Part shown: positions 1 through 64,000 of the stretch, piece by piece | Layout of the letters: each line of letters opens with the position of its first letter | How positions within the stretch are numbered: the stretch's first letter is position 1 | DNA from: Verrucomicrobiota bacterium | Lineage (GTDB): Bacteria; Verrucomicrobiota; Kiritimatiellia; CAJWTS01 | Length of the DNA stretch: 64,000 bases | Assembly (NCBI GenBank): GCA_027623315.1 | Contig: JAQBYD010000002.1 | Location: forward strand, 52,140-116,139 | Reading direction: 5' to 3' | Made by a program: the position numbers and the translations under genes | The notes under the pieces: model-generated | Seen by the model: only the letters and a program-made list of their open reading frames with translations | Databases searched by the model: none | Told to the model about the DNA's origin: nothing

Positions 1-631
1 GCGGGATATCCCCACACGCAAAGAAGACATCCAGAGTCGACTCGAGGAGCACCGCCACGCGCTCGAGGCCGCGAAAGAAGATCTGAAGCGGGAGCAAGTT
101 AAGAGCAAAGAAATTGAAGTCGAGATAGGGTCTCATCGCGAGCAGATCAACAAGTATCGGACTCAACAGCTCAGTCTCAAGACGAATGTAGAGTTCCGGG
201 CCATGGAGAAGGAGATTGCGACGGTCGAGGGTCGAATTCGTGGTCTCGAAGACACAGACCTGGTGTTGATGGAAATTATCGAGAACGCGGAACGCATTAT
301 CCGGGACAAGGAGCAGGCGCTGAAGGACGAGGAGGAGGCGGTCAAGCGGGATCTCGTCGACATGGATAAGCGCAGCACCAATATGCAGAGCGAACTCGGC
401 ACATTGAAGGGCGAGCGCGGTGGACTGGCCGAAGGTATCGATCCCGAATGGCTCAAGCGCTACACGAGAATTTTCGTGAATAAGAAGGATAAGGCCGTCG
501 TCACGATTGAGAACGGGGTCTGTTCGGGATGTCACATGAAGGTGCCCCCGCAGCTGGCGCACAATGTTCGAAAAGAGGGGGCCATGGTAACCTGCGATTA
601 TTGCGGGCGGCTTCTCTGCGCGGCGGTATAG
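1..631 (+). CDS. Zinc-ribbon domain protein (COG1579-like coiled-coil plus C4 zinc ribbon), 5'-truncated by the window edge
   Basis: The frame is open from base 2 through the listed ORF 203..631 with no stop. The C-terminus reads CSGCHMKV...CDYCGRLLC (C4 zinc ribbon) after a long K/E-rich coiled coil. Stop is TAG at 629-631. Confidence 0.6.
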   Translation, partial: RDIPTRKEDIQSRLEEHRHALEAAKEDLKREQVKSKEIEVEIGSHREQINKYRTQQLSLKTNVEFRAMEKEIATVEGRIRGLEDTDLVLMEIIENAERIIRDKEQALKDEEEAVKRDLVDMDKRSTNMQSELGTLKGERGGLAEGIDPEWLKRYTRIFVNKKDKAVVTIENGVCSGCHMKVPPQLAHNVRKEGAMVTCDYCGRLLCAAV

Positions 632-640
632 AATTTTTGA

Positions 641-1033
641 CGGCAGGGGTCTTCGGTCGCTGCGCTTTGCGTCCTCACGGGCGTAAAGCGGGGAGGAAAG
701 TCCGGACTCCGCAAGGCAGGGTGTCCCGATTAACGTCGGGAGGCCTCCTGGTAATCGGGAGGCACGGAAAGTGCCACAGAAAATAGACCGTCTCGGCCAC
801 GCCGCAAGGCGGGTGCCGGGATAAGGGTGAAATGGTGGTGTAAGAGACCACCGGGCCGTTTCGTAAGGCGCGGCCGCAGGGTAAACCCCACCTGGAGCAA
901 GATCAAATAGGGAACTGGAGGCCGCCTGTCTCGCTTCCACTTCGGTGGATACAGTTTCGGGTTGATCGCATAGATAAATGACCGAATCCCGCCCTCGGGC
1001 GGGACAACAGAATCCGGCTTATGGCCCCTGCTA
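641..1033 (+). ncRNA. rnpB: RNase P RNA, bacterial type A
   Basis: Universal RNase P motifs were read directly: GGAGGAAAGTCCGGACTCC, AGGGTGAAATGGTGGTGTAAGAGACCACC, GTAAACCCCACCTGGAGCAAGATCAAATAGGGAA and ACAGAATCCGGCTTA. A P1 helix pairs 5' GCAGGGG (643-649) with 3' CCCCTGC (1025-1031). Confidence 0.85.
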
Positions 1034-1929
1034 TCGAACGCGATACGCTGCTTCGATTCGCTGCTTTCATATTAATGTTGGTGGCGATCGGAGCAGCGTC
1101 TTTTTTTTACAGCGCGTTTCGCAGCCTTCCGGTTATTCCGCTGGCTGCCACGGGTGATTCCGCACGCCCGGTTCTCCCTGCCCCGCGGAAGATTTCGATC
1201 GATTGGAGCCTGTTTCGCCCAGCCAGCGTAACGGCTCGAGCGCGCGGCACGACGCATGCGGATAAGCGATACCGTTTGATCGGCACCTTCTCGATCTACT
1301 CGGACGGTGATAGTGCCGAGCCGGCTGTGCGCCGCGCGATCGTGGTCGATGACGAGATTGATGATGAGCTTATCGTCGGGGAGGGAGAGGTGGTCGGGGA
1401 GGCCCGCATCGTCCGCGTCTTCGATGATCACGTCACGATCAGGCTGAACGGAGTGGAGTCGGACCTCTGGCTCAGCATCGTCGCTCCGGATGCGCGCCAC
1501 ACCGGCCAGACGGCGGGAGCCGCGGGCGCTGATGGTTCCGGCGAGGACGCCGACGGCGGGCCTGGCTTCGGCGAGCTGGTCGGTGAGCATCTCTGGGTGA
1601 TGCAGCGCGATCGGTTGATGGACTACTATCGGGGACTACTCGACGAACCCGATCGGCTTCTCGCCGTCTTCGATTCAATGAAACCGGTCTACGGCGACAA
1701 CCGGCGCATTTCGGGTTACGTCCTCGACGTCGCCGGAGAAGGGGAGTTCTTTAAGTCCATGGGGCTGCAGGAAGGGGACGTCGTCCGACGCGTCAATGCC
1801 GTTCCGATGACCAGCCGAAGCAGGGCCGAGTACTTCATTCGTCAGTTCGCCGAGAAGGGAGCCAACGCGTTCGTCTTTGAGATCGAGCGCGACGGCAGCG
1901 TGGAGAAGCACGTCTACCAAATCCGGTAG
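1021..1929 (+). CDS. GspC/PilP-like protein: N-terminal TM helix, beta-rich middle domain, C-terminal PDZ-like domain
   Basis: 302-aa ORF with hydrophobic N-terminus AAFILMLVAIGAASFFYSAF. The C-terminus GYVLDVAGEGEFFKSMGLQEGDVVRRVNAVPM is PDZ-like. The annotated ATG at 1021 lies inside the rnpB 3' helix, so the real start is probably downstream (for example Met at 1075 or GTG at 1081). Confidence 0.4.
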   Translation: MAPAIERDTLLRFAAFILMLVAIGAASFFYSAFRSLPVIPLAATGDSARPVLPAPRKISIDWSLFRPASVTARARGTTHADKRYRLIGTFSIYSDGDSAEPAVRRAIVVDDEIDDELIVGEGEVVGEARIVRVFDDHVTIRLNGVESDLWLSIVAPDARHTGQTAGAAGADGSGEDADGGPGFGELVGEHLWVMQRDRLMDYYRGLLDEPDRLLAVFDSMKPVYGDNRRISGYVLDVAGEGEFFKSMGLQEGDVVRRVNAVPMTSRSRAEYFIRQFAEKGANAFVFEIERDGSVEKHVYQIR

Positions 1930-1975
1930 GCGCTCACGTCGTAGCTAGGAGACCGGCGGACCGCTTGAGCGTCGA

Positions 1976-3766
1976 TCATAGCGCAGGTGGCTTAAGTCCG
2001 ACGGGCTCCTGGTTCGGTTCGATCTCGGGTGCCCAGCGATTAATGATCCAGGTCAGGGGGGCCTTGAGGGCGGTGTGGTTGACGCACCATGTGACGGGCT
2101 TGTAGATGGCGTCGACGGCGGTCTTGTGGAAGGGCGAACTGCTCCCGGCGACCCAGAACGCGACCGGTCCCATGCTGCTGAAGTAGATGACGAAGAGGCA
2201 CAGCGCGATGATTGCCCGGGCTTTCAAGCGGTGCAGTTGCTTTCGCAGCTGAATCTGGCGCATGAAGGGCTCGGCCTCAGAGCTGCTGAGTTCGCTGCTC
2301 TCCAGGAGGCCGCGGCAAATTCGCTCGGCCTGCTGGAGATTGCCGAGGTTGTATTCGACGCGCGCGCGCGTGAGGTTACGCTGCGCCAGCTTGACGGGTA
2401 GCTCCTGCTCGATGTGGTTATACTTGCCCGTAGCGTCGATCGCCTTAAACTCGTCCAGAAGTTCGCGCGTACGCTCGAACTTCTCTCGTTTGAATTCGGC
2501 CGGGATCAGGCTGAGTAGTTCGTCGCGCCGGGACAGGGCTTTCTCGGAGCGTCTCTGCAGGTTAAGGATGTCGGAGATGAGCTTTCGCCCGGTTTCGCCC
2601 TTGGGTTGAAAGGGGACCTGTCCGGCTTCCTCCCGTAGGAGATGGAACTTGGCCTCTCGTTCATAGGTCTTCAGGCGGTCGTACAAGCGCGCTGCTTCCT
2701 CGAATGTCTTGGCATCATTTCCGCAGCCTCCGCAGTACTGCACGCCGATGCGGGTCTCGGCCCCGCATTCCCCGCAGATCTCGTGACCGTCCCATCCGCA
2801 GTCTACGCAGAAGCGACGCGAGAGCGGGTTGATCGCGTGGCACCATTTACACCACCAGGTTCCACGGTCGCGGCGATCGGGGACGATGATGCCGGAGTGG
2901 AAAAGGGATTCTTCAAAGTCCGCTACCTTGCTCCAGCGCTTAGTCACGTCGCTTTCAAGAGCCTTGAGAATGCACGGCCGCAGCGGATCCGGTACGCGGT
3001 TCTCGCGAAAGAATCTCGGATTCTCACCCGTCAGGCAAAAGTAGAGCACGCCACCCAGGCTGTAGATGTCGGCGCGCTCATCGACGGAGCTCGCGTCGGA
3101 CTCCTGTTCGGGCGCGCTGTAGCCCAGCGACACCATTTTCGTACCGGTCGCGGTGAGTTCATCGCCCGATCCGAGTCGACGCCGTGCGAGGCCAAAATCG
3201 ACGATCTTGGGTTCCTCATTTTCGGTTAGAAGGACATTGGAAGGCTTCAGATCGCGATGGATCACACCCCGGTCGTGGGCATAGCGAAGGGCGTTGCAGA
3301 GTTTGATCATGATGCCGATGGCGTCTTCGACCGGCATCGGCCCGTCGGCGCGGACCTTCGCCTCAAGCGTCAGCGGCGGCCCGGGCAAATCCGTTCCGGG
3401 GTCCGTGCCGGGCCCGGGACCCGGCACGTATTCCATCGCGATGTAGGGGCCCGTGCGGTCCTCGGCCAATGCATAGACGTGCACAATATGATTGTGATTC
3501 AGGGCGGCGATGGATTTGGCCTCCCTGAAGAAGCGCTCCTTCATGACTCTATTGGCCCAGAACTGTTTGCTGAGTCGTTTGAGAGCGACATAACGGCCGA
3601 GTTTGCGGTCACGCGCGAGGTACACGACGCCCATCCCGCCCGCGGCTATCTCGTGGACGACATCGTACTGGTCCGGGTTGCTCAGCACCTCTTCGTGCGG
3701 GATGATGACGGTCTTGCGTTGAATAGACGCGAAGCTGGGCTCGGGAGTGTCGGCTGCGTCGCTCAT
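1976..3766 (-). CDS. Ser/Thr protein kinase with C-terminal double zinc ribbon, coiled coil and C-terminal TM anchor
   Basis: Hanks kinase motifs GGMGVVYLA, VALKRL, HRDLKPSNVLL, DFGLAR and SAPE. A PGPGPGTDPGTD linker is followed by CKWCHAINPLSRRFCVDCGWDGHEICGECG...YCGGCG and a C-terminal hydrophobic segment. Confidence 0.85.
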   Translation of the reverse strand: MSDAADTPEPSFASIQRKTVIIPHEEVLSNPDQYDVVHEIAAGGMGVVYLARDRKLGRYVALKRLSKQFWANRVMKERFFREAKSIAALNHNHIVHVYALAEDRTGPYIAMEYVPGPGPGTDPGTDLPGPPLTLEAKVRADGPMPVEDAIGIMIKLCNALRYAHDRGVIHRDLKPSNVLLTENEEPKIVDFGLARRRLGSGDELTATGTKMVSLGYSAPEQESDASSVDERADIYSLGGVLYFCLTGENPRFFRENRVPDPLRPCILKALESDVTKRWSKVADFEESLFHSGIIVPDRRDRGTWWCKWCHAINPLSRRFCVDCGWDGHEICGECGAETRIGVQYCGGCGNDAKTFEEAARLYDRLKTYEREAKFHLLREEAGQVPFQPKGETGRKLISDILNLQRRSEKALSRRDELLSLIPAEFKREKFERTRELLDEFKAIDATGKYNHIEQELPVKLAQRNLTRARVEYNLGNLQQAERICRGLLESSELSSSEAEPFMRQIQLRKQLHRLKARAIIALCLFVIYFSSMGPVAFWVAGSSSPFHKTAVDAIYKPVTWCVNHTALKAPLTWIINRWAPEIEPNQEPVGLKPPAL

Positions 3767-4158
3767 GGCATCGTCGCCTCTACGGTGATCGCAATGCCGC
3801 CGCGCGCGTTGAATTCGCCGGTGACGCGACCTTCGCGGGGGGCGATGGCCTTCGTGACATCGCTCGCGATCCGATTCACGACGGCTTCATGAAAGATGCC
3901 TTGGTTCCGAAAGGAGAAGAGGTAAAGCTTCAGCGCCTTGCTCTCCACGCATAGCTTGTCGGGGATATACTCGATCGTGATATGGCCGAAATCGGGTTGG
4001 CCGGTAATGGGGCAGAGCGCGGTGAATTCGGGACATTCGAGCCGGACCCAGTAATCGCGTTCGGGATAGGCGTTCTCAAACGACTCCAACGCAGCCTCTT
4101 CGGGCGAAGTCGGGTAGCGCGTATGTCCTTCGCGCAGAATATTGAGGTCGGTGTCCAT
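3763..4158 (-). CDS. queF: NADPH-dependent 7-cyano-7-deazaguanine (preQ0) reductase, YkvM-type QueF
   Basis: ECPEFTALCPITGQPDFGHITIEYIPDKLCVESKALKLYLFSFRNQGIFHE contains the QueF Cys and E-x-K motifs. Start chosen at the internal Met (MDTDLN) by alignment to the about 130-165 aa YkvM family; the longer ORF extends to 4335. Overlaps the kinase start by 4 nt. Confidence 0.8.
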   Translation of the reverse strand: MDTDLNILREGHTRYPTSPEEAALESFENAYPERDYWVRLECPEFTALCPITGQPDFGHITIEYIPDKLCVESKALKLYLFSFRNQGIFHEAVVNRIASDVTKAIAPREGRVTGEFNARGGIAITVEATMP

Positions 4159-4351
4159 ATGCTCAGAGGCTGGCGTGATGACTTTGACGTCGTGAGTTCT
4201 CCGCCTGGATAGGCCGGAAATCGATTTCGATCCTCGGACTCTATCACAATTGGCGAAAGAAAATAATCTGAACGTACCGCGAGTGTCAAAATCAGACTGA
4301 TTCATGGGGCTTGTGAAATCTCTGGAAATGGGCATATAATCTCCGAATACG

Positions 4352-4855
4352 TTGGGGATTTTATCGAATCCTGCAGCGGGGCATGTGTTGAGATATTGTA
4401 CAGGCGTATTGGCCGTGGCCGCCTTGGCCCTGGCCGGATGCTCACACGTTCGCCCACCTGGTGGTGTGGCCGCACGTAGGGATTCCGTCGTTACGACGGG
4501 ATACTGTAAGTGCGAGTCGTGCTGCGGGTGGACGCGTAACTGGCTGGGCCGGCCGGTATTTGCCTATGGTCCGAGCCGCGGTAAAGTGAAGCGCGTTGGC
4601 GTTACCTCCAACGGTAGCCACGCGCGCGTCGGGACCATCGCCGCGGACACAGGGGTCTTTCCCTTCGGAACCATCATCTACGTGCCCGGGTACGGATACG
4701 GGAAGGTGGAGGATCGCGGTGGCGACATTAAGGGCAAGCACATCGATCTCTATTTCCGCTCGCATGGCCAGGCGCAGGAGTGGGGACGCCGGGTGAAGGA
4801 CATCAAGATCTGGCCGCCCGGCGAAGCCAATGGCGTCATCAAAGCCGGGCTGTAG
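4352..4855 (+). CDS. 3D-domain (MltA/RlpA-like double-psi beta-barrel) lipoprotein
   Basis: Signal peptide with lipobox LALAGCS. Body reads TTGYCKCESCCGW...GVTSNGSHARVGTIAADTGVFPFGTIIYVPGYGYGKVEDRGGDIKGKHIDLYF, typical of the 3D domain. Confidence 0.7.
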   Translation: MGILSNPAAGHVLRYCTGVLAVAALALAGCSHVRPPGGVAARRDSVVTTGYCKCESCCGWTRNWLGRPVFAYGPSRGKVKRVGVTSNGSHARVGTIAADTGVFPFGTIIYVPGYGYGKVEDRGGDIKGKHIDLYFRSHGQAQEWGRRVKDIKIWPPGEANGVIKAGL

Positions 4856-4891
4856 TCCTACGGCATGGGCCCGCGCGCCGACGCTCAAGGG

Positions 4892-5452
4892 TTAGTCGCC
4901 CTGCTTCCGCATTCCAAGCGGCGGCCCCAGGACCTCGCGCAGGATGACGGCGTTGCGAACGCTCTCCGCAGTATCGAGATGCCTTCGTAGCCAGCGCCTT
5001 GCCGGTTGAGACCGGCGCGACGCGACGGGTCGCATGCTTTCCTGGGCAAGGGGGTCCCGCGCTTCCGCCGCGGACCTTGGCGCTGCAACCGTGCGCTCTA
5101 CTCGGTCATAGGCGGACGGTGCGGCTTGATCTCGCGGTGTCGCGGCAACGACACGTATCGGCGGCGGGGGCGGCGGCACCACGCGCAGCGGCGCTTCCAT
5201 TTCCTCCTCCTCCTCAAACACGGGCGGAGGTCCGGGCGCCTGCTGCCCGGCGGCCCCGGAGAGGCCCTGCAGGAATCGCCGGAGCTGTTCCTCCGGATCT
5301 CCCGATGGAGCCGGCTCCTGCGGCATCATCGGATCCGAGCGTCCCGGCCGCTGCCCCTTCTTCGCGACCTTCATCATGGAAGACACGATCCAGATAATCA
5401 CGGCCACGACCGGGATGATCCCATCAAGAATATCCAGACGGAAGTCGCTCAT
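4892..5452 (-). CDS. Hypothetical membrane protein, Pro-rich
   Basis: N-terminal TM helix (IIPVVAVIIWIVSSMM) then low-complexity P/A-rich sequence. No recognisable domain. Confidence 0.35.
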   Translation of the reverse strand: MSDFRLDILDGIIPVVAVIIWIVSSMMKVAKKGQRPGRSDPMMPQEPAPSGDPEEQLRRFLQGLSGAAGQQAPGPPPVFEEEEEMEAPLRVVPPPPPPIRVVAATPRDQAAPSAYDRVERTVAAPRSAAEARDPLAQESMRPVASRRSQPARRWLRRHLDTAESVRNAVILREVLGPPLGMRKQGD

Positions 5453-5489
5453 GATCTCATGACCTCAGGATCCACAGGGCCGGGTCTAC

Positions 5490-6509
5490 CTATTCGCCGT
5501 CTTCTTCGTCGGCCGGCGATCCGGCGATGGTGTTGCGCATCGAGGTGTCCGACTCAATGTTCTGCATGCGGTAGTAATCCATCACGCCGAGGTTGCCCTC
5601 GCGAAACGCCTGTGCCATGGCGCGCGGCACCTCCGCACGGGCCTCCATGACCTTCGCGCGCATTTCCTGGACCCGCGCGACCATCTCCTGCTCCTCCGCG
5701 ATGGCCATGGCGCGTCGGCCTTCCGCTTCCGCCTGGCGCATCTTCTTGTCCGCCTCGGCACGCTCGGTCTCAAGCAGGGCGCCGACGTTGGCCACGGCGC
5801 TGACGCCGGCCACACTGATATCGGCGATATCGATCGAAACGATCTCGAATCCGGTCTGGGCGTCCAGGCCGCTGTCCAGCACGCGCCGGCTGATGTGGTC
5901 GGGATTCTCCAGCACGTGCTTGTAGGTGGGAGACGAACCGATTGCGCTGACGATTCCCTGCCCCACGCGGGCGATAATGGTCTCTTCGCCGGCGCCGCCG
6001 ACGAGGCGCTCGAGATTGGCCCGCACCGTGACGCGTGCCTTGACCAGCAATCGAATACCGTCCTTGGCCACGGCATCCAGCATGCCGCCCGTGCTGGGCG
6101 CTGCGAGCGGGCAGTCGATCACCTTGGGATTCACACTGGTGCGCACGGCGTCCATGACGTCACGACCGGCCAGGTCGATCGCCGCGGCACGCTGGAAGTT
6201 CAGATCGATCTTGGCCTTGTCCGCCGCGATCAACGCGTTCACAACGTTGATTACGTCGCCCCCGGCGAGATAGTGGGCTTCGAGGGAATCGGTATCGAGT
6301 TGGAGACCCGCTTTAAGGAGACGAATACGAGCGTCGACGATTAGCGTGGGTGGTACACGCCGCAACTTCATGCCGATCAGGGCGAGGATCGAGACTCTCG
6401 CGCCGGACATCAGGGCGCGAACCCAGACACTCAGGAAGTAGAGAAAGATGAAAAGAAAGACGATCGCGATAATCGCGAGAATGGCGATGACGACAGTGGC
6501 GGCGTTCAT
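5490..6509 (-). CDS. floA: Flotillin-like protein FloA (YqfA/UPF0365 family)
   Basis: N-terminal TM then SPFH-like body with conserved FloA stretches ([18 protein letters not shown]..., [27 protein letters not shown]) and a coiled-coil C-terminus. Size about 330 aa. Confidence 0.85.
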
Positions 6510-6530
6510 GGGCGTTACTCCTCTATACAG

Positions 6531-6995
6531 TTATACTTTTCTAACGACGATTCGGTTTCCTTCGATCTGCACGACGCGGATGGTCTGATCCTTGCCCAGC
6601 ATGGCGCCCTCGGTGACGACGTCAACTTTACGTCCACCGATTGACGCGAAGCCGGCCGGCCGGCACGGGGTAAGCGTTTTGCCTTCCTGGTCGATCAGCT
6701 CTGCGAGATTTGACTCGGTTGCATCAAAATCGGCGCCATCGGTCTCAAGGGTCATCTGCCTTCCAAAGCGTGTCTTCGGAAAGTACTTGGCCCAGTGAAA
6801 GATGGAGACCAGAAGCAGAAAGATGAGACCGATAGATATATACGGTCCGAATGAGGGAAAGGCGAAATTGGATACGATCATGGCGCCAATCAGAGAGCTT
6901 ATACCGATCACGCCCAGGATCCCGCCGGGCACGAAGATCTCGGCGCCGGTCAAAAGCAATCCCGTGATCAGGAGAATATAGAAAAGTTCAATCAT
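6531..6995 (-). CDS. NfeD-family protein, short form (membrane plus C-terminal OB-fold)
   Basis: Two TM helices followed by a beta-rich C-terminus (GKTLTPCRPAGFASIGGRKVDVVTEGAMLGKDQTIRVVQIEGNRIVV). Overlaps the upstream NfeD-long gene by 4 nt, consistent with an operon. Confidence 0.75.
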   Translation of the reverse strand: MIELFYILLITGLLLTGAEIFVPGGILGVIGISSLIGAMIVSNFAFPSFGPYISIGLIFLLLVSIFHWAKYFPKTRFGRQMTLETDGADFDATESNLAELIDQEGKTLTPCRPAGFASIGGRKVDVVTEGAMLGKDQTIRVVQIEGNRIVVRKV

Positions 6996-8521
6996 GCCTC
7001 TGTGCTCTCCACGACGACCCGGTTACCGCGAACGTCGACAATACGTATCGGCGAATCGGAATCGATAAACTCACCTCGTGACACGACGCTCATGCGCTTC
7101 CCATCGAATTCCCCCGATCCCGCAGGGCGCAGCGGTGTCACTGCCGTACCGACCCATCCGATGCAATCATCCGACGTCCCCGTGGCGTCAAACCCAGCCT
7201 TCACGCTGGTCGAGGCGGTCAGCACGAGGTGCCGGAACATCTGCGTCTCCGGGAGGAATCGGGCGAGTATCATGGCCGAAAACGTGGATAAAATCAGGGA
7301 AGAGCCCAGGTGTAGAAACGAGATTTGAATGTCGGGTAGCGTCGGAAACGCCGGCAGCCCCGGAACGTTATTCGGAATGTGCGGAACCATGGCCATCAGC
7401 AGGGCCGTGAGCATGAGGAAGAACCCGGCGATTCCCGTGATGCCGAACCCGGGTATGACGAATATCTCAAGAGCGAGAAGAAGCAGCCCGATCATGAAGG
7501 CGAGGATCTCGCCCGAGCCCGCGACCCCGGCAATAGAATTGGCCCAGAACCAGACCGCCACAAGAAAAAGACCGAGTATTCCGAAAATCCCGAATCCGGG
7601 CGTCTTGAACTCGATATAGATGCCGAGCAATCCGCCGCCGATGAAGATCGCCGAAAACATCTGGATCCAGCGCGCCATCTTCTCCGCCGGGGATACCTCG
7701 AGGTGAATCGCGGTTGCGTCGCTGTAACCCAGCACGGAAATGAGTTCATCCAGATCCTTGACGGTACCCCTCGAAAGCAGCATGCGCGGCGGATCATCCA
7801 CCAGCTGTTCCGCTTCGGTGTTGGTCAGCGTGAGAAGTTCGCCTTGCTTGGAAATTACCTTGTCTCCGATCTTGTACTCCGACTCACGGCGAATCATCGC
7901 CTCGATCACGTTAACATCGTGCCCCTTGGCCTCGGCGGCGGAGCGGACCACGGCGGAGAGTGCAGAAACCATCTTCTCGTTCATGGTCTCAGGCATTTCC
8001 TGCGTACCGCCCGTCGGGGACATCATCACCGGCGCGGCCGCACCGATCTGGCTCAGTGGTGCCATGTAGATATCGTCGGTGCAAACACTAATGAAGGCGC
8101 CGGCGGACATGGCCCACTTGTTGACAAATGTGCATGTCTGGATTTCTTCGCCCGCCGCGATCAACGCGGTCATAATCTGACGAGTCGCCTGCACGCTGCC
8201 ACCAGGTGTATCCATATCCAGAATCAGCAGCGAGGCCTCGTGTTCTTTGGCTTCTTCGATTCCGCGGCGAATGGTATAGACCAGACTCTGATTGATCTGC
8301 ACGTCGATCCGAATCACGTACACGGTTCGGCCGGCGGAACTCCCGGGCGGAGTGACGGACGTCTCCGCTGCTATGACGGAAGTCTCCGCGGGCGTCACGG
8401 ATGACTCCTCGGGTGTGACGGATGACTCCGCGGGCGTCACGGATTCCTCGGCTTGCAGCCACGACGCCGCGAGCAGCGCCAGGAGCGCCAGGAGTGTAAA
8501 GATTAGTGAGGTCGTCTTCAT
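6992..8521 (-). CDS. NfeD long form: membrane-bound ClpP-class serine protease with C-terminal TM region and OB domain
   Basis: Signal peptide, (E/A)(S/T)SVTP repeats, ClpP-like domain (VYVIRIDVQIN...ILDMDTPGGSV...AMSAGAFI), multiple TM helices, and a C-terminal OB-like tail ending IRIVDVRGNRVVV. Confidence 0.8.
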   Translation of the reverse strand: MKTTSLIFTLLALLALLAASWLQAEESVTPAESSVTPEESSVTPAETSVIAAETSVTPPGSSAGRTVYVIRIDVQINQSLVYTIRRGIEEAKEHEASLLILDMDTPGGSVQATRQIMTALIAAGEEIQTCTFVNKWAMSAGAFISVCTDDIYMAPLSQIGAAAPVMMSPTGGTQEMPETMNEKMVSALSAVVRSAAEAKGHDVNVIEAMIRRESEYKIGDKVISKQGELLTLTNTEAEQLVDDPPRMLLSRGTVKDLDELISVLGYSDATAIHLEVSPAEKMARWIQMFSAIFIGGGLLGIYIEFKTPGFGIFGILGLFLVAVWFWANSIAGVAGSGEILAFMIGLLLLALEIFVIPGFGITGIAGFFLMLTALLMAMVPHIPNNVPGLPAFPTLPDIQISFLHLGSSLILSTFSAMILARFLPETQMFRHLVLTASTSVKAGFDATGTSDDCIGWVGTAVTPLRPAGSGEFDGKRMSVVSRGEFIDSDSPIRIVDVRGNRVVVESTEA

Positions 8522-8609
8522 GGCTACCAGGTGCGGGATAGCCGCACATTCATTCCATTATGCAGATGCCCGCGAATCGTGCGATTACAAACTGCGGCGA
8601 ATGATGGAA

Positions 8610-10106
8610 TCAGGGCGCGCTCTTGAGACCCAGTAGGCGGTTCACCGCGTCCGTATCGAGGAGGCCGTCGCCGTGCTTGTCCGCCGAGAGCGTCCCCGAA
8701 TCGGTCGTCAACGCTCCCAGCAGGGCGTCCAGGGCCTCCTCGCCGGTCGCCTCGGGGTGCTGGGTCAAGTAGCGGGCTAGAATGCCGGCCGTGTAGGCGC
8801 TGGCGATGGACGTACCCGCATACTGCCCCGGATCGCCCTCGTACCCGATCGGCATCTCGGCGGTGCCGGGCGCGGTCAGGGTGATGAAGGAGCCGTAGTT
8901 GGATTGTGCCCAGATGGAGCCGTCGGGGTTGCCCGCCGCGACAGCGATGACGCCGTCGAATCCAGCCGGATAGACCGGTTGGCCGATGGGATCGTTCCCA
9001 GCCGCGGCGACCATGATCACGTCTTCGGCTTTAGCATACGCGATGACGTCCTTGAGGAAATCGCTATCCGTGGTTGAGTACCAGCTCATGTTCAAGACGC
9101 GCGCACCGTTTTCTACCGCAATGCCGACGCTCCGGATCAATTCAAAATTGGAGGTGGTGCCGTCGTCGCCGAAGGCCCGGATGGCAACAATCGGAACGCC
9201 CTGCGCGCCGGATGCAGCGACACCCGTCGGCAGAACTACCCCCGCAGCGATCAACGCCATCTGCGTGCCGTGGCCGACCGGGTCGGTCATGTTGGTGGAC
9301 ATGCTCGTGACGTCGTATGCGGCCAGCACCAACGCGTCGAGTCCAGGCATGGACAGCAGGCCGGAATCCAGTACGGCGACGGGAATCGCACCGTTTGGTG
9401 GCGCTTCGGTTTCGGACGCTTCGCCGGCGACTGGAAGCAGTGAGGTCGCATCATAGGTCGATTCGGGAATCGGAATCGTGTAATTCGGCTCCGCCGCGGC
9501 GACTCTCGCGTCGCCGGCCAGCTTCTCGGCAAGTGCCGGAATGTCCTGATCCTCGGACAAGCGGATGCGGTAGATGCCCAGCGCCGGAATGCTCCCCACC
9601 ACCTGGCCGCCAACTTCGCGCAGGAGTCGCTGGGCGTCCTCCAGTGAGACGCCCGGCTTGAGCCTGAGCAGAATCTCGCGTTTCAGGTATCCCGCTGATG
9701 AATTTTCGCCGGCTTTAGGCGCGTCGCCACGGAGTTCGGCTCCAATGGCTTGTGTCTGGGTGCGGTGACCCGGACGATAGACGTGAATCTCGGAGAGACG
9801 CTGCAGATTGCCAAGCGGGCCTTCGATCTTCTCCCACCTTGCGGAGTAGTTCACATCGTCGAAGAGATGATCGAGCGCCTTCGCCAGGTCCTTGTCCTTA
9901 AAGGCCGCGGTGATCTTGACGTCGATCGCCGGGTCAAGGCGGGCATCGACTCCCATCGCGGCGAAAAGGGTCAGGATCTCGAGAACCGACGCATTTTTCG
10001 CATCCACCGACAAGCGATCGCCGCGGAGGTCGAACGCGATGGCAGCGCCCCCAGCGGGCGATGCCGCGAGCAGGAGCGTCAGGAGTAGACTCGAGAAGAT
10101 GCGCAT
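8610..10106 (-). CDS. Secreted S8 family (subtilisin-like) serine peptidase with an N-terminal accessory domain
   Basis: Signal peptide. Catalytic triad contexts VAVLDSG (Asp), HGTQMA (His) and GTSIASAY (Ser). Confidence 0.85.
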   Translation of the reverse strand: MRIFSSLLLTLLLAASPAGGAAIAFDLRGDRLSVDAKNASVLEILTLFAAMGVDARLDPAIDVKITAAFKDKDLAKALDHLFDDVNYSARWEKIEGPLGNLQRLSEIHVYRPGHRTQTQAIGAELRGDAPKAGENSSAGYLKREILLRLKPGVSLEDAQRLLREVGGQVVGSIPALGIYRIRLSEDQDIPALAEKLAGDARVAAAEPNYTIPIPESTYDATSLLPVAGEASETEAPPNGAIPVAVLDSGLLSMPGLDALVLAAYDVTSMSTNMTDPVGHGTQMALIAAGVVLPTGVAASGAQGVPIVAIRAFGDDGTTSNFELIRSVGIAVENGARVLNMSWYSTTDSDFLKDVIAYAKAEDVIMVAAAGNDPIGQPVYPAGFDGVIAVAAGNPDGSIWAQSNYGSFITLTAPGTAEMPIGYEGDPGQYAGTSIASAYTAGILARYLTQHPEATGEEALDALLGALTTDSGTLSADKHGDGLLDTDAVNRLLGLKSAP

Positions 10107-10147
10107 GACGGATACCCGGGTGCGGTGGAGACTATCCCCGTGACGCT

Positions 10148-10727
10148 TCAGGCCGGCAGTGGAACCAGGTCACGGCAGCGCACCGGGGCGCCGCTGCGGA
10201 TGGACTCGTTGGCAGAGATGCCGAGCAGGATCGATGCGGCTCCGTCGATGTGGCCGGCTGCGCGGTGGCGGGGATCCGGGGGAGGATTCCGGGCGAAGAC
10301 GTCCGCGAGCAGGATCGGATCTCCTCCACCATGACCACCCTCTGCTTTCGGAATCTCCACGTCATAGGGGGTCTTGAACATGGGGAAGACGGTGATCGCG
10401 TGACCCGCGCCGACCGCCTGCGCCGCCGCAAGCTCTTCATCGCCCTGACCTGCGATAATGTGTGAACCATGTTTCTCGTAGATCTCGAGCCGGCCCTTGT
10501 CTCCGGTGATCCAGGCGTGGAACCCCTCCCACGGAGCGTAGGCGACCAGCGACCGGGTCATGCCCGTGTTTCTTCTTCAGGTGATCGTTGTAGAAAGCCA
10601 TGCGGATCTCGTTGGGATCGCACAGACCGACGAGTTCGCAATCCTGGGCATGCGGACCGACGATGGCATCTATAAAACTGACGGCGCGTCCTCCGGTACC
10701 GACAACGACATATCGTTTTTTGCCCAT
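10148..10727 (-). pseudogene. Remnant of a Gfo/Idh/MocA-family oxidoreductase: N-terminal Rossmann start fused out of frame to the C-terminal tail, with internal deletion
   Basis: ORF 10437..10727 begins MGKKRYVVVGTGGRAVSFIDAIVGPHAQDCELVGLCDPN (typical Gfo/Idh/MocA N-terminus with GxGxxG) but leaves the family-like sequence after about 55 aa. The overlapping ORF 10148..10561 in another frame reads like the C-terminus of this family (...FKTPYDVEIPKAEGGHGGGDPILLADVF...). Together they are about 190 aa against an expected 350-450 aa. Confidence 0.45.
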
Positions 10728-10869
10728 CAGTAGTATCCTCCAAATCGGGGCACTATGCGTATCCTGCAGTCAAGAGGCAATAAGGGATTCAGCTATCCGT
10801 AACCTCCCGATTCTGACCGCGTCATTCGTGCGCAGCAAATCTTCGTGCGCCGCTTCAGACTTCGTCCCG

Positions 10870-11424
10870 CTAGATCTTCACGAGTTGGTCACCGACACGT
10901 ACCGTGCCGGGCTGGACGATCCGGACATAGATGCCGCGCAGATGCAGACGCTTTCCCTGGTCGGAATTCACGAACTGTACGGCCTCACGACCATAGCGCG
11001 CTGTGAACTTGCGGCAGCCGTTGTGGGGTTGATCGGTGACCTGCACGATGACATCTCCGATCGAAAGGCGCTGACCGACGGAAAGGTTCTCCGAACTCAG
11101 GTTGAGATCCACGTACAGGTTATCGCCGGCAAGCGACCAGCGCTCACGTCCCTGCGCAATCAGATCGATCAGGCGGCTATTGATCACGGCCACCTGGACA
11201 TCTGGGTGTGAACGCCCGTCGTCGAGGTGAAGGTGGCAGTCGGCGGTCCAGCGATCCCCGTGGACTCCTTCCGCCGCGCTCAATTCACACTCCTCCAATT
11301 CGACACGCGCGTCCACGGCGGGCCGAATCGCAATCATTTCGAGGGCTCCGTCGTCGGAGGGGCTCTCGAGGATACGCGCAAGTCCCGCCTTGAGCTGCTC
11401 AAGTGTCAAATGCTCATTCATCAC
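10870..11424 (-). CDS. MOSC domain-containing protein (YiiM-like)
   Basis: 184 aa, beta-barrel MOSC-like sequence (…GDNLYVDLNLSSENLSVGQRLSIGDVIVQVTDQPHNGCRKF…GIYVRIVQPGTVRVGD). Confidence 0.65.
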   Translation of the reverse strand: MMNEHLTLEQLKAGLARILESPSDDGALEMIAIRPAVDARVELEECELSAAEGVHGDRWTADCHLHLDDGRSHPDVQVAVINSRLIDLIAQGRERWSLAGDNLYVDLNLSSENLSVGQRLSIGDVIVQVTDQPHNGCRKFTARYGREAVQFVNSDQGKRLHLRGIYVRIVQPGTVRVGDQLVKI

Positions 11425-11494
11425 GTTAGACCTCCCTCGGTAAATTCATCCTAATGGTGATCTTGCACGAACGTCCTGTCAGGGGCCGCGAGTT

Positions 11495-12883
11495 CTACGT
11501 TGATCCTTTCTTCGCGATCATCGCACGGGCCATGGCGATGCCCTGCTCGACCGTGGTGATCTTGCCCTCCAGTTGGGCTTCGAAGCACGCATCGAGAAGC
11601 GGCGCGAAGTGCGGACCCGGATCCAAGCCGAGTTCGATCAGGTGACGGCCCAGCACGATCGGTCGCGGCGCGGAGGTCTCGACCTCCAGGGCACGCGCGC
11701 GCTCGAGCAGCCAGTCTCCCGCCGGAAATCCATCGAATACCTTGGGGGGACGCCCCTGGGTATCGGCGCGCGCGACACGTACCAGCCGATCAAGCCGTCC
11801 CACCTTACCGGCAAGGCGACGAATGGCCGTGTCGCCTGCCCCCTGCTCGTACAAGTCCCGCGGCCGATGATGCGCCAGTACGAGTACCACGACGTCTTCG
11901 ACCAGATCTCTCTGCCTGGTCAAGCGATCGAGGAAGGTGCGCGTTGGGCCCTCACCGACCATGTCATGCCGCCGCGAGCGGATACGCCCGTCCTCGAAGT
12001 GAGTGGTGGCCGGTTTGCCGAGGTCGTGGCACATCGCGGCGAGTCCGACCACTAGATCCTCCCACTCATCGTTCAGGCGTTCCGAGGCGAATGCGTCCAT
12101 GACGTGACCGGTGTGAGTCCATACGTCCCCCTCGGGGTGCCACTCCGCTTCTTGCGGCGTATCGATCAGGGCCTCCAACTCGGGAAAGTAGCGAATCCAT
12201 CCGCACGCGCGAAGGAACTGGAGTCCCAGGGACGGTTTCGCCGAAACGCAGATCAGCTTTTTCCATTCCTCGTAGACGCGCTCCATGGGGAGCCCCTCAA
12301 ACTCAATCGTGCGGCAAAGCTCGATGGTCTCGGCGGCCACGCTGAACCCGAAGCGCGCGGTGAATTGCATGGCACGCAGGACGCGCAGGGGATCTTCACA
12401 GAATTGGTCCGAGACGTGTCTCAGGATTTTCTGCTCGAGATCAGCCATGCCGCCGCAGGGGTCGATCAACTCGTCCTCGAGGGAATCGTATGAGATCGCG
12501 TTGACAGTGAAATCGCGCCGCGCCGCGGCTTCTTCAAGGCTGAGGTCCGGATCGGAGCGCACGTTGAAGCCCTTATGTCCAAAGCCCACCTTGGACTCTT
12601 TGCGTGCGACCGCGACATCGATGGGAAGGTGGTGCAATTTGAGCACTCCGAAGGCCTTGCCCACGATTTCGACCCGGTAGCGCTCGAGCAGGATCTGCTG
12701 CAGGCGGTCGGGTGCGATGCCGAAGACTTCGATGTCAATGTCATTGGCCGGGAGGCCGAGCGCCATATCGCGCACGCAGCCGCCCACGAGCAGGGCCCGG
12801 CCACCGGCGTCTCGGATCGAGCGGCATATCCACTCCTGGGCCTCGCGCACCCGGGAATCTGGAATCATGAGCTGCATGCGCAC
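11495..12883 (-). CDS. cca: Multifunctional CCA-adding tRNA nucleotidyltransferase with HD domain
   Basis: Pol-beta nucleotidyltransferase head (LLVGGCVRDMALGLPANDIDIEVFG, RRDFTVNAI) plus HD domain (MCHDLGKP...HH). Confidence 0.85.
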   Translation of the reverse strand: MRMQLMIPDSRVREAQEWICRSIRDAGGRALLVGGCVRDMALGLPANDIDIEVFGIAPDRLQQILLERYRVEIVGKAFGVLKLHHLPIDVAVARKESKVGFGHKGFNVRSDPDLSLEEAAARRDFTVNAISYDSLEDELIDPCGGMADLEQKILRHVSDQFCEDPLRVLRAMQFTARFGFSVAAETIELCRTIEFEGLPMERVYEEWKKLICVSAKPSLGLQFLRACGWIRYFPELEALIDTPQEAEWHPEGDVWTHTGHVMDAFASERLNDEWEDLVVGLAAMCHDLGKPATTHFEDGRIRSRRHDMVGEGPTRTFLDRLTRQRDLVEDVVVLVLAHHRPRDLYEQGAGDTAIRRLAGKVGRLDRLVRVARADTQGRPPKVFDGFPAGDWLLERARALEVETSAPRPIVLGRHLIELGLDPGPHFAPLLDACFEAQLEGKITTVEQGIAMARAMIAKKGST

Positions 12884-13011
12884 GAGTCTTACGCGTTGAG
12901 GTCCCGGTGTCGAGTCTGAGTCGCGCTTGACAGGCGCGCGGGATCGACGGATTCTCTATCTCATCGTTATTGGGCGTGGCTGTAGCACTGCAAATGCATA
13001 GGAGGCTTGGG

Positions 13012-14103
13012 ATGAGCTGTACGATAGATCCGATTTCGTTCCGGGGGCGGCCGGCGATCGCAATCACGAATGGCGTCGTGGAACTCGTCGTCTTGACCGG
13101 GGGCGGGCACCTCGCAGCGTTCAAGATGGTCGAGCAGGGGATCAACGTCCTCTGGGAACCACACTGGTCAACCATCGAACCGAGCATGCGCAATCTCGGC
13201 ATCCCGGGCGAGTTCGACGACTCGCTCGAGAGCAAACTCCTCTCGAGCCTTCTGGGGCACAACCTGTGCCTCGACGTGTTCGGTGAGCAGAGCCAGGGCG
13301 AGTCCGATGCCGGCCTGACCTTTCACGGTGAAGCTGGAATGGTCACCTGGGAAGTGGATTCGGCCGAGGTCTCCTCGTCGAGCGCAACGCTGACCCTCAC
13401 GGCGTTCCTTCGACAGAGCGCCCTTGAAGTCTCCAGGATGATCACCTTGAAGGCCGGTGAAGCCTCGCTGCGTGTACGGGAATCGGTTCGCAACCTCGTA
13501 GGGTTTGAAAGAGTCTACGGCTGCGCCGAGCACGCCACGCTTGGGGAGTCTTTCCTGAAGGATAGTCCGGCGCTGTTCGCGTGCAATGCCGACAAGGGAA
13601 TCACCTGGCCGACCGGCGCTGAGCTGTCAACGCTGTCCGCTAACACCGAGTTCGACTATCCCGATCTTCCGCTCGCGGCCGGCGGCACGACCGACTGGCG
13701 CTCCTACCCGCGCGCCTACGAGGAGGGGAACCTGTTCACCATGCGCATCCGCCCCGGCGATTCCTCCGGCTGGTTCACCGCTGTCCAGAATAGGCTCAAG
13801 CTCGGCGTCTACTACGTGTGGGAGCGCGAAGCCTTTCCCTGGTTGATGACCTGGGAGGAGGCCTACAATCGGAAAGCCCTGCCATGGGGCCAGGGCGAGT
13901 TGACGCGCGGCATGGAGTTCTCATCCTACCCCTTCGCGCTCAGCCGGCGCGACAATGTCGCCATCGGAGAACTGCTCGGCGTCCCGGCTTTCCAGTGGCT
14001 GGATGCGCACGAGACGCGCAGCACCGAATTCACGATGGGCCTATTCCCCACGGATGACGACGTCACCGAGGCTCCACCGGCGTCAGAATTCTGCGCGCTG
14101 TAA
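13012..14103 (+). CDS. Hypothetical protein, possibly aldose-epimerase-like beta-sandwich (DUF4432-like)
   Basis: Start moved to the Met at 13012, preceded by the SD-like AGGAGG at about 13000-13005. No catalytic motifs recognised. The last codons and stop lie in an intergenic repeat. Confidence 0.4.
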   Translation: MSCTIDPISFRGRPAIAITNGVVELVVLTGGGHLAAFKMVEQGINVLWEPHWSTIEPSMRNLGIPGEFDDSLESKLLSSLLGHNLCLDVFGEQSQGESDAGLTFHGEAGMVTWEVDSAEVSSSSATLTLTAFLRQSALEVSRMITLKAGEASLRVRESVRNLVGFERVYGCAEHATLGESFLKDSPALFACNADKGITWPTGAELSTLSANTEFDYPDLPLAAGGTTDWRSYPRAYEEGNLFTMRIRPGDSSGWFTAVQNRLKLGVYYVWEREAFPWLMTWEEAYNRKALPWGQGELTRGMEFSSYPFALSRRDNVAIGELLGVPAFQWLDAHETRSTEFTMGLFPTDDDVTEAPPASEFCAL

Positions 14104-14160
14104 ATTCGTGGGCACCAACTCTTCGTCCAGCGGTTCAACTTTCTTCCCACTACATTCGAG

Positions 14161-14190
<30 letters not shown>
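14103..14190. repeat. Short intergenic repeat, family A copy 1 (contains the CGTGATTCGTGG core)
   Basis: aattcgtgggcaccaactcttcgtccagcggttcaactttcttcccactacattcgagtcagtcgtgcgattcgtggtttcccc. About 93% identical to 23014-23108. Spans the stop of ORF 13012..14103 and the last codons plus stop of metXW. Confidence 0.8.
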
Positions 14191-15942
<1,752 letters not shown>

Positions 15943-16033
15943 GCTACGTCACTCCAAATTCAGTCAAAATTCGTTATCGGGGGAGTGTATCGCGACGCGA
16001 TACGGAATCCAGCATGGAGTTAGCCGCTGAATA

Positions 16034-16106
16034 CAGACAGAGATAGAACCGCGGTCTCTCCTCTCCGGATATTCGTGCAGATTCGCGTGATTCGTGGGCC
16101 CAAAAT
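16034..16106. repeat. Short intergenic repeat, family B, 'empty-site' copy
   Basis: The reverse complement reads ttttgggcccacgaatcacgcgaatctgcacgaatatccggagaggagagaccgcgg|ttctatctctgtctg. It matches the flanks of the 31 kb and 40 kb copies but has no internal insert at CCGCGG|TTC. Lies between the cysM stop and metXW start. Confidence 0.7.
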
Positions 16107-16122
16107 TTGGGGAAGATCCAGG

Positions 16123-17076
16123 CTAGAACAACGACTCAAACGGCATCATCGACAGGTAGCGCTCGCCGGAATCGGGCAGAATCACCACGATGGTCTTGCC
16201 TTGGAACTCGGCCTCCTTCGCCAGGCGCGCGGCGACAGCGACGGCCGCGCCACACGAGATGCCCGACAGGATGCCTTCCTCGCGAGACAGGCGCTCGGCA
16301 TACTCGAAGGCTTCTTCGTTCGAGATCTTCTCGACGCGGTCAACCATGCCCAGGTCCAGGGTGCCGGGAATAAAGCCCGCCCCAATGCCCTGAATCGAAT
16401 GCGACTGCGGCTCCAACGGCTTGCCCGCGAGGGTCTGCGAAATGACGGGCGAGTTCTCCGGTTCCACCGCGACCGATATCAGCGGATGATTCTGGATCTC
16501 CTTGATATAGCGCGAGACGCCGCTGATCGTTCCCCCGGTCCCAACACCCGAGACGAGTGCGTCGATCTTTCCATCCGCGTCCTTCCAGATCTCGGGACCG
16601 GTCGTCTTAACGTGGATCGCGGGATTCGCCGGATTCTCAAACTGGTGCGGCATGAAGTAGCGGCCCGGGTTTTCTTCCACGAGTTCCAGCGCCTTGTCGA
16701 TCGCGCCGGTCATGCCCAGTGAGCCCTCGGTAAGAATGATCTCCGCACCCAGCGCTTCCAGAATCTTGCGGCGCTCGATAGACATGGTATGCGGCATCGT
16801 AATCGCGACCTTGTAACCGCGCGCCGCGCCCACAAACGCCAGCGCAATGCCGGTGTTTCCGCTTGTCGGCTCAATGATCTCCATGCCGGGCTTGAGCTTC
16901 CCGCTCTCTTCGCCGTCCCATACCATGGCGGCCCCGATGCGGCACTTGACTGAGTAGGCCGGATTGCGCCCTTCAATCTTGGCCAGCACAAGCGCATCGC
17001 TCTGGCCAATGATCTTGTTGAGTTTCACCAACGGCGTGTTGCCGATGGAAAGGGAGTTGTCTTCGAAATATGCCAT
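16123..17076 (-). CDS. cysM: Cysteine synthase (CysK/CysM family, PLP-dependent)
   Basis: Lys-PLP motif SVKCRIG and glycine-rich loop GTGGTISG. Sits beside sulfur-carrier genes as in the M. tuberculosis cysM-cysO-mec arrangement. Confidence 0.85.
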
Positions 17077-17176
17077 TGCTCGTTACCTTTCAAGAGCTCC
17101 GCGCAGGTCGGCGCTCAATTTACCACGTTTTTTGGACCACGAAGTTTCACGAATGGGTTCTGTGTCATTTGCAGGC

Positions 17177-17605
17177 TCAGTCTTCGATGACGATCTGAAT
17201 CTGGCGCGGGATACCATCCTCCACATCATAGCCGCACAGGGACTCGTCATCCGCGACAGCGAGCGACGTGATCATGTAGGCCACGTCCGGCGTGTAGGCC
17301 AGCCGCAGATCCTCCTCGGACATGCGCGCCGCTGTCGCCGGATGACTGTGCCACACCGCCAGCATGTGCAGGCGATCCGTACGCATCGCCTTGATCGCGG
17401 CAAACTGCTCCGCGGGCACCATCGTGAAATGATCCGCCGAGGCGTCGGCATTGGTCATCGGGAAGACCCGCTCAATGCGATTGCCTGTCCCGGCCAGCAG
17501 GGCGCAGACCTCAAGGGGGGCACCGGCTTCGGCCACCCCCTTCAACTCCTCAACCATGGCCCGCGGAATATGAAGGACTCTGCTCATCGCGCCGAGAGGT
17601 CGCAA
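17177..17605 (-). CDS. JAMM/MPN+ metalloprotease (Mec+/HcyD/QbsD-like)
   Basis: JAMM motif in AVWHSHPATAARMSEED (H-x-H-x7-S-x2-D) plus upstream Glu. Overlaps the E1 gene 3' end. Confidence 0.75.
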   Translation of the reverse strand: MRPLGAMSRVLHIPRAMVEELKGVAEAGAPLEVCALLAGTGNRIERVFPMTNADASADHFTMVPAEQFAAIKAMRTDRLHMLAVWHSHPATAARMSEEDLRLAYTPDVAYMITSLAVADDESLCGYDVEDGIPRQIQIVIED

Positions 17606-18393
17606 ACGGCCTCTACCTCGTCATGCAGTTCGGTAATCGTGGGATCGCTGCCGCACAGGGGGCAACGCTCCTGACGCTTCACCTTGATCTCGCGGAACGT
17701 CATGTTCAATGCGGTGTAGGTCAGCAGGCGATTGGTCAGCAGGCCTCCAGTGCCGAGGATGTACTTGATCGCCTCCGTGGCCTGGATGGTGCCCACGACC
17801 CCGGCGAGCACGCCCAGGACGCCGGCTTGCGAGCAGGAGGGGACCGAATTCGTAGGCGGCGGCTTCACAAATACGCACCGATAGCACGCGCTCTCGTTCG
17901 GAACGACGGTCATGGTCTGGCCATCGAATCGGAGAATGCCGGCGTGCGAATAAGCCTTACCCGCGAGATGGCAGGCGTCGGCGACGAGAAATTTTGTCGG
18001 GAAGTTGTCCGCGCCGTCGATCACGAAGTCGTAATCAGCGATCAGGTCAAGCGCATTGTCGGCCATCATGCGCGTATGGTAGGTCCGCACGTTCACGTCA
18101 GGATTGATGTCGCGCATTGCATTCGCTGCCGATTCGACCTTGGGCTTGCCCAGGTCTTCGGTGGTGTGCGCGATCTGCCGTTGCAGGTTGCTCAGATCCA
18201 CGACGTCGCCGTCGATCACGCCGATCGTGCCGACGCCCGCCGCCGCCAGGTAGAGCCCGGCTGGCGAGCCCAATCCGCCGGCGCCAACCAGAAGCACTTT
18301 GCCGCCCAGTAGCTTTTCCTGACCCTCGCCACCCACCTCGGAGAGGATGATGTGGCGCGAGTAGCGTTCAATTTGATCTTCTGTCAGGGCCAT
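17584..18393 (-). CDS. MoeB/ThiF-family E1-like sulfur-carrier adenylyltransferase (MoeZ-like, no rhodanese domain)
   Basis: RYSRHIIL...VLLVGAGGLGSPAGLYLAAAGVGTIGVIDGDVVDLSNLQRQ nucleotide-binding motif and C-terminal CxxC...CxxC zinc site (CYRCVF...CPLCGS). Confidence 0.85.
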   Translation of the reverse strand: MALTEDQIERYSRHIILSEVGGEGQEKLLGGKVLLVGAGGLGSPAGLYLAAAGVGTIGVIDGDVVDLSNLQRQIAHTTEDLGKPKVESAANAMRDINPDVNVRTYHTRMMADNALDLIADYDFVIDGADNFPTKFLVADACHLAGKAYSHAGILRFDGQTMTVVPNESACYRCVFVKPPPTNSVPSCSQAGVLGVLAGVVGTIQATEAIKYILGTGGLLTNRLLTYTALNMTFREIKVKRQERCPLCGSDPTITELHDEVEAVCDLSAR

Positions 18394-18400
18394 GAGCTCC

Positions 18401-18607
18401 TCAGGCGCCGCCGCCCATGAAGTAGAGTAGTTCTAACGTGTCACCGTCATTCAGCGTGGTGTTGTCGAATTTATCGCGATCAAGAATCTCGCCGTTAAGC
18501 TCGACGGACACCATGTCCGGCATCTTGACCTCCTGAACCTTCAGGAGTTCGGTGACGTTGATGCCGTCGCCCACATCGACGGATTCGCCATTTACGGTCA
18601 ACTTCAT
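18401..18607 (-). CDS. ThiS/MoaD-family sulfur-carrier protein (CysO/HcyS-like) with C-terminal ...GGGA, a Gly-Gly plus one-residue extension
   Basis: 68 aa beta-grasp-like sequence ending FMGGGA, located between the E1 and metY genes. Confidence 0.7.
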   Translation of the reverse strand: MKLTVNGESVDVGDGINVTELLKVQEVKMPDMVSVELNGEILDRDKFDNTTLNDGDTLELLYFMGGGA

Positions 18608-18623
18608 TTCGATCGTTCCTTTC

Positions 18624-19874
18624 TTACATCTTGTTCAAGCTGTCGTCAAAGTCCGCCTTGATATCGTCAATGTGCTCAATGCCCACCGATACCCTGACCA
18701 GGTCCGGCGTGACTCCCATCTGGATCTGCTGCTCCTTCGTGGCCTCGCGGCAGATCGTAGACGCCGGATGTATGACGAGCGTCTTTACGTCGCCGAGGTT
18801 GGCCAGAATCTGCGCGCGCTTCAATCCATTCAGAAAGGTGAAAGACCGTTCGCGCGTCCCAAGGCGTAGCGTGAGCAGGGCCCCGTAGCGGCCACCAAAC
18901 TGGCGCGTGGCCACGCCGTAATCCGGATGAGACTCCAGTCCGATGTAGCGCGTCTCTTCGACACGTGAGTCGGCACTGAGCCATTCGGCCATCGCCTGGG
19001 CATTTTCGCAGTGCTGCTGCATGCGGACACCGAGCGTTTCCACACCCGTCGTCATCAAGAATGCGTTGAAGGGGGAGAGGCAGGCCCCGAGGTCGCGGTG
19101 GATCTGCGAGCGCATGGCCGCCATGAACGCGAATTTACCGGCACGCTTTTGATAGTCGTGAATTCGCTCGGCACGCGCATGACTCCAATCGTACGACCCC
19201 GCGTCCACGATGATGCCGCCGATCGCATTGGCGCTCCCGTTGATAAACTTGGAGGTGGAATGCACCACGATATCCGCGCCAAGCGTGGCCGGCCGGAACA
19301 AGTAGGGCGTGGAGGTCGTATTGTCGACCACGAGGAGGACGCCGTGCTCCCTGGCAACCTTGGCAATATCGGCGATCGCGGGGACGTCCAGGCGCGGATT
19401 GCCGATCGTCTCGACGAAGATCAGGCGCGTCTTGTCCGTGATGGCCTGCCGGTACGCCTCGGGGTCGGTGGCCTCGACAAACTTCGTGGTGATGCCGTAG
19501 CGGGGCAGGGTGCGGTCGAAGAGTGAATAGGTGCCGCCGAAGATGCTGGCACCCGAAATGATTTCGTCGCCCGCTCCAGCCAGCGTCATCACGGTGGTCG
19601 AGATGGCGGCCATGCCGGATGCGCAGACGAGCGATGCCAGCCCGTTCTCAAGCTGGGTCATGCGCGCCTCGAACGCCGTGAGCGTCGGGTTGCTCAGCCG
19701 GCTGTAGACGTAACCGAACTCGCGACCCGCGAAGACGTTTTCGATCGACTCCGCCGATTCATAGGCAAACGCCGTACTGGCGAAGATCGGCGCCTGTGTG
19801 GCACCCGTGGTCTTCTCCGGTTCGTATCCCCCATGAATAAACTGGGTTTCGATATGGAGTTCTTTGTCGCTCAT
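18624..19874 (-). CDS. metY: O-acetylhomoserine sulfhydrylase / aminocarboxypropyltransferase (MetY, PLP-dependent)
   Basis: Cys/Met-metabolism PLP family (…FIHGGYEPEKTTGA…, STSKFINGSANAIGG with PLP lysine). Start set at MSDKELHIETQ; the longer ORF reaches 19949 and would overlap cysNC. Confidence 0.85.
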   Translation of the reverse strand: MSDKELHIETQFIHGGYEPEKTTGATQAPIFASTAFAYESAESIENVFAGREFGYVYSRLSNPTLTAFEARMTQLENGLASLVCASGMAAISTTVMTLAGAGDEIISGASIFGGTYSLFDRTLPRYGITTKFVEATDPEAYRQAITDKTRLIFVETIGNPRLDVPAIADIAKVAREHGVLLVVDNTTSTPYLFRPATLGADIVVHSTSKFINGSANAIGGIIVDAGSYDWSHARAERIHDYQKRAGKFAFMAAMRSQIHRDLGACLSPFNAFLMTTGVETLGVRMQQHCENAQAMAEWLSADSRVEETRYIGLESHPDYGVATRQFGGRYGALLTLRLGTRERSFTFLNGLKRAQILANLGDVKTLVIHPASTICREATKEQQIQMGVTPDLVRVSVGIEHIDDIKADFDDSLNKM

Positions 19875-19900
19875 GATCTCTTCACTCAAGCCGGCTATAA

Positions 19901-21739
19901 TCAGATCGCGTATTGCTGAATGACGTTCTTTTCCTTCAAGAGCTGGCACACCTGCTTGACCGCCTGTTTCGTGTCGGGGTTGGCGTCCAGCATTAGTGCC
20001 GACTCATATTTCCCAAACGAAGAATCACCCATATTCACGACGAGAACTTCGTTGGGTTGATTCAGCAGCTCGAGCGCCTCAACCTCGTAGTCATCCGCGT
20101 CCGTCACGGCCGTAATGAATATCTGTCCTGAATCGGTGAAGATTCGCGCAAGCTCGCCGAGGCGTCGAATATGCTCCATTCGAAACTCGGAGCCCACATC
20201 CGAATCCAATCCCGAGACCAGGTTCGCAGTCTGAAAATAGTACACCTTGAAGTTGGCGTAAAACAGCCTCTTCTCAAGGGCCCGCGCGAGCTCTTCCTTG
20301 CCGACTCCGACAGCGCCGGTCAAGACGACCATCTTGGCGCCGTGGTGGTAGATCGACGCGCGCTCCTGCGGGGCGATATCGCCGGTCCGCCACGAGAACT
20401 CGCGCGCCTGGATGTGCTCCTTGAGGGTCGAATCATCGGAGATGACGCTCTCGAGAATGATGCCGGCACCTGCGATTTCATGATTGTCCACGATCACCGC
20501 GCGCCCCGTCGGCGCAATCTCGTTTTCGAGGTCGAATGCCGTGGGTTTGGGCGTCTCGAGGATGCATTCAGCCACGTCATGCCGGTCGATCTGATTCTTG
20601 GTCGTGACGGTTGTCAGTTCGGATGCGTCCAGCACATGGATCACCTCCACCAGTTTGACCGGACTGCGCAGACCACCGACCTTCAGCTTGTAGGTCTTGC
20701 CCGTGACCATCGGGGCCTTGCCCATCCAGAAGAGGTTGACGCGCATGCGCGTCGATACATGCGGCTGTTGTTCGTCGGCGCGCACCATCAGTTCGCCGCG
20801 GTGCGCATAGATCTGTTCGGTTAGCGTGAAACCAACGACTTCGCCGGCAGATGCCGACGTCCGGTCCGGCGTATTGAAGAGTTCGATCGATTGGATCCGC
20901 GATCGCTTGCCCGACGGATGGAAGATCACCTCGTCGTCGACATTCAGCGTGCCCGTCGTGATGCGCCCGGCTACGAACCGTCGGTCGTCGCCCTGTTCGG
21001 TGAACTTGTAGATGTCCTGCACCGGGTAGCGGAACGGGAAGTCGACCAGGTCCTGCGGTTCGTCGAATCCGTCGATCTGATCCAGCACCGTGGGGCCGTC
21101 GTACCAGGGCATCGCCTCGGAGCGCCGCGCGATGTTGTCTCCATTGACGGCGCTGACGGGAATGTAGCTTACGGGTACCACGTTGATCTCGGTCAGGAAG
21201 TCCGTGTAGTCGGATTGGATCTGCTTGAAGTGATCTTCGCTGTGATCGACGAGGTCCATCTTGTTCACGATCACGCTGATCTGCCGGATGCCGAGCATGG
21301 AGACCATGAACCCGTGTCGCTTGGAGTTTTCCTGGATGCCCTCGCGGGCATCGATCACAATCGTGGCCGCCGCCGCTCGCGCAGCGCCGGTGATCATGTT
21401 CTTCAAGAACTCGATATGTCCCGGGGCGTCGATCAGAATGTATGGCCGCTTTTTCGTCCGGAAGAAGCAACGCGCCGTGTCGATCGTGATCCCCTGCGAA
21501 CGCTCGTCCTTGAGCGCATCGAGCAGAAATGCGTATTCAAATGGCTTGGCGTTGCGGCGGCACATCTCGCGGACCTGGTCGAGCTTGCCCTTTGGCAGCG
21601 CATCGGTGTCGGCCAGCAGGCGTCCGATCACGGTGCTCTTTCCATGATCGACATGGCCGATCATGACAATGCTCATGGTTCGTTCCTGTTCGGGAACGAC
21701 GGCCACGGGCGTGCTTTCCTGTTCAAGCGTGGTTGTCAT
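19901..21739 (-). CDS. cysNC: Bifunctional sulfate adenylyltransferase large subunit CysN fused to an APS-kinase-like C-terminal domain
   Basis: GTPase motifs [18 protein letters not shown]. The C-terminal about 180 aa align to adenylylsulfate kinase but the P-loop reads GAVGVGKEE instead of GxSGxGKS[TS]. Confidence 0.85.
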
Positions 21740-21978
21740 TGTCGTGTTCTCACCTCGAGTACTCCCCGACTCTATCTCAATTCCAAAACTACCTTGCGCA
21801 GCCTCTGGAGTGCGGCGACCTGGCGCCGCTCTGGCTTCGCTCGCATCTTCACCTTGTTCTTGCCTTCAATCGTTGGTCGCGGACCTCTCTCGTTCCAGGG
21901 CTTAAACCAGTCGTACCCAGAGCGCCGTCAGGCCGGCGCACTCCAGGGAGTCGCTATCGCGACTCGTGTTGCTGAATC

Positions 21979-22866
21979 CTACATATATCCGTCGCGACGC
22001 AAGGTCTCCAATCCGCCTTCATCTTCTTTGTCCTGTGCGCGCCCGGAGCGTTCCGCAATGTTGGAGAACTTTCCGCCGCGCAACTCCTCGACAATCTCAC
22101 TGACATTCGTGGCGGTGGAGTCCACGGGGGTCGTGCAGGGATAGCATCCCAGGGATCGGTAGCGCTTGCCTTCTCCCTGGTCGAAATAGAGGGGCGTAAT
22201 CGGGATATTCTCGCGCTCAATGTATTCCCATATATTCAGTTCGGTCCAGTCCAGCAGGGGATGCACACGCACATGCGTGCCGGGCGCGAAGTCGGTCTTG
22301 TACTGGTCGAACAACTCGGGCGGTTGGTCCGAGACATCCCAGTCGTTCTCCTTGTCGCGCGGGGAGAAATAGCGCTCCTTGGAGCGACTGCCTTCCTCGT
22401 CCGCGCGGGCGCCGACGATGACGCCGGTGTACGGATCCTGGTTCTCGTCCGTGACGTATTTTTCGAGTTCATGGTCCAGGCGTTGGCGTGGCCACTCGCC
22501 CGACAGGGTATGCTTGAGCGCTTCGCTCTTGAGCGCCTTGCAGCACTCGAGGCGCGAGAGTTTGCCGGAGGGAAACGTGTCTCCGCGCGCCAGGGCTTTG
22601 GTGTTCTGTCCAACGATCATGTTCAGGTTCCATTCCAGCGCGAGGCGGTCGCGGTACTCGATCATCTCGGGAATCTTGAAACTGGTATCGATATGCACGA
22701 GCGGAATCGGGCAGTGCCCAAAGAAGGCCTTGCGCGTCAGCCAGAGCAATACCGTACTGTCCTTACCAATCGACCAGAGCATCACCAGGCTCTTGAACTC
22801 CCGGTACGCCTCGCGAAGCACATGGACACTCTGCGCTTCCAATCTCTCTAAATGATCCATCGCCAT
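21979..22866 (-). CDS. cysD: Sulfate adenylyltransferase small subunit CysD
   Basis: PAPS-reductase/ATP-PPase fold with SIGKDS motif (…[14 protein letters not shown]…) and the conserved CysD C-terminus. Confidence 0.9.
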
Positions 22867-23013
22867 AACCCGTTCTCTTTACCGTTCTCTGCTATTCCAA
22901 GTTCGTAACGCAATCAATGTGTTTGGGCCCGCGAATCACACGAATGGCTGCAAGGGCTGTAGGCCTCTTTCACAACCGATGTCTACAGTAACCTCGTTCC
23001 GTGCAAAACCCAT

Positions 23014-23108
23014 TCGCGTAAATTCGCGTGATTCGTGGGCACCAACTCTTCGCCCAGCGGTTCAAGCTTCTTCCCACTACATTCGAGTCATTCGTGGTTT
23101 CCTCTTCT
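23014..23108. repeat. Short intergenic repeat, family A copy 2
   Basis: attcgcgtaaattcgcgtgattcgtgggcaccaactcttcgcccagcggttcaagcttcttcccactacattcgagtcattcgtggtttcctc. Lies in the 331-bp spacer between cysH and cysD. Confidence 0.8.
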
Positions 23109-23197
23109 CTAATGTCTAAGTTCTCTGCGCCTCCTCTGCGTCTCTGCGTGAGACCCAACGGACGACGAGCGCTCTGCGACTTTCGGGGAGCAATACT

Positions 23198-23917
23198 CTA
23201 TATTCTGAAGTGCAGTCCGCATTCTTTCTGCTCCGGGTTTTCCCACCACCAGCGGCCGGCGCGGAGTTCTTCGCCTTCTTTGATCGCACGTGTGCAGGGC
23301 GCGCATCCGATCGAGGGATAGCCCGCGTCATGCAGTCGATTGTACGGGAGCTTGTGCTTGCGCACGTGATCCCATACCTCCGCATCCGACCACGTGGCCA
23401 GCGGATTCAACTTGATCATATTGCCATGTGCATCGTCAATCTCAACGACGGCGGTTTCAGTGCGCGTCACGCCCTGCGCACGTCGCTGTCCAGTGATCCA
23501 TGCCCGCAGATCCTTCAAGGCGCGACCCAGCGGCTCGACCTTACGGATATGACAGCATTCGTGACGGTTCTCCACGCTCTCGCGAAAGGAATGCGTGCCC
23601 TTCTCGCGCACGAGCGTCTGCACGGCGTCATGCCGCGGAAAGAACCACTCGATCTCGACGTCAAGTTTGCGTGCGACCCGGTCGGCACATTCGTACGTCT
23701 CCTCGTTGAGGCGGCCCGTATCGAGCGCGAAGACGCGCACGTCATCGCGGATCTGCTTCATGAGGTGCAACGCGCAGAGATCCTCCAGGCTGAAGCTGCA
23801 GGCCAGCGCGACATCCGGGCTGTACTCGGACAGACCCCAGCGCAAGACGGCATCGGCATCGTCGCTACCTGTATAGGGCGACGCGCTGTCGGCTGCTTTC
23901 TGTACGGGCTGGCTCAT
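23198..23917 (-). CDS. cysH: Assimilatory adenylylsulfate (APS) reductase, thioredoxin-dependent, Fe-S type
   Basis: CysH fold with the Cys-Cys...Cys-x-x-Cys cluster ligands (RHECCHIRKV, GCAPCTR) and C-terminal ECGLH motif, both typical of APS rather than PAPS reductases. Confidence 0.85.
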   Translation of the reverse strand: MSQPVQKAADSASPYTGSDDADAVLRWGLSEYSPDVALACSFSLEDLCALHLMKQIRDDVRVFALDTGRLNEETYECADRVARKLDVEIEWFFPRHDAVQTLVREKGTHSFRESVENRHECCHIRKVEPLGRALKDLRAWITGQRRAQGVTRTETAVVEIDDAHGNMIKLNPLATWSDAEVWDHVRKHKLPYNRLHDAGYPSIGCAPCTRAIKEGEELRAGRWWWENPEQKECGLHFRI

Positions 23918-23924
23918 ATCATCC

Positions 23925-24353
23925 TTAAATCACGTAAGCGTCGGATTTCTTTCCAGAGCGTTCCTGAATGCGGCGGCACATTTCCTTAATCGTGAGTCCT
24001 TCGAGCGTATCGTGAACGTGCTCCTCGATTTCTTTCCACATCTCCGCAAAGGGGCAGTACTCACCGGCGGCATCACCGTTGTTGGGTAGGGCAGGCCGGC
24101 TCTCGGTGAGCCGCACGATCGCCCCGACGGTGATCTCGGCCGGGGACTGCTGCAAGAAGTAGCCTCCCTTGGGGCCGCGCCGACTTCCCACCACTCCGGC
24201 ATTCTTCAGCGTAATCAAGATCTGCTCCAGAAATTTCACTGGGATTTCCTGCCTCCTGGCGATATGGGCGGTCGAGACCACACCCGCATCCCCATGCTGC
24301 GCCAAGTCCAGCACGGTCTTCAGTGCATATTCCGTTTTCTGCGATACACGCAT
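23925..24353 (-). CDS. Rrf2-family transcriptional regulator (CymR/IscR-like)
   Basis: Start set at MRVSQKTEYALK, the canonical Rrf2 start. Winged-helix region plus a Cys-containing C-terminus. Sits immediately upstream of cysH on the same strand. Confidence 0.75.
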   Translation of the reverse strand: MRVSQKTEYALKTVLDLAQHGDAGVVSTAHIARRQEIPVKFLEQILITLKNAGVVGSRRGPKGGYFLQQSPAEITVGAIVRLTESRPALPNNGDAAGEYCPFAEMWKEIEEHVHDTLEGLTIKEMCRRIQERSGKKSDAYVI

Positions 24354-24546
24354 AAACCCTAGTATTCCGATAAAATTAGTAGGGTATAGTAATCCGGCCT
24401 TTTCCACCTGTCCACACTAAAATTTGAGAGTATTCCGGCCTGAAACGGTAGTTGTACGGGGGTGTAGGCCCAATGCGGGAGGAGAGAAGATTGGACCAGC
24501 CTAGCGCTGCGCGTAGGCTGGTCCATTCCGAACTAACGAGGAACTG

Positions 24547-25959
24547 ATGAGATTTATTCCTGTCCTTTGTATCGCGGTTCTTGCGGGTGCTTTTTATCAC
24601 CCGGTGCGGGAGGCGGGGTTTGTTTACGACGATCTGCCCTACGTTGTTGAGAACCCGGCGGTGCTTTCGCCGACGCTTTCGAACGTCTTCATGGACACCT
24701 TTCCGCCCGGGCGTCCGGATAGCGGACTCTATAGGCCGCTCACGACCCTGAGCCTCGCCGTCGATCGGCTGCTCCCCTCGTTCGGCATGGAGCACGCCTT
24801 TGTTGCACATGCCCATAACGTGATGCTCCACGTTGCCGTCTGCGCTCTGCTCTACCTCCTGCTCACGCGGCTTACGGGTGGCGTGCCCGCGTTGATGGGC
24901 GCGGGTCTGTATGCCGTGCATCCCGTCCTGACCGAAAGCGTCGCATGGGTCAGCGGTCGATCCGAGATCCTTGTCGGGCTCTGCTGTCTGCTTGGGGTGG
25001 GGTGCATGATCTGGCCCGGAGTGCGCGACGCGTATCGTGCCGCGGGCCTTGCCTTGATCACCCTCTGCGCACTGCTGTGCAAAGAATCCGCGATCATGCT
25101 GCCATTCATCTGGTTGGCGGCCGCGCGTGTCTTGCGCAAGGAGTGCCTCCATCTCGATCGCCCCGTACGGGTCCTCGTGCCCGCACTGGTGGTCGCCGCT
25201 GCCGCGCTGGTGCTGCGCCTGCTCATCGCGGGCGGGTTGTCGCCCGAGGTGCGTACCTTCGCCGGAATTGAATCCGCCACGCGCTACCGGATCGTCTTCA
25301 TGACGCTCTTTCGATACGCGCAGCTCGTCGTCTGCCCGATCAATCAGACCGTGCATTGGCCGCCGTATCCCATGGAAATCGCCCGGCTGCAGGTCCTCGC
25401 CGGAGTGGCCTTGACCTTGCTGGGTGTGACCACCGCGGCGATCGGCCTCGCGCGCCGCCGTGTCTGGGGACTCGGCGCCGCCTGGTTCCTGCTCGCGCTC
25501 TTGCCGGCGAGCAATCTGATCCTTCCGATCGGCACGATCATGGCCGAACGCTTCCTATATCTACCGACCATGGGGGCGGCAATCGCCCTCTCAGCGCTCG
25601 TCGCGCAGCGTTGGCCACGCTGCGGCCCGCGCTGCAGGGCAGTCACCATGGCATGCGTGGCGGTTATTACGTTGGTCGCGGGAGCCGCGACCTTCAAGCG
25701 TGCCGCGGCCTGGCGCGACGAGGTTAGCCTCTGGCGCGCGGGGATGCAGGCCTATCCGGATGACCTCGTATCGCAAGTAGCGGCGGCGTTCTATCTCGCG
25801 AAGCAGGGAGACGACGCCTCCTTCGCCGATCTGCAACAGTGGTGGCCGGGTATCCTCGATAATCTCCCCGGCCGCGGTGTCATCCCACCCAAAATCGCCG
25901 CACGCATCGAGTGGGTTCAGCTAGAACTGATGCGCTACGAAGCACGAAGATCGAGATGA
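24547..25959 (+). CDS. Polytopic membrane protein, TMTC/DUF1736-like GT-C-type putative glycosyltransferase without TPR domain
   Basis: More than 10 predicted TM segments and the DUF1736-like motif MAERFLYLPTMG. Confidence 0.45.
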   Translation: MRFIPVLCIAVLAGAFYHPVREAGFVYDDLPYVVENPAVLSPTLSNVFMDTFPPGRPDSGLYRPLTTLSLAVDRLLPSFGMEHAFVAHAHNVMLHVAVCALLYLLLTRLTGGVPALMGAGLYAVHPVLTESVAWVSGRSEILVGLCCLLGVGCMIWPGVRDAYRAAGLALITLCALLCKESAIMLPFIWLAAARVLRKECLHLDRPVRVLVPALVVAAAALVLRLLIAGGLSPEVRTFAGIESATRYRIVFMTLFRYAQLVVCPINQTVHWPPYPMEIARLQVLAGVALTLLGVTTAAIGLARRRVWGLGAAWFLLALLPASNLILPIGTIMAERFLYLPTMGAAIALSALVAQRWPRCGPRCRAVTMACVAVITLVAGAATFKRAAAWRDEVSLWRAGMQAYPDDLVSQVAAAFYLAKQGDDASFADLQQWWPGILDNLPGRGVIPPKIAARIEWVQLELMRYEARRSR

Positions 25960-26059
25960 GTTAACGGGCCCACGAATCCTTAGTCTTGTGCGACCTCGCG
26001 TCGGCTTATCCAGGTCTTCGCCGGGTGATCCCGGGTTGCACGCGGGTGCGTCTCGGCCT

Positions 26060-26344
26060 ATGCTTCTCTCTGGAATGAGCGTTCTTCTTCTCATGTTGGT
26101 TGTGCTGGTCGCATTTGGCCTCTGCTTCGCGGCTATGGCTGTGGGCGTACTGATCCGTGGCCGTGCGATGCGCGGCGGCTGCAGCAGCGACCCCGTGATC
26201 GACGACGATGGACGCCTCGCATCCTGCGGCGTCTGCCCTAAGAAAGAAATCAGTCTCTGCGAGACCGACGACGAAACCGGCCTCGCCGGCGTAGCCAGCC
26301 TCTCCACCCTCGGCCGCTTCGACTCCACCCACGACAAGCACTAA
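26060..26344 (+). CDS. Small membrane protein resembling (Na+)-NQR maturation factor NqrM (DUF539)
   Basis: Single TM helix (VLLLMLVVLVAFGLCFAAMAVGVLI) followed by a Cys-rich tail GGCSSDP…SCGVCPKK…LCE. Sits directly upstream of apbE. Start uncertain (Met at 26060 or 26075; the listed ORF starts at 25988). Confidence 0.4.
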   Translation: MLLSGMSVLLLMLVVLVAFGLCFAAMAVGVLIRGRAMRGGCSSDPVIDDDGRLASCGVCPKKEISLCETDDETGLAGVASLSTLGRFDSTHDKH

Positions 26345-26627
26345 ATCGTGGACACCCCGAACCCGGCAACCACGAATTGCACGAATACCGACGGTCCCGG
26401 TGCAGCACGATGCAGAGCGGCGCCGGGTCGCCGCACTCCAGAGGAGTTTCCCGGCGTTCTGGATCGCCGCTGCCGCTCTGCTCCCTGAAGCTGGCAGCCT
26501 GAGTCGCGGCAGCGACTCTCTGGAATGCGCTGGCCTGACAGCGCTCTACTATGGTCGCGTATACGCCCCGGAGAAACTCCACCAGATAGGCGTCGTCTTG
26601 CAGAGCGTTTCCTTGTACGGTCCCGGC

Positions 26628-27695
26628 ATGCGTGAACCTTCTGAATTTAATTTACGCAAGACGCTGATCCTGGGAGCGATTGTGCTCGGACTGATCGTCT
26701 GGGCCTGTCTGCGCCGCCCAGCGACCGATGGCGAGCATGTGCGCTTCGGGGGCGAGACGATGGGCACGTACTACATCGTCAAGCTACCCCGCTGTCCGCT
26801 GCGCAAGGCGAAGCTTGTCGAAGCACAATCCGCGGTCGAAGACGTGCTCGCCCAGGTCAACCGCGCGATGTCGACCTGGGATCCCGCGAGCGAGATCTCG
26901 CGCTTGAATGATCAGGACGATCAATCCTCCGTCGCCATTTCAGCCGGCTTCGCCGAGGTACTCGCATGCGCGCTCGAACTGGCCAATGCGTCCGGCGGCG
27001 CATTCGACCCGACCCTGGGGCCCCTGATCGATCTCTGGGGATTCGGCGCGACGGACCAACGGATCCGCGCGCCGGCGCAGGAGGCGGTCGATCAAGCGCT
27101 CGCCCAGGTCGGCGCGCAGCATCTGCAACTGGATGAGCTGGCCGTTACAAAGACGCAGGCTCCGCTGCGCTTGAATCTGAGCGCCGTCGCGAAAGGATAC
27201 GGCGTGGATCGCGTCGCCAGCGCACTGCGTGACGCGGGGGTCAGCGAGTACATGGTCGACATCGGCGGCGAAGTCGTCGTCGCGGGCAAGAATCCGCAGG
27301 GCCTGCCGTGGCGGCTGCGCATCGAGGTCCCCGAGTACGGCGCGATGCCGGGCGAGGGAGCGAAGTTTGCCGAGATCCTGGTCGAGAACTGCGCGATCGC
27401 CGGATCCGGCGACTACCGGAACTACTTTGAGGACGACGGACGGATCTATTCCCACATCATCGATCCGCGCACGGGCTATCCGATCACGAACGGAGTGTCC
27501 GGTGTCACGGTCATCGCGAAGCGCTGCATGGTCGCCGATGGCCTCGCGACATGCTTAATGGTGATGGACCCCGCCGAAGGACTCGCCCTGCTCAAACGTT
27601 ATCCCGGCGCTGAAGCCCTGATCCTGCAGCGCACCGCATCAGGATTACAGGCGCACAAAAGCCCCGGCTTCGACGCCTACGTCGCTGCGGAGTAG
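26628..27695 (+). CDS. apbE: FAD:protein FMN transferase (ApbE family) with N-terminal membrane anchor
   Basis: ApbE-like motifs (GAFDPTLGPLIDLWGFG, AIAGSGDYRNYFEDDGRIYSHIIDPRTGYP). Start moved to Met 26628 (MREPSEF…TLILGAIVLGLIVWAC). Confidence 0.8.
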   Translation: MREPSEFNLRKTLILGAIVLGLIVWACLRRPATDGEHVRFGGETMGTYYIVKLPRCPLRKAKLVEAQSAVEDVLAQVNRAMSTWDPASEISRLNDQDDQSSVAISAGFAEVLACALELANASGGAFDPTLGPLIDLWGFGATDQRIRAPAQEAVDQALAQVGAQHLQLDELAVTKTQAPLRLNLSAVAKGYGVDRVASALRDAGVSEYMVDIGGEVVVAGKNPQGLPWRLRIEVPEYGAMPGEGAKFAEILVENCAIAGSGDYRNYFEDDGRIYSHIIDPRTGYPITNGVSGVTVIAKRCMVADGLATCLMVMDPAEGLALLKRYPGAEALILQRTASGLQAHKSPGFDAYVAAE

Positions 27696-28997
27696 AGCGC
27701 GCAGAACTCGTCGTCTGCAACCGGATTGACAGTGGCGGACCCAGCGTGTTCGGGCATGATTGAATTGACCGCAAGGAGCACAGACCTGCCCGCCCCGCAC
27801 GGGCGCGGCGTAGCCTTGCCGCACGTGGGGCAGGCGGGGATCGCAAGGAGCGTCGTAACCGCGAGAAGCAATCTTTGCATTCTCTCGCGTTCTTTGCGGT
27901 CACTCGTCCACTTACTCCAACACTTACTCCTGCTCGCATGTCCTTACATCTGATAATCACGCAGCATCGAGCCCGATTCGACCCAGGCCCCGGAGGCTAT
28001 TTCAGGCTGGCGCCTGGATAGCCTCAGTGCAATCAGTTGAACTGACCGCGGACGACGAGCCAAACCAATTCGAGAATCCCGCCGCGGCGGGATCGAGAAC
28101 TACACTCGAGCACGGTGCACTTATTACTCCGGCGGCTGGGACATCCGCCCTCCAGGGCCTGCACGATTTCCCCGGTCTTGGAGGGCGGGCGTCCCGACCG
28201 CCGCTTGAACAGCCGTGTCTTCGTGGCTAATCCCTCTCCCGCCACGATCCGCAGAACTCGTCGTCTGCGACCAGATTAGCCACGGAGACACCGAGACACG
28301 GAGACGGACACGGAGATGGCACAGAATTCCTGATCCTGCGCTGGAGTTTCCAGTGTCTGAACGGGGATCTATGACGCAGAATCAAAAATTCTGAGCCACG
28401 CTTTGCCTGGAGAACACGGAGGAGGATGAGCTCTCCATCGAATCGCCTGCCTCGGCGAGGGACATAGATGGACTTGGCAATGTCTTCGGGATGGACCGTT
28501 TGCCTCAGTTAGTTATCCACCACGGCGAAACAGAGCGCGCCGTCGAGAGATGCGATCGCGAGCGCGCCGTAGGAAATGGTCATGTTCAGCTTGAGTGCCG
28601 TCTCGTATCGTGCCGCGTCGGCGTCACCACACGGGGTAATCAGTTGCACCATCGGAAGGCCGTGCGAGTCCTTGCCGGAGACATCGATCCAGACCTGCTG
28701 GCTCCGTTGCTCGGACACCGAACGCCTTCGTTGCGGTCCTGTAGAATCGGCAGTAGCAGATCGATCATCGACACGCCCTCCCCGGCGACGGCGTCGATAG
28801 TGCTGGAACGGGTCCGGATGCTGCGGAGTCCGTGGCGGATTTCGTCACTGTTCATCAATATCCTCGTCTCATGCCCGTTTACGTCTTCCCGCGAATAGGA
28901 TCCCGGTTCGCAGTGCATTCAACTCAATTTACGTTTCCCCGACGGCCGATTTCCGTGTGGCTATGAACCGGGATCACATAGAATATTCAGTTTCCAC

Positions 28998-29855
28998 TTG
29001 CCGGTATCCTCCAGACCACATATTCACCAAGCCGCAGGCATGGCCCACATACCGAATGGCGCGACCGAGGGATTGATTCTGTCCCAAACACGCCCAAACT
29101 ACGTGCCATTCGCCAATAGCACCATGTTCAGCGCGAGAGCCACCACACCGGAACTAATGGACGATCCGTCCATTGATGAACTCGAACTGCACCAAACCCT
29201 TCGCCAACTCGAGTTTCTAAATCGAGTCAGCGGTGCTTACCGGCCCACGCTGGATGCGCTCACGGAACTGGCGACGCACCGTGACGCGGGAGACGCCCCG
29301 TTACGGATCGTGGATATCGGCTCTGGGCGCGGAGATCTCCTTCGGCGCGTGCATCGGTGGGCGGAGGGCGAGTCCATCGCGGTCGAGTGCATCGGCGTTG
29401 ACCTCAATCCGGTGGCGGCGAGTGCCGCTGCCTCGGCCACGTCTGCTGACGCGCCGATCCGCTTTGTTACGGCGGACGTGCTGCAGTACAGCCCGGATCA
29501 TGCGGTGGACATCGTGATCAACTCGCTCTTTGCACATCACCTGTCGGATGCGGAGCTGACCAGGGCTATGGCATGGATGTGCGAGCATTCCCGCATCGGC
29601 TGGCATATCAATGATCTGCATCGGCATCGCGTGTCCTATTGGCTGCTGCGCATCTTGCTACCGGTCTTGCGCTTCAACCGGCTGATCCGGCACGACGCGC
29701 CCGTATCCGTTCTGCGCGGATTTTCGCGGGATGATTGGGGCCCGTTGCTCGCGGGGGCAGGGGTTAGTGAGCGGGATGTGCGTGTGAGACGAACTTTCCC
29801 CTTTCGGTGGAGCGTGCTGTGGATCAGGCCGGAAGGGGCTTCTGATGAAAGGTAG
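28998..29855 (+). CDS. Class I SAM-dependent methyltransferase
   Basis: Motif I VDIGSGRGDL and post-I acidic residue (GVDLNP). True start probably the internal Met at MFSARATTPELMDD. Confidence 0.6.
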   Translation: MPVSSRPHIHQAAGMAHIPNGATEGLILSQTRPNYVPFANSTMFSARATTPELMDDPSIDELELHQTLRQLEFLNRVSGAYRPTLDALTELATHRDAGDAPLRIVDIGSGRGDLLRRVHRWAEGESIAVECIGVDLNPVAASAAASATSADAPIRFVTADVLQYSPDHAVDIVINSLFAHHLSDAELTRAMAWMCEHSRIGWHINDLHRHRVSYWLLRILLPVLRFNRLIRHDAPVSVLRGFSRDDWGPLLAGAGVSERDVRVRRTFPFRWSVLWIRPEGASDER

Positions 29856-30999
29856 AATGTCAGATATCGAAACGGAAATCCCCACGGTCATCATCGGTGG
29901 CGGTGTCGCCGGGGCGAGTGCGGCGATCGTGCTCGCGCGCGAAGGGCGCGAGGTGGTGCTGCTGGAGAAGGAGCCGCAACCTTCGCACAAGGTCTGCGGA
30001 GAGTTCTTGAGTCCGGAGACGATTCCGATGCTGGGTGACCTCGGTGTGGACCCACGCGCGTTGGGTGGTGTTCCGATTCAGCGTGTGAGACTGGTCTCCC
30101 GTTTCGGGCGGGCTTGTGCCGACTTGACCCCCGCCGGGACCGGGCTGTCGCGCTTCGCGCTGGATCGTGCGCTGCTGGATGTTGCGCGCGGCCATGGTGC
30201 CGAGATTCGCAGGGGCTGTACCGTGCGTGGCTATGGGCCTGATGTGCATGGCTACCGCGTGGAGACGACGGATGGAGACGTATCCGCTTCACGGGTGATC
30301 CTGGCCTCGGGCAAGCACGAGTTGCCGGGGATCAAGGTGCGCGGCGGGGTAGGGCGCGACGCGATCGGTTTCAAGATGCATTGGGACCCAGGCGCCGCGG
30401 CGATGGAACGCCTGGGCTCCGATGTCTTGATGGTCCTTTACCGGGGCGGGTACGCGGGCTTGTGCGCGGTTGAAGGCGGGCGGCTGAATCTGTGCCTGAT
30501 CGCGCACAAGGAGCATTTCCGGAGATGTGGAGGTTCCTTCGCGGGTCTGTTGGAGTGGCTGACGCGGCGGCGGCCTGTGTTGGGCGAGATTTTGGGTCAC
30601 GCCCGCATGCTCTGGGAGCGGCCCGTCACGGTTTCCAATATTCCCTACGGCTACGTCTACAGCGAAGCGCTCTGCGGCGGGCGCTGCGACGGTGAATATC
30701 ACGTGGGTGATCAGTTCGGCGTGGTGCCATCGCTGGCCGGCACCGGTATGGCGATCGCGCTCGTGACAGGATGCGCGGCGGCGCGTGGAATTCTGAACGG
30801 GCGAGGCAGTCACGATGTACACAGGTCCGTTCGAGAAGATCTCGAGCCGACGATCCGGTTTATGCATCGAATTCATCGGTTGTGCGGCAATCCCGTGCTG
30901 GCCGAGATCGCAGTGGCCGGACTCCGCGCGGCGCCGGGTCTGCTCAAACGGCTCGTGGCTGCGAGCCGGGTGGCGGCACCGGCCGGCGGCGCCCCGTGA
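29845..30999 (+). CDS. FAD-dependent oxidoreductase, geranylgeranyl-reductase family
   Basis: N-terminal dinucleotide motif VIIGGGVAGASAAIVLA…VVLLEK and the family-typical KVCGEFLSPE segment. Overlaps the methyltransferase gene by 11 nt. Confidence 0.7.
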   Translation: MKGRMSDIETEIPTVIIGGGVAGASAAIVLAREGREVVLLEKEPQPSHKVCGEFLSPETIPMLGDLGVDPRALGGVPIQRVRLVSRFGRACADLTPAGTGLSRFALDRALLDVARGHGAEIRRGCTVRGYGPDVHGYRVETTDGDVSASRVILASGKHELPGIKVRGGVGRDAIGFKMHWDPGAAAMERLGSDVLMVLYRGGYAGLCAVEGGRLNLCLIAHKEHFRRCGGSFAGLLEWLTRRRPVLGEILGHARMLWERPVTVSNIPYGYVYSEALCGGRCDGEYHVGDQFGVVPSLAGTGMAIALVTGCAAARGILNGRGSHDVHRSVREDLEPTIRFMHRIHRLCGNPVLAEIAVAGLRAAPGLLKRLVAASRVAAPAGGAP

Positions 31000-31175
31000 A
31001 AGCGGCGAGACGCCGCTTCTACTTTGCGGGTAATCGGGGTTAGATGTCTGCCACGTCGACCGTCCGCTCGAGCGCACCGCGGCACGAGGCGGAGCATAAA
31101 TTCCCTGGCACTGTAGCGCTTGCGAATTAGGGTGAATCGTGTAACACTGAGTGCGTCGAACAAAGTGCGTGAACT

Positions 31176-31439
31176 ATGAGTAGAGAAGACTTGGAACAAT
31201 CATTGGACGGGCTGCGCGAGGAAATCGCGAAGCTGGCCGATACGGATGTGGCCAAGGAACGCCTGGGCGCCCTCCTGGCCAGTCTCGAGCGTCAGCTCGA
31301 TGACACGATCGATAGCGACGAGGATGACTCTGTGGTGGAGCAGGTCCAGTCGCAGATCGAGCATTTCGAAGTCGAGCATCCCCACGTGACTGCGATCCTG
31401 AACCGGATCATGGTCACGTTAAGCAATATGGGGATCTAG
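31176..31439 (+). CDS. DUF4404-like small acidic protein
   Basis: 87 aa, helical and acidic, ending …HFEVEHPHVTAILNRIMVTLSNMGI. Confidence 0.45.
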   Translation: MSREDLEQSLDGLREEIAKLADTDVAKERLGALLASLERQLDDTIDSDEDDSVVEQVQSQIEHFEVEHPHVTAILNRIMVTLSNMGI

Positions 31440-31456
31440 GAGGCTGGCGGACACAG

Positions 31457-31690
31457 GTTTTGGGCCCGCGAATCACGCGAATCCACACGAATCTCCAGAG
31501 TGGAGAGACCGCGGATGGCGCGGATATGCGCGGATACGTTCGCGGTGGAGCAGTGTAGATCAGGGCGATCGGAGATCGCCCTGATCTACACTGCTGTATC
31601 CGGTTAAACCTCCTTAGCCGTAATCCGCGGTTTCATCTTCGTCTCCATTCGTGAAGCTTCGCGTGATTCGTGGGCTCCTCCTCTTTCGGA
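31457..31690. mobile_element. Family-B repeat carrying a nested MITE-like insert (about 116 bp, 31515-31630) with GCGCGGAT-type terminal inverted repeats and an internal 20-bp perfect hairpin
   Basis: …ttttgggcccgcgaatcacgcgaatccacacgaatctccagagtggagagaccgcgg[atggcgcggatatgcgcggatacg…cagtgtagatcagggcgatc gga gatcgccctgatctacactg…ccttagccgtaatccgcgg]tttcatc… Ends with gcgtgattcgtgggc. Confidence 0.6.
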
Positions 31691-31989
31691 GTTCGATTTC
31701 ACCCTCGAGTGATCCGGCGGGGCAAGCTGTGCGATATTGCGCCTCTTCAAGGTGAAAATTAGTGCTTGCACTCCTTTCCCCACTCGGGTAAGTTCCCTCC
31801 CGTGACGATGCATTAAGGCGTTATTTCGCCGGCGCATTCAATCGCACTCTAAGCGATTATCTGTCACCGCAGAGCGAGCTTCCCGCGTTTGTTTCAAGAC
31901 GGGATGCCGTATTGCCGCGAAATTTGCGGTCCTTTCTTTTCCACGTGTCCGGCGGGTAGAGAACTGTAGAACCCCGGACTGAGGAAAAC

Positions 31990-33351
31990 ATGAAAGAACA
32001 TGCAAGCGCGCCTGGCGCGCGTGCGGAGCATTCCGCACAAAAATCACCATCACCGCAGGGCGTCTTTGGCGCCCTGGCCCCGGAACTTCAGCGTTCCGTG
32101 GCTGCCGCGGGATATGTAACCCCCACGCCCATCCAGGATCAGTGCATTCGGCACCTGCTGGAAGGACGAGACCTTCTGGGCACAGCCCAGACGGGTACCG
32201 GCAAGACTGCCGCGTTTACCCTGCCGCTGCTTCAGCGGCTCGCCGGCCACTCGAGTAGACCCCGCCGGGGCACTCCTCGAGCTTTGATCCTCGCTCCCAC
32301 CCGCGAACTCGCGGCGCAGATCGAGGAGAGTATTCGGACCTACGGCCGCTACTTAAACCTGGCCCATGCCGTGATATTCGGCGGGGTCAGCCAATTCCAC
32401 CAGGTGAAGGCGTTGAACCGCGGGGTCGATATCCTGGTCGCGACTCCGGGCCGGCTGCTGGATCTTATGGAGCAGGGATATATCCACTTGAATGAGGTGG
32501 AGGTCTTTATTCTCGATGAAGGGGACCGCATGCTCGACATGGGCTTCATGCCCGACGTCAAGCGCATCCTGGCAAAGCTTCCAACCAAACGTCAGACCCT
32601 CTTCTTCTCCGCCACGATGCCTCCCAAGATGGAGCAGTTGGCCAAGACGATGGTCCAGGACCCGGTGCGGGTTGCGATTACGCCCGAGAAGCTGACGGTC
32701 GATCGCGTCGTCCAGAAGGTGCTCTTCGTCGGCAAGAACAACAAGGATGCTCTGCTGGTTTCCCTGTTGGAAGGCACCAAGATCGATAAGGCGGTCATAT
32801 TCACCCAGATGAAGCACGTGGCCAACCGCGTCGTGAAGAAATTGGCCGATGCGGGAATCCACGGCACGGCTATTCACGGCAACAAGAGCCAGGCCGCGCG
32901 CACGAAGGCCCTCGATGGATTCAAGCGCGGGCGCTATCGCGTGCTGGTGGCGACCGATGTCGCCGCGCGTGGGTTGGATATCGACGACGTCACGCATGTC
33001 ATCAATTACGATCTCCCGATGGAAGCTGAGACCTACGTGCATCGTATCGGCCGCACGGCTCGCGCGGGAGCGGATGGCGACGCCATTTCGCTCTGCACTG
33101 CCGAGGACCGGCCGTACCTTCGCGGGATTGAGCGCCTGCTTGGAAACCCGGTCCCCGCGGACATGGAGCATGCGTACCATTGCGAAGACGCCGTTAACTC
33201 GACGAAGGCCGCACCTGCGAACTACGGTCGTGGAAGCGGCGGCGGCAATCGTGGCGGCAATCGCGGCGGCAACGGCGGTGGGGGCCGAAGCGGACGTCCC
33301 CAGCGCAACTTCAGTCGCTCGCGCAGCCGGACCAGCGGCCGCACCTGGTAA
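31990..33351 (+). CDS. DEAD-box ATP-dependent RNA helicase (RhlE-like) with C-terminal RGG/Gly-Arg-rich tail
   Basis: Q-motif, GTGKTAAF (motif I), DEGD (motif II; Ala replaced by Gly), SAT, HRIGRTARAG. Tail GRGSGGGNRGGNRGGNGGGGRSGRP. Confidence 0.9.
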   Translation: MKEHASAPGARAEHSAQKSPSPQGVFGALAPELQRSVAAAGYVTPTPIQDQCIRHLLEGRDLLGTAQTGTGKTAAFTLPLLQRLAGHSSRPRRGTPRALILAPTRELAAQIEESIRTYGRYLNLAHAVIFGGVSQFHQVKALNRGVDILVATPGRLLDLMEQGYIHLNEVEVFILDEGDRMLDMGFMPDVKRILAKLPTKRQTLFFSATMPPKMEQLAKTMVQDPVRVAITPEKLTVDRVVQKVLFVGKNNKDALLVSLLEGTKIDKAVIFTQMKHVANRVVKKLADAGIHGTAIHGNKSQAARTKALDGFKRGRYRVLVATDVAARGLDIDDVTHVINYDLPMEAETYVHRIGRTARAGADGDAISLCTAEDRPYLRGIERLLGNPVPADMEHAYHCEDAVNSTKAAPANYGRGSGGGNRGGNRGGNGGGGRSGRPQRNFSRSRSRTSGRTW

Positions 33352-33666
33352 TCGATCGAGAATTGGCGTGGGCGCGAGGTTGGCGGCCTGATGAACATCT
33401 GGAAGCGAATTCTGATCGCTGCCCTGTTCATTGGGTCGGGGTACTGCATCGCGCGCACGGCAAGTGGGGGACTGCTGCAGGGCCTCGCGGTCTTGCTGAT
33501 CGGATTCGAGAAGATCGCGCCCGAGGAATCGCGAAGAAATGTCCACTCGCCGCGGCGTACGGCAGCGTAAACCAGCTCTACAATCGTGCTTTGCCACGCA
33601 TGCATCACTTGCGTCTTGTGGATGGCGGAGCCCATACGGTCTGGCTCTCCGTTTTGTGCCCGGGAC

Positions 33667-34698
<1,032 letters not shown>

Positions 34699-34959
34699 TT
34701 AAGCCGTCGCGGCGACGACCTCATCGACGCGTATGCGCTTGCCACTTTTTTCGAAGCGTACGATTCCCGGCGTCAGTGCGAAGAGGGTGTCGTCGCCGCC
34801 GCGCTTGACGTTGCGTCCGGCGCTGACCTTCGTTCCGCGCTGGCGGATCAGGATCGTTCCGGCGGTGACGGTTTGCCCGTCATATCGTTTTACACCGAGT
34901 CGCTTTGAGGCGCTGTCGCGTCCGTTCTTTGCTGCTCCGGCACTTTTCTTATGCGCCAT
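34699..34959 (-). CDS. rpmA: 50S ribosomal protein L27
   Basis: [29 protein letters not shown]… Start set at the internal Met of the longer ORF. Confidence 0.9.
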
Positions 34960-35082
34960 GATGCTACTCCAGTTCCAGTTGTTTCCCGAGCGTCGCGGCC
35001 GGGCTGTTCTTAAAAGTGCACCTGGAACAGTCGGCGACAAGCGCCGGACCGTCCAGGTTCCCCCTTACACATGTTCCCACAA

Positions 35083-35397
35083 TTACTTAATCGTATCGAT
35101 CTGGAGCGTCGTCAGTTCCTGACGATGGCCGACCTTGCGCGTATAGCCCTTGCGGCGATTCTTCTTGAAGGCCACGAGCTTGGGGCCGCGCAGATGATCA
35201 ATAACTCTCGCGTAAACCTTGACTCCTTTGACGTTCGGCGTACCGACGTTGAGGGTCTTGCCATCCGACACGGCGAGCACGTGCTCGAAATTCACTTCCT
35301 GCCCGGCATCAATGTCGAGGTGTTCGACCTGCAGCTTGTCTCCAGACTTGACGCGGTACTGTTTTCCACCGGTCTCGATTACGGCATACGATTCCAT
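35083..35397 (-). CDS. rplU: 50S ribosomal protein L21
   Basis: MESYAVIETGGKQYRVKSGDKL… Sits in the conserved rplU-rpmA-obg arrangement. Confidence 0.9.
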   Translation of the reverse strand: MESYAVIETGGKQYRVKSGDKLQVEHLDIDAGQEVNFEHVLAVSDGKTLNVGTPNVKGVKVYARVIDHLRGPKLVAFKKNRRKGYTRKVGHRQELTTLQIDTIK

Positions 35398-35491
35398 GAT
35401 TTCCTGTCTTTCAATCTCAGGGTCGGTGTTCTTTCAACTCAGTGCGGCTAATGAAATTACGACAAGCACGATTGTCTGTCAATCGCCGGCG

Positions 35492-35956
35492 TCATTTTTG
35501 TTGAGATTGGGCGCTCCCGGTCGTGGAATCGGGTTTTTCCGGCGCAATCAGGCCGTTTGGGCTGTTTGGGCCGATCCAGACCTCGACCCCGTCCACCGGC
35601 TCAGGCGCCTCGTCGCGGCTGGAGTTGATGACGATCATGGCGGCGGCGGCGAGCAGAATCAGGGTCAGGGCGACGATGATGGAAACGAGTATGTGATGCG
35701 TTTCGACCCAGTGAATGACGGGATGCGTGTAGGCGCGAACAATCTCCTCGCGCCGTTCCTCGGTCAGCTGCGCGGCGTCGCCGAGGCGGCCTTCCGAGTC
35801 CAATTTCAGGATGTCGAGCGTCTCATTCAAGTCCTTGGCCACCGTCCGGCAGTTGGGGCAGGACTCCAGGTGAATTCGGATCGTATCGGAAACGGCGCCG
35901 GTCGTTTCCTTCGAGATGTAATCGGTCAGACGGTTCTGGATGTCCGAGCAGTTCAT
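35492..35956 (-). CDS. Anti-sigma factor, zf-HC2 type (N-terminal zinc finger, single TM)
   Basis: HLESCPNCR (H-x3-C-x2-C) and a TM helix (ILVSIIVALTLILLAAAAMIV). Overlaps the upstream ECF sigma gene by 4 nt. Confidence 0.65.
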   Translation of the reverse strand: MNCSDIQNRLTDYISKETTGAVSDTIRIHLESCPNCRTVAKDLNETLDILKLDSEGRLGDAAQLTEERREEIVRAYTHPVIHWVETHHILVSIIVALTLILLAAAAMIVINSSRDEAPEPVDGVEVWIGPNSPNGLIAPEKPDSTTGSAQSQQK

Positions 35957-36552
35957 GACGACTCCCTCAACTCCTTGATGCGTTGTGCCAGTTTCTTCAT
36001 CGCGTGATGCAGGATGTACCCGACGTTGCCCTGTCCGAGACCGACGATCTCGCTCATCTCCTTGTATGACTTTTCCTCGTAGACCTTGAGGATCACCAGT
36101 TGACGCTCCCTGATATCCAATACGTCCAGCGCCTTATTCACAAGCTCAGAGGTGTCCTCGTGGTATTCGCGCGGCAGTTCGTCCTTCTCGTCCCGGATCT
36201 TCTGCTCCACCGCGTTGCGATCATGCAGGTCCTGGCGGCGCGACGTTTTGCGGATCATGTCCACGGCGCAGTTGTGCGTGACACGGTAGAGCCAGGCGGA
36301 CATGGGCGGCGACGGGATGTAATCGCCTCGCCAGGAGCGCGATAGCTTGATAAAGGCACATTGTACGGCATCCTGCGCCAGGGCGCTGTTGTTCATGATG
36401 CGTCCTGCGTAACGCAGAAGTGGGGCCTGGTACTCATCCACGATGGCCTCGAACGCTTTGTTGAGTTCGGCGCGGGGTTTCGTCCGGGTTCGGGGTCTCT
36501 GGTTCATGGGCAGGCCATCACTATATCGTTTCCGCAGGCATGACTCCATCAC
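35953..36552 (-). CDS. RNA polymerase ECF-type sigma-70 factor
   Basis: Region 2 (…FIKLSRSW…LYRVTHNCAVDMIRK) and region 4 HTH (…SYKEMSEIVGLGQGNVGYILHHAMKKL). Start may be the internal Met at about 36507. Confidence 0.85.
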   Translation of the reverse strand: MMESCLRKRYSDGLPMNQRPRTRTKPRAELNKAFEAIVDEYQAPLLRYAGRIMNNSALAQDAVQCAFIKLSRSWRGDYIPSPPMSAWLYRVTHNCAVDMIRKTSRRQDLHDRNAVEQKIRDEKDELPREYHEDTSELVNKALDVLDIRERQLVILKVYEEKSYKEMSEIVGLGQGNVGYILHHAMKKLAQRIKELRESS

Positions 36553-36825
36553 TCCGCAGCGCGTGCGCCGGGCGGACCGGTCGACTGGGACGCCGTCGCC
36601 GGTCTCGGCTCGTTGAGGGGTCTCACACTGTAGATACGCGCGCGAACCCGGATTTCTTGACGTGAGACGAAGGAGATCCTCTGTTTCAACGGGCTGCTAG
36701 CCGACCCCGCACGAACGGGGGGTTCAGGTCTCAGCCCTACCGCGGGCCGTGTGGCACGTTTCCGGCGGTTTTACAGGTGAATACCACGCGTGCAGAGGCT
36801 CGCGGGCATTTAGAAATATCAGCGT

Positions 36826-36854
36826 TTGACATTACATATTCGCTTCACTAGATT
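36826..36854 (+). promoter_or_regulatory. Candidate sigma-70-like promoter upstream of hppA
   Basis: TTGACA (36826-36831), 17-bp spacer, TAGATT (36849-36854), about 60 nt upstream of the hppA start. Inferred from the sequence only. Confidence 0.3.
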
Positions 36855-36915
36855 GCGCGGCTTTCAGACCCGCCTCGGAGGGCTGATACAACTCACCAAC
36901 GAAGGGATAAGCAGT

Positions 36916-39308
<2,393 letters not shown>

Positions 39309-39309
<1 letters not shown>

Positions 39310-40082
39310 TGCAGCTCTTGTTCCTCGGTACCGGTACGTCGGTTGGCGTACCGGCGATCGGGTGCGCGTGCGCAGTCTGCCGGTCCGACGACCCGCGTAA
39401 CAAGCGGCTCCGGCCGAGCGTCGTGGTGGAGTCGGGTGAGACGCGGATCCTGGTCGACACCTCACCGGATCTGCGAACCCAGGCGTTGACGCACGGGCTC
39501 AGCCGCATCAGTGCGGTCCTGATCACGCACACGCACGCGGACCATATTTTCGGGTTCGATGACGTGCGCGGTTTCAACGTTCACGGCGCGTCGGCGACCC
39601 CGGTGTATGGTATTCCAGACGCCATCGCCGATATGCGTCGCATCTTCCCCTACGTGCTCGGCGACCCGGACGAACCGGGGCGCTACCGCGCCAACGTGGA
39701 GTTCGTGGAGGTGTCGGGCCGCTTCGAAGTGGGCCCGATCCGGATTCAACCGATCCCGGTGATTCACCATCCGCATCCCACGATCGGCTACCTCTTCGAA
39801 GACGCGGGCAAGCGGATCGCCTATGTTCCCGATGCCAGCGACGTGTCGGACGAAACGGTGGAAATGCTGACCGGCGTCGATATCATGATCCTGGACGGGC
39901 TGCGCCATCGTCCTCACTTCTCGCACATGACCGTGGAGCAGTCCGTGGGCATCCTGCGTCGCATTGGCGCCGGCCAATCGTACTTGACCCACATGTGCCA
40001 CGACCTGGATCACGCTGAGACCGAGCGCGATCTGCCCGACACCATCCGCCTCGCCTACGACGGCCTGGTTCTCGAACTCTAG
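39309..40082 (+). CDS. MBL-fold metallo-hydrolase (PhnP-like)
   Basis: HTHADH motif (…VLITHTHADHIFG…) with N-terminal Cys cluster (GCACAVC). Confidence 0.8.
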
Positions 40083-40142
40083 CCCGGATATCTCACACTT
40101 TTCCTACTACGAACACGGATAGCTCCGTCAGGCTTGAAACCT

Positions 40143-40436
40143 CCCCAGAATTTGGGCCCCCTGTACCAGAGCTTCGTACCCCCGCCCGGCGCGGGGCGAG
40201 CTCAGCACGGTACAGGGCAGGCACGAATCACCCGAATCGACACGAATGTCCAGAGCGGAGAGACCGCGGATAGCGCGGATGGGCGCGGATACTTTCGATT
40301 TGGAGCAGAGCGTATTGACCGCAAGGAGCACGGAGATCGCCCTGATCTACACTGCTGTATCCGGTTAGACCTCCTTAGCCGTAATCCGCGCCCATCCGCG
40401 CCCATCCGCGGTTCTATCTCTGTCTGCACTCGCGGG
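40143..40436. mobile_element. Family-B repeat with nested MITE-like insert (about 141 bp, 40270-40410) and an extra 5' palindromic module
   Basis: …tttgggcccc…cacgaatcacccgaatcgacacgaatgtccagagcggagagaccgcgg[atagcgcggatgggcgcggatac…ttgaccgcaaggagcacggagatcgccctgatctacactgctgtatccggttagacctccttagccgtaatccgcgcccatccgcgcccatccgcg]gttctatctctgtctg. Lies between convergent MBL-hydrolase and CaCA genes. Confidence 0.6.
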
Positions 40437-40522
40437 GCACCAGACGCTCGTGCCCCAACGCTCGCAATGTTCTACCAGAGTCGCTTCGCTCCGAGGACGA
40501 GCTCGAGGACGAAGTTTCGATC

Positions 40523-41521
40523 TCATCTTAGTGCGATGAAAAAGCTTGCGAGGTAGACCAGGTAGAGCACCAGCATGATGATTCCCTTGGGGCGGTTGAA
40601 GCTGTAGCCGATCCGGAGCAGGATCAGCATCGTGGCGACGATCACGAACATCCACGGAAACATGAATAATGCATCGGCTCGCGCGACCGTCAGGTCGTTG
40701 GCGATGGCGGATGCGCCCGCCACCCAGCAGATGTTCATGATATCCGCCCCCAGGATATTCCCGACGGCGAGCGCACCCTCGTTCTTGCGCGCCGCGACGA
40801 CGCAGGTCGCGATCTCGGGCATGGAGGTGCCGAAGGCCACCAGGACCAGCGCCACGACGGTTTCCGGGACGCCGAATTTAATGGCGATGCATTCCGCGGA
40901 GGTGATGATGAACTCGCTCGTGATCAGGATTCCGCCTATGCCGACGACGAACAGGGCGACATCCACCCAAAGTGAGCGCACGTTGTGGCTGACGTCGACC
41001 AGCGCATTGTCCTCGACGATGACGCCCTTTTTGTGCTGCCGATACAGATAAACGGTGTATGCGACGAACACGGCGATCAGCACGCTGCCTTCAATACGCG
41101 ACAGGGTTGGGGGCCGATCGAAGATGATGAAGAGGAAGCTAAGCGCACAGACGAACGCAAGCACGGCCCCGGTCGACTTGAGCAGACGCGGGTTGATGGC
41201 TATGGCCGCCGGTGCAAAGATGCCGCACAGGGCCAGCGCGAGCCCATCGTCGCAGATCACCGAACCGATCGCATTGCCGAGAGCCATCTCGGGTAGTCCT
41301 TTCAACGCAGACATGAGCGATACGGCGAGTTCAGGGGAGGTCGTTGCCAGCGAGACCAACACCAGCCCGATGACCAGCCTTGGGACCTTGAACTTGTTGG
41401 CGAGCTCGATCGAACTGTCGACGAACAGGTTTGCGCACTTGGCCAGCACCGCGAAAGAGATGACGAGCACGACCACAGCGGCCGGCAGACTGCCTTGAAT
41501 AATCTCCTGGAGTGCGTGCAT
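40523..41521 (-). CDS. Ca2+/cation antiporter, CaCA family (YrbG-like)
   Basis: Two alpha-repeat regions (GNAIGSVICD…, GNILGADIMN…), about 10 TM. Start set at MHALQEII; the N-terminal extension of the listed ORF looks non-coding. Confidence 0.8.
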   Translation of the reverse strand: MHALQEIIQGSLPAAVVVLVISFAVLAKCANLFVDSSIELANKFKVPRLVIGLVLVSLATTSPELAVSLMSALKGLPEMALGNAIGSVICDDGLALALCGIFAPAAIAINPRLLKSTGAVLAFVCALSFLFIIFDRPPTLSRIEGSVLIAVFVAYTVYLYRQHKKGVIVEDNALVDVSHNVRSLWVDVALFVVGIGGILITSEFIITSAECIAIKFGVPETVVALVLVAFGTSMPEIATCVVAARKNEGALAVGNILGADIMNICWVAGASAIANDLTVARADALFMFPWMFVIVATMLILLRIGYSFNRPKGIIMLVLYLVYLASFFIALR

Positions 41522-41644
41522 ACGCGGCACTATCAAGGATGACGAATCGATTGTCGAATGTCGATTGGCGCAGTCGGGACTGGACGCTGCCCGCCGGCGT
41601 CTGGCACTCTTCCGGTCAAGCGGCACCTTGATGCGGCTAAGGAC

Positions 41645-42433
41645 ATGTCCAACCTCTTTGACAGCCACCTTCATTTCGACGGTCTCACGCACGAGGGTGG
41701 CCCCGAAGCCGCCATCGCACGCGCACTTGCCGCCGGCGTGACGCGCATGATCGCGATCGGCGGCGACGATCCGTGCAATGCCTACGCCGTCAAGACCGCC
41801 GCCACCCACTCGGAGCACGTGCGCGCCACGGTGGGATACGATCGTGGCCAGGCCGGCGCGCCCTATCGCGTGGATGCGTTACGCGAGCACCTCGATTCGC
41901 AGGGCGGCGTGGTGGCGATTGGAGAGACCGGGTTGGACTATCACCACGACGCCGATACCGCGGATGCCCAGAAAGCGTTGCTGAGTGATATGCTGAGCCT
42001 GGCGCGCGATTACCGGCTTCCCGTGGTGATTCACTCCCGCGAGGCGGACGAGGACACCGAACGGATGTTGTGTGAGCACGCGGCTGCATGGGATGGCGCG
42101 GCGGATCGGATCGGGGTCTTGCATTGCTACACGCGCGGAGTCGCTTTTGCCGAACGACTGCTGGCGGCCGGGTATTTCATCAGTCTGAGTGGCATCGTCT
42201 CTTTCGCCAGTGCCGATGCGTTGCGCGAGGTCGCGCGTATGGTGCCCGAGGATCGATTATTGATCGAAACGGACGCGCCCTACCTGGCTCCCATTCCGAT
42301 GCGCGGGAAGCGCAACGAGCCGGCGTTCGTGCGCCACGTGGCTGAATGCGTGGCGCAGGTGCGAGGACAGACCGTCGAGGAGATCGCCGAACTCACGTGG
42401 CAAAACGGGTCGCGCCTTTTCGGCTGGGAGTAG
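41645..42433 (+). CDS. tatD: TatD-family metal-dependent hydrolase/DNase
   Basis: DSHLHFD, …IGETGLDYHH…, …ETDAPYL… Start set at MSNLFDSHLH. Confidence 0.85.
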   Translation: MSNLFDSHLHFDGLTHEGGPEAAIARALAAGVTRMIAIGGDDPCNAYAVKTAATHSEHVRATVGYDRGQAGAPYRVDALREHLDSQGGVVAIGETGLDYHHDADTADAQKALLSDMLSLARDYRLPVVIHSREADEDTERMLCEHAAAWDGAADRIGVLHCYTRGVAFAERLLAAGYFISLSGIVSFASADALREVARMVPEDRLLIETDAPYLAPIPMRGKRNEPAFVRHVAECVAQVRGQTVEEIAELTWQNGSRLFGWE

Positions 42434-42454
42434 CGACGGCAAGCTGGAGAACGT

Positions 42455-43105
42455 ATGGGAATCCAGATGATAGAAACCGATCCGGTCCAGTACTTTTCCT
42501 GGATCGTGGTTGTGATGTTCTCGATCTGTGTGCATGAGTTCGCTCACGCCTATACCGCTTTAAAGTGCGGCGACGACACCGCCGCGCGGGCGGGACACCT
42601 GTCGCTGAATCCGCTGGTGCAGATGGGCGGCATGTCGCTATTCATGTTGATTCTGATCGGGATCGCATGGGGCGCGGTTCCGGTTGACCGTGACCGAATG
42701 AAGTTTCGTTATGGTGATGCGATCACCTCGTTCGCCGGCCCGCTCTCAAACGTGGTGCTGGCGATCGTCTTCGGTGCCTTGGTCGTGGTCGTCGAGTCGG
42801 TTCTGCCCGAAGGGACGGGGGAGCGCATGATCGCCCTGCAGCTCTGCAATCTTGGAGCGTGGGCGAACGGCACGCTGTTTATTCTGAACATGCTGCCCGC
42901 ACCGCCACTCGATGGGTGGTCCGTCTTCGCGGCGTTCATTCCGGGCATGCGGCGAGTTTCAGACCGCGTCGCAAAGGGTATCACGCTGGCCTTCATTCTG
43001 CTGATCTTCGTGACGCCCGTGGGCATGCTGCTCTGGGGTGGGGGGTACCTCATGAAGGAGTTGATTGTCGCCTCCTGGCGAGGAGTCTTCGGGGTCTTCG
43101 CCTGA
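42455..43105 (+). CDS. Site-2 protease family (M50-like) membrane metallopeptidase, small form
   Basis: HExxH in CVHEFAHAY, second motif LPAPPLDG, four to five TM helices. Confidence 0.65.
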   Translation: MGIQMIETDPVQYFSWIVVVMFSICVHEFAHAYTALKCGDDTAARAGHLSLNPLVQMGGMSLFMLILIGIAWGAVPVDRDRMKFRYGDAITSFAGPLSNVVLAIVFGALVVVVESVLPEGTGERMIALQLCNLGAWANGTLFILNMLPAPPLDGWSVFAAFIPGMRRVSDRVAKGITLAFILLIFVTPVGMLLWGGGYLMKELIVASWRGVFGVFA

Positions 43106-43172
43106 GACTTGGCGATTGATTCTGACGCCGTCTCGCGCTTAAGGTGGCGTCTGCTCGAGACTCGGGGAAAGT

Positions 43173-44615
43173 ATGTATTCACTATCGCAAGACGAATTTG
43201 TCCGGTCGGCCGTCGATCACGACGTGATCCCGGTGTTTAAGGAGGTCCTCGTGGACGTCCAGACGCCGGTTTCGGTGCTTCACCGCTTCATGTCCTGCGA
43301 GAACGCCTTCTTGCTGGAGAGCATGGAGGGCGGTGAGACGTGGGGACGCTATTCGATCATCGGAGTTGAGCCGGAGCTGGTGTTCGAAAGCGATCATTCG
43401 GAGGGGCGCAATGGGGAACTCGAGCAATTGCGTTCCGTCTATACCGGACATCGCGTGGCCGTGGACGGTCGCTTGCCCCGCTTCTTCGGTGGACTGGTCG
43501 GATACATCGGCTACGAGGGGATGTGCGAAATGGAGCGGATGCCGAATCCGAAGGCATCCAATGACGTGCTTCCCAGAAGCCGTTTCGTGAGATGTGACCG
43601 CGTCATCGTTTTCGACAACATTCGCAATACCTGCCAACTCGTCGTGTGCGTTCACGTCACGGACTCCGGGCGTGCCGTGGATGCGTACAACAGCGCCTGC
43701 GCAGACATCGAAGCACTCGAGAAGCAGCTCAGCGCACCGGTGGATGCGCTGCCCAACCATACGTTCCCCGACGTCACGTTTCGCTCCAACATGGCGCCGG
43801 AAGAGTTCAAGGAGATCGTGGCCATGACGAAACAGTACATCTACAACGGCGACATCATCCAGGCGGTCTTGAGCCAACGCTTCACGGCGCAAAGCGAGGT
43901 CCCGCCGATCCAGCTCTACCGCGCGCTGCGTCTCTTGAACCCGTCGCCGTATACCTTCTTCTTGAAGATCGGCGACGAGACGCTGGTCGGCTCGTCGCCC
44001 GAGGTTATGGTGCGGCTGACCGGTGACCGCGTCGAGGTACGCCCGATCGCGGGAACGCGCCCGAGAGGGGACTCGCCGGAGCACGACGATGCGTTGGAGC
44101 AGGAACTGCTTCATGATGAGAAGGAGAGAGCAGAGCATGTCATGCTCGTCGATCTCGGCCGCAATGATATCGGTCGCGTGGCGGTGACCGGTAGTGTCGA
44201 GGTGACCGAGACCATGGGGATCGAGCGCTACAGCCACGTGATGCACATGGTCTCGCATGTGCGCGGCACGTTGAAGCCTGATCACGATGCGTTCGACGTT
44301 CTGTGCGCGACCTTTCCCGCGGGAACGCTGTCGGGTGCGCCCAAGATCCGGGCCATGGAGATCATTCACGAGCTCGAACCGACCCCGCGCGGTGTCTATG
44401 GCGGCGCGCTCGGATATATCGGGTACGACGGCAACATGGACGTCGCGATCACGATCCGTACCCTGGAGGCCCGTAACGGGAAGATCTCCGTGCAGGCCGG
44501 GGCGGGAATCGTATTCGATTCTGATCCGCAGACGGAGTATGAAGAAACATGCCACAAGGCCGCGGGGATGCAGAAGGCCGTGCAGCTTGCCGCGCGTGGT
44601 TTGGTGCTGGAGTGA
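43173..44615 (+). CDS. trpE: Anthranilate synthase component I
   Basis: Chorismate-binding family (…GVYGGALGYIGYDGNMDVAITIRT…). Confidence 0.9.
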   Translation: MYSLSQDEFVRSAVDHDVIPVFKEVLVDVQTPVSVLHRFMSCENAFLLESMEGGETWGRYSIIGVEPELVFESDHSEGRNGELEQLRSVYTGHRVAVDGRLPRFFGGLVGYIGYEGMCEMERMPNPKASNDVLPRSRFVRCDRVIVFDNIRNTCQLVVCVHVTDSGRAVDAYNSACADIEALEKQLSAPVDALPNHTFPDVTFRSNMAPEEFKEIVAMTKQYIYNGDIIQAVLSQRFTAQSEVPPIQLYRALRLLNPSPYTFFLKIGDETLVGSSPEVMVRLTGDRVEVRPIAGTRPRGDSPEHDDALEQELLHDEKERAEHVMLVDLGRNDIGRVAVTGSVEVTETMGIERYSHVMHMVSHVRGTLKPDHDAFDVLCATFPAGTLSGAPKIRAMEIIHELEPTPRGVYGGALGYIGYDGNMDVAITIRTLEARNGKISVQAGAGIVFDSDPQTEYEETCHKAAGMQKAVQLAARGLVLE

Positions 44616-44676
44616 GCGTCGTCAGTGGTTAGTGAGAAGTGAGCAGTCAGGAGTAAGAAAGTGAGTTGGGTTTCGC

Positions 44677-45261
44677 GTGATCTTGTTAATCGATAATTAC
44701 GATTCGTTCTCGTACAACCTGGTCCAGGCATTGGCCAGCCAGGGCGCGGAGATTCGCGTGATCCGGAATGATGAGATGGATGTCGACGCCGCGGTCGCGT
44801 TGGGCGCCGATGCCGTTGTGGTCTCTCCCGGACCGTGCACCCCTATGGAGGCGGGAATTTCGGTTGAGCTGGTGAAGCGCCTGTCCGGCACGGTTCCGAT
44901 TCTGGGCGTTTGCCTGGGGCATCAATCCATCGCGGCAGCCTTCGGCGTTCGCGTGCTGCATGCGAAGAAGATCATGCACGGAAAGACCTCAATGGTGCGT
45001 TACGGAGACACGCCGCTGTACGACGGGATCGAAAACCCGTTCGAGGCCGGGCGGTATCATTCCCTGGCCGTGACCGAGGCGGATCTGCCGTCTGAGCTGG
45101 TGGCGGACGCCTGGGCCGACGATGGCGAGTTGATGGGCTTTCATCATGCAGAGCACGCGACCTATGCGGTCCAGTTTCATCCCGAGTCGATTCTGACCCC
45201 CGATGGAGACCGGTTGCTTGGGAATTTCTTAACGTTAGCGGGAGGGACCGAGGCACCATGA
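44677..45261 (+). CDS. trpG: Anthranilate synthase component II (glutamine amidotransferase)
   Basis: MILLIDNYDSFSYNLVQ…, catalytic GVCLGHQ. Confidence 0.9.
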   Translation: MILLIDNYDSFSYNLVQALASQGAEIRVIRNDEMDVDAAVALGADAVVVSPGPCTPMEAGISVELVKRLSGTVPILGVCLGHQSIAAAFGVRVLHAKKIMHGKTSMVRYGDTPLYDGIENPFEAGRYHSLAVTEADLPSELVADAWADDGELMGFHHAEHATYAVQFHPESILTPDGDRLLGNFLTLAGGTEAP

Positions 45262-46265
45262 AGGCCTATCTTGAAAAAGCGATGGCGGGGCAAGACTTGT
45301 CCCAGGCTGAAATGCATGCGGCGATGGACCTGATTATGAGCGGCGACGCGCCGCCGGCGCAAGTCGCGGCGTTTCTTGTGGCTCTGCGCATCAAGGGTGA
45401 GTCGGTTGACGAGATCGCCGGAGGCGCCGCGTCCATGCGTGCGCACGCCGTGCAGATTGATGCGGGCGGACTGGATGTCGTAGACACGTGCGGCACCGGC
45501 GGGGACGGAGCGCACACGTTCAATATATCGACGACGGCGGCGTTTGTCGCGGCGGGGGCCGGGGTGCCGATCGCGAAGCATGGCAACCGGGCGATCAGCA
45601 GTCGTTGCGGGTCGGCGGACGTATTGGCGGCGCTGGGTGTGAATGTCGAAGCGTCGCCCGACGTCGTCTCGGATTGCATTCAGAAAATCGGAATCGGTTT
45701 TCTTTTCGCGCCCACGATGCATCCCGCCATGAAGCATGCCGGCCCGGTGCGGCGCGAGCTGGGCATTCGAACCGTCTTCAACATGCTGGGCCCGCTCACG
45801 AATCCCGCCGGCGCGAAACGACAGGTCATCGGCGTCTTCGCCGCTGAACTGACCGACGTCTTCGCTGAAGTGCTCAAGGCGCTCGAGGCTGAAGCCGCTT
45901 TCGTCGTGCATGGTGCCGATGGATTGGACGAGATCACCACCACGACCACGACTCGCGTCTCCGAACTCCGTGACGGAGAGGTGAAGACATACGATCTGGA
46001 CCCGGACGACTTCGTCTCCAGGCGTGCATCGCTTGAGGATCTACAAGGCGGGGATGCGGAGCAGAATGCAGCATTGCTGCGCGGCGTGCTGGGAGGCGAC
46101 CAAGCGCCGCGCCGCGACATCGTCTGCCTCAACGCTGCGGCAGCCATTGTGGCTGGAGGGAAAGCCTCCGACCTGAAGGCCGGCTATGAGGCCGCGCAGG
46201 CCGCGATTGACAGCGGCGGCGCCAGGGCTAAGCTCGACGCCTTGATCGTCGCGAGCCAGGCGTAG
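45258..46265 (+). CDS. trpD: Anthranilate phosphoribosyltransferase
   Basis: …DTCGTGGDGAHTFNISTTAAFVAAGAGVPIAKHGNRA… Overlaps trpG by 4 nt. Confidence 0.9.
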   Translation: MKAYLEKAMAGQDLSQAEMHAAMDLIMSGDAPPAQVAAFLVALRIKGESVDEIAGGAASMRAHAVQIDAGGLDVVDTCGTGGDGAHTFNISTTAAFVAAGAGVPIAKHGNRAISSRCGSADVLAALGVNVEASPDVVSDCIQKIGIGFLFAPTMHPAMKHAGPVRRELGIRTVFNMLGPLTNPAGAKRQVIGVFAAELTDVFAEVLKALEAEAAFVVHGADGLDEITTTTTTRVSELRDGEVKTYDLDPDDFVSRRASLEDLQGGDAEQNAALLRGVLGGDQAPRRDIVCLNAAAAIVAGGKASDLKAGYEAAQAAIDSGGARAKLDALIVASQA

Positions 46266-46289
46266 GGCGCGTTCTCGTCTCATTCCCGG

Positions 46290-47309
46290 TCAAGGCACCG
46301 CCTCGGCCGGCGGGGCATCACCCGGCAGAATCTCGAACGTGGCGGGTGGCGTCTCGATGGTGCCCCTCCAGTAGATCTCCGGAACTTGGTTCGTCACCGG
46401 AATGCTGTAGCGACTCTGCAGGCTGTACGAACCCGGCGGAAGTGCGGGCGACGCCGTTGTCCACTGCAAAGCAGGGCCGTTCTCACGGATGAAGAGGATC
46501 TGGCCGGGTTGCAGGGAATAGGGAACGACGGCGCGCGGGTCCAACGGCATCTCCTTTGCATAGAGGTCGGGTTGAATCTCCGTGGGCTCGCCGTTGGCGT
46601 GGCGGATCTCCAACTGGATTGGCCTGAGACCTGGATGGAGCAAGAGTTGTATCGATGCGTCGGTGCCCTGTCTCAGCGCTACCTGGAAGTCAATGCTGTT
46701 AGTCGCACTACGACGGACCGGAGAGCGCACGAGGGCGGCGGCCTGGAGCCCGCGTTCGTCCGGCTCGCTCCAATTCCATTTCTCGGGGTTGAGGACGTCC
46801 GCAAAGTTCTCCCCGAAGTGGGCCGTGATCCGATTCGGTTCGATAACACAGTGCCGGTTGTAGGGCAGGTAATATCGGCCGGGGGCGTCGGGGAGTTCCC
46901 GAAGCAGAAGCATGTAGCGCGTGCCGTTGCGGAGCCGATGGTTTTTGTATCCTTGCACACGAGTGAGCGCGGCGTCCGAGTAGGGCACAACATTGTGTAG
47001 TGTCGAGACGGTAATCACGGCGGCCGTTGTGACAGACGGTTTTCGGTCGAAGTAGACCGCGTTCACCTGTGCCTGGTAACTCAAGAGTGTGACTCGCTCG
47101 AGTCTGCTTTTGGCGATCTCCTTGGGGAAACCGCTTGTATCCAGTTTTGGCAGGCGCATGGAAGCGGTTTCAAGTGACCCCGTCGTGGTGACCGTGGCTT
47201 CAACGATGAGGTCGCACTGGTGAATCACTGCCGGCGCGCATAGTGCCTCCGTATAGGAGACATCCGTGGAATTCAGAATGGTCAGAGCCAGGGGCAGCAG
47301 GATGTGCAT
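46290..47309 (-). CDS. Hypothetical secreted protein
   Basis: Start set at MHILLPLALTILNS (signal-peptide-like). No recognisable domain. Confidence 0.4.
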   Translation of the reverse strand: MHILLPLALTILNSTDVSYTEALCAPAVIHQCDLIVEATVTTTGSLETASMRLPKLDTSGFPKEIAKSRLERVTLLSYQAQVNAVYFDRKPSVTTAAVITVSTLHNVVPYSDAALTRVQGYKNHRLRNGTRYMLLLRELPDAPGRYYLPYNRHCVIEPNRITAHFGENFADVLNPEKWNWSEPDERGLQAAALVRSPVRRSATNSIDFQVALRQGTDASIQLLLHPGLRPIQLEIRHANGEPTEIQPDLYAKEMPLDPRAVVPYSLQPGQILFIRENGPALQWTTASPALPPGSYSLQSRYSIPVTNQVPEIYWRGTIETPPATFEILPGDAPPAEAVP

Positions 47310-47325
47310 GGGGCAGGGGTCTCCT

Positions 47326-47811
47326 TTAGAGTTCGTAGAGTGTCTCTTCGCGTCCAGGCGGCCTGGCCTTGCGTCCGGTCGGTCCTCCGCCGGACATTGC
47401 GAATGGGTCTTCGTTCTCCAATACATCGCCCATCTCCGCTTCGATCGCTTCGGGGTCTTCGCCGGCTTCCATGCGACGCAGGGCCTCCTCCATCGGGCCT
47501 CCGAGTTTCATGCCGGTCATATCAGTGAATTTACGAATCATATTGGCCGCGTCGCGCGGGTTGTCCTCGTTAATCGACCCCGCTTCGGCCGCCAGCGATT
47601 CCATCGCCCGTTCCATCTTGCTTTCATCGAACGGCAGTTCTTCATTGCCCGGCTCTTGGGCATCTCCGACGGCGGCGAACATCGATACCTGGCGGTCAAT
47701 TTTCTGGTGCCCGCATTTCGGGCAGTTTGGCTTCTTCTCCGTATTCACGCGTTTCGACAGAAAACTAAAAATCACGTGACAGTCGGGGCAGTAGAATTCG
47801 TAGATCGGCAT
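47326..47811 (-). CDS. FmdB-family zinc-ribbon protein with acidic C-terminal tail
   Basis: MPIYEFYCPDCHVIF…CPKCG (CxxC…CxxC). Confidence 0.6.
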   Translation of the reverse strand: MPIYEFYCPDCHVIFSFLSKRVNTEKKPNCPKCGHQKIDRQVSMFAAVGDAQEPGNEELPFDESKMERAMESLAAEAGSINEDNPRDAANMIRKFTDMTGMKLGGPMEEALRRMEAGEDPEAIEAEMGDVLENEDPFAMSGGGPTGRKARPPGREETLYEL

Positions 47812-47814
47812 GGG

Positions 47815-47840
47815 GGTTCAGGGGTCAGGGGTCAGGGGTG
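47815..47840. repeat. Short tandem octamer array, GGGGTCAG-like x3 (reads CTGACCCC in the fmdB sense direction)
   Basis: ggttcagg ggtcaggg gtcagggg. It sits immediately 5' of the fmdB-like start codon, whose ATG on the minus strand is at 47811. Same unit family as the arrays at 48160-48290 and 54253-54348. Confidence 0.6.
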
Positions 47841-48157
47841 AGTGGCGCTAACTTAAGGAGGCGTCCCATCCAATTCGAGAACCTTGACGAGAACTACTTT
47901 CGAACGGTGCAGGTTCAGGAATCGGTGGTTTCCGGTTTAGTTCTCGGCAATGTTCTCGATGTGGATCTCCGGAGTGGCTCTCGATCCCGCCGCTGCGGGA
48001 TTCTCGGGATAGTTTGATTACCGTTCTGGACGTCATTTATCCTAGCGGCGTTCGGGTCGGTTGTCAGTTATCAGTTGTCGGTCTCACCGAAATGCTTCTA
48101 TTCGACTCATCAAGTGGAATCTGATTGACCAGGCGATCGGCGGGTTGAAACGACTCT

Positions 48158-48290
<133 letters not shown>

Positions 48291-48294
48291 CCTA

Positions 48295-50121
48295 CTACGT
48301 CTCAAGATGCGACCTTTCGAGCATTTGGTTCAGGTTCTTGACGATCGCCGATTCCTGTCGGTCGCCCAATTGTAGTATTTCTTTCAGGCCGAGTGCAAGG
48401 TGCGGCACGTAGAGTTGCATATAGTTCTTTTTCCGCTCGGCTTCGGCCAGGCGATTTCGTTTGTTGAGATAGACCGATAGGCGCCGTCCGCCTTCCTGGA
48501 GCGCGGAGGCGGCCTCTTTCATGATTTCGCTGTAGTGGGCGACGGCATCCTTGCTTTCGCTGGTGAATGGGACCCAGACGCTGCACATGTGGACGGTGAC
48601 GACCATCGGTCCGATCGGCAGGCCCCGTCGCGGTTGTGGCAGGCCATAGTTCTTCCAGTTGACGTCCGAGACCGCGCGCGTGAGGGCGCAGCCACCGGCC
48701 ATGTAGAGTAGGGGCACGCGATTTGCAAAACGCAGCACACGCGCGGCGTCATCCGCCGGCAGATTTTCGTTCTCACCCGGCTTCGCGTAAGCAATTCCGA
48801 TCTCAATCTGAAATGGATTGCCCCGGTACACCGTGGGCGGTCGCGTGATGGCGGTGTAGAAATCCGCGTCGATCTCTTTCTTGAGCCCCATCAGGATCTG
48901 GTCTTCGCCGATGGGTGAGAGGCAGTCGGTCGGTGGACGCATCAACTTGGTCTCGGCGATGGCCTTGTAGAGTGCCTCGCTCTCGCGATGCGCGATGCGC
49001 GCCGGATTCGCTTTCGGGTTGAGCTTCGCTGTCTGGCAGATCTGCAGGGCGGCTTTCGAGCTGACGCGCGAAAAGTCCTGGTTCAGGGCCGCGCGTATCG
49101 TGCGCGCCGTCGTATCCTTCAACATCTGCATCAGGTTGCCGAGTTCGACACCGTGCGGATGCGGCTTGATCTCGTCCGGCGGCTTCGGGATGCGCTTGCT
49201 GACGCGGAAGAAGGTCACCCACGGAATGTCTGCTTCGGGAGGCGCCTCCTTCTTCGGCGCGGATCTGCCTTTGGCGCTCCTGGCGGACTTCCTGGAGGTC
49301 TCCGTCTCGTCTTCGCCTTTCTTAAGCAAGCGTACACGGTAGTAGAGCTGCAGATGCGGATTCACGATGGCGCACTGCGCGAGGTACTCGTCGACCGATA
49401 GTTTGCCGCGCACGTATGCCGCTTCCATCTCGATGCTGACCGACGTGCCGCGCCGATACGCGACGGGCTTGCCCGGCTTGCCGTTCTCGAGGGTGGGGAA
49501 GAAGGTCGGCTTCCAGTCGATCTCCTCGTCACTGAGTATCGTCGGCTTGTTTCTTCGCGCGTCGATCTGCACGGCAATCTTGTGCGCCTTGCTTCCGTGC
49601 CTCGATGTGATTGTGGTGGAACTGCCGGTCGTAAGCTGTCCGTACATGCCGGCCGCGCTGATGCCGATGCCCTGCTGGCCGCGCGACATGCGCAGGCGGT
49701 GGAATTTGGATCCGTAGAGCAATTTGGCGAAAATTTGCGGGACCTGCGCCTTGACGATGCCGGGCCCGTTATCGGTGATCTCTATACGGAACCGGTTCTC
49801 CCCGGTCTGTTGCATGTCGACGCTGATCTCCGGCAGAAGGTGCGCTTCCTCGCACGCATCCAGAGAGTTATCGACCGCCTCCTTGACGCAGGTTACGAGC
49901 GCACGTCGCGGGCTATCGAATCCAAGCAGATGCCGGTTCTTGAGGAAGAACTCCGATACGGAGATGTCCCGTTGACGAAGGGCCATGGACTCCGCCGTGG
50001 CGGGAGCCTGCCTGGGCCCGCGTTCGGTGGATCGGGTCGCCTTCTTCCTGGCGGGCGTGGCCCTTTTTGTTTTGGCGGGAGCGCTCTGCTTCTTCTTTGG
50101 GGGGGCCTTGCGTTTTGCCAT
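48295..50121 (-). CDS. top6B: DNA topoisomerase VI subunit B (GHKL ATPase, H2TH and transducer domains) with N-terminal Lys/Arg-rich extension
   Basis: Aligns by eye to archaeal Top6B: …SVSEFFLKNRHLLGFDSPRRAL…EAVDNSLDA… (N-box), ITDNGPGI (G1), LYGSKF…SRGQQGIGIS (G2), …KPHPHGVELG…, LRFANRVPLLY (transducer). N-terminus is MAKRKAPPKKKQSAPAKTKRATPARKKATRS. Confidence 0.8.
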   Translation of the reverse strand: MAKRKAPPKKKQSAPAKTKRATPARKKATRSTERGPRQAPATAESMALRQRDISVSEFFLKNRHLLGFDSPRRALVTCVKEAVDNSLDACEEAHLLPEISVDMQQTGENRFRIEITDNGPGIVKAQVPQIFAKLLYGSKFHRLRMSRGQQGIGISAAGMYGQLTTGSSTTITSRHGSKAHKIAVQIDARRNKPTILSDEEIDWKPTFFPTLENGKPGKPVAYRRGTSVSIEMEAAYVRGKLSVDEYLAQCAIVNPHLQLYYRVRLLKKGEDETETSRKSARSAKGRSAPKKEAPPEADIPWVTFFRVSKRIPKPPDEIKPHPHGVELGNLMQMLKDTTARTIRAALNQDFSRVSSKAALQICQTAKLNPKANPARIAHRESEALYKAIAETKLMRPPTDCLSPIGEDQILMGLKKEIDADFYTAITRPPTVYRGNPFQIEIGIAYAKPGENENLPADDAARVLRFANRVPLLYMAGGCALTRAVSDVNWKNYGLPQPRRGLPIGPMVVTVHMCSVWVPFTSESKDAVAHYSEIMKEAASALQEGGRRLSVYLNKRNRLAEAERKKNYMQLYVPHLALGLKEILQLGDRQESAIVKNLNQMLERSHLET

Positions 50122-50219
50122 CTAGACTCCATACCGAAATCGTGGATGGTAGATCAAGCGCAACCTTGCGCTCCGCTTGCGCGTATGATTATAGTGGAGT
50201 GGTTGGATTGACCACGATA

Positions 50220-51509
50220 ATGAACATACGCAACATAGTCGCGGTCGGCATCATCCTGTTCTCCTGCCTCGCACCGATCGCTTCGGCGCAGGGCCTGCAC
50301 GACGCCATACAATCCAACGACATCGCCGCGGTGAAGGCGATACTGGCCTCGGGTGAGTTGGATCTCTCCATCCTCAAGACCAAAACGGGATCGACACCGC
50401 TGCACTGGGCGGCGGCCTACGGCGCCGACAAGGTGGTGGACGTGTTGATTCGGGCCGGCGTTGAGGTGGATTCGGCGACGGATAACGGATCAACGGCCCT
50501 GCATTGGGCCGCGCACAAAAACGCCCCCGACATCGCGCGTGTGCTCATAAAGCACAAGGCGGATGTGAATGCCCGAACCACCACGGGATCCGCGCCGCTG
50601 CACTGGGCAGCCAACAAGGACGCCCTGGAATTCGCCACGGTACTGCTCTCCGCGGGCGCTGAAACGGACGCGCAATCGGGCAACGGGTTGACACCACTGC
50701 ACTGGGCGGCGCTGGCGGACGCGGATCGCGTTGCCCGAGTCCTGATTCATCGCGGAGCGACCGTTGATTCGGTGTCCGACGACGGAACCACACCGCTGCA
50801 CTGGGCGTCGCGCACGAATGCGCTCAGGGTGGCCGCGGTGCTGCTGGAGAACCGGGCGAGCCTGCATGCCAAAACCGCGACCGGTGAGACGCCGATCGCG
50901 TGGGCCGGCTCCGAGGAGATGAAAGAGTTGCTCACGAGGTCGCCCGGCGCGGACCTTCTGGCGAAGGCCGGCGCGGGGCGGTCCGCTAAGATGCCGAGCA
51001 AGAAGGTGCCCCGGTTTTACCGCAGTGGCGATGTGTACGTCGGACAATTGAAGGGAAGCCGGCGTCACGGAACCGGCTCGCTTTCGACGCGCCGGGGTGT
51101 GCGTTACTCCGGCGAGTGGGCCGGCAACGTCCCGCACGGACGAGGAAAGCTGACGCTGTCGAACGATGAGACGTACGATGGCCAGTGGGTTCGTGGGGCC
51201 AAGGACGGGCAGGGGGAGTATACGTATGCGAGTGGGGCCAGCTACGTGGGGCAGTGGCGCGGCAACAAGAGGCACGGTCGCGGAGTTTATTCGTTTGCGA
51301 GTGGCGTCAGCTTGCAGGGCATCTGGAAGCAGGATCAGTTGCTTGCGGGCAGCGGGTCATACAAGCTGTCGGATGGTTCGACGTACGAGGGCGAGTGGTC
51401 CGCGGACAAGTTTAATGGCCGCGGCACGCTAACGACCGTCACCGGCAAGAAAGTGGAAGGCCTCTGGAAGAACAATGCCTACGTCGGGCCAGTCGCTATC
51501 GGTCCGTGA
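50220..51509 (+). CDS. Secreted protein with ankyrin repeats (N-terminal half) and MORN repeats (C-terminal half)
   Basis: Signal peptide MNIRNIVAVGIILFSCLAPIASA. About six ankyrin units (…G.TPLHWAA…). About seven MORN units (Y.G.W..N..HG.G). Confidence 0.8.
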   Translation: MNIRNIVAVGIILFSCLAPIASAQGLHDAIQSNDIAAVKAILASGELDLSILKTKTGSTPLHWAAAYGADKVVDVLIRAGVEVDSATDNGSTALHWAAHKNAPDIARVLIKHKADVNARTTTGSAPLHWAANKDALEFATVLLSAGAETDAQSGNGLTPLHWAALADADRVARVLIHRGATVDSVSDDGTTPLHWASRTNALRVAAVLLENRASLHAKTATGETPIAWAGSEEMKELLTRSPGADLLAKAGAGRSAKMPSKKVPRFYRSGDVYVGQLKGSRRHGTGSLSTRRGVRYSGEWAGNVPHGRGKLTLSNDETYDGQWVRGAKDGQGEYTYASGASYVGQWRGNKRHGRGVYSFASGVSLQGIWKQDQLLAGSGSYKLSDGSTYEGEWSADKFNGRGTLTTVTGKKVEGLWKNNAYVGPVAIGP

Positions 51510-51626
51510 GGTCGCAGGATCCGCGACTCGAGTGCGCTTCGAACTTCAAGGCTCGATCGCGGACCTTGACCTCCCCTCTGCATCTGGCACGATCACTTTT
51601 CTAAACCTTGAGCCCTGGACCTCCCC

Positions 51627-54155
51627 ATGAAGGAAAAATACCCATTCTCTGAGATTGAGCCAAAGTGGCAGTCCTACTGGTCTGAACACAAGCTGTTCGA
51701 GGTCGATTCCGCGCAGACGCAGAACAAGTACTATTGCCTGATGATGTTTCCGTATCCGTCCGCCGCGCTGCACGTGGGGCATGGCCGCAACTACATTATC
51801 GGCGATGCGGTGGCGCGCTATAAGAAGATGTGCAATCTCAACGTGCTGACGCCGATGGGTTGGGATGCCTTCGGGTTGCCTGCCGAAAACGCCGCCATCG
51901 CAACCGGCATCCCGCCGCGCGAAAGCACCTTGAAGAATATCGCCACGATGAAGCAGCAGTTCGAATCGTGGGGCGTGTGCTATGACTGGTCGCGCGAGGT
52001 GGCATCCTGCGAACCTGATTACTATCGATGGACGCAGTGGCTCTTCCTGAAGCTTTACGAGAAGGGGCTGGCCTATAAAGGAAAGGCGCCGGTGAACTGG
52101 TGTCCGTCGTGTGTGACCGTGCTCGCCAACGAGCAAGTCGTTGACGGTGCCTGCGAACGCTGTGAGTCACCCGTCGAAGAGAAGCTGCTCGAGCAATGGT
52201 TTTTCAAGATTACCGAGTATGCTCAGCGACTCCTCGACGACCTGCAGAAACTGGATGGCTGGCCTGAGCCGGTCAAGATCATGCAGGCCAACTGGATCGG
52301 CCGCAGCGAGGGCACGATTGTCAATTTCGACCTCGTTGCCAGGGATGATGGCGATCCGGAGACCGTCAAGAGCGTGCCGTGCTATACGACGCGCGTCGAT
52401 ACGATCTACGGGTGTACCTACATGGTGCTCGCACCGGAGTATCCCGGAATCGCCGAATTGGTGAAGGGCCTGCCTGAAGAAGACAACGTGCTGGCCTTCG
52501 TCAAAGAGGCCAGTCAGATCGCCGTGCGTGACCGGGCGACCGATTCCCTCGAAAAGAAGGGCGTGTTCACCGGGCGCAGCGTCAGAAATCCGTACAACGG
52601 GGAAAACGTTCCGCTGTGGGTCGGGAATTACGTGATCATGGACTATGGGACCGGCGCGGTGATGGCGGTTCCCGCACATGACACGCGCGACTGGGCCTTT
52701 GCCAAGCGATATGGCCTCGAGATTCGACTCTCGATCCAGAACTCTGAGCAATCACTCCATCTCGATGAGATGGATGACGCGTATACCGAGGACGGCATCA
52801 CGGCCAACTCAGGCCCATTCGACGGGCTGCCAAACCGGGATGCGATTCCAAAGATGACCGAACATGCCGCGGCCGAGGGGTTTGGCGGGCCGATGGTGGA
52901 TTATCGATTGCGCGACTGGCTGATCAGCCGGCAGCGCTATTGGGGCGCCCCGATCCCGATGATAAAGTGCGAGGAGTGTGGTGTCGTCCCCGTGCCCGAA
53001 GCGGACCTGCCGGTTCTGTTGCCGGAGGACGTCGCGTTTCGGCCAACCGGCGAGTCCCCGCTGGCGCTTTCGGAGTCATTTATGAACGTCGCGTGTCCAT
53101 CTTGCGGGAAAGCCGCGAGACGCGAGAGCGATACGATGGACACTTTCGTGGACTCGAGCTGGTACTTTCTGCGTTTCTTGAGTGCGGGGGACGATTCGCA
53201 GGCGATCGACACCGAGCTCTCGAACCGATGGATGCCGGTGGATCAGTACATCGGCGGGGTGGAGCATGCCATTCTGCACCTGCTCTACGCGCGATTCTTC
53301 ACCAAGGCTCTATATGATTTGGACCTGGTCGGATTCGACGAGCCGTTTGCGCACCTCTTCACGCAGGGCATGATCTGCAAGCGGTCCGATGCCGACGGCC
53401 AGCTCTACAAGATGTCGAAGTCGAAAGGCAATGTCGTCAGCCCGGACGATCTGATTCGTAACTATGGTGCCGACACCGTGCGAGTCTATACCTTGTTCAT
53501 CGGTCCCCCCGAGAAAGACGCCGAGTGGAGCGACCAGGGGATCGAGGGCGCATCGCGCTTTCTGCGGCGGCTATGGCGCCGTGTCCACGATAACCACGAC
53601 ATCCTGACTTCCGCTGCCGGGCTCGATCCGGCCCTGGCCCGCATGGACGATGCCGAGCGCAGCCTTTATCGAAAGACGCACGAAACGATCCAAAGTGTGA
53701 CGCAGGATATGGAGGGCGCCTTCCATTTTAATGCGGCGATCGCCCAGATTATGGAACTGCTGAACGCGATCGACGATTGCGAGGTGGCCGAAGACAGCAG
53801 CGACCAGCGCAAGGCGGTGTACCGCAAGGCGATCGAGACGGTGGTGATTCTCTCGTCGCCCTTCGCACCCCACATTTGTGAGGAGCTGTGGTGCGAGCTC
53901 GGTGGCCAACCGAGTATTCTCACGCAGGACTGGCCTGCCGTGGACCCGGACGCCCTGCTGCGCGCGGAAGTTGAGATCGTCTTGCAGGTGAATGGCAAAG
54001 TGCGCGGTCGCGTGACCGTAGCCGCCGACAAAGATCCCAGTGAGTTGGAGGTCGAGGTGCTGAGCTTGCCCGAAGTCCAGAAGTATACGGAAGGCAAAGC
54101 GGTCCGAAAGGTGATCGTCATACCGAACAAATTAGCCAATGTAGTGGTCGGATAG
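51627..54155 (+). CDS. leuS: Leucyl-tRNA synthetase
   Basis: HVGH (…SAALHVGHGRNY…) and KMSKS (QLYKMSKSKGN) class-I motifs. 842 aa. Confidence 0.95.
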   Translation: MKEKYPFSEIEPKWQSYWSEHKLFEVDSAQTQNKYYCLMMFPYPSAALHVGHGRNYIIGDAVARYKKMCNLNVLTPMGWDAFGLPAENAAIATGIPPRESTLKNIATMKQQFESWGVCYDWSREVASCEPDYYRWTQWLFLKLYEKGLAYKGKAPVNWCPSCVTVLANEQVVDGACERCESPVEEKLLEQWFFKITEYAQRLLDDLQKLDGWPEPVKIMQANWIGRSEGTIVNFDLVARDDGDPETVKSVPCYTTRVDTIYGCTYMVLAPEYPGIAELVKGLPEEDNVLAFVKEASQIAVRDRATDSLEKKGVFTGRSVRNPYNGENVPLWVGNYVIMDYGTGAVMAVPAHDTRDWAFAKRYGLEIRLSIQNSEQSLHLDEMDDAYTEDGITANSGPFDGLPNRDAIPKMTEHAAAEGFGGPMVDYRLRDWLISRQRYWGAPIPMIKCEECGVVPVPEADLPVLLPEDVAFRPTGESPLALSESFMNVACPSCGKAARRESDTMDTFVDSSWYFLRFLSAGDDSQAIDTELSNRWMPVDQYIGGVEHAILHLLYARFFTKALYDLDLVGFDEPFAHLFTQGMICKRSDADGQLYKMSKSKGNVVSPDDLIRNYGADTVRVYTLFIGPPEKDAEWSDQGIEGASRFLRRLWRRVHDNHDILTSAAGLDPALARMDDAERSLYRKTHETIQSVTQDMEGAFHFNAAIAQIMELLNAIDDCEVAEDSSDQRKAVYRKAIETVVILSSPFAPHICEELWCELGGQPSILTQDWPAVDPDALLRAEVEIVLQVNGKVRGRVTVAADKDPSELEVEVLSLPEVQKYTEGKAVRKVIVIPNKLANVVVG

Positions 54156-54252
54156 GGCGACGCCGCGGAGGAAGGTCTCAGGTGTCGTCCTGAAATAGGT
54201 TTCCCTCAAGAATGCTCTTGATCAGGACGATAACTGTAACGATAACCTCTCC

Positions 54253-54348
54253 CTGACACCTGACACCTGACACCTGACACCTGACACCTGACACCTGACA
54301 CCTGACACCTGACACCTGACACCTGACACCTGACACCTGACACCCATG
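54253..54348. repeat. Tandem octamer array (CTGACACC) x12
   Basis: Perfect repeats ending …ctgacacccATG. The ATG at 54346 starts a 77-aa ORF. Confidence 0.9.
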
Positions 54349-54579
54349 TCCACACAACGCTCCAAATCGACCGGTGCCCCCGATTCCCCGCGGATTCGCG
54401 ATGCCGTTGGCGCCTGGTTTTCCCTTACATCCCGTGAACAGACGGCGGTTGCGCTGATCCTGGGACTGGCCCTGCTTGGCCTCATTACCAAATTCTGGTA
54501 TTTATCCAGGGAAGAAGTTGAACCATACTATCTTGAGCACGGACAGCAGACACAGGTGGAGCAACGTCTGAGTCGGTAA
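54346..54579 (+). CDS. Hypothetical small membrane protein
   Basis: 77-aa ORF with one TM helix (ALILGLALLGLITKFWYL), immediately preceded by the octamer array. Coding status uncertain. Confidence 0.25.
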   Translation: MSTQRSKSTGAPDSPRIRDAVGAWFSLTSREQTAVALILGLALLGLITKFWYLSREEVEPYYLEHGQQTQVEQRLSR

Positions 54580-54592
54580 GAGCTGAGGCACC

Positions 54593-55819
54593 ATGGCCTG
54601 GCGAATACATAAAAGTGTGATCTGTGGCGAGATCGACAACCGCGTCCGCGGTCGCGTCACGGGATGGCTTCATCTGGCAGGCCTCGACGACAAGATCGTG
54701 CTCGAGCTCGAGGGCAATTGTCATCGCGACATCGCGGGCTGCAAGATTGCCCTTCGTAATCCGGCCCCCGAACGAGGCAATCTCGAGGGCATGAATTTCC
54801 GACAGCGCGGCAGCGCCGGCGAACTCACGGCCTCGCGCAAAGTTCGCATCGTTCCCGAGCGTAAGCACAGCGAGTCCTGGGACGAGTACATCGCGCGCGC
54901 GCGCGGTTCGCGCAAGGTCGGGAACGCCGTGTACCTCGAGTGGTTCAGTCACTCCAACGGTCGCGTGGTGATCGAGAGCGGGGACTTTCAGGTCACCGTG
55001 CTTGAATCCCGCTGGCGTATGTCGGAAAGCGATCACGAGAGTCAGTGTCAGACCAAGCGGGACGCCATGAGCGACTGGATGGAGGACCTCTGCGAGGGGT
55101 ATTCCGCGGATGAGGATGAGTACGACGAGGACGATGAGGATGAGTCCCAGGCGTTTGATCCGGAGGATGATGAGCCCATGAACGAGTTTGAGTGGGAGCA
55201 GTTCCTGCGCGAAGCCGACGAGCGTGCCGATCGTTATGTGCAGCTCGTTGAGAAATATATGGATCATCCGCAGGGCGATCGCATCATCGCCAGGGAGATG
55301 GGCTGGAACTGGATCCGGGAAGAGATTGAGGATGTCGAGGAGTCCGGCGACCGGGAGGAACATGAGCTTTGGACGGACGCGGCGGATGTCGACCCCAACC
55401 CTCTCACCGAGGGCGTGGACTGGATCCGGGACCGGGACGGCCACATCACCCATCCGCTCACGGGCCGCTTACACGAGTTAACGCTGGCAATGTGGCATTC
55501 CTGCAAGGAGCAGGGACTTATGGATGAGCCCGGGGACCGGGATCTGCACGAGATGCTGTTTCAGCTCCACACCGCGTCGGCCAAGCTGGCGGGGGCGCTC
55601 GACGGGTTGGCTTTCGATGAGGCGCCGGAAGGCGGCTTTGTCGTCGCCTGTCTCAAGCGATCGCTCGTGTTTCTCCATAACGGGATTTCCGCATCGACCC
55701 AGGTGGGGGATAAAGAACTGATCGAGCCGGCTGCCCTGCGTAAGTTCCGGGCCTCACTTTTCAGTATCCGCGAAGACGTCCTGCGCCTGATGGAGCACTA
55801 CAGGCATTGGAAATATTGA
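54593..55819 (+). CDS. Hypothetical protein with highly acidic central region
   Basis: 408 aa with D/E-rich tracts. No recognisable domain. Confidence 0.45.
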   Translation: MAWRIHKSVICGEIDNRVRGRVTGWLHLAGLDDKIVLELEGNCHRDIAGCKIALRNPAPERGNLEGMNFRQRGSAGELTASRKVRIVPERKHSESWDEYIARARGSRKVGNAVYLEWFSHSNGRVVIESGDFQVTVLESRWRMSESDHESQCQTKRDAMSDWMEDLCEGYSADEDEYDEDDEDESQAFDPEDDEPMNEFEWEQFLREADERADRYVQLVEKYMDHPQGDRIIAREMGWNWIREEIEDVEESGDREEHELWTDAADVDPNPLTEGVDWIRDRDGHITHPLTGRLHELTLAMWHSCKEQGLMDEPGDRDLHEMLFQLHTASAKLAGALDGLAFDEAPEGGFVVACLKRSLVFLHNGISASTQVGDKELIEPAALRKFRASLFSIREDVLRLMEHYRHWKY

Positions 55820-55976
55820 ACTCGCGGCGGGCGGCCTGCAGGCGGGCCGTCGCCAGTACCGAATTCTTGAAACGCGACGCATCGCGGTGGTCGAGGTGCG
55901 CTGCGCCCTGCTCCGCGCAGAGACCAGGCGCATTTCGAGGTTGCAATACATCGCCTCCCGAGGTATTCTGTCTTTC

Positions 55977-56804
55977 ATGAATCGAGAGACCATCATCGCC
56001 CCATGCAGACTCGCGATCTACACGCTCGCCGCAACCTGTTTGATCTCCCTCCTCGCTCCGCCTGCCGAGGCCCGGCAGGAGTTCAGCTACTACAAGTACA
56101 TCCTGGAGCGTCATCCTTTCGGCAAGCCTCCTCCGGCACCGGATCCCAATGCGGCGGCCAGTGCCGCGGTCGTCGTGCCCCCGCCCGCGCCGCCCAAGCC
56201 GACGCCACCGTGGGTGGCGAGCTTGAAGCTGGTTGCGATCATTGAGCCCGATGACGAGGACGAGTCGCTGCGTGTGGGCCTGTTTGATCAGAAGGACAAG
56301 AAGAGCTACTTCATCAACCTCGGCGAGACCTACACCTATCACGTCTTCGATGCCGACTACGGAGAGGAGAAGGCCTTGGTCGGACTGGACGATCGCAAGT
56401 TCTGGCTCTTCATGGATGGAAGGCCACCGTACGAGTACGGAATGGAGCCGGAGGGCGATGACGCGGGCGCTTCGGTTACAGGTCAGGCGCGGCCCGCGCG
56501 AGTCGCGGCCGCACCAACACGGCCGCGGCGCCGAACGGCCAGGCGTGTTCAACGCAGCGAAGAGGAACTCGAGGCGATCCGGAAGTCTCTCCCGCCGCCT
56601 GTGTCATCTGCACTGGCGACCGCGCGCGCCAGGGGCAAGGCTCTGCCTGAGATGGAGCCGGAGGACATGGAGGCCTATCTGCGCGAATACCAGATGGAGC
56701 TTATTCGTGCGAAAGGCGAGATGGGCCCGGCGCTTCCGATTCCCCTGACCCCGGAGATGGACGCCAAGCTGGTTGATGAGGGGGTCCTTCCACCGTTGGA
56801 GTAG
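55977..56804 (+). CDS. Hypothetical secreted Pro-rich protein
   Basis: Start set at MNRETII…LAATCLISLLAPPAEA (signal peptide). Pro-rich stretch PPPAPDPN…PPPAPPKPTPP. Confidence 0.4.
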   Translation: MNRETIIAPCRLAIYTLAATCLISLLAPPAEARQEFSYYKYILERHPFGKPPPAPDPNAAASAAVVVPPPAPPKPTPPWVASLKLVAIIEPDDEDESLRVGLFDQKDKKSYFINLGETYTYHVFDADYGEEKALVGLDDRKFWLFMDGRPPYEYGMEPEGDDAGASVTGQARPARVAAAPTRPRRRTARRVQRSEEELEAIRKSLPPPVSSALATARARGKALPEMEPEDMEAYLREYQMELIRAKGEMGPALPIPLTPEMDAKLVDEGVLPPLE

Positions 56805-57081
56805 GAGACAAGTGATGTCTGTGAAATGGCGAAAAATGTACATTCCCAGCTCAAAGTCGCCATTCGGGTCTGCCGGCGCCTGCGGAGTGGTCTGGTGAGG
56901 CCCTGCGCAGGCGCTCATTTTTCGCTGATTTTTTTTTGAGTTCAAGGGTTGACGCGCATTCCGTAGTCCGGTAACATTCTGGGTAGTAAAGGTTGAGAAA
57001 GTCCACCTGGAGGGGTTGACTGCATCGGGCTTTTGACTAATTAGATCACTGCAGAAAACGGAGAAGCAGGAGAAGACACCG

Positions 57082-58101
57082 ATGAAGCACAAAATAGTAG
57101 CCCTCGCGGTAGGATTCGCGTTCGCTGGAACGTTGGCGCATGCAGATGTAAGCAGTGAGAATACGGTCGGTGTTTTTTGTATCGATCTCGTAGCTGGGAA
57201 ATTCAATCTGGTATCAGCGCCGATGCACAAGATCCCTGTTGATCAAGGTGCGGCTACAGGGAATACAGGGCAGACGATCGCTGACGGTGGCGCGGGGTGG
57301 ACCCCTGGGCAGTTTGATGCGGGCGTGAGTAACCCCGCGTTGGAAACCGGCAAAAGCACGTATTACGTGGAACTGACCTCGGGCGTCCTTGAAGGGCGGC
57401 ACTTCCAGATCGCGTCAAACGACGCAGCTACGCTCTTTCTGGAAGCCTCTCATGCTGACTTGGGCGTCGCGAATGTCACCAGTAATGGTTATAAGGTTGT
57501 CCCCTACAATCGAGTGCGCGATGTGTTCGGTGAGCCGGCGGCTTCTCCTTTAGACGTTGGCACATCATCTGCAAATGCTGACAACGTGCTGTTCTTCGGC
57601 GGCGGCGGATTCGAGGTGCCGGTTTTTCTCTTCGAGTTTCTCACGACCAAAGAGTGGCGTCAGGGAGCCGTAGAGGTGGGTGACAAGACTATCGATCGCG
57701 ACGCCGGTTTCTTCGTGAACATGAAGGGAAGCGGAGTCGATACGAATATCTGTCTGACGGGAGAAGTGAGTGATAATGATCAACGCGTTGTTCTCGACGC
57801 GGGCATCACGCTGCATGGCGGCATGAACGTCGTCGATCCCGACTTGAACACGTCCGGTTTAAGCAATGTTTTCGACGTCGGGACCTCCTCCGCCAACGCA
57901 GACAATGTGATTCCGTGGAAGAGCGACCTGACAGGCTATGATGTTCCACACTTCCTGTTCAACTTTTTGACCACAACCGAATGGCGTCAGGGCGCTGTGC
58001 CGACGGGTGCAAGCGTACAGACACCCGCCGGCGCGGGATTCTTCATCAACAATCGCGGTGGTACGGCTGTCACATGGGTACGTCCAACCCCACTGAACTA
58101 G
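57082..58101 (+). CDS. Secreted protein with internal duplicated domain
   Basis: Signal peptide MKHKIVALAVGFAFAGTLAHA. Two copies of DVGTSSANADNV…(V/Y)(P/D)VP.FLF.FLTT.EWRQGAV. Confidence 0.5.
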   Translation: MKHKIVALAVGFAFAGTLAHADVSSENTVGVFCIDLVAGKFNLVSAPMHKIPVDQGAATGNTGQTIADGGAGWTPGQFDAGVSNPALETGKSTYYVELTSGVLEGRHFQIASNDAATLFLEASHADLGVANVTSNGYKVVPYNRVRDVFGEPAASPLDVGTSSANADNVLFFGGGGFEVPVFLFEFLTTKEWRQGAVEVGDKTIDRDAGFFVNMKGSGVDTNICLTGEVSDNDQRVVLDAGITLHGGMNVVDPDLNTSGLSNVFDVGTSSANADNVIPWKSDLTGYDVPHFLFNFLTTTEWRQGAVPTGASVQTPAGAGFFINNRGGTAVTWVRPTPLN

Positions 58102-58165
58102 CCCAGCCACCAATCACAAGACGCATATCCTGAATATTTATCGCTAACCCACAAAAGAAAAAAGG

Positions 58166-58978
58166 ATGAACATGAAGCATAGATTTATCGCGGCAGCAAT
58201 CGCAATATTGGTTCCCATTACGGGAACGGTTTATGGCCAGATTACGGTGACGCTTGACTGGGGGACTCTCGATAACCTCTGGGATGCCTCGAGCGGGTCC
58301 ACGGTACTGATCCCCGATAACTCGACCCAAGGTATCATGTCGTTCTTTAGCTACGATTCCGCCACCGGTACGGAGGTCGCGGATATCTTCGCGCATATTA
58401 CCAGTGGAGCAATCGGTCCAATTGGTGGCACGCCCGGCTCTGCAGGTGGTTTCGGAAGTACGGCTCTTGTACCGACCTCGGCGTGGGATCCCAATGCGTT
58501 GCTGGATTTCGGTCAGATTGGAGGAGGGCTTGGGACCGTCTCGATGGATGCTGGTGTCGATGCATTCGTCGGTGGGCCTTACGGGCCTGGAACTTCTCCT
58601 CTTATCGGCGACGTGGTTTACGGGATGTTCATGGACTTGAGTAGCGGGGCGTACGGTTACGTGTTCAATTCGCAGGACGCGAACTTCGACGCAGGTTCGG
58701 TCAGTTTGTGGGCGATTCCCTCTGATGGAGGTGGCCCGGGTTCCCTCATTGCAGCTCTGGGGCGCAATACGACGGGTGATCCGGGCACATACGGAACTGT
58801 GATCGGCAGTCAGGCCACTATCGGCCCGAATGTGACGCTTGCTACTCCTGGTGCGGGCAGTCCGGTCATAACGGATGCCGCCGGCTGGCACGCAACCAAT
58901 GTACCGGAGCCGGGCACGTTCGCTCTGTTCGGGCTTGGTGCTGTCGCACTGGTGGCGTATCGCCGCCGCCGCGCGTAA
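58166..58978 (+). CDS. PEP-CTERM sorting-domain protein (exosortase substrate)
   Basis: N-terminal signal peptide. C-terminal VPEPGTFALFGLGAVALVAYRRRRA (PEP motif, TM helix, Arg cluster). Confidence 0.75.
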   Translation: MNMKHRFIAAAIAILVPITGTVYGQITVTLDWGTLDNLWDASSGSTVLIPDNSTQGIMSFFSYDSATGTEVADIFAHITSGAIGPIGGTPGSAGGFGSTALVPTSAWDPNALLDFGQIGGGLGTVSMDAGVDAFVGGPYGPGTSPLIGDVVYGMFMDLSSGAYGYVFNSQDANFDAGSVSLWAIPSDGGGPGSLIAALGRNTTGDPGTYGTVIGSQATIGPNVTLATPGAGSPVITDAAGWHATNVPEPGTFALFGLGAVALVAYRRRRA

Positions 58979-59001
58979 GTTCTAGCAACGACACGATTTT
59001 A

Positions 59002-59037
59002 GGCGCTCCCTCTTCACGGAGGGGCGCCTTTTTTTAT
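59002..59037 (+). terminator. Rho-independent terminator after the PEP-CTERM gene
   Basis: GGCGC(T)CCCTC ttcacg GAGGGGCGCC followed by TTTTTTTAT. Confidence 0.55.
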
Positions 59038-59103
59038 ACAGGGACGTCGATAATACTGGTAACTTCGTTCCTTTGATCATGCGACACCCGAGGAGCATTC
59101 GCT

Positions 59104-62100
59104 GTGCATAGAGACGAGCATCCGAAAAAGCCTCTTCCTGCTGCGCTGGTTCACTGGATCGGTCTTGGTCTTGGATCATTGGCTGCAGCTACCTATCTCT
59201 GCACGCTTAGCCAGGGCCCTTTTCCCGGCGAATCCGCGCGCCTGATCGCATCGTATACCGGGCTCTTGCCGATGCTCCCGACGGGGCAGCCGGTATGGCA
59301 CCTGCTCGCGCTACTTGGGCGGGCGATTCCAGGCGTCGGTCCCGACACTGTTCTCAACGTTGTCAGCGCTCTACTCGGCGGGGTCTCTGTTGGTCTCATG
59401 TATGCTGTTGTCGGTCGCCTGATCCGGTACACGCTGCATGACAACACGCATTTCGCCGCCAGTGCGGATCGAACGGGGATGGTCGGAGGTGTCTGTGCGG
59501 CGCTCTTCCTGGCGTTCAGTTCCGCGTTCTGGACGGTGTCAACGCGGGCGCATACGCTTTCACTAGGGATCACGCTGCTGCTTGGTGTGGCCTGGCTGCT
59601 TCTTCGTTTCACGGAGACGGGGCATACGGTATTCCTCTATGCACTGTGCGCTCTCTTAGGCCTCGCCGCAGTGGAGTTCGCGACCGTCCTCCTGTTCGTT
59701 CCGATCTTTGCTTTCTGGACGTTCTATCTCCTGTGGCAGCGGGACCTCATTCGGACGGGTATCATCGCACGCGGGACAGCCTGGCTCCTGTTCGGTCTGT
59801 CGGCTTACCTGTGGGGCGCGTGGCTGATCAGCTCCACCGAGGCTTACGAGCTGTCGCAACACGAGAGCTACTGGGACGTTCTCGTGTATACCTGGCGCAA
59901 TCAATATCTTCTCCTCGCGAGGAGTCTACCTCGCGTTGGATGGCTCCTCGTGGTCCTTATGACCGTGGTGCCATGGGCGGCCAGTATGATTCTGATGAAG
60001 CGTGGCTTGAGCGGGGAGTGGGATTGGGGTTTCGGGCTGCTCCACATTGTGCTGACCGTGATCTCGATCGGAATGCTCTTCAATATCCCGATTATGCCCT
60101 GGCCGATGTTCGGGCAGTCGAATTTGCTCGTTACGCCCTATCTGCTGGGCGCGGTCGTGTACGGGTACGTCATCTGCTACTGGTTCCAACTCGCGCAATG
60201 GAGACAAATCCGCGCGGAGACCGACCCGTCACGGCGTCGGGCATCCGTCGCCTGCGGAGCCATCGCGATCGCGGGTCTGGTTGTTTCCATCATTCCCCTG
60301 TTTCGTAACTATGCGGATACGAACGCCCGCGGTGCCGGTCATGTCAACGCCCTCGTTCACGAGATCATCAACGACCTTTCAGACGATGCATGTCTCGTAA
60401 CGGATGGCGTACTGGACGCAAACCTGGTGATTGCAGCATCCCGACTCGGCCGTGACGACGTGAAGGTTGTGAATCTATTTGGCGGACGCTCGGCTCCATA
60501 CGTCCAGCACGTCCTCAATATACTCGAAAGTCCAACTCTTGCCGGTTTGGGGGACGTAGGCGTGGGCCCCATACTCAAAGAATGGATCCGGGGACATCCG
60601 GAAGATATGCGGCGTGCAGTTGTGATGCCCGTATCGGACATCTGGGAAGGTTCCGGGCATGTGGCCGTGCCCGACCGGTTTGGTTTTGTCGGGTCCAACT
60701 CGGCGGACCTGAATATCACTTCGGTGGAAGAGAGCGAGCGCTTCTGGACAGCGGTCGTTCCAGGGCTACAGGATCTTGCCGCAGGCGGCAACGACATGCT
60801 GACGGCGATCGGCGCTCACTATCTGCGGCACCTGAGCCTAATCGCGAACGATTTGGGTGTCGCCATGGAGGATCAGGGCGATGATGGACGGGCGTTCGCG
60901 CTTTACGATCGCGCGCTCGCCATTTTGCCGGACAACGTGAGTGCCAAGCTGAATCAGTATACCATGATCGAGCAAGGTCGTCATGAAGGCTCGGCGGACG
61001 AGTATCGTCAGCGCTTGGACGCGGTCGTGGAGCGAGCGGGCAAGAGAACGGTGTGGGCCCTCGCGCACACCTACGGATACGTTCGGGCACCCGCTGCGTC
61101 TATCGATTTGGGGATGGTATGGGCTGCTTCGGGGCGACGGTCGGCTGCGCTTCGAGAGTTCAACCGAAGCCGGTCAGTTCAGTTCGAAGCACCGCCGGCC
61201 GCGCGTGCCGCCCTGGCCGATGTGTACCTCAAGCAGTTCGACCTCGACACGAGCCAGGATTTATATCGTAGCGTGCTCGATGAACAACCGCAGAACCTGC
61301 ATGCGTTGCTGGGGATGTCCAGGATTGCCAGTGCACGGGGTGAAATTGATGAGGCGCGCACGTGGGCGGGGAAAGCAGCGGACGCGGGGGCACCGGAATC
61401 GGCGATCTTGCTGGAATCGGCGTTGCTCGCTCTGCAGCAACGCGAGTTGAGCGATGGTCGGGCATTGCTCGAGTCTCTCGTGCTGCAGGCTCCGGCCGAT
61501 CCTACCGCATGGGCGCTTCTATCCGATACGGTATCGCGGCTCAATGACCAGGAGGCTCTGGCGCGTTGTAAACAGAGCATGTTGCGGCTCGAATCCAAGA
61601 ACTACCTGGTGTACGCGGCCCTCGGGGCGATAGCGTCCGGCGAGAAGGATATCAAACAGGCCATAGCCTTCTACGAGTCGTCCTTGGCGCGCAAGCCGAG
61701 TTCCGTCTCGATCATTCGCAGGCTCGCCGTGTTGCATCTCGCGGACGGACAAGAGTCGAAGGCCATGCAGTATGTTCGTATCCTGATTAACCGGGATTCT
61801 GGAGATTCGTTCGGGAATTGGATGTTGGCGCGCCTACAGGTCGAGCGCGGGGAATTGGAGATGGCAGAGAGCACGCTAAAGCGATGTATGACCCGGCATC
61901 CGCATCCAGTCATCATGAACGACCTCGCCGTGCTGTTATTGGAGCAAGCGCGCTTTGAGGAGGCCGAGCGGGTCCTCAAGGATGGTCTACAACGTTGGCC
62001 CGGGCTGTATCTCGGCTGGAGTAACCTCGCTCGTGTATTAATGGCTTCCGACCGGGACCAGGAGGCGTTGGTCGCATTTCGGAACTCGCTGCAGATCAAT

Positions 62101-62280
62101 GCATCGGACCCACGGGTTCACGTGCATGCGGTCGAGTTGTTCATAAAGCTGGGTGAGGATGAGAAGGCGCGCGGCATGCTGAAGGTGCTGCGTGGCAAGC
62201 AAGATTCGCTCCCCGATGACTACAAGTCCCGGCTGGATGCACTCCTTACAGCCATGAGTTCAGGTACCGAGGCGTCCTAA
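59104..62280 (+). CDS. DUF2723-like polytopic membrane domain (GT-C / PMT-like putative glycosyltransferase) fused to a long C-terminal TPR-repeat region
   Basis: About 12 N-terminal TM helices (residues 1 to about 400) then more than 10 TPR-like units (…AFALYDRALAILPDN…, …AIAFYESSLARKPSS…). 1058 aa. Confidence 0.7.
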   Translation: MHRDEHPKKPLPAALVHWIGLGLGSLAAATYLCTLSQGPFPGESARLIASYTGLLPMLPTGQPVWHLLALLGRAIPGVGPDTVLNVVSALLGGVSVGLMYAVVGRLIRYTLHDNTHFAASADRTGMVGGVCAALFLAFSSAFWTVSTRAHTLSLGITLLLGVAWLLLRFTETGHTVFLYALCALLGLAAVEFATVLLFVPIFAFWTFYLLWQRDLIRTGIIARGTAWLLFGLSAYLWGAWLISSTEAYELSQHESYWDVLVYTWRNQYLLLARSLPRVGWLLVVLMTVVPWAASMILMKRGLSGEWDWGFGLLHIVLTVISIGMLFNIPIMPWPMFGQSNLLVTPYLLGAVVYGYVICYWFQLAQWRQIRAETDPSRRRASVACGAIAIAGLVVSIIPLFRNYADTNARGAGHVNALVHEIINDLSDDACLVTDGVLDANLVIAASRLGRDDVKVVNLFGGRSAPYVQHVLNILESPTLAGLGDVGVGPILKEWIRGHPEDMRRAVVMPVSDIWEGSGHVAVPDRFGFVGSNSADLNITSVEESERFWTAVVPGLQDLAAGGNDMLTAIGAHYLRHLSLIANDLGVAMEDQGDDGRAFALYDRALAILPDNVSAKLNQYTMIEQGRHEGSADEYRQRLDAVVERAGKRTVWALAHTYGYVRAPAASIDLGMVWAASGRRSAALREFNRSRSVQFEAPPAARAALADVYLKQFDLDTSQDLYRSVLDEQPQNLHALLGMSRIASARGEIDEARTWAGKAADAGAPESAILLESALLALQQRELSDGRALLESLVLQAPADPTAWALLSDTVSRLNDQEALARCKQSMLRLESKNYLVYAALGAIASGEKDIKQAIAFYESSLARKPSSVSIIRRLAVLHLADGQESKAMQYVRILINRDSGDSFGNWMLARLQVERGELEMAESTLKRCMTRHPHPVIMNDLAVLLLEQARFEEAERVLKDGLQRWPGLYLGWSNLARVLMASDRDQEALVAFRNSLQINASDPRVHVHAVELFIKLGEDEKARGMLKVLRGKQDSLPDDYKSRLDALLTAMSSGTEAS

Positions 62281-63260
62281 TGACGGCACCACCAACGATC
62301 AGCGAATTCCTGAGACGTCACGGTCGCCACTTTAACTCGGCGGCCCTGGTCGATGCTGCGGAGGCCTATCGCAAGCATCTGGATGATGATGGGATCATGA
62401 TGCTCACCATGGCGGGGGCTATGAGCACCGCCGAGATCGGGCTTTCGCTGGCGGAGATGATCCGGCAGGAGAAGGTGCACGCGATCTGCTGTACCGGAGC
62501 GAACCTTGAGGAGGATGTCTTTAACCTGGTGGCGCATGACCACTATGTACGCGTGCCGCACTACCGTGATCTCTCGGCGAAGGATGACGAGGATCTGCTG
62601 AAACGTCATCTCAACCGCGTGACGGATACCTGTATTCCTGAGGAGGAGGCCATGCGGCGGTTGGAGCGGGCAATCCTGGATTTGTGGGTGGCTGCGGATC
62701 AGAAGGGCGAGCGATACCTTCCACACGAGTTCTTCTACCGGGCGATCCTCTCCGGTGCGCTCAAGGAATACTACCAGATCGATCCGGCCGATAGTTGGAT
62801 GGTGGCCGCCGCAGAGAGGAATCTGCCGCTCTACGTCCCCGGCTGGGAGGACTCCACTCTCGGTAACATCTATGCGGGGCATTGCCTGAAAGGAACCATC
62901 CAGAATCCGGTCACGGTCAAGAGCGGCATCGAGTATATGATGACCCTCGCCGATTGGTACCAGTCCGAGTCGAAAGACCGCGCCATCGGATTCTTTCAGA
63001 TCGGCGGCGGGATCGCAGGGGATTTTCCGATCTGCGTGGTACCCATGCTCGAGCAGGATCTGCAGGTCGAGAATGTGCGCAAGTGGGGCTATTTCTGCCA
63101 GATCAGCGATTGTACCACCAGCTACGGTTCCTACTCCGGTGCCGTGCCGAATGAGAAAATTTCATGGGGTAAGCTTGCCGTGGATACGCCGAGTTTCATT
63201 ATCGAGTCGGACGCTAGTATCGTCGCGCCCCTCGTCTTCGCCTACGTTCTGGGGTGGTGA
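62280..63260 (+). CDS. Deoxyhypusine synthase-like protein (bacterial DHS / homospermidine-synthase-like)
   Basis: DHS-family NAD-binding signatures (…GAMSTAEIGLSL…, CTGANLEEDVF, …IGGGIAGDF…). Start overlaps the upstream gene's stop. Confidence 0.75.
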   Translation: MTAPPTISEFLRRHGRHFNSAALVDAAEAYRKHLDDDGIMMLTMAGAMSTAEIGLSLAEMIRQEKVHAICCTGANLEEDVFNLVAHDHYVRVPHYRDLSAKDDEDLLKRHLNRVTDTCIPEEEAMRRLERAILDLWVAADQKGERYLPHEFFYRAILSGALKEYYQIDPADSWMVAAAERNLPLYVPGWEDSTLGNIYAGHCLKGTIQNPVTVKSGIEYMMTLADWYQSESKDRAIGFFQIGGGIAGDFPICVVPMLEQDLQVENVRKWGYFCQISDCTTSYGSYSGAVPNEKISWGKLAVDTPSFIIESDASIVAPLVFAYVLGW

Positions 63261-63290
63261 GCCCCATTGTATTCAACGCGGTGTATCGCG

Positions 63291-64000
63291 TCACTCTGAC
63301 TCGGGACGAGAATCCCTTCGCTCCGGGAGGGCGCCGGCAACCTCGGACACAACGGGTCCGGCCACGACCCGGAAGCCGATCGTGTCGTAGCTGGCATCGG
63401 CCAGGTCAAACCCGCGGTAGTCGACGCGCAGGCTGATCTCGCCATCGAAGAACCAGGACCCTCCACGGCGGACGCGGTAGAGCTGTGTCTCCTCGTACCA
63501 GTCGTCGCACCACTCCCAGACGTTTCCGCCGACGCCGAACAGACCCCATTCGTTCTCGCCGCTCTGCTCGACGGGGCACGTCACCGCGAAGCCATCCTCG
63601 TAGACGTCGATACCGCGCCAGTTGGTGAGTTTATCCCGTGCATCCCGATCCGAAAAGTTCCCGTAGGCAGGCGGGAATTGGTCACCCCAGGGGTACTTGC
63701 GATCGGTACCGCAGCGGGCGAACGTCGTCCATTCGTCCTCGGTGGGAAGTCGGAAGACGTATCCCTCCGGAAGCGCATCGCCGAAGATCTCGGTCAACCA
63801 GCGGCAATACGCCTGCGCGATCGTCCATGTCACCTTGACCACGGGTTGCTGTGCGTCGTTCAAGGTGATCTCGTCGTGCGCTCCGCTGTCATGCTGACGG
63901 TCAAAGGTCAGAAACTGGCGGTTGGACACCTCGTATTTTGCGACCCACATGCGTAGATCTCGAATCCACTCGAAACGCATCTCGCGGTCTTGTCCGAGCG
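63291..64000 (-). CDS. Formylglycine-generating-enzyme (SUMF1/FGE) family protein, probably 5'-truncated by the window edge
   Basis: FGE-sulfatase domain: …YEVSNRQFLTF…, RLPTEDEWTTFARCG, GNVWEWCDDWY, RVRRGGSWFF. The frame stays open upstream of the Met at 63980 to the window end. Confidence 0.7.
   Translation of the reverse strand, partial: LGQDREMRFEWIRDLRMWVAKYEVSNRQFLTFDRQHDSGAHDEITLNDAQQPVVKVTWTIAQAYCRWLTEIFGDALPEGYVFRLPTEDEWTTFARCGTDRKYPWGDQFPPAYGNFSDRDARDKLTNWRGIDVYEDGFAVTCPVEQSGENEWGLFGVGGNVWEWCDDWYEETQLYRVRRGGSWFFDGEISLRVDYRGFDLADASYDTIGFRVVAGPVVSEVAGALPERRDSRPESE

Follow-up and report, generated by a model that had tools for sequence, protein, structure and literature searches.

A predicted pseudo-kinase domain on CysN, probably retained for a non-catalytic role in bacterial sulfate assimilation

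Why would a sulfate-activating enzyme keep an APS-kinase domain that looks unable to phosphorylate APS? The question is raised by a cysN gene found in a 64,000-nucleotide stretch of DNA from a Verrucomicrobiota bacterium (the whole stretch is hereafter called the window), whose product carries a C-terminal CysC-like domain. The fusion protein and the regions of its CysC-like domain that bear on catalysis are laid out as follows:

19901..21739, minus strand: cysN fusion ORF, 612 aa
20450..21739, minus strand: CysN proper, residues 1–430, with the GTPase domain and EF-Tu-like domains II and III
19901..20449, minus strand: CysC-like domain, residues 431–612 and the stop codon, an APS-kinase fold without catalytic apparatus
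20291..20317, minus strand: relict P-loop GAVGVGKEE, residues 475–483, from HMMER alignment and translation
20222..20236, minus strand: FQTAN, replacing LDGDN of Mycobacterium tuberculosis (Mtb) CysC (477–481), from HMMER and MAFFT alignments
19997..20029, minus strand: 11-residue loop between beta4 and beta5, at the lid site, from MAFFT gaps and model topology

The G1, G3 (DAPGH) and G4 (NKMD) GTPase motifs of CysN proper were all read as intact from the sequence. This part of the protein matched Pfam GTP_EFTU (143 bits) and GTP-eEF1A_C and passed the threshold of the CysN model TIGR02034 (337.4 against a cutoff of 336.1). Four independent assemblies contain an identical protein, on 5 contigs in all, which rules out an assembly or frameshift artefact.

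Residues 431–612, corresponding to 19904..20449 by translation of the exact coordinates, are homologous to APS kinase (CysC, EC 2.7.1.25) well beyond chance, as the initial annotation had proposed. They matched Pfam PF01583 with an E-value of 2.8e-11 (score 44, gathering score 21.1), the match being limited to the N-terminal half of the profile (positions 4–81 of 152), and a phmmer search of the PDB linked them to APS kinase (E 1e-9). The AF2 monomer model (pLDDT 87) showed the alpha/beta fold of APS kinases, with 1m8p and 1j70 among its fold matches. The scores fell below the thresholds of TIGR00455 (54.7 against 138.7), PRK03846 (65 against 163) and the CysNC model PRK05506 (NF004035; 431.9 against 715), the last match stopping at profile position 560 of 632.

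Alignment by HMMER with solved APS kinases paired GLSASGKST or GLSGAGKTT with GAVGVGKEE, and LDGDN with FQTAN. The same register was obtained by MAFFT, using intact fused and stand-alone CysC sequences from genomes, and by structural comparison of the AF2 model. Agreement among these three independent alignments, none of which recovered an intact motif, excludes that the Walker A motif was misaligned. In accordance with the initial annotation, the GxxGxGK[S/T] signature is broken by a Glu (E483, equivalent to Mtb S458) in place of the Mg-binding Ser/Thr after the Lys, and ITAVT(D) occupies the place of (T)AFISP, FISP having changed to AVTD. Both Asp residues of LDGD(N), the motif that binds Mg and the APS ribose, are gone (Mtb D478 and D480 correspond to Q503 and A505), Mtb R483 is replaced by V508, and Mtb F492 falls in a gap. 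The largest lesion, missed by the initial annotation, is a deletion of about 40 residues in the lid: active kinases have a two-helix lid of about that length (KGLYK...FTGID) where the window protein has an 11-residue loop, the MAFFT gaps against intact kinases span 31–40 columns, and the whole equivalent of Mtb lid residues 552–581, including the catalytic Lys K562, H575 and the Phe F576 that stacks on adenine, is missing. The roles of LDGD and D480 in Mtb CysC have been described, and lid residues K562 and F576 are required there for catalysis and APS binding (PMC4373884). All catalytic determinants readable from sequence are missing both in the window protein and throughout its clade, from which we infer that the domain cannot phosphorylate APS. 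The GxxGxGK portion of the P-loop is still present in the window protein and is absent in 80% of its family; this P-loop could bind phosphate or nucleotide.

The loss of catalytic parts is a trait of the family and no local oddity. A GK[S/T] P-loop (pattern GxxxxGK[ST]) was found in none of the 120 closest homologues and in none of 83 further loci, and P-loop positions 476–483 reached an entropy of about 3 bits across the family, with Lys481 kept in 34%. Conservation was concentrated in two segments:

20102..20182, minus strand: helix alpha2 and strand beta3, from family entropy; alpha2 is a dimer-interface helix in APS kinases
20045..20095, minus strand: helix alpha3 and LLNxPNE motif, the second dimer-interface helix, with secondary structure from the model

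The alpha2/beta3 segment is conserved more strongly than any other part of the domain, its mean entropy being 0.57 bits versus 0.82 for the GTPase domain. Residues G528–I533, T535, G538, I540 and F541 are invariant, and D549, L556, L559, N560 and P562, in the alpha3/LLNxPNE segment, are invariant or nearly so. In a neighbour-joining tree of the CysN part the family formed a single clade whose sister lineages bear intact kinases, the nearest (L016 and L017) being of intact CysN/CysC type. The clade spans PVC bacteria, Chlorobi, Elusimicrobia, Firmicutes, Acidobacteria and Spirochaetes, with no truncations. When a representative library was searched with a profile of the domain, it lay at the C-terminus, or within about 10 residues of it, in nearly all of the best 150 matches; most matches of this search were gene fragments, by which stand-alone proteins are neither proven nor excluded. 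The pattern of conservation indicates that the domain is under purifying selection. That it is still a weakly active kinase, or else a functionless remnant in decay, is highly improbable: the Pfam score above the gathering score and the GxxGxGK kept in the window protein would fit either version, but the missing lid Lys, DGD motif and Ser/Thr speak against residual activity, as does a separate cysC in certain relatives (see below), and decay is opposed by the invariant blocks and the lack of truncations over so broad a clade.

Whether the pathway has any need of PAPS can be judged from the neighbouring genes, which are transcribed in the same direction:

21979..22866, minus strand: CysD, ATP sulfurylase catalytic subunit (NF003587, 351.5 bits against a cutoff of 195; PP-loop SIGKDS)
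23198..23917, minus strand: CysH, APS-reductase type (TIGR02055 APS_reductase, 255 against 235.3, passed)

Gene cysD lies directly upstream of the cysN fusion gene, as in every related locus with enough flanking sequence. The initial annotation had classed CysH as an APS reductase, a reading upheld by the TIGR02055 score and by the residues found in the sequence, namely CC at 121, CAPC at 205–208 and ECGLH at 232. This Fe-S motif is linked to APS specificity, some Fe-S CysH enzymes taking both substrates, and the preference of the window enzyme for APS over PAPS is inferred from it. In all 55 loci with at least 1.6 kb of upstream sequence, cysH was of the CC/CxxC/ECGxH (APS) type and the order cysH–cysD–cysN fusion was strictly kept. 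Because the reductase is of the APS type throughout, the window pathway would need no PAPS. No stand-alone cysC was detected within the 64-kb window by phmmer (ORFs of at least 70 aa, with an approximate E. coli CysC as probe), and none of 83 loci had a separate cysC, the probe for related loci L085–L167 being the real CysC of locus L015. Neither a sulfotransferase nor CysQ was found among the large ORFs of the window, and an Rfam scan found no riboswitch near the operon. A small sulfite reductase gene was present in 40 of 42 loci; none was found within the window.

In three outer-clade loci, those of Geotalea sp. SG265 (L015) and of two MAGs (L013 and L014), an intact stand-alone cysC adjoins cysD and the cysN fusion gene. 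All three have an intact P-loop, GLSG[SC]GKST, and in L014 and L015 the Pfam APS_kinase match covers positions 2–152 of 152 with about 230 bits. The genes of L014 and L015 sit inside polysaccharide clusters with glycosyltransferases, including also Wzm/Wzt in L015 and a CysQ-like phosphatase in L014. These loci may be read as a natural complementation test, in which relatives that appear to need PAPS encode an intact cysC beside the fusion gene. Together with the family-wide absence of catalytic determinants, the PAPS-free context supports the proposal of the initial annotation that the kinase-like domain may be dead.

Because the domain lacks the Mg-binding Ser/Thr, the Asp pair of LDGD, the APS-holding Arg and Phe and the lid, APS made by CysD–CysN would go straight to CysH, the [4Fe-4S] APS reductase whose gene lies two places upstream, and from there the sulfur would proceed through sulfite and sulfide to the ThiS/ThiF/JAMM–MetY–CysK module encoded downstream. 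An active part in this transfer, in which the domain channels APS from CysD to the reductase or offers CysH a docking site, is unlikely. The strict gene order in 55 of 55 loci speaks for it, relatives not linked to cysH lack the C-terminal tail described below, and channelling between sulfurylase and kinase sites has been reported for other sulfate-activating complexes; on the other hand, the canonical APS pocket is destroyed, and outer-clade members retain the domain without cysH.

Allosteric sensing of PAPS or APS, as in the ATP sulfurylase of Penicillium chrysogenum, has a precedent in the regulatory PAPS binding by fused APS-kinase-like domains of filamentous fungi (PMC3779200), and 1m8p among the fold matches, the partly kept R520 (equivalent to Mtb R497) and IRR motif, and the GxxGxGK of the window protein are compatible with it. 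Most determinants of APS and PAPS binding are nevertheless substituted or deleted, lid residue H575 included, the P-loop is unconstrained across the family, and without cysC the pathway offers no PAPS to sense, so that a sensor role seems quite improbable. With the equivalents of Mtb D480, R483, F492, K562 and F576 either replaced or missing, nucleotide sensing of the Penicillium kind appears less likely than a role in structure or docking. Of the structural or allosteric role that the initial annotation had drawn from the fungal enzymes, non-catalytic retention thus stands, the domain being conserved, and the nucleotide-sensing part has become less likely with the loss of the APS/PAPS residues.

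Taken together, the protein is probably a working CysN GTPase joined to a pseudo-kinase that is kept for a non-catalytic job, most likely as a dimer scaffold, and for display of a tail. A non-catalytic role is reasonable because the domain is conserved despite its lost catalytic residues, and a structural one is indicated because the dimer-interface helices are its most conserved part. The C-terminal 170–180 residues would retain the alpha/beta core of the APS-kinase fold without phosphorylating APS, selection would maintain them for the non-catalytic job, and this would most likely consist in joining two CysD–CysN heterodimers through the old APS-kinase dimer interface. In Mtb CysC this interface is built from alpha2 and alpha3 (PMC4373884), which map to residues 520–536 and 550–559 of the window protein. 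The fold, the lost catalytic residues, the conservation of the domain across a monophyletic family and the gene neighbourhood are computed results, whereas inactivity, dimerization through alpha2 and alpha3 and a partner for the tail are predictions. The two helices could just as well be conserved because they pack in the core or contact CysN or CysD.

In addition to its scaffold function, the domain would make its conserved C-terminal [Y/F]-x-[I/L] tail, which is exposed, available to a partner protein, for which two further genes of the window are relevant:

19904..19924, minus strand: C-terminal tail VIQQYAI-COOH, with the family-wide [Y/F]-x-[I/L]-COOH motif
16123..17076, minus strand: CysK (O-acetylserine sulfhydrylase A; TIGR01139, 434 bits against 351)
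23925..24353, minus strand: Rrf2-family regulator ending ...DAYVI-COOH, a CymR-like tail (Pfam Rrf2, 111.6 bits)

The [Y/F]-x-[I/L]-COOH tail, borne by every inner-clade member, was present in 120 of 120 homologues and in 83 of 83 loci, as opposed to 1 of 69 other CysN/CysNC proteins, and absent from the outer-clade members linked to cysC and polysaccharide genes. The window protein ends in QYAI-COOH; among the 120 homologues the end is [YF]-x-I in 91 and Leu in the other 29, and in five members of the family the final residues are precisely DYVI. In the AF2 model, pLDDT drops below 50 for the last 3 residues. Such tails resemble the peptides with which serine acetyltransferase (SAT) and CymR plug the active site of CysK, a likeness newly noticed here. 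Tails DYVI of Arabidopsis SAT and DFSI of Mtb SAT are competitive inhibitors of CysK for which the terminal Ile is essential (PMC3388911, PMC5562914), and the tightest CysK peptides have Tyr at P3 and Ile at P1, such as MNYDI with 0.22 μM (PMC9547175). In Staphylococcus aureus, the active site of CysK is bound by CysE through its tail DDYII and by CymR through YMFYI.

It is possible, if tentative, that the domain serves mainly as a platform for a [D/E]-Y-x-I-COOH tail that enters the CysK active site. Such docking would extend the scaffold reading, with which it is compatible, and would tie sulfate activation to the levels of O-acetylserine and sulfide on the model of the SAT, CymR and CdiA-CT tails. 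Besides the distribution of the tail and its likeness to known ligands, this possibility is favoured by the window CysK, a canonical enzyme with an intact cleft (431 bits against E. coli CysK, with identical TSGNTG, QFxNPANP and GIGAGF motifs), and by the Rrf2 homologues of related loci, all 24 of which end in [YF]-x-I, including MFYI. It is weakened by the tails ending in Leu, since the Ile of known CysK partners is said never to vary, by the apparent exposure of only about 4 residues past the folded domain, and by the fact that only a minority of loci have a cysK within 10 kb; the tail could instead touch CysH, CysD or the CysC-like domain of the other subunit. About as tentative is the complete arrangement that may be envisaged from these elements for a widespread bacterial clade, an undescribed complex of ATP sulfurylase and cysteine synthase in which a pseudo-kinase scaffold plugs CysK with its tail and sulfate activation is controlled post-translationally. 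O-acetylserine and sulfide levels would provide the control, which would act in parallel to a CymR-like Rrf2 repressor that might dock on the CysK hub with a similar tail.

Proteins of this family are labelled in databases as 'bifunctional enzyme CysN/CysC', 'adenylyl-sulfate kinase' or just 'GTP-binding protein'. A metabolic reconstruction that takes these proteins for CysNC would assign PAPS synthesis in error to many anaerobes and MAGs, in groups including Kiritimatiellia, Lentisphaerae, Chlorobi, Elusimicrobia, Clostridia and Omnitrophota. The family also provides a clean and datable bacterial case of an enzyme domain turned into a pseudoenzyme that is still under selection, in parallel to an independent event in the Sat-type sulfurylases of fungi. 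If the tail binds CysK, the first step of sulfate assimilation would join the processes under the CysK hub, and cysteine demand would bear directly, at the post-translational level, on a sulfate activation that costs ATP and GTP. No description of a dead CysC domain on CysN was found in the literature searched, which lay mostly outside subscription journals.

The fusion protein shares its architecture with the CysN/CysC proteins Rv1286 of M. tuberculosis and NodQ of Rhizobium, namely an N-terminal CysN GTPase, a C-terminal APS-kinase fold and a CysD partner. Unlike these, it has no Ser/Thr in the P-loop, no LDGD, neither the Arg nor the Phe that bind APS, and no lid at all, and its family has added a conserved Y-x-I C-terminal tail. 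As for carrier proteins of similar tails, CysE (SAT), CymR, CdiA-CT of E. coli 536 and EGL-9 of Caenorhabditis elegans expose ...[acidic]-[Y/F]-x-I-COOH, which the tails of the family resemble, docking to CysK being putative in the present case; unlike those known, one family member in four has a terminal Leu, and the tail is borne by a pseudo-kinase on an ATP-sulfurylase subunit, which is not known as a CysK partner. At the level of gene neighbourhood, genes for a ThiS-like protein (ending GG-Ala), a ThiF-like protein, a JAMM protease and MetY lie near cysH, cysD and cysN, as in the Wolinella succinogenes cluster of HcyS, HcyF, HcyD and MetY with sulfate-reduction genes, work that concerns the sulfur-carrier steps (Krishnamoorthy and Begley 2011, cited in PMC5764234). 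Finally, fungal ATP sulfurylases also have a dead domain of APS-kinase fold fused to a sulfate-activating enzyme and kept non-catalytically; it is an allosteric PAPS site in P. chrysogenum and has no defined function in Met3 of Saccharomyces cerevisiae (PMC3779200). The fusion partner differs, being a CysN of the EF-Tu family and not a Sat-type sulfurylase, and unlike in the PAPS-binding domain of Penicillium, most of the binding residues, as mapped from Mtb CysC, are gone, which would bring the domain closer in spirit to the vestigial one of yeast ATP sulfurylase than to that of Penicillium.

The gene for the fusion protein lies in an operon-like minus-strand series, which reads in the following order:

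23925-24353, minus strand, Rrf2 regulator
23198-23917, minus strand, cysH
21979-22866, minus strand, cysD
19901..21739, minus strand, open reading frame of the CysN fusion (612 aa)
18624-19874, minus strand, metY
18401-18607, minus strand, ThiS-like gene (68 aa; product ending in MGGGA)
17584-18393, minus strand, ThiF/MoeB-like gene
17177-17587, minus strand, JAMM protease
16123-17076, minus strand, cysK
14161-15942, minus strand, metX-metW fusion (593 aa)

Five contigs, drawn from four independent assemblies, encode identical fusion proteins, which excludes an assembly artefact as the source of the damaged domain. Residues 1-430 are those of a normal CysN, scoring 337.4 against the TIGR02034 cut-off of 336.1 and containing the GTPase motifs G1 (GHVDHGKST), G3 (DAPGH) and G4 (NKMD). 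Residues 431-612 matched APS kinase (Pfam, E 2.8e-11; solved APS kinases, E 1e-9), the match being confined to the first half of the profile, and fell below all curated cut-offs (TIGR00455, 54.7 versus 138.7; bifunctional CysNC, 432 versus 715). The initial annotation had reported a Walker A, GAVGVGKEE, lacking Ser/Thr after Lys, and an altered FISP motif. HMMER placed GAVGVGKEE opposite GLSASGKST/GLSGAGKTT of solved kinases, FQTAN opposite LDGDN and ITAV(TD) opposite ITSF(ISP), and MAFFT alignment with intact fused and stand-alone genomic kinases gave the same register, so that no intact Walker A had been misaligned. The damage exceeds that first seen: MAFFT left a gap of 31-40 columns at the lid of active enzymes (KGLYK...FTGID), and further losses appeared in a residue map based on Mtb CysC structures (PMC4373884).

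Counterparts of Mtb CysC residues in the kinase-like domain
K456: K481, retained
S458: E483
D478 / D480: Q503 / A505
R483: V508
F492: gap
R497: R520
Lid 552-581 (K562, H575, F576): absent

The protein is a CysN in function and family membership, and is functionally outside the APS-kinase and bifunctional CysNC families, because four defining features of these were sought and found lacking.

The 120 best database homologues (57-66% identity, ca. 600 aa) came, where a source was named, from Kiritimatiellia, Lentisphaerae, Verrucomicrobia, Chlorobi, Elusimicrobia, Omnitrophota, Endomicrobiia, Dehalococcoidales and Clostridium/Acetivibrio. Their public names conflict, being 'bifunctional enzyme CysN/CysC' (JGI) or 'adenylyl-sulfate kinase' and 'GTP-binding protein' (NCBI) (proteins P0001-P0120 and P0271-P0275); a member of the 90%-identity cluster was deposited as 'GTP-binding protein [Verrucomicrobia bacterium]'. 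All 45 homologues inspected in alignment shared the short domain. GxxxxGK was missing in 96 of the 120; in the other 24 the residue after GK is R, E, Q or K, and in none of the 120 is it Ser or Thr. In a 61-sequence alignment, P-loop columns 476-483 showed an entropy of about 3 bits, Lys481 being kept in 34%, and residues 521-545 (0.57 bits) were better conserved than the GTPase domain (0.82 bits). Further invariant residues were R446, E447, W450, R460, H466, K469, E489, L492, G510, L511, L559, N560, P562 and L601. A high-entropy P-loop together with invariant blocks indicates that selection holds the domain and not its active site. Simple decay is excluded by this conservation.

The APS-kinase fold, the missing catalytic residues, the conservation and the gene context are established by the analysis; from the residue losses and family-wide conservation we infer that the domain is inactive as a kinase and probably retained for a non-catalytic role. 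The first observation and its interpretation hold, and extend to a large, mis-annotated clade. A structural role is best supported, because helices alpha2 (520-536) and alpha3 (550-559), which mainly form the APS-kinase dimer interface (PMC4373884), are the two best-conserved elements of the domain. The parallel drawn with fungal sulfurylases stands as regards a dead, retained domain; that the domain senses PAPS, as in Penicillium, is less likely, since the residues holding APS or PAPS are gone.

A neighbour-joining tree of the CysN part united the short-domain proteins in one clade, with sister lineages (loci L016 and L017) carrying intact kinases, a pattern that fits one ancient event in which a CysNC fusion was inactivated. 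A second, independent type of damaged fused kinase was observed in a Nannocystis MAG (L025, 10001-11644) and a Planctomycetaceae MAG (L036, 8131-9735). These fusions retain an intact P-loop (GLSGAGKTT or GLSGSGKTE) but have DGT or DGP for DGD, DGFY or VGLY for the lid motif KGLY, and VPG for the lid motif FTG. L036 also encodes a separate, intact cysC, which lies just upstream of its cysD on the other strand. CysNC fusions may have lost their kinase on more than one occasion.

The assignment of CysH to the APS-reductase type was borne out by CC121, CAPC205 and ECGLH232 and by its passing the APS-reductase model. APS from CysD-CysN would go straight to this Fe-S reductase. A scan of metagenome contigs for the pattern, together with three look-ups, yielded 83 further loci; the canonical P-loop was absent from all of them, and so was a separate cysC within a distance of 10 kb. 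Wherever the upstream sequence reached at least 1.6 kb (55 loci), both cysD and a cysH bearing CC, CxxC and ECGxH were present. Of the 42 loci with at least 6 kb upstream, 40 have a small NIR_SIR/ferredoxin-type sulfite reductase beside cysH; no sulfite reductase was found within 1-64000 of the window, and that of this genome must lie outside it. A ThiF homologue occurred in 22 of those 42 loci, mostly alongside JAMM and MetY homologues. The ThiS-like sulfur carrier of the window has a single residue beyond Gly-Gly, and its ThiF-like, JAMM and MetY neighbours reproduce the layout of the Wolinella protein-thiocarboxylate homocysteine pathway, in which the JAMM protease removes the extra Ala from the carrier. 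MetX (homoserine O-acetyltransferase) and MetW form one chain in the window and are separate adjacent genes in Elusimicrobia locus L087.

The opposite arrangement was found in the outer clade, where an intact cysC directly adjoins cysD and the fusion gene in L015 (Geotalea sp. SG265) and in MAG loci L013 and L014. This cysC has the P-loop GLSG[SC]GKST and a Pfam match over 2-152 of 152 residues (ca. 230 bits; L014, L015). In L014 and L015 the genes lie within polysaccharide clusters with glycosyltransferases, accompanied by a CysQ-like phosphatase in L014 and a Wzm/Wzt exporter in L015. These loci serve as a natural complementation experiment: PAPS, where needed, does not come from the fused domain. 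The contigs of L013 and L014, with their bacterial-type gene set among polysaccharide genes, are labelled Candidatus Woesearchaeota, which could reflect mis-binning or lateral transfer. In L015, a '23S rRNA intervening sequence protein' gene (PF05635; 9534-10001) separates cysD from the fusion gene. Photoferrotrophic Chlorobi with genomes listed as having 'CysNC' and CysH have been found by experiment to assimilate sulfate (PMC5498476); the present family includes Chlorobium proteins (P0102), and the strains tested may carry a member of it.

Elsewhere in the window, a class A bacterial RNase P RNA (641-1037, plus strand; 220.8 bits) is slightly overlapped at its 3' end by an ORF without Pfam match (1021-1929). 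Also encoded are:

48295-50121, minus strand, topoisomerase VI B-subunit-like protein
62280-63260, plus strand, deoxyhypusine-synthase-like protein
36826-39309, plus strand, membrane H+-pyrophosphatase

Topoisomerase VI B subunits and deoxyhypusine synthases belong more typically to archaea and eukaryotes.

Every inner-clade fusion ends in [Y/F]-x-[I/L]-COOH (120 of 120 homologues; 83 of 83 loci). The final residue is Ile in 91 homologues and Leu in 29, an acidic residue (Asp or Glu) stands at P4 in 116, and the ending is exactly DYVI in five. The motif occurred in one of 69 other CysN/CysNC proteins, and it is missing from the outer-clade proteins that are linked to cysC. The last three residues were modelled with low confidence in both predicted structures, which is what one would expect of a linear motif. 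Such an ending is the hallmark of the CysK-binding tails of serine acetyltransferase, CymR, CdiA-CT and EGL-9, the last two using the same device (PMC5562914). The Arabidopsis tail DYVI and the M. tuberculosis tail DFSI inhibit CysK competitively in the micromolar range (PMC3388911), the tightest peptides have Tyr at P3 and Ile at P1 (MNYDI, 0.22 uM, Salmonella CysK; PMC9547175), and the S. aureus CysE (..DDYII) and CymR (..YMFYI) tails occupy the CysK active site (bioRxiv 10.1101/2024.09.19.614015).

Rrf2 regulators of related loci (L005, L008, L092-L144) ended in [YF]-x-I in 24 of 24 cases, several in MFYI, matching S. aureus CymR; that of the window ends in DAYVI-COOH (AYVI), and an Rrf2 from an unrelated locus has no such end. 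These shared ends make the regulators look CymR-like, and they are probably CymR-type repressors with CysK as co-repressor. To our knowledge, such control has not been described in these phyla. CysK of the window is a canonical cysteine synthase A (TIGR01139, 434 bits; E. coli CysK, 431 bits) with intact TSGNTG, QFxNPANP and GIGAGF motifs. The tail signature, the CymR-like regulators and this CysK led us to put forward, tentatively, that the pseudo-kinase might present a CysK-docking tail. Its Leu ending in 29 of the 120 homologues, the short exposed tail and the fact that most 10-kb neighbourhoods contain no cysK make this rather doubtful.

No description of a CysN-fused pseudo-kinase was found in the literature searched, whose coverage was incomplete. 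The nearest precedent is the dead APS-kinase-like domain of fungal Sat-type sulfurylases; among Sat-linked domains of this kind, that of Aquifex is active, that of Penicillium is allosteric and that of yeast has no defined role (PMC3779200). The fungal domain differs from that described here in that it sits on an enzyme non-homologous to CysN and has retained its ligand site in Penicillium.

What the first reader, a model, noticed from the sequence alone, without database searches (positions are those of the whole stretch)
48295..50121. Topoisomerase VI B subunit with no A subunit (Spo11/Top6A) in the window, carrying a Lys/Arg-rich N-terminal tail
The 608-aa protein matches Top6B across the Bergerat ATPase, H2TH and transducer regions. 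Top6A and Top6B are normally adjacent and co-transcribed. Here the neighbours are an FmdB zinc-ribbon gene (downstream) and a divergent ankyrin/MORN gene (upstream), and no Toprim/winged-helix ORF of suitable size exists anywhere in the 64 kb. The about 45-residue N-terminal extension (MAKRKAPPKKKQSAPAKTKRATPARKKATRS…) is histone-tail or NLS-like and not typical of archaeal Top6B. This could be a topo VI with a distant A gene, or a Top6B-like GHKL working with another partner.
Basis: partly seen in the sequence, partly recalled or inferred. Interest (0 to 1): 0.65.

Follow-up and report, generated by a model that had tools for sequence, protein, structure and literature searches.

The report
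Ordinary bacterial Top6B, unlinked from Top6A
This gene encodes a normal-looking ATPase subunit (Top6B) of the DNA-untangling enzyme topoisomerase VI in a Kiritimatiellia-like bacterium; an old rearrangement in this lineage moved its partner gene (Top6A) away from it, so it is not a new kind of enzyme.

Summary
ORF 48295-50121(-) encodes a 608-aa Top6B that scores above the curated equivalog cut-offs. Every catalytic residue is intact. No Top6A exists in the window or in the next ~9 kb.

The interpretation that it might be a partnerless GHKL protein is not supported.
- The protein belongs to a very large Kiritimatiellia/Verrucomicrobiota/Lentisphaerota topo VI clade.
- In that clade, 49 of 60 informative genomes have top6B directly upstream of top6A; 11 of 60 have the genes unlinked.
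- The window protein and three relatives form a subclade in which a widespread FmdB-type zinc-ribbon gene sits in the top6A slot.
- The sister lineage still has Ank <- -> top6B -> top6A, which dates the break.
- The window protein keeps 223 of 225 near-invariant clade positions, the same as controls.
- Zinc-ribbon orthologues elsewhere are never next to topo VI genes (0 of 80 loci).
- Long Lys/Arg tails recur in the clade, on either subunit, including in intact top6B-top6A operons.

Limitation: I could not locate Top6A of this organism, because no tool gave whole-genome access. "Top6A elsewhere in the genome" is therefore inferred, not shown. Interest is low.

The parts
48295..50121 (-). top6B coding sequence (608 aa), the ATPase (B) subunit of DNA topoisomerase VI
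   Evidence: ORF found. NCBIfam equivalogs NF003218 and TIGR01052 are above their cut-offs. Pfam matches. PDB match 2q2e_B at 5.5e-137. The exact protein is P0001 = MDA0321176.1 / MDA1085608.1, annotated 'DNA topoisomerase VI subunit B'.
49999..50121 (-). Lys/Arg/Pro/Ala-rich N-terminal tail (residues 1 to about 41), probably disordered, lying before the conserved TAESMA...SVSEFF start of the GHKL domain
   Evidence: Composition and comparison with 120 relatives. Alignment to M. mazei Top6B begins at residue 42. Disorder and DNA binding are inferred, not tested.
49342..49959 (-). GHKL (Bergerat) ATPase domain, residues about 55-260. Key residues: E81 (general base), N85 (Mg2+), D117-x-G119-x-G121, ATP-lid G148/G151/G153
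   Evidence: Residue-by-residue alignment to S. shibatae Top6B (E38, N42, D76). All these residues are invariant in 120 of 120 relatives.
49222..49338 (-). Variable charged linker (residues about 262-300, KKGEDETETSRKSARSAKGRSAPKKEAPPEAD) between the GHKL and H2TH domains. It is much longer than in M. mazei and not conserved within the clade
   Evidence: Left unaligned between the two HMMER domains (query 260-302 against about 10 residues in 2q2e_B). The conservation track shows this region as unconserved and partly gapped.
48937..49215 (-). H2TH domain (residues about 303-395)
   Evidence: Aligned to M. mazei Top6B from residue 219 onward. 59 of 60 clade-conserved columns are kept.
48430..48936 (-). 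Transducer domain (residues 396-564), with the W489-K-N-Y492 motif and the switch lysine K524
   Evidence: Pfam PF09239 covers 396-564 at 186 bits. K524 aligns to S. shibatae K427. W, Y and K524 are invariant in 120 of 120 relatives.
47812..48294 (-). 483-nt spacer between top6B and the zinc-ribbon gene, bounded by inverted GTCAGGN heptamer arrays (48158-48293 and 47814-47839). Relatives have only 25-38 nt here, so this is a lineage-specific insertion at the old rearrangement junction
   Evidence: Sequence. Tandem repeats. Inverted arms. Spacing in relatives. No Rfam match.
47326..47811 (-). FmdB-type zinc-ribbon gene (161 aa, acidic C-terminal half). It occupies the slot where relatives have top6A
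   Evidence: Pfam Zn_ribbon_8 at 43.6 bits. Orthologues are 63% identical and sit downstream of top6B in L009 and L010. 0 of 80 other orthologue loci have topo VI genes nearby.
50220..51509 (+). Divergently transcribed ankyrin/MORN-repeat gene. This is the conserved upstream neighbour of top6B in the subclade and in its sister lineage
   Evidence: Pfam Ank and MORN matches. Gene call. Homologue upstream in L009, 43% identical over 405 aa. Ank-repeat gene upstream in L169.

Best explanation
The gene encodes a functional, canonical B subunit of a bacterial type IIB topoisomerase (topo VI) in a Kiritimatiellia-like PVC bacterium.

Mechanism, from established knowledge of the family: two Top6B subunits bind ATP through their GHKL domains, dimerise and capture one DNA duplex. 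The transducer, with its switch lysine, relays this to two Top6A subunits. These cleave a second duplex through a Toprim/winged-helix tyrosine, so the first duplex can pass through. The result is decatenation and relaxation.

In the common ancestor of this protein and three relatives (P0001-P0004), a rearrangement just downstream of top6B broke the ancestral top6B-top6A operon. It placed top6B next to an unrelated, widespread zinc-ribbon gene. Top6A is most likely encoded elsewhere in the chromosome.

The Lys/Arg-rich N-terminal tail is a lineage-variable, probably disordered DNA-binding appendage of a kind that recurs on either subunit in this clade.

Shown here: identity, intact motifs, conservation, the synteny history, and the recurrence of tails. 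Inferred: the presence of Top6A elsewhere, and the function of the tail.
For: Identity. Top6B equivalog HMMs are above their cut-offs. There is a full-length match to solved Top6B structures. E81, N85, D117, G119, G121, lid G148/G151/G153, K524, W489 and Y492 are intact and invariant in 120 of 120 relatives.

No relaxation of constraint.
- P0001 differs at 2 of 225 columns that are at least 97% conserved. Controls encoded next to Top6A differ at 0-2.
- Mean identity to the clade is 69%, against a clade-wide mean of 72%.
- At the Top6A-proximal end of the transducer (residues 531-608), P0001 keeps 35 of 40 conserved columns and P0004 keeps 39 of 40. The main clade averages 94% +/- 4%, with a minimum of 82%.

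Synteny history.
- Relatives P0114, P0080, P0023, P0113 and P0079 have top6A immediately downstream.
- Of 60 informative representative genomes, 49 have the genes adjacent, 1 has them 9.5 kb apart, and 10 have an orphan top6A. These include a coherent all-orphan Top6A clade at 90-98% identity. Unlinked topo VI genes are therefore common and stable in this group.
- P0001-P0004 form a clade with NJ bootstrap 73/100. P0003 and P0004 also have top6B followed by the zinc-ribbon gene.
- The sister lineage P0029 has Ank <- -> top6B, then top6A 8 nt later.

The zinc-ribbon protein is not a partner: 0 of 80 orthologue loci carry Top6B or Top6A.

The tail is not tied to the split.
- Long-tailed P0113 and P0079 have an adjacent top6A.
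- Top6A itself carries such tails in L169 and in P0269.

Literature: topo VI is documented in 17 bacterial families including PVC, often where topo IV is absent (PMC11302465).
Against: - Top6A of this organism was not found. It is not in window coordinates 1-73260. It is not among 75 representative-genome loci. It is not among the top 120 hits of two Top6A protein searches, and none of the candidates carries an MDA03.../MDA10... accession like P0001. These searches could easily have missed it, so this is absence of evidence.
- P0001 and P0002 sit on a somewhat longer branch. Root-to-tip distance is 0.22, against 0.18 +/- 0.02 for the others.
- P0001 and P0002 keep slightly fewer moderately conserved GHKL columns: 93.6% against 97.7% +/- 1.4%.
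- The subclade has only 73% bootstrap support, from a simple NJ tree.
Confidence: 0.8

Rival explanations
1. Top6A has been lost from this lineage. Top6B persists as a GHKL ATPase working alone or with a different, non-Spo11 partner (neo-functionalised orphan Top6B).
For: - No Top6A lies within about 73 kb, and none was recovered for this organism.
- The unlinked arrangement is old and shared by two sub-lineages that are 70% identical to each other.
- The P0001/P0002 branch is slightly longer than average, and GHKL conservation is slightly lower.
Against: - 223 of 225 near-invariant Top6B positions are kept, including the switch lysine and the WKxY motif. These matter only in the context of strand passage with Top6A.
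- The Top6A-proximal end of the transducer is within the clade's normal range.
- Orphan Top6A genes that are themselves highly conserved exist in 10 of 60 related genomes. Physical separation is therefore compatible with a working enzyme.
- To my knowledge, no stand-alone function is known for a canonical Top6B.
Confidence: 0.08
2. The FmdB-type zinc-ribbon protein encoded downstream is a new accessory or replacement subunit. It would be functionally coupled to Top6B, with its acidic tail pairing with the basic Top6B tail.
For: - The top6B -> zinc-ribbon order is conserved across proteins only 70% identical.
- The zinc-ribbon orthologues are 63% identical end to end.
- The two proteins have complementary charge: a basic Top6B tail and an acidic zinc-ribbon C-terminal half (sequence).
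Against: - The zinc-ribbon family is widespread, with more than 527 matches in JGI metagenomes. None of the best 80 orthologue loci, about 50 of which have at least 1.8 kb upstream, has Top6B or Top6A nearby.
- No zinc-ribbon homologue lies within 10 kb of top6A in 75 genome loci.
- In the window the two genes are separated by a 483-nt repeat-bounded spacer containing a promoter-like site, so they need not be co-transcribed.
- Long-tailed Top6B proteins occur without this neighbour.
Confidence: 0.04
3. The gene is a decaying remnant: a non-functional Top6B left behind after the operon was disrupted.
For: The partner gene is missing locally. A repeat-rich insertion lies directly after the stop codon.
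Against: - The 608-codon ORF is intact.
- GC3 is 0.78, like the neighbouring genes.
- The identical protein occurs in at least three independent assemblies, and 608-aa variants at 90% identity or more occur in JGI and ENA data.
- All catalytic residues are intact.
- Conservation equals that of controls.
Confidence: 0.02

Closest known systems
Methanosarcina mazei topoisomerase VI B subunit (PDB 2Q2E chain B)
   Same: The GHKL, H2TH and transducer regions align end to end (E = 5.5e-137). They share the catalytic Glu/Asn/Asp, the glycine lid, the switch lysine and the WKxY motif.
   Different: - The window protein lacks the archaeal C-terminal Ig-like domain. The alignment ends near residue 585 of 608, against 496 of 621 in M. 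mazei. PMC11302465 reports the same absence for bacterial Top6B.
- It has a roughly 40-aa Lys/Arg N-terminal tail.
- It has a roughly 14-aa insertion at residues 204-222.
- It has a much longer charged GHKL-H2TH linker.
- The KGRR loop is reduced to RGK.
Bacterial topo VI of PVC and other bacteria (Allen & Maxwell 2024, PMC11302465)
   Same: The same enzyme in the same superphylum. It was acquired from archaea and is thought to act as the decatenase where topo IV is missing.
   Different: - The main text of that survey does not mention Kiritimatiellia (0 occurrences). Here the clade is very large: 8000 scored hits, with the top 120 all at 66-100% identity.
- In this lineage the two genes are unlinked.
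- Whether this organism lacks topo IV could not be tested.
Eukaryotic TOPOVIBL / Rec102 / MTOPVIB (Top6B-like partners of Spo11)
   Same: They are encoded apart from their Spo11/Top6A partner, and they derive from Top6B.
   Different: Those proteins lack the H2TH domain and have degenerate GHKL motifs (PMC11302465). The window protein has a full H2TH domain and perfect GHKL motifs. It is a true Top6B, not a Top6B-like protein.
Lys-rich tails of actinobacterial topoisomerase I and of HU/Hlp (from my own knowledge, not tested here)
   Same: They are low-complexity Lys/Ala/Pro-rich extensions on bacterial DNA-topology proteins. These extensions raise DNA affinity or processivity.
   Different: Those tails are C-terminal and sit on type IA enzymes or on nucleoid proteins. 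Here the tail is N-terminal, next to the ATP gate of a type IIB enzyme, and nothing has been tested about it.

Membership tests
DNA topoisomerase VI subunit B (Top6B) | Full-length match to curated Top6B models, above their trusted cut-offs | tested here: met
   NF003218 at 603.9 bits (cut-off 274). TIGR01052 at 467.4 bits (cut-off 380.7).
DNA topoisomerase VI subunit B (Top6B) | GHKL/Bergerat ATP-binding motifs: catalytic Glu, Mg-binding Asn, DxGxG, and the glycine-rich ATP lid | tested here: met
   E81, N85, D117/G119/G121 and G148/G151/G153 align to S. shibatae E38, N42 and D76. They are invariant in 120 of 120 relatives.
DNA topoisomerase VI subunit B (Top6B) | H2TH domain between the GHKL and transducer domains (the hallmark of type IIB enzymes) | tested here: met
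   Residues 303-395 align to M. mazei Top6B from residue 219 onward. 59 of 60 clade-conserved columns are kept. No structure prediction was run.
DNA topoisomerase VI subunit B (Top6B) | Transducer domain with the ATP-sensing switch lysine | tested here: met
   PF09239 covers residues 396-564 at 186 bits. K524 aligns to S. shibatae K427 and is invariant.
DNA topoisomerase VI subunit B (Top6B) | A Top6A (TP6A_N + Toprim) partner encoded in the same genome | tested here: inconclusive
   Absent from window coordinates 1-73260. Not recovered by the genome-collection scan or by two protein searches. The whole genome could not be searched.
DNA topoisomerase VI subunit B (Top6B) | top6B-top6A operon (typical, but not defining) | tested here: not met
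   A zinc-ribbon gene occupies the downstream slot. 11 of 60 related genomes also have unlinked genes.
DNA topoisomerase VI subunit B (Top6B) | ATP-dependent strand passage or decatenation as an A2B2 complex | not testable with these tools
   Needs biochemistry.
Top6B-like proteins (TOPOVIBL / MTOPVIB / Rec102) | Degenerate GHKL motifs and no H2TH domain | tested here: not met
   The GHKL motifs are intact and the H2TH domain is present. The protein is therefore not filed here.
MutL and other GHKL ATPases | Match to the family model above its cut-off | tested here: not met
   Best MutL hit is 27.8 bits against a cut-off of 180. Histidine-kinase models score 24 bits or less against cut-offs of 450 or more.

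The most novel reading that the evidence does not exclude
The P0001-P0004 lineage may have lost Top6A altogether, while keeping a fully constrained, Lys/Arg-tailed Top6B. That Top6B would then work with a different DNA-cleaving partner, or as a stand-alone ATP-driven DNA clamp. It would be a bacterial parallel to the way eukaryotes re-partnered Top6B-like proteins.
Probability: 0.07. Interest if true: 0.75.

Novelty: new member of a known kind. Interest (0 to 1): 0.2.

Why it matters
It matters little for enzyme discovery. This is a correctly annotated Top6B (MDA0321176.1 / MDA1085608.1) from a known enzyme family.

There are two modest points of value. First, topo VI is far more widespread in Kiritimatiellia, Verrucomicrobiota and Lentisphaerota than the published surveys suggest, and roughly one genome in five has the two subunit genes unlinked. 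A missing neighbour is therefore weak evidence of a missing partner. Second, variable Lys/Arg-rich tails recur on either subunit in this clade. That is a simple, testable handle on how a type IIB topoisomerase engages DNA.

If Top6A were truly absent from this lineage, the case would become interesting.

Tried and rejected
1. Looked for an intact, fragmentary or decayed Top6A in the window with tblastn and two HMMs. Found nothing.

2. Tried to find this organism's Top6A in five ways. All were negative or uninformative.
- A genome-contig scan with a Top6A alignment returned 75 loci, none from JAQCJJ01. The scan used only two peptide patterns and one genome per species.
- A protein search with an orphan-clade Top6A.
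- Accession matching against P0001's MDA numbers.
- A synthetic query (the sister lineage's K/R tail plus a clade-consensus core) meant to pull out tail-bearing Top6A. It found P0269, which belongs to a different organism and sits next to its own Top6B.
- Extending about 9 kb past the right edge of the window.

3. Used tetranucleotide similarity to match orphan-Top6A loci to the window's organism. It did not discriminate: the best r was 0.91, against 0.96 between the two halves of the window.

4. Tested whether a long K/R tail marks Top6B genes that are unlinked from Top6A. Rejected, because P0113 and P0079 are long-tailed and have an adjacent top6A.

5. Tested whether the zinc-ribbon protein is a topo VI partner. 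Rejected, with 0 of 80 loci.

6. Considered whether the 339-aa gene downstream of the zinc-ribbon gene could be a divergent Top6A. Rejected: it has no Pfam hit, no Top6A HMM hit and a signal-peptide-like N-terminus, and its position is not conserved in L009.

7. Searched the repeat-bounded spacer against Rfam. No match.

8. Did not attempt dN/dS. Only relatives at about 70% amino-acid identity have DNA in hand, so synonymous sites would be saturated. Did not run a structure prediction, because the sequence evidence was already decisive.
Full report
OBSERVATION

The ORF at 48295..50121 on the minus strand is real. It is 608 aa and begins MAKRKAPPKKKQSAPAKTKRATPARKKATRS. Family evidence:
- It scores 603.9 bits against the NCBIfam Top6B equivalog NF003218 (cut-off 274), and 467.4 bits against TIGR01052 (cut-off 380.7).
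- It matches Pfam Topo-VIb_trans at 186 bits over residues 396-564, and also HATPase_c.
- It aligns to the solved Methanosarcina mazei Top6B (2q2e_B) at E = 5.5e-137, across the GHKL, H2TH and transducer regions.

A Zn_ribbon_8 (FmdB-type) gene lies downstream at 47326..47811(-). A divergent ankyrin/MORN gene lies upstream at about 50220..51509(+).

I tested the claim that no Top6A lies in the 64 kb.
- tblastn with three relatives' Top6A gave a best E of 0.63. A positive control gave E = 0.
- HMM searches of all six-frame translations gave a best E of 5.5 with a 3-sequence model and 0.99 with a 69-sequence bacterial plus archaeal model.
- The ~9 kb beyond the right edge of the window has none either.

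SOURCE ORGANISM AND CLADE

The exact protein is already public as MDA0321176.1 / MDA1085608.1, 'MAG: DNA topoisomerase VI subunit B [Verrucomicrobia bacterium]'. It occurs in GCA_027593205.1 and in an ENA metagenome assembly.

It belongs to a very large clade found in Kiritimatiellia, Verrucomicrobiota and Lentisphaerota MAGs. The search scored 8000 candidates and all passed E <= 1e-10. The best 120 are 66-100% identical. Pairwise identity within the clade averages 72%. The window protein averages 69% to it.

Bacterial topo VI is documented in 17 families including PVC bacteria, often where topo IV is lacking (Allen & Maxwell 2024, PMC11302465). The main text of that paper does not mention Kiritimatiellia.

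LOCATION OF TOP6A IN RELATIVES

In five relatives that I looked up individually, a 378-392-aa TP6A_N + Toprim gene follows top6B directly. In one of them a small PDDEXK gene sits in between.

A scan of one genome per species with a Top6A alignment returned 75 loci. Among the 65 Kiritimatiellia-type loci:
- 49 have top6B immediately upstream (median gap about 135 nt between the ends of the tblastn matches).
- 1 has top6B 9.5 kb upstream.
- 10 have at least 3 kb of upstream sequence and no top6B anywhere in the locus.
- 5 are too short to tell.

Five of the orphan genes (L015, L017, L085, L028, L031) form a coherent group that is 90-98% identical. Adjacency is therefore the rule (82%), but unlinked topo VI genes are common and stably inherited in this clade (18%).

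HISTORY OF THIS LOCUS

The two closest informative relatives, P0003 and P0004, are about 70% identical to the window protein. They also lack a downstream top6A. Instead they have, 25-38 nt after top6B, a zinc-ribbon gene whose product is 63% identical end to end to the window's. One of them also has the ankyrin/MORN homologue upstream, 43% identical over 405 aa.

P0001-P0004 form a clade in a neighbour-joining tree, with bootstrap support of 73/100. Their sister is P0029. That locus reads Ank-repeat gene <- -> top6B -> top6A, with top6A starting 8 nt after top6B.

So the Ank/top6B junction is ancestral. The break fell just downstream of top6B. It happened after the P0029 lineage diverged and before P0001/P0002 split from P0003/P0004.

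In the window, the junction has since gained a 483-nt spacer bounded by inverted GTCAGGN heptamer arrays.

STATUS AS A WORKING TOP6B

The residues that define the ATPase and its coupling are all present and are invariant in 120 of 120 relatives:
- E81, the general base, aligned to S. shibatae E38.
- N85, which binds Mg2+, aligned to N42.
- D117-x-G119-x-G121, aligned to D76.
- The lid glycines G148, G151 and G153.
- The switch lysine K524, aligned to K427.
- W489-K-x-Y492.

At the 225 alignment columns that are at least 97% conserved in the clade, the window protein differs at 2. Five controls encoded next to Top6A differ at 0-2.

Using columns that are at least 80% conserved, region by region:
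- GHKL: 103 of 110 kept.
- H2TH: 59 of 60 kept.
- Transducer: 86 of 92 kept.
- C-terminal end, residues 531-608, the part that holds Top6A in the solved structures: 35 of 40 kept, while P0004 keeps 39 of 40. The clade averages 94% +/- 4%, with a minimum of 82%.

P0001 and P0002 sit on a somewhat longer branch (0.22 against 0.18 +/- 0.02). They are at the low edge of the range for the GHKL region. No domain shows a collapse of constraint. This pattern is what one expects of a Top6B that still works with Top6A.

THE ZINC-RIBBON PROTEIN AS A POSSIBLE PARTNER

A metagenome scan with the three-sequence alignment found more than 527 homologues. The best 80 are full length and 55-64% identical, and about 50 of them have at least 1.8 kb of upstream sequence. 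None has Top6B or Top6A nearby. No zinc-ribbon homologue lies within 10 kb of top6A in the 75 genome loci.

The family is a widespread small protein with other homes. Its place beside top6B here is best read as an inherited rearrangement junction.

THE LYS/ARG TAIL

A short basic leader (MAKKK...ETAESMA) is present in most of the 120 relatives listed. It is also what top6B genes adjacent to top6A carry in the representative genomes, where true leaders are 9-17 aa.

Long Lys/Arg-rich expansions occur in about 10 of the 120 relatives. The whole P0001-P0004 + P0029 group has them. So do P0113 (54 aa) and P0079 (41 aa), and both of those have top6A immediately downstream.

Top6A itself carries a tail of about 60 aa in L169 and a tail of about 50 aa in P0269. 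P0269 sits next to a short-leader Top6B.

The tail is therefore a recurrent, lineage-variable appendage of ordinary topo VI in this clade. It is not a mark of a partnerless protein. Its composition suggests a disordered, DNA-binding segment beside the ATP gate. That is inference only.

WHAT COULD NOT BE DONE

I could not find the Top6A of this organism.
- The genome scan used only two peptide patterns and one genome per species.
- Two protein searches list only the best 120 of thousands of near-equidistant clade members. None of the candidates shares P0001's accession range.
- No tool fetches a whole MAG.

'Top6A elsewhere in the genome' is therefore inferred from conservation and from the behaviour of related genomes. 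It is not shown.

VERDICT

This is a canonical bacterial Top6B, correctly annotated in public databases. Its gene was separated from top6A by an old rearrangement, in a clade where such separation is not rare. Confidence is about 0.8. The residual novel reading is that Top6A was truly lost and Top6B was re-partnered. I put that at about 0.07. It would be settled by a single HMM search of the MAG's contigs. Interest is low (0.2).

Noticed in passing
window 48158-48293, 47814-47839 and 54252-54341: GTCAGGN heptamer microsatellite arrays lie on the minus strand. A 20-mer made of the unit gives 29 matches, against 0.01 expected by chance. Two arrays flank the top6B/zinc-ribbon spacer in inverted orientation, with arms up to 32 nt, 78-90% complementary and about 350 nt apart. 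The third follows leuS. Both NCBI MAG contigs, JAQCJJ010000001.1 and JAQCJJ010000015.1, end inside it, so it breaks assemblies. There is no Rfam match and the function is unknown.
   Followed up: partly
L169:2606-2872 and L171:1850-3112 (P0269): In two lineages Top6A itself carries a 50-60-aa Lys/Arg/Ala-rich N-terminal tail. Basic tails therefore appear on either topo VI subunit in this bacterial clade.
   Followed up: partly
L015, L017, L085, L028, L031 (Top6A at about 10000-11130 in each): A coherent clade of Top6A genes has no top6B within 10 kb in any member. The genes are 90-98% identical and 373 aa long. The related protein cluster P0122 has 57 members, on contigs of up to 2.7 Mb. The matching Top6B group was not identified.
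   Followed up: partly
protein hits P0122, P0149, P0164, P0176, P0195, P0231, P0273: NCBI names these bacterial Top6A proteins (TP6A_N + Toprim) 'DNA topoisomerase IV subunit A'. The name is misleading and could hide topo VI in surveys that rely on names.
   Followed up: no
L005:11803-12183 and L006, same coordinates: In one relative a small PDDEXK_3-family gene is inserted between top6B and top6A.
   Followed up: no
window 62280-63260 (+): A 326-aa protein of the deoxyhypusine synthase family (PF01916) is encoded in this bacterium. It directly follows a 1052-aa TMEM260_N/TPR protein.
   Followed up: no
window 39309-40082 (+): A 257-aa metallo-beta-lactamase-fold protein has precomputed Pfam hits that include the anti-Pycsar Apyc1 family (PF23023). 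It lies next to an H+-pyrophosphatase gene.
   Followed up: no
window 46290-47309 (-): A 339-aa protein with no Pfam hit and a signal-peptide-like N-terminus lies 17 nt downstream of the zinc-ribbon gene. It is not conserved at this position in L009.
   Followed up: partly
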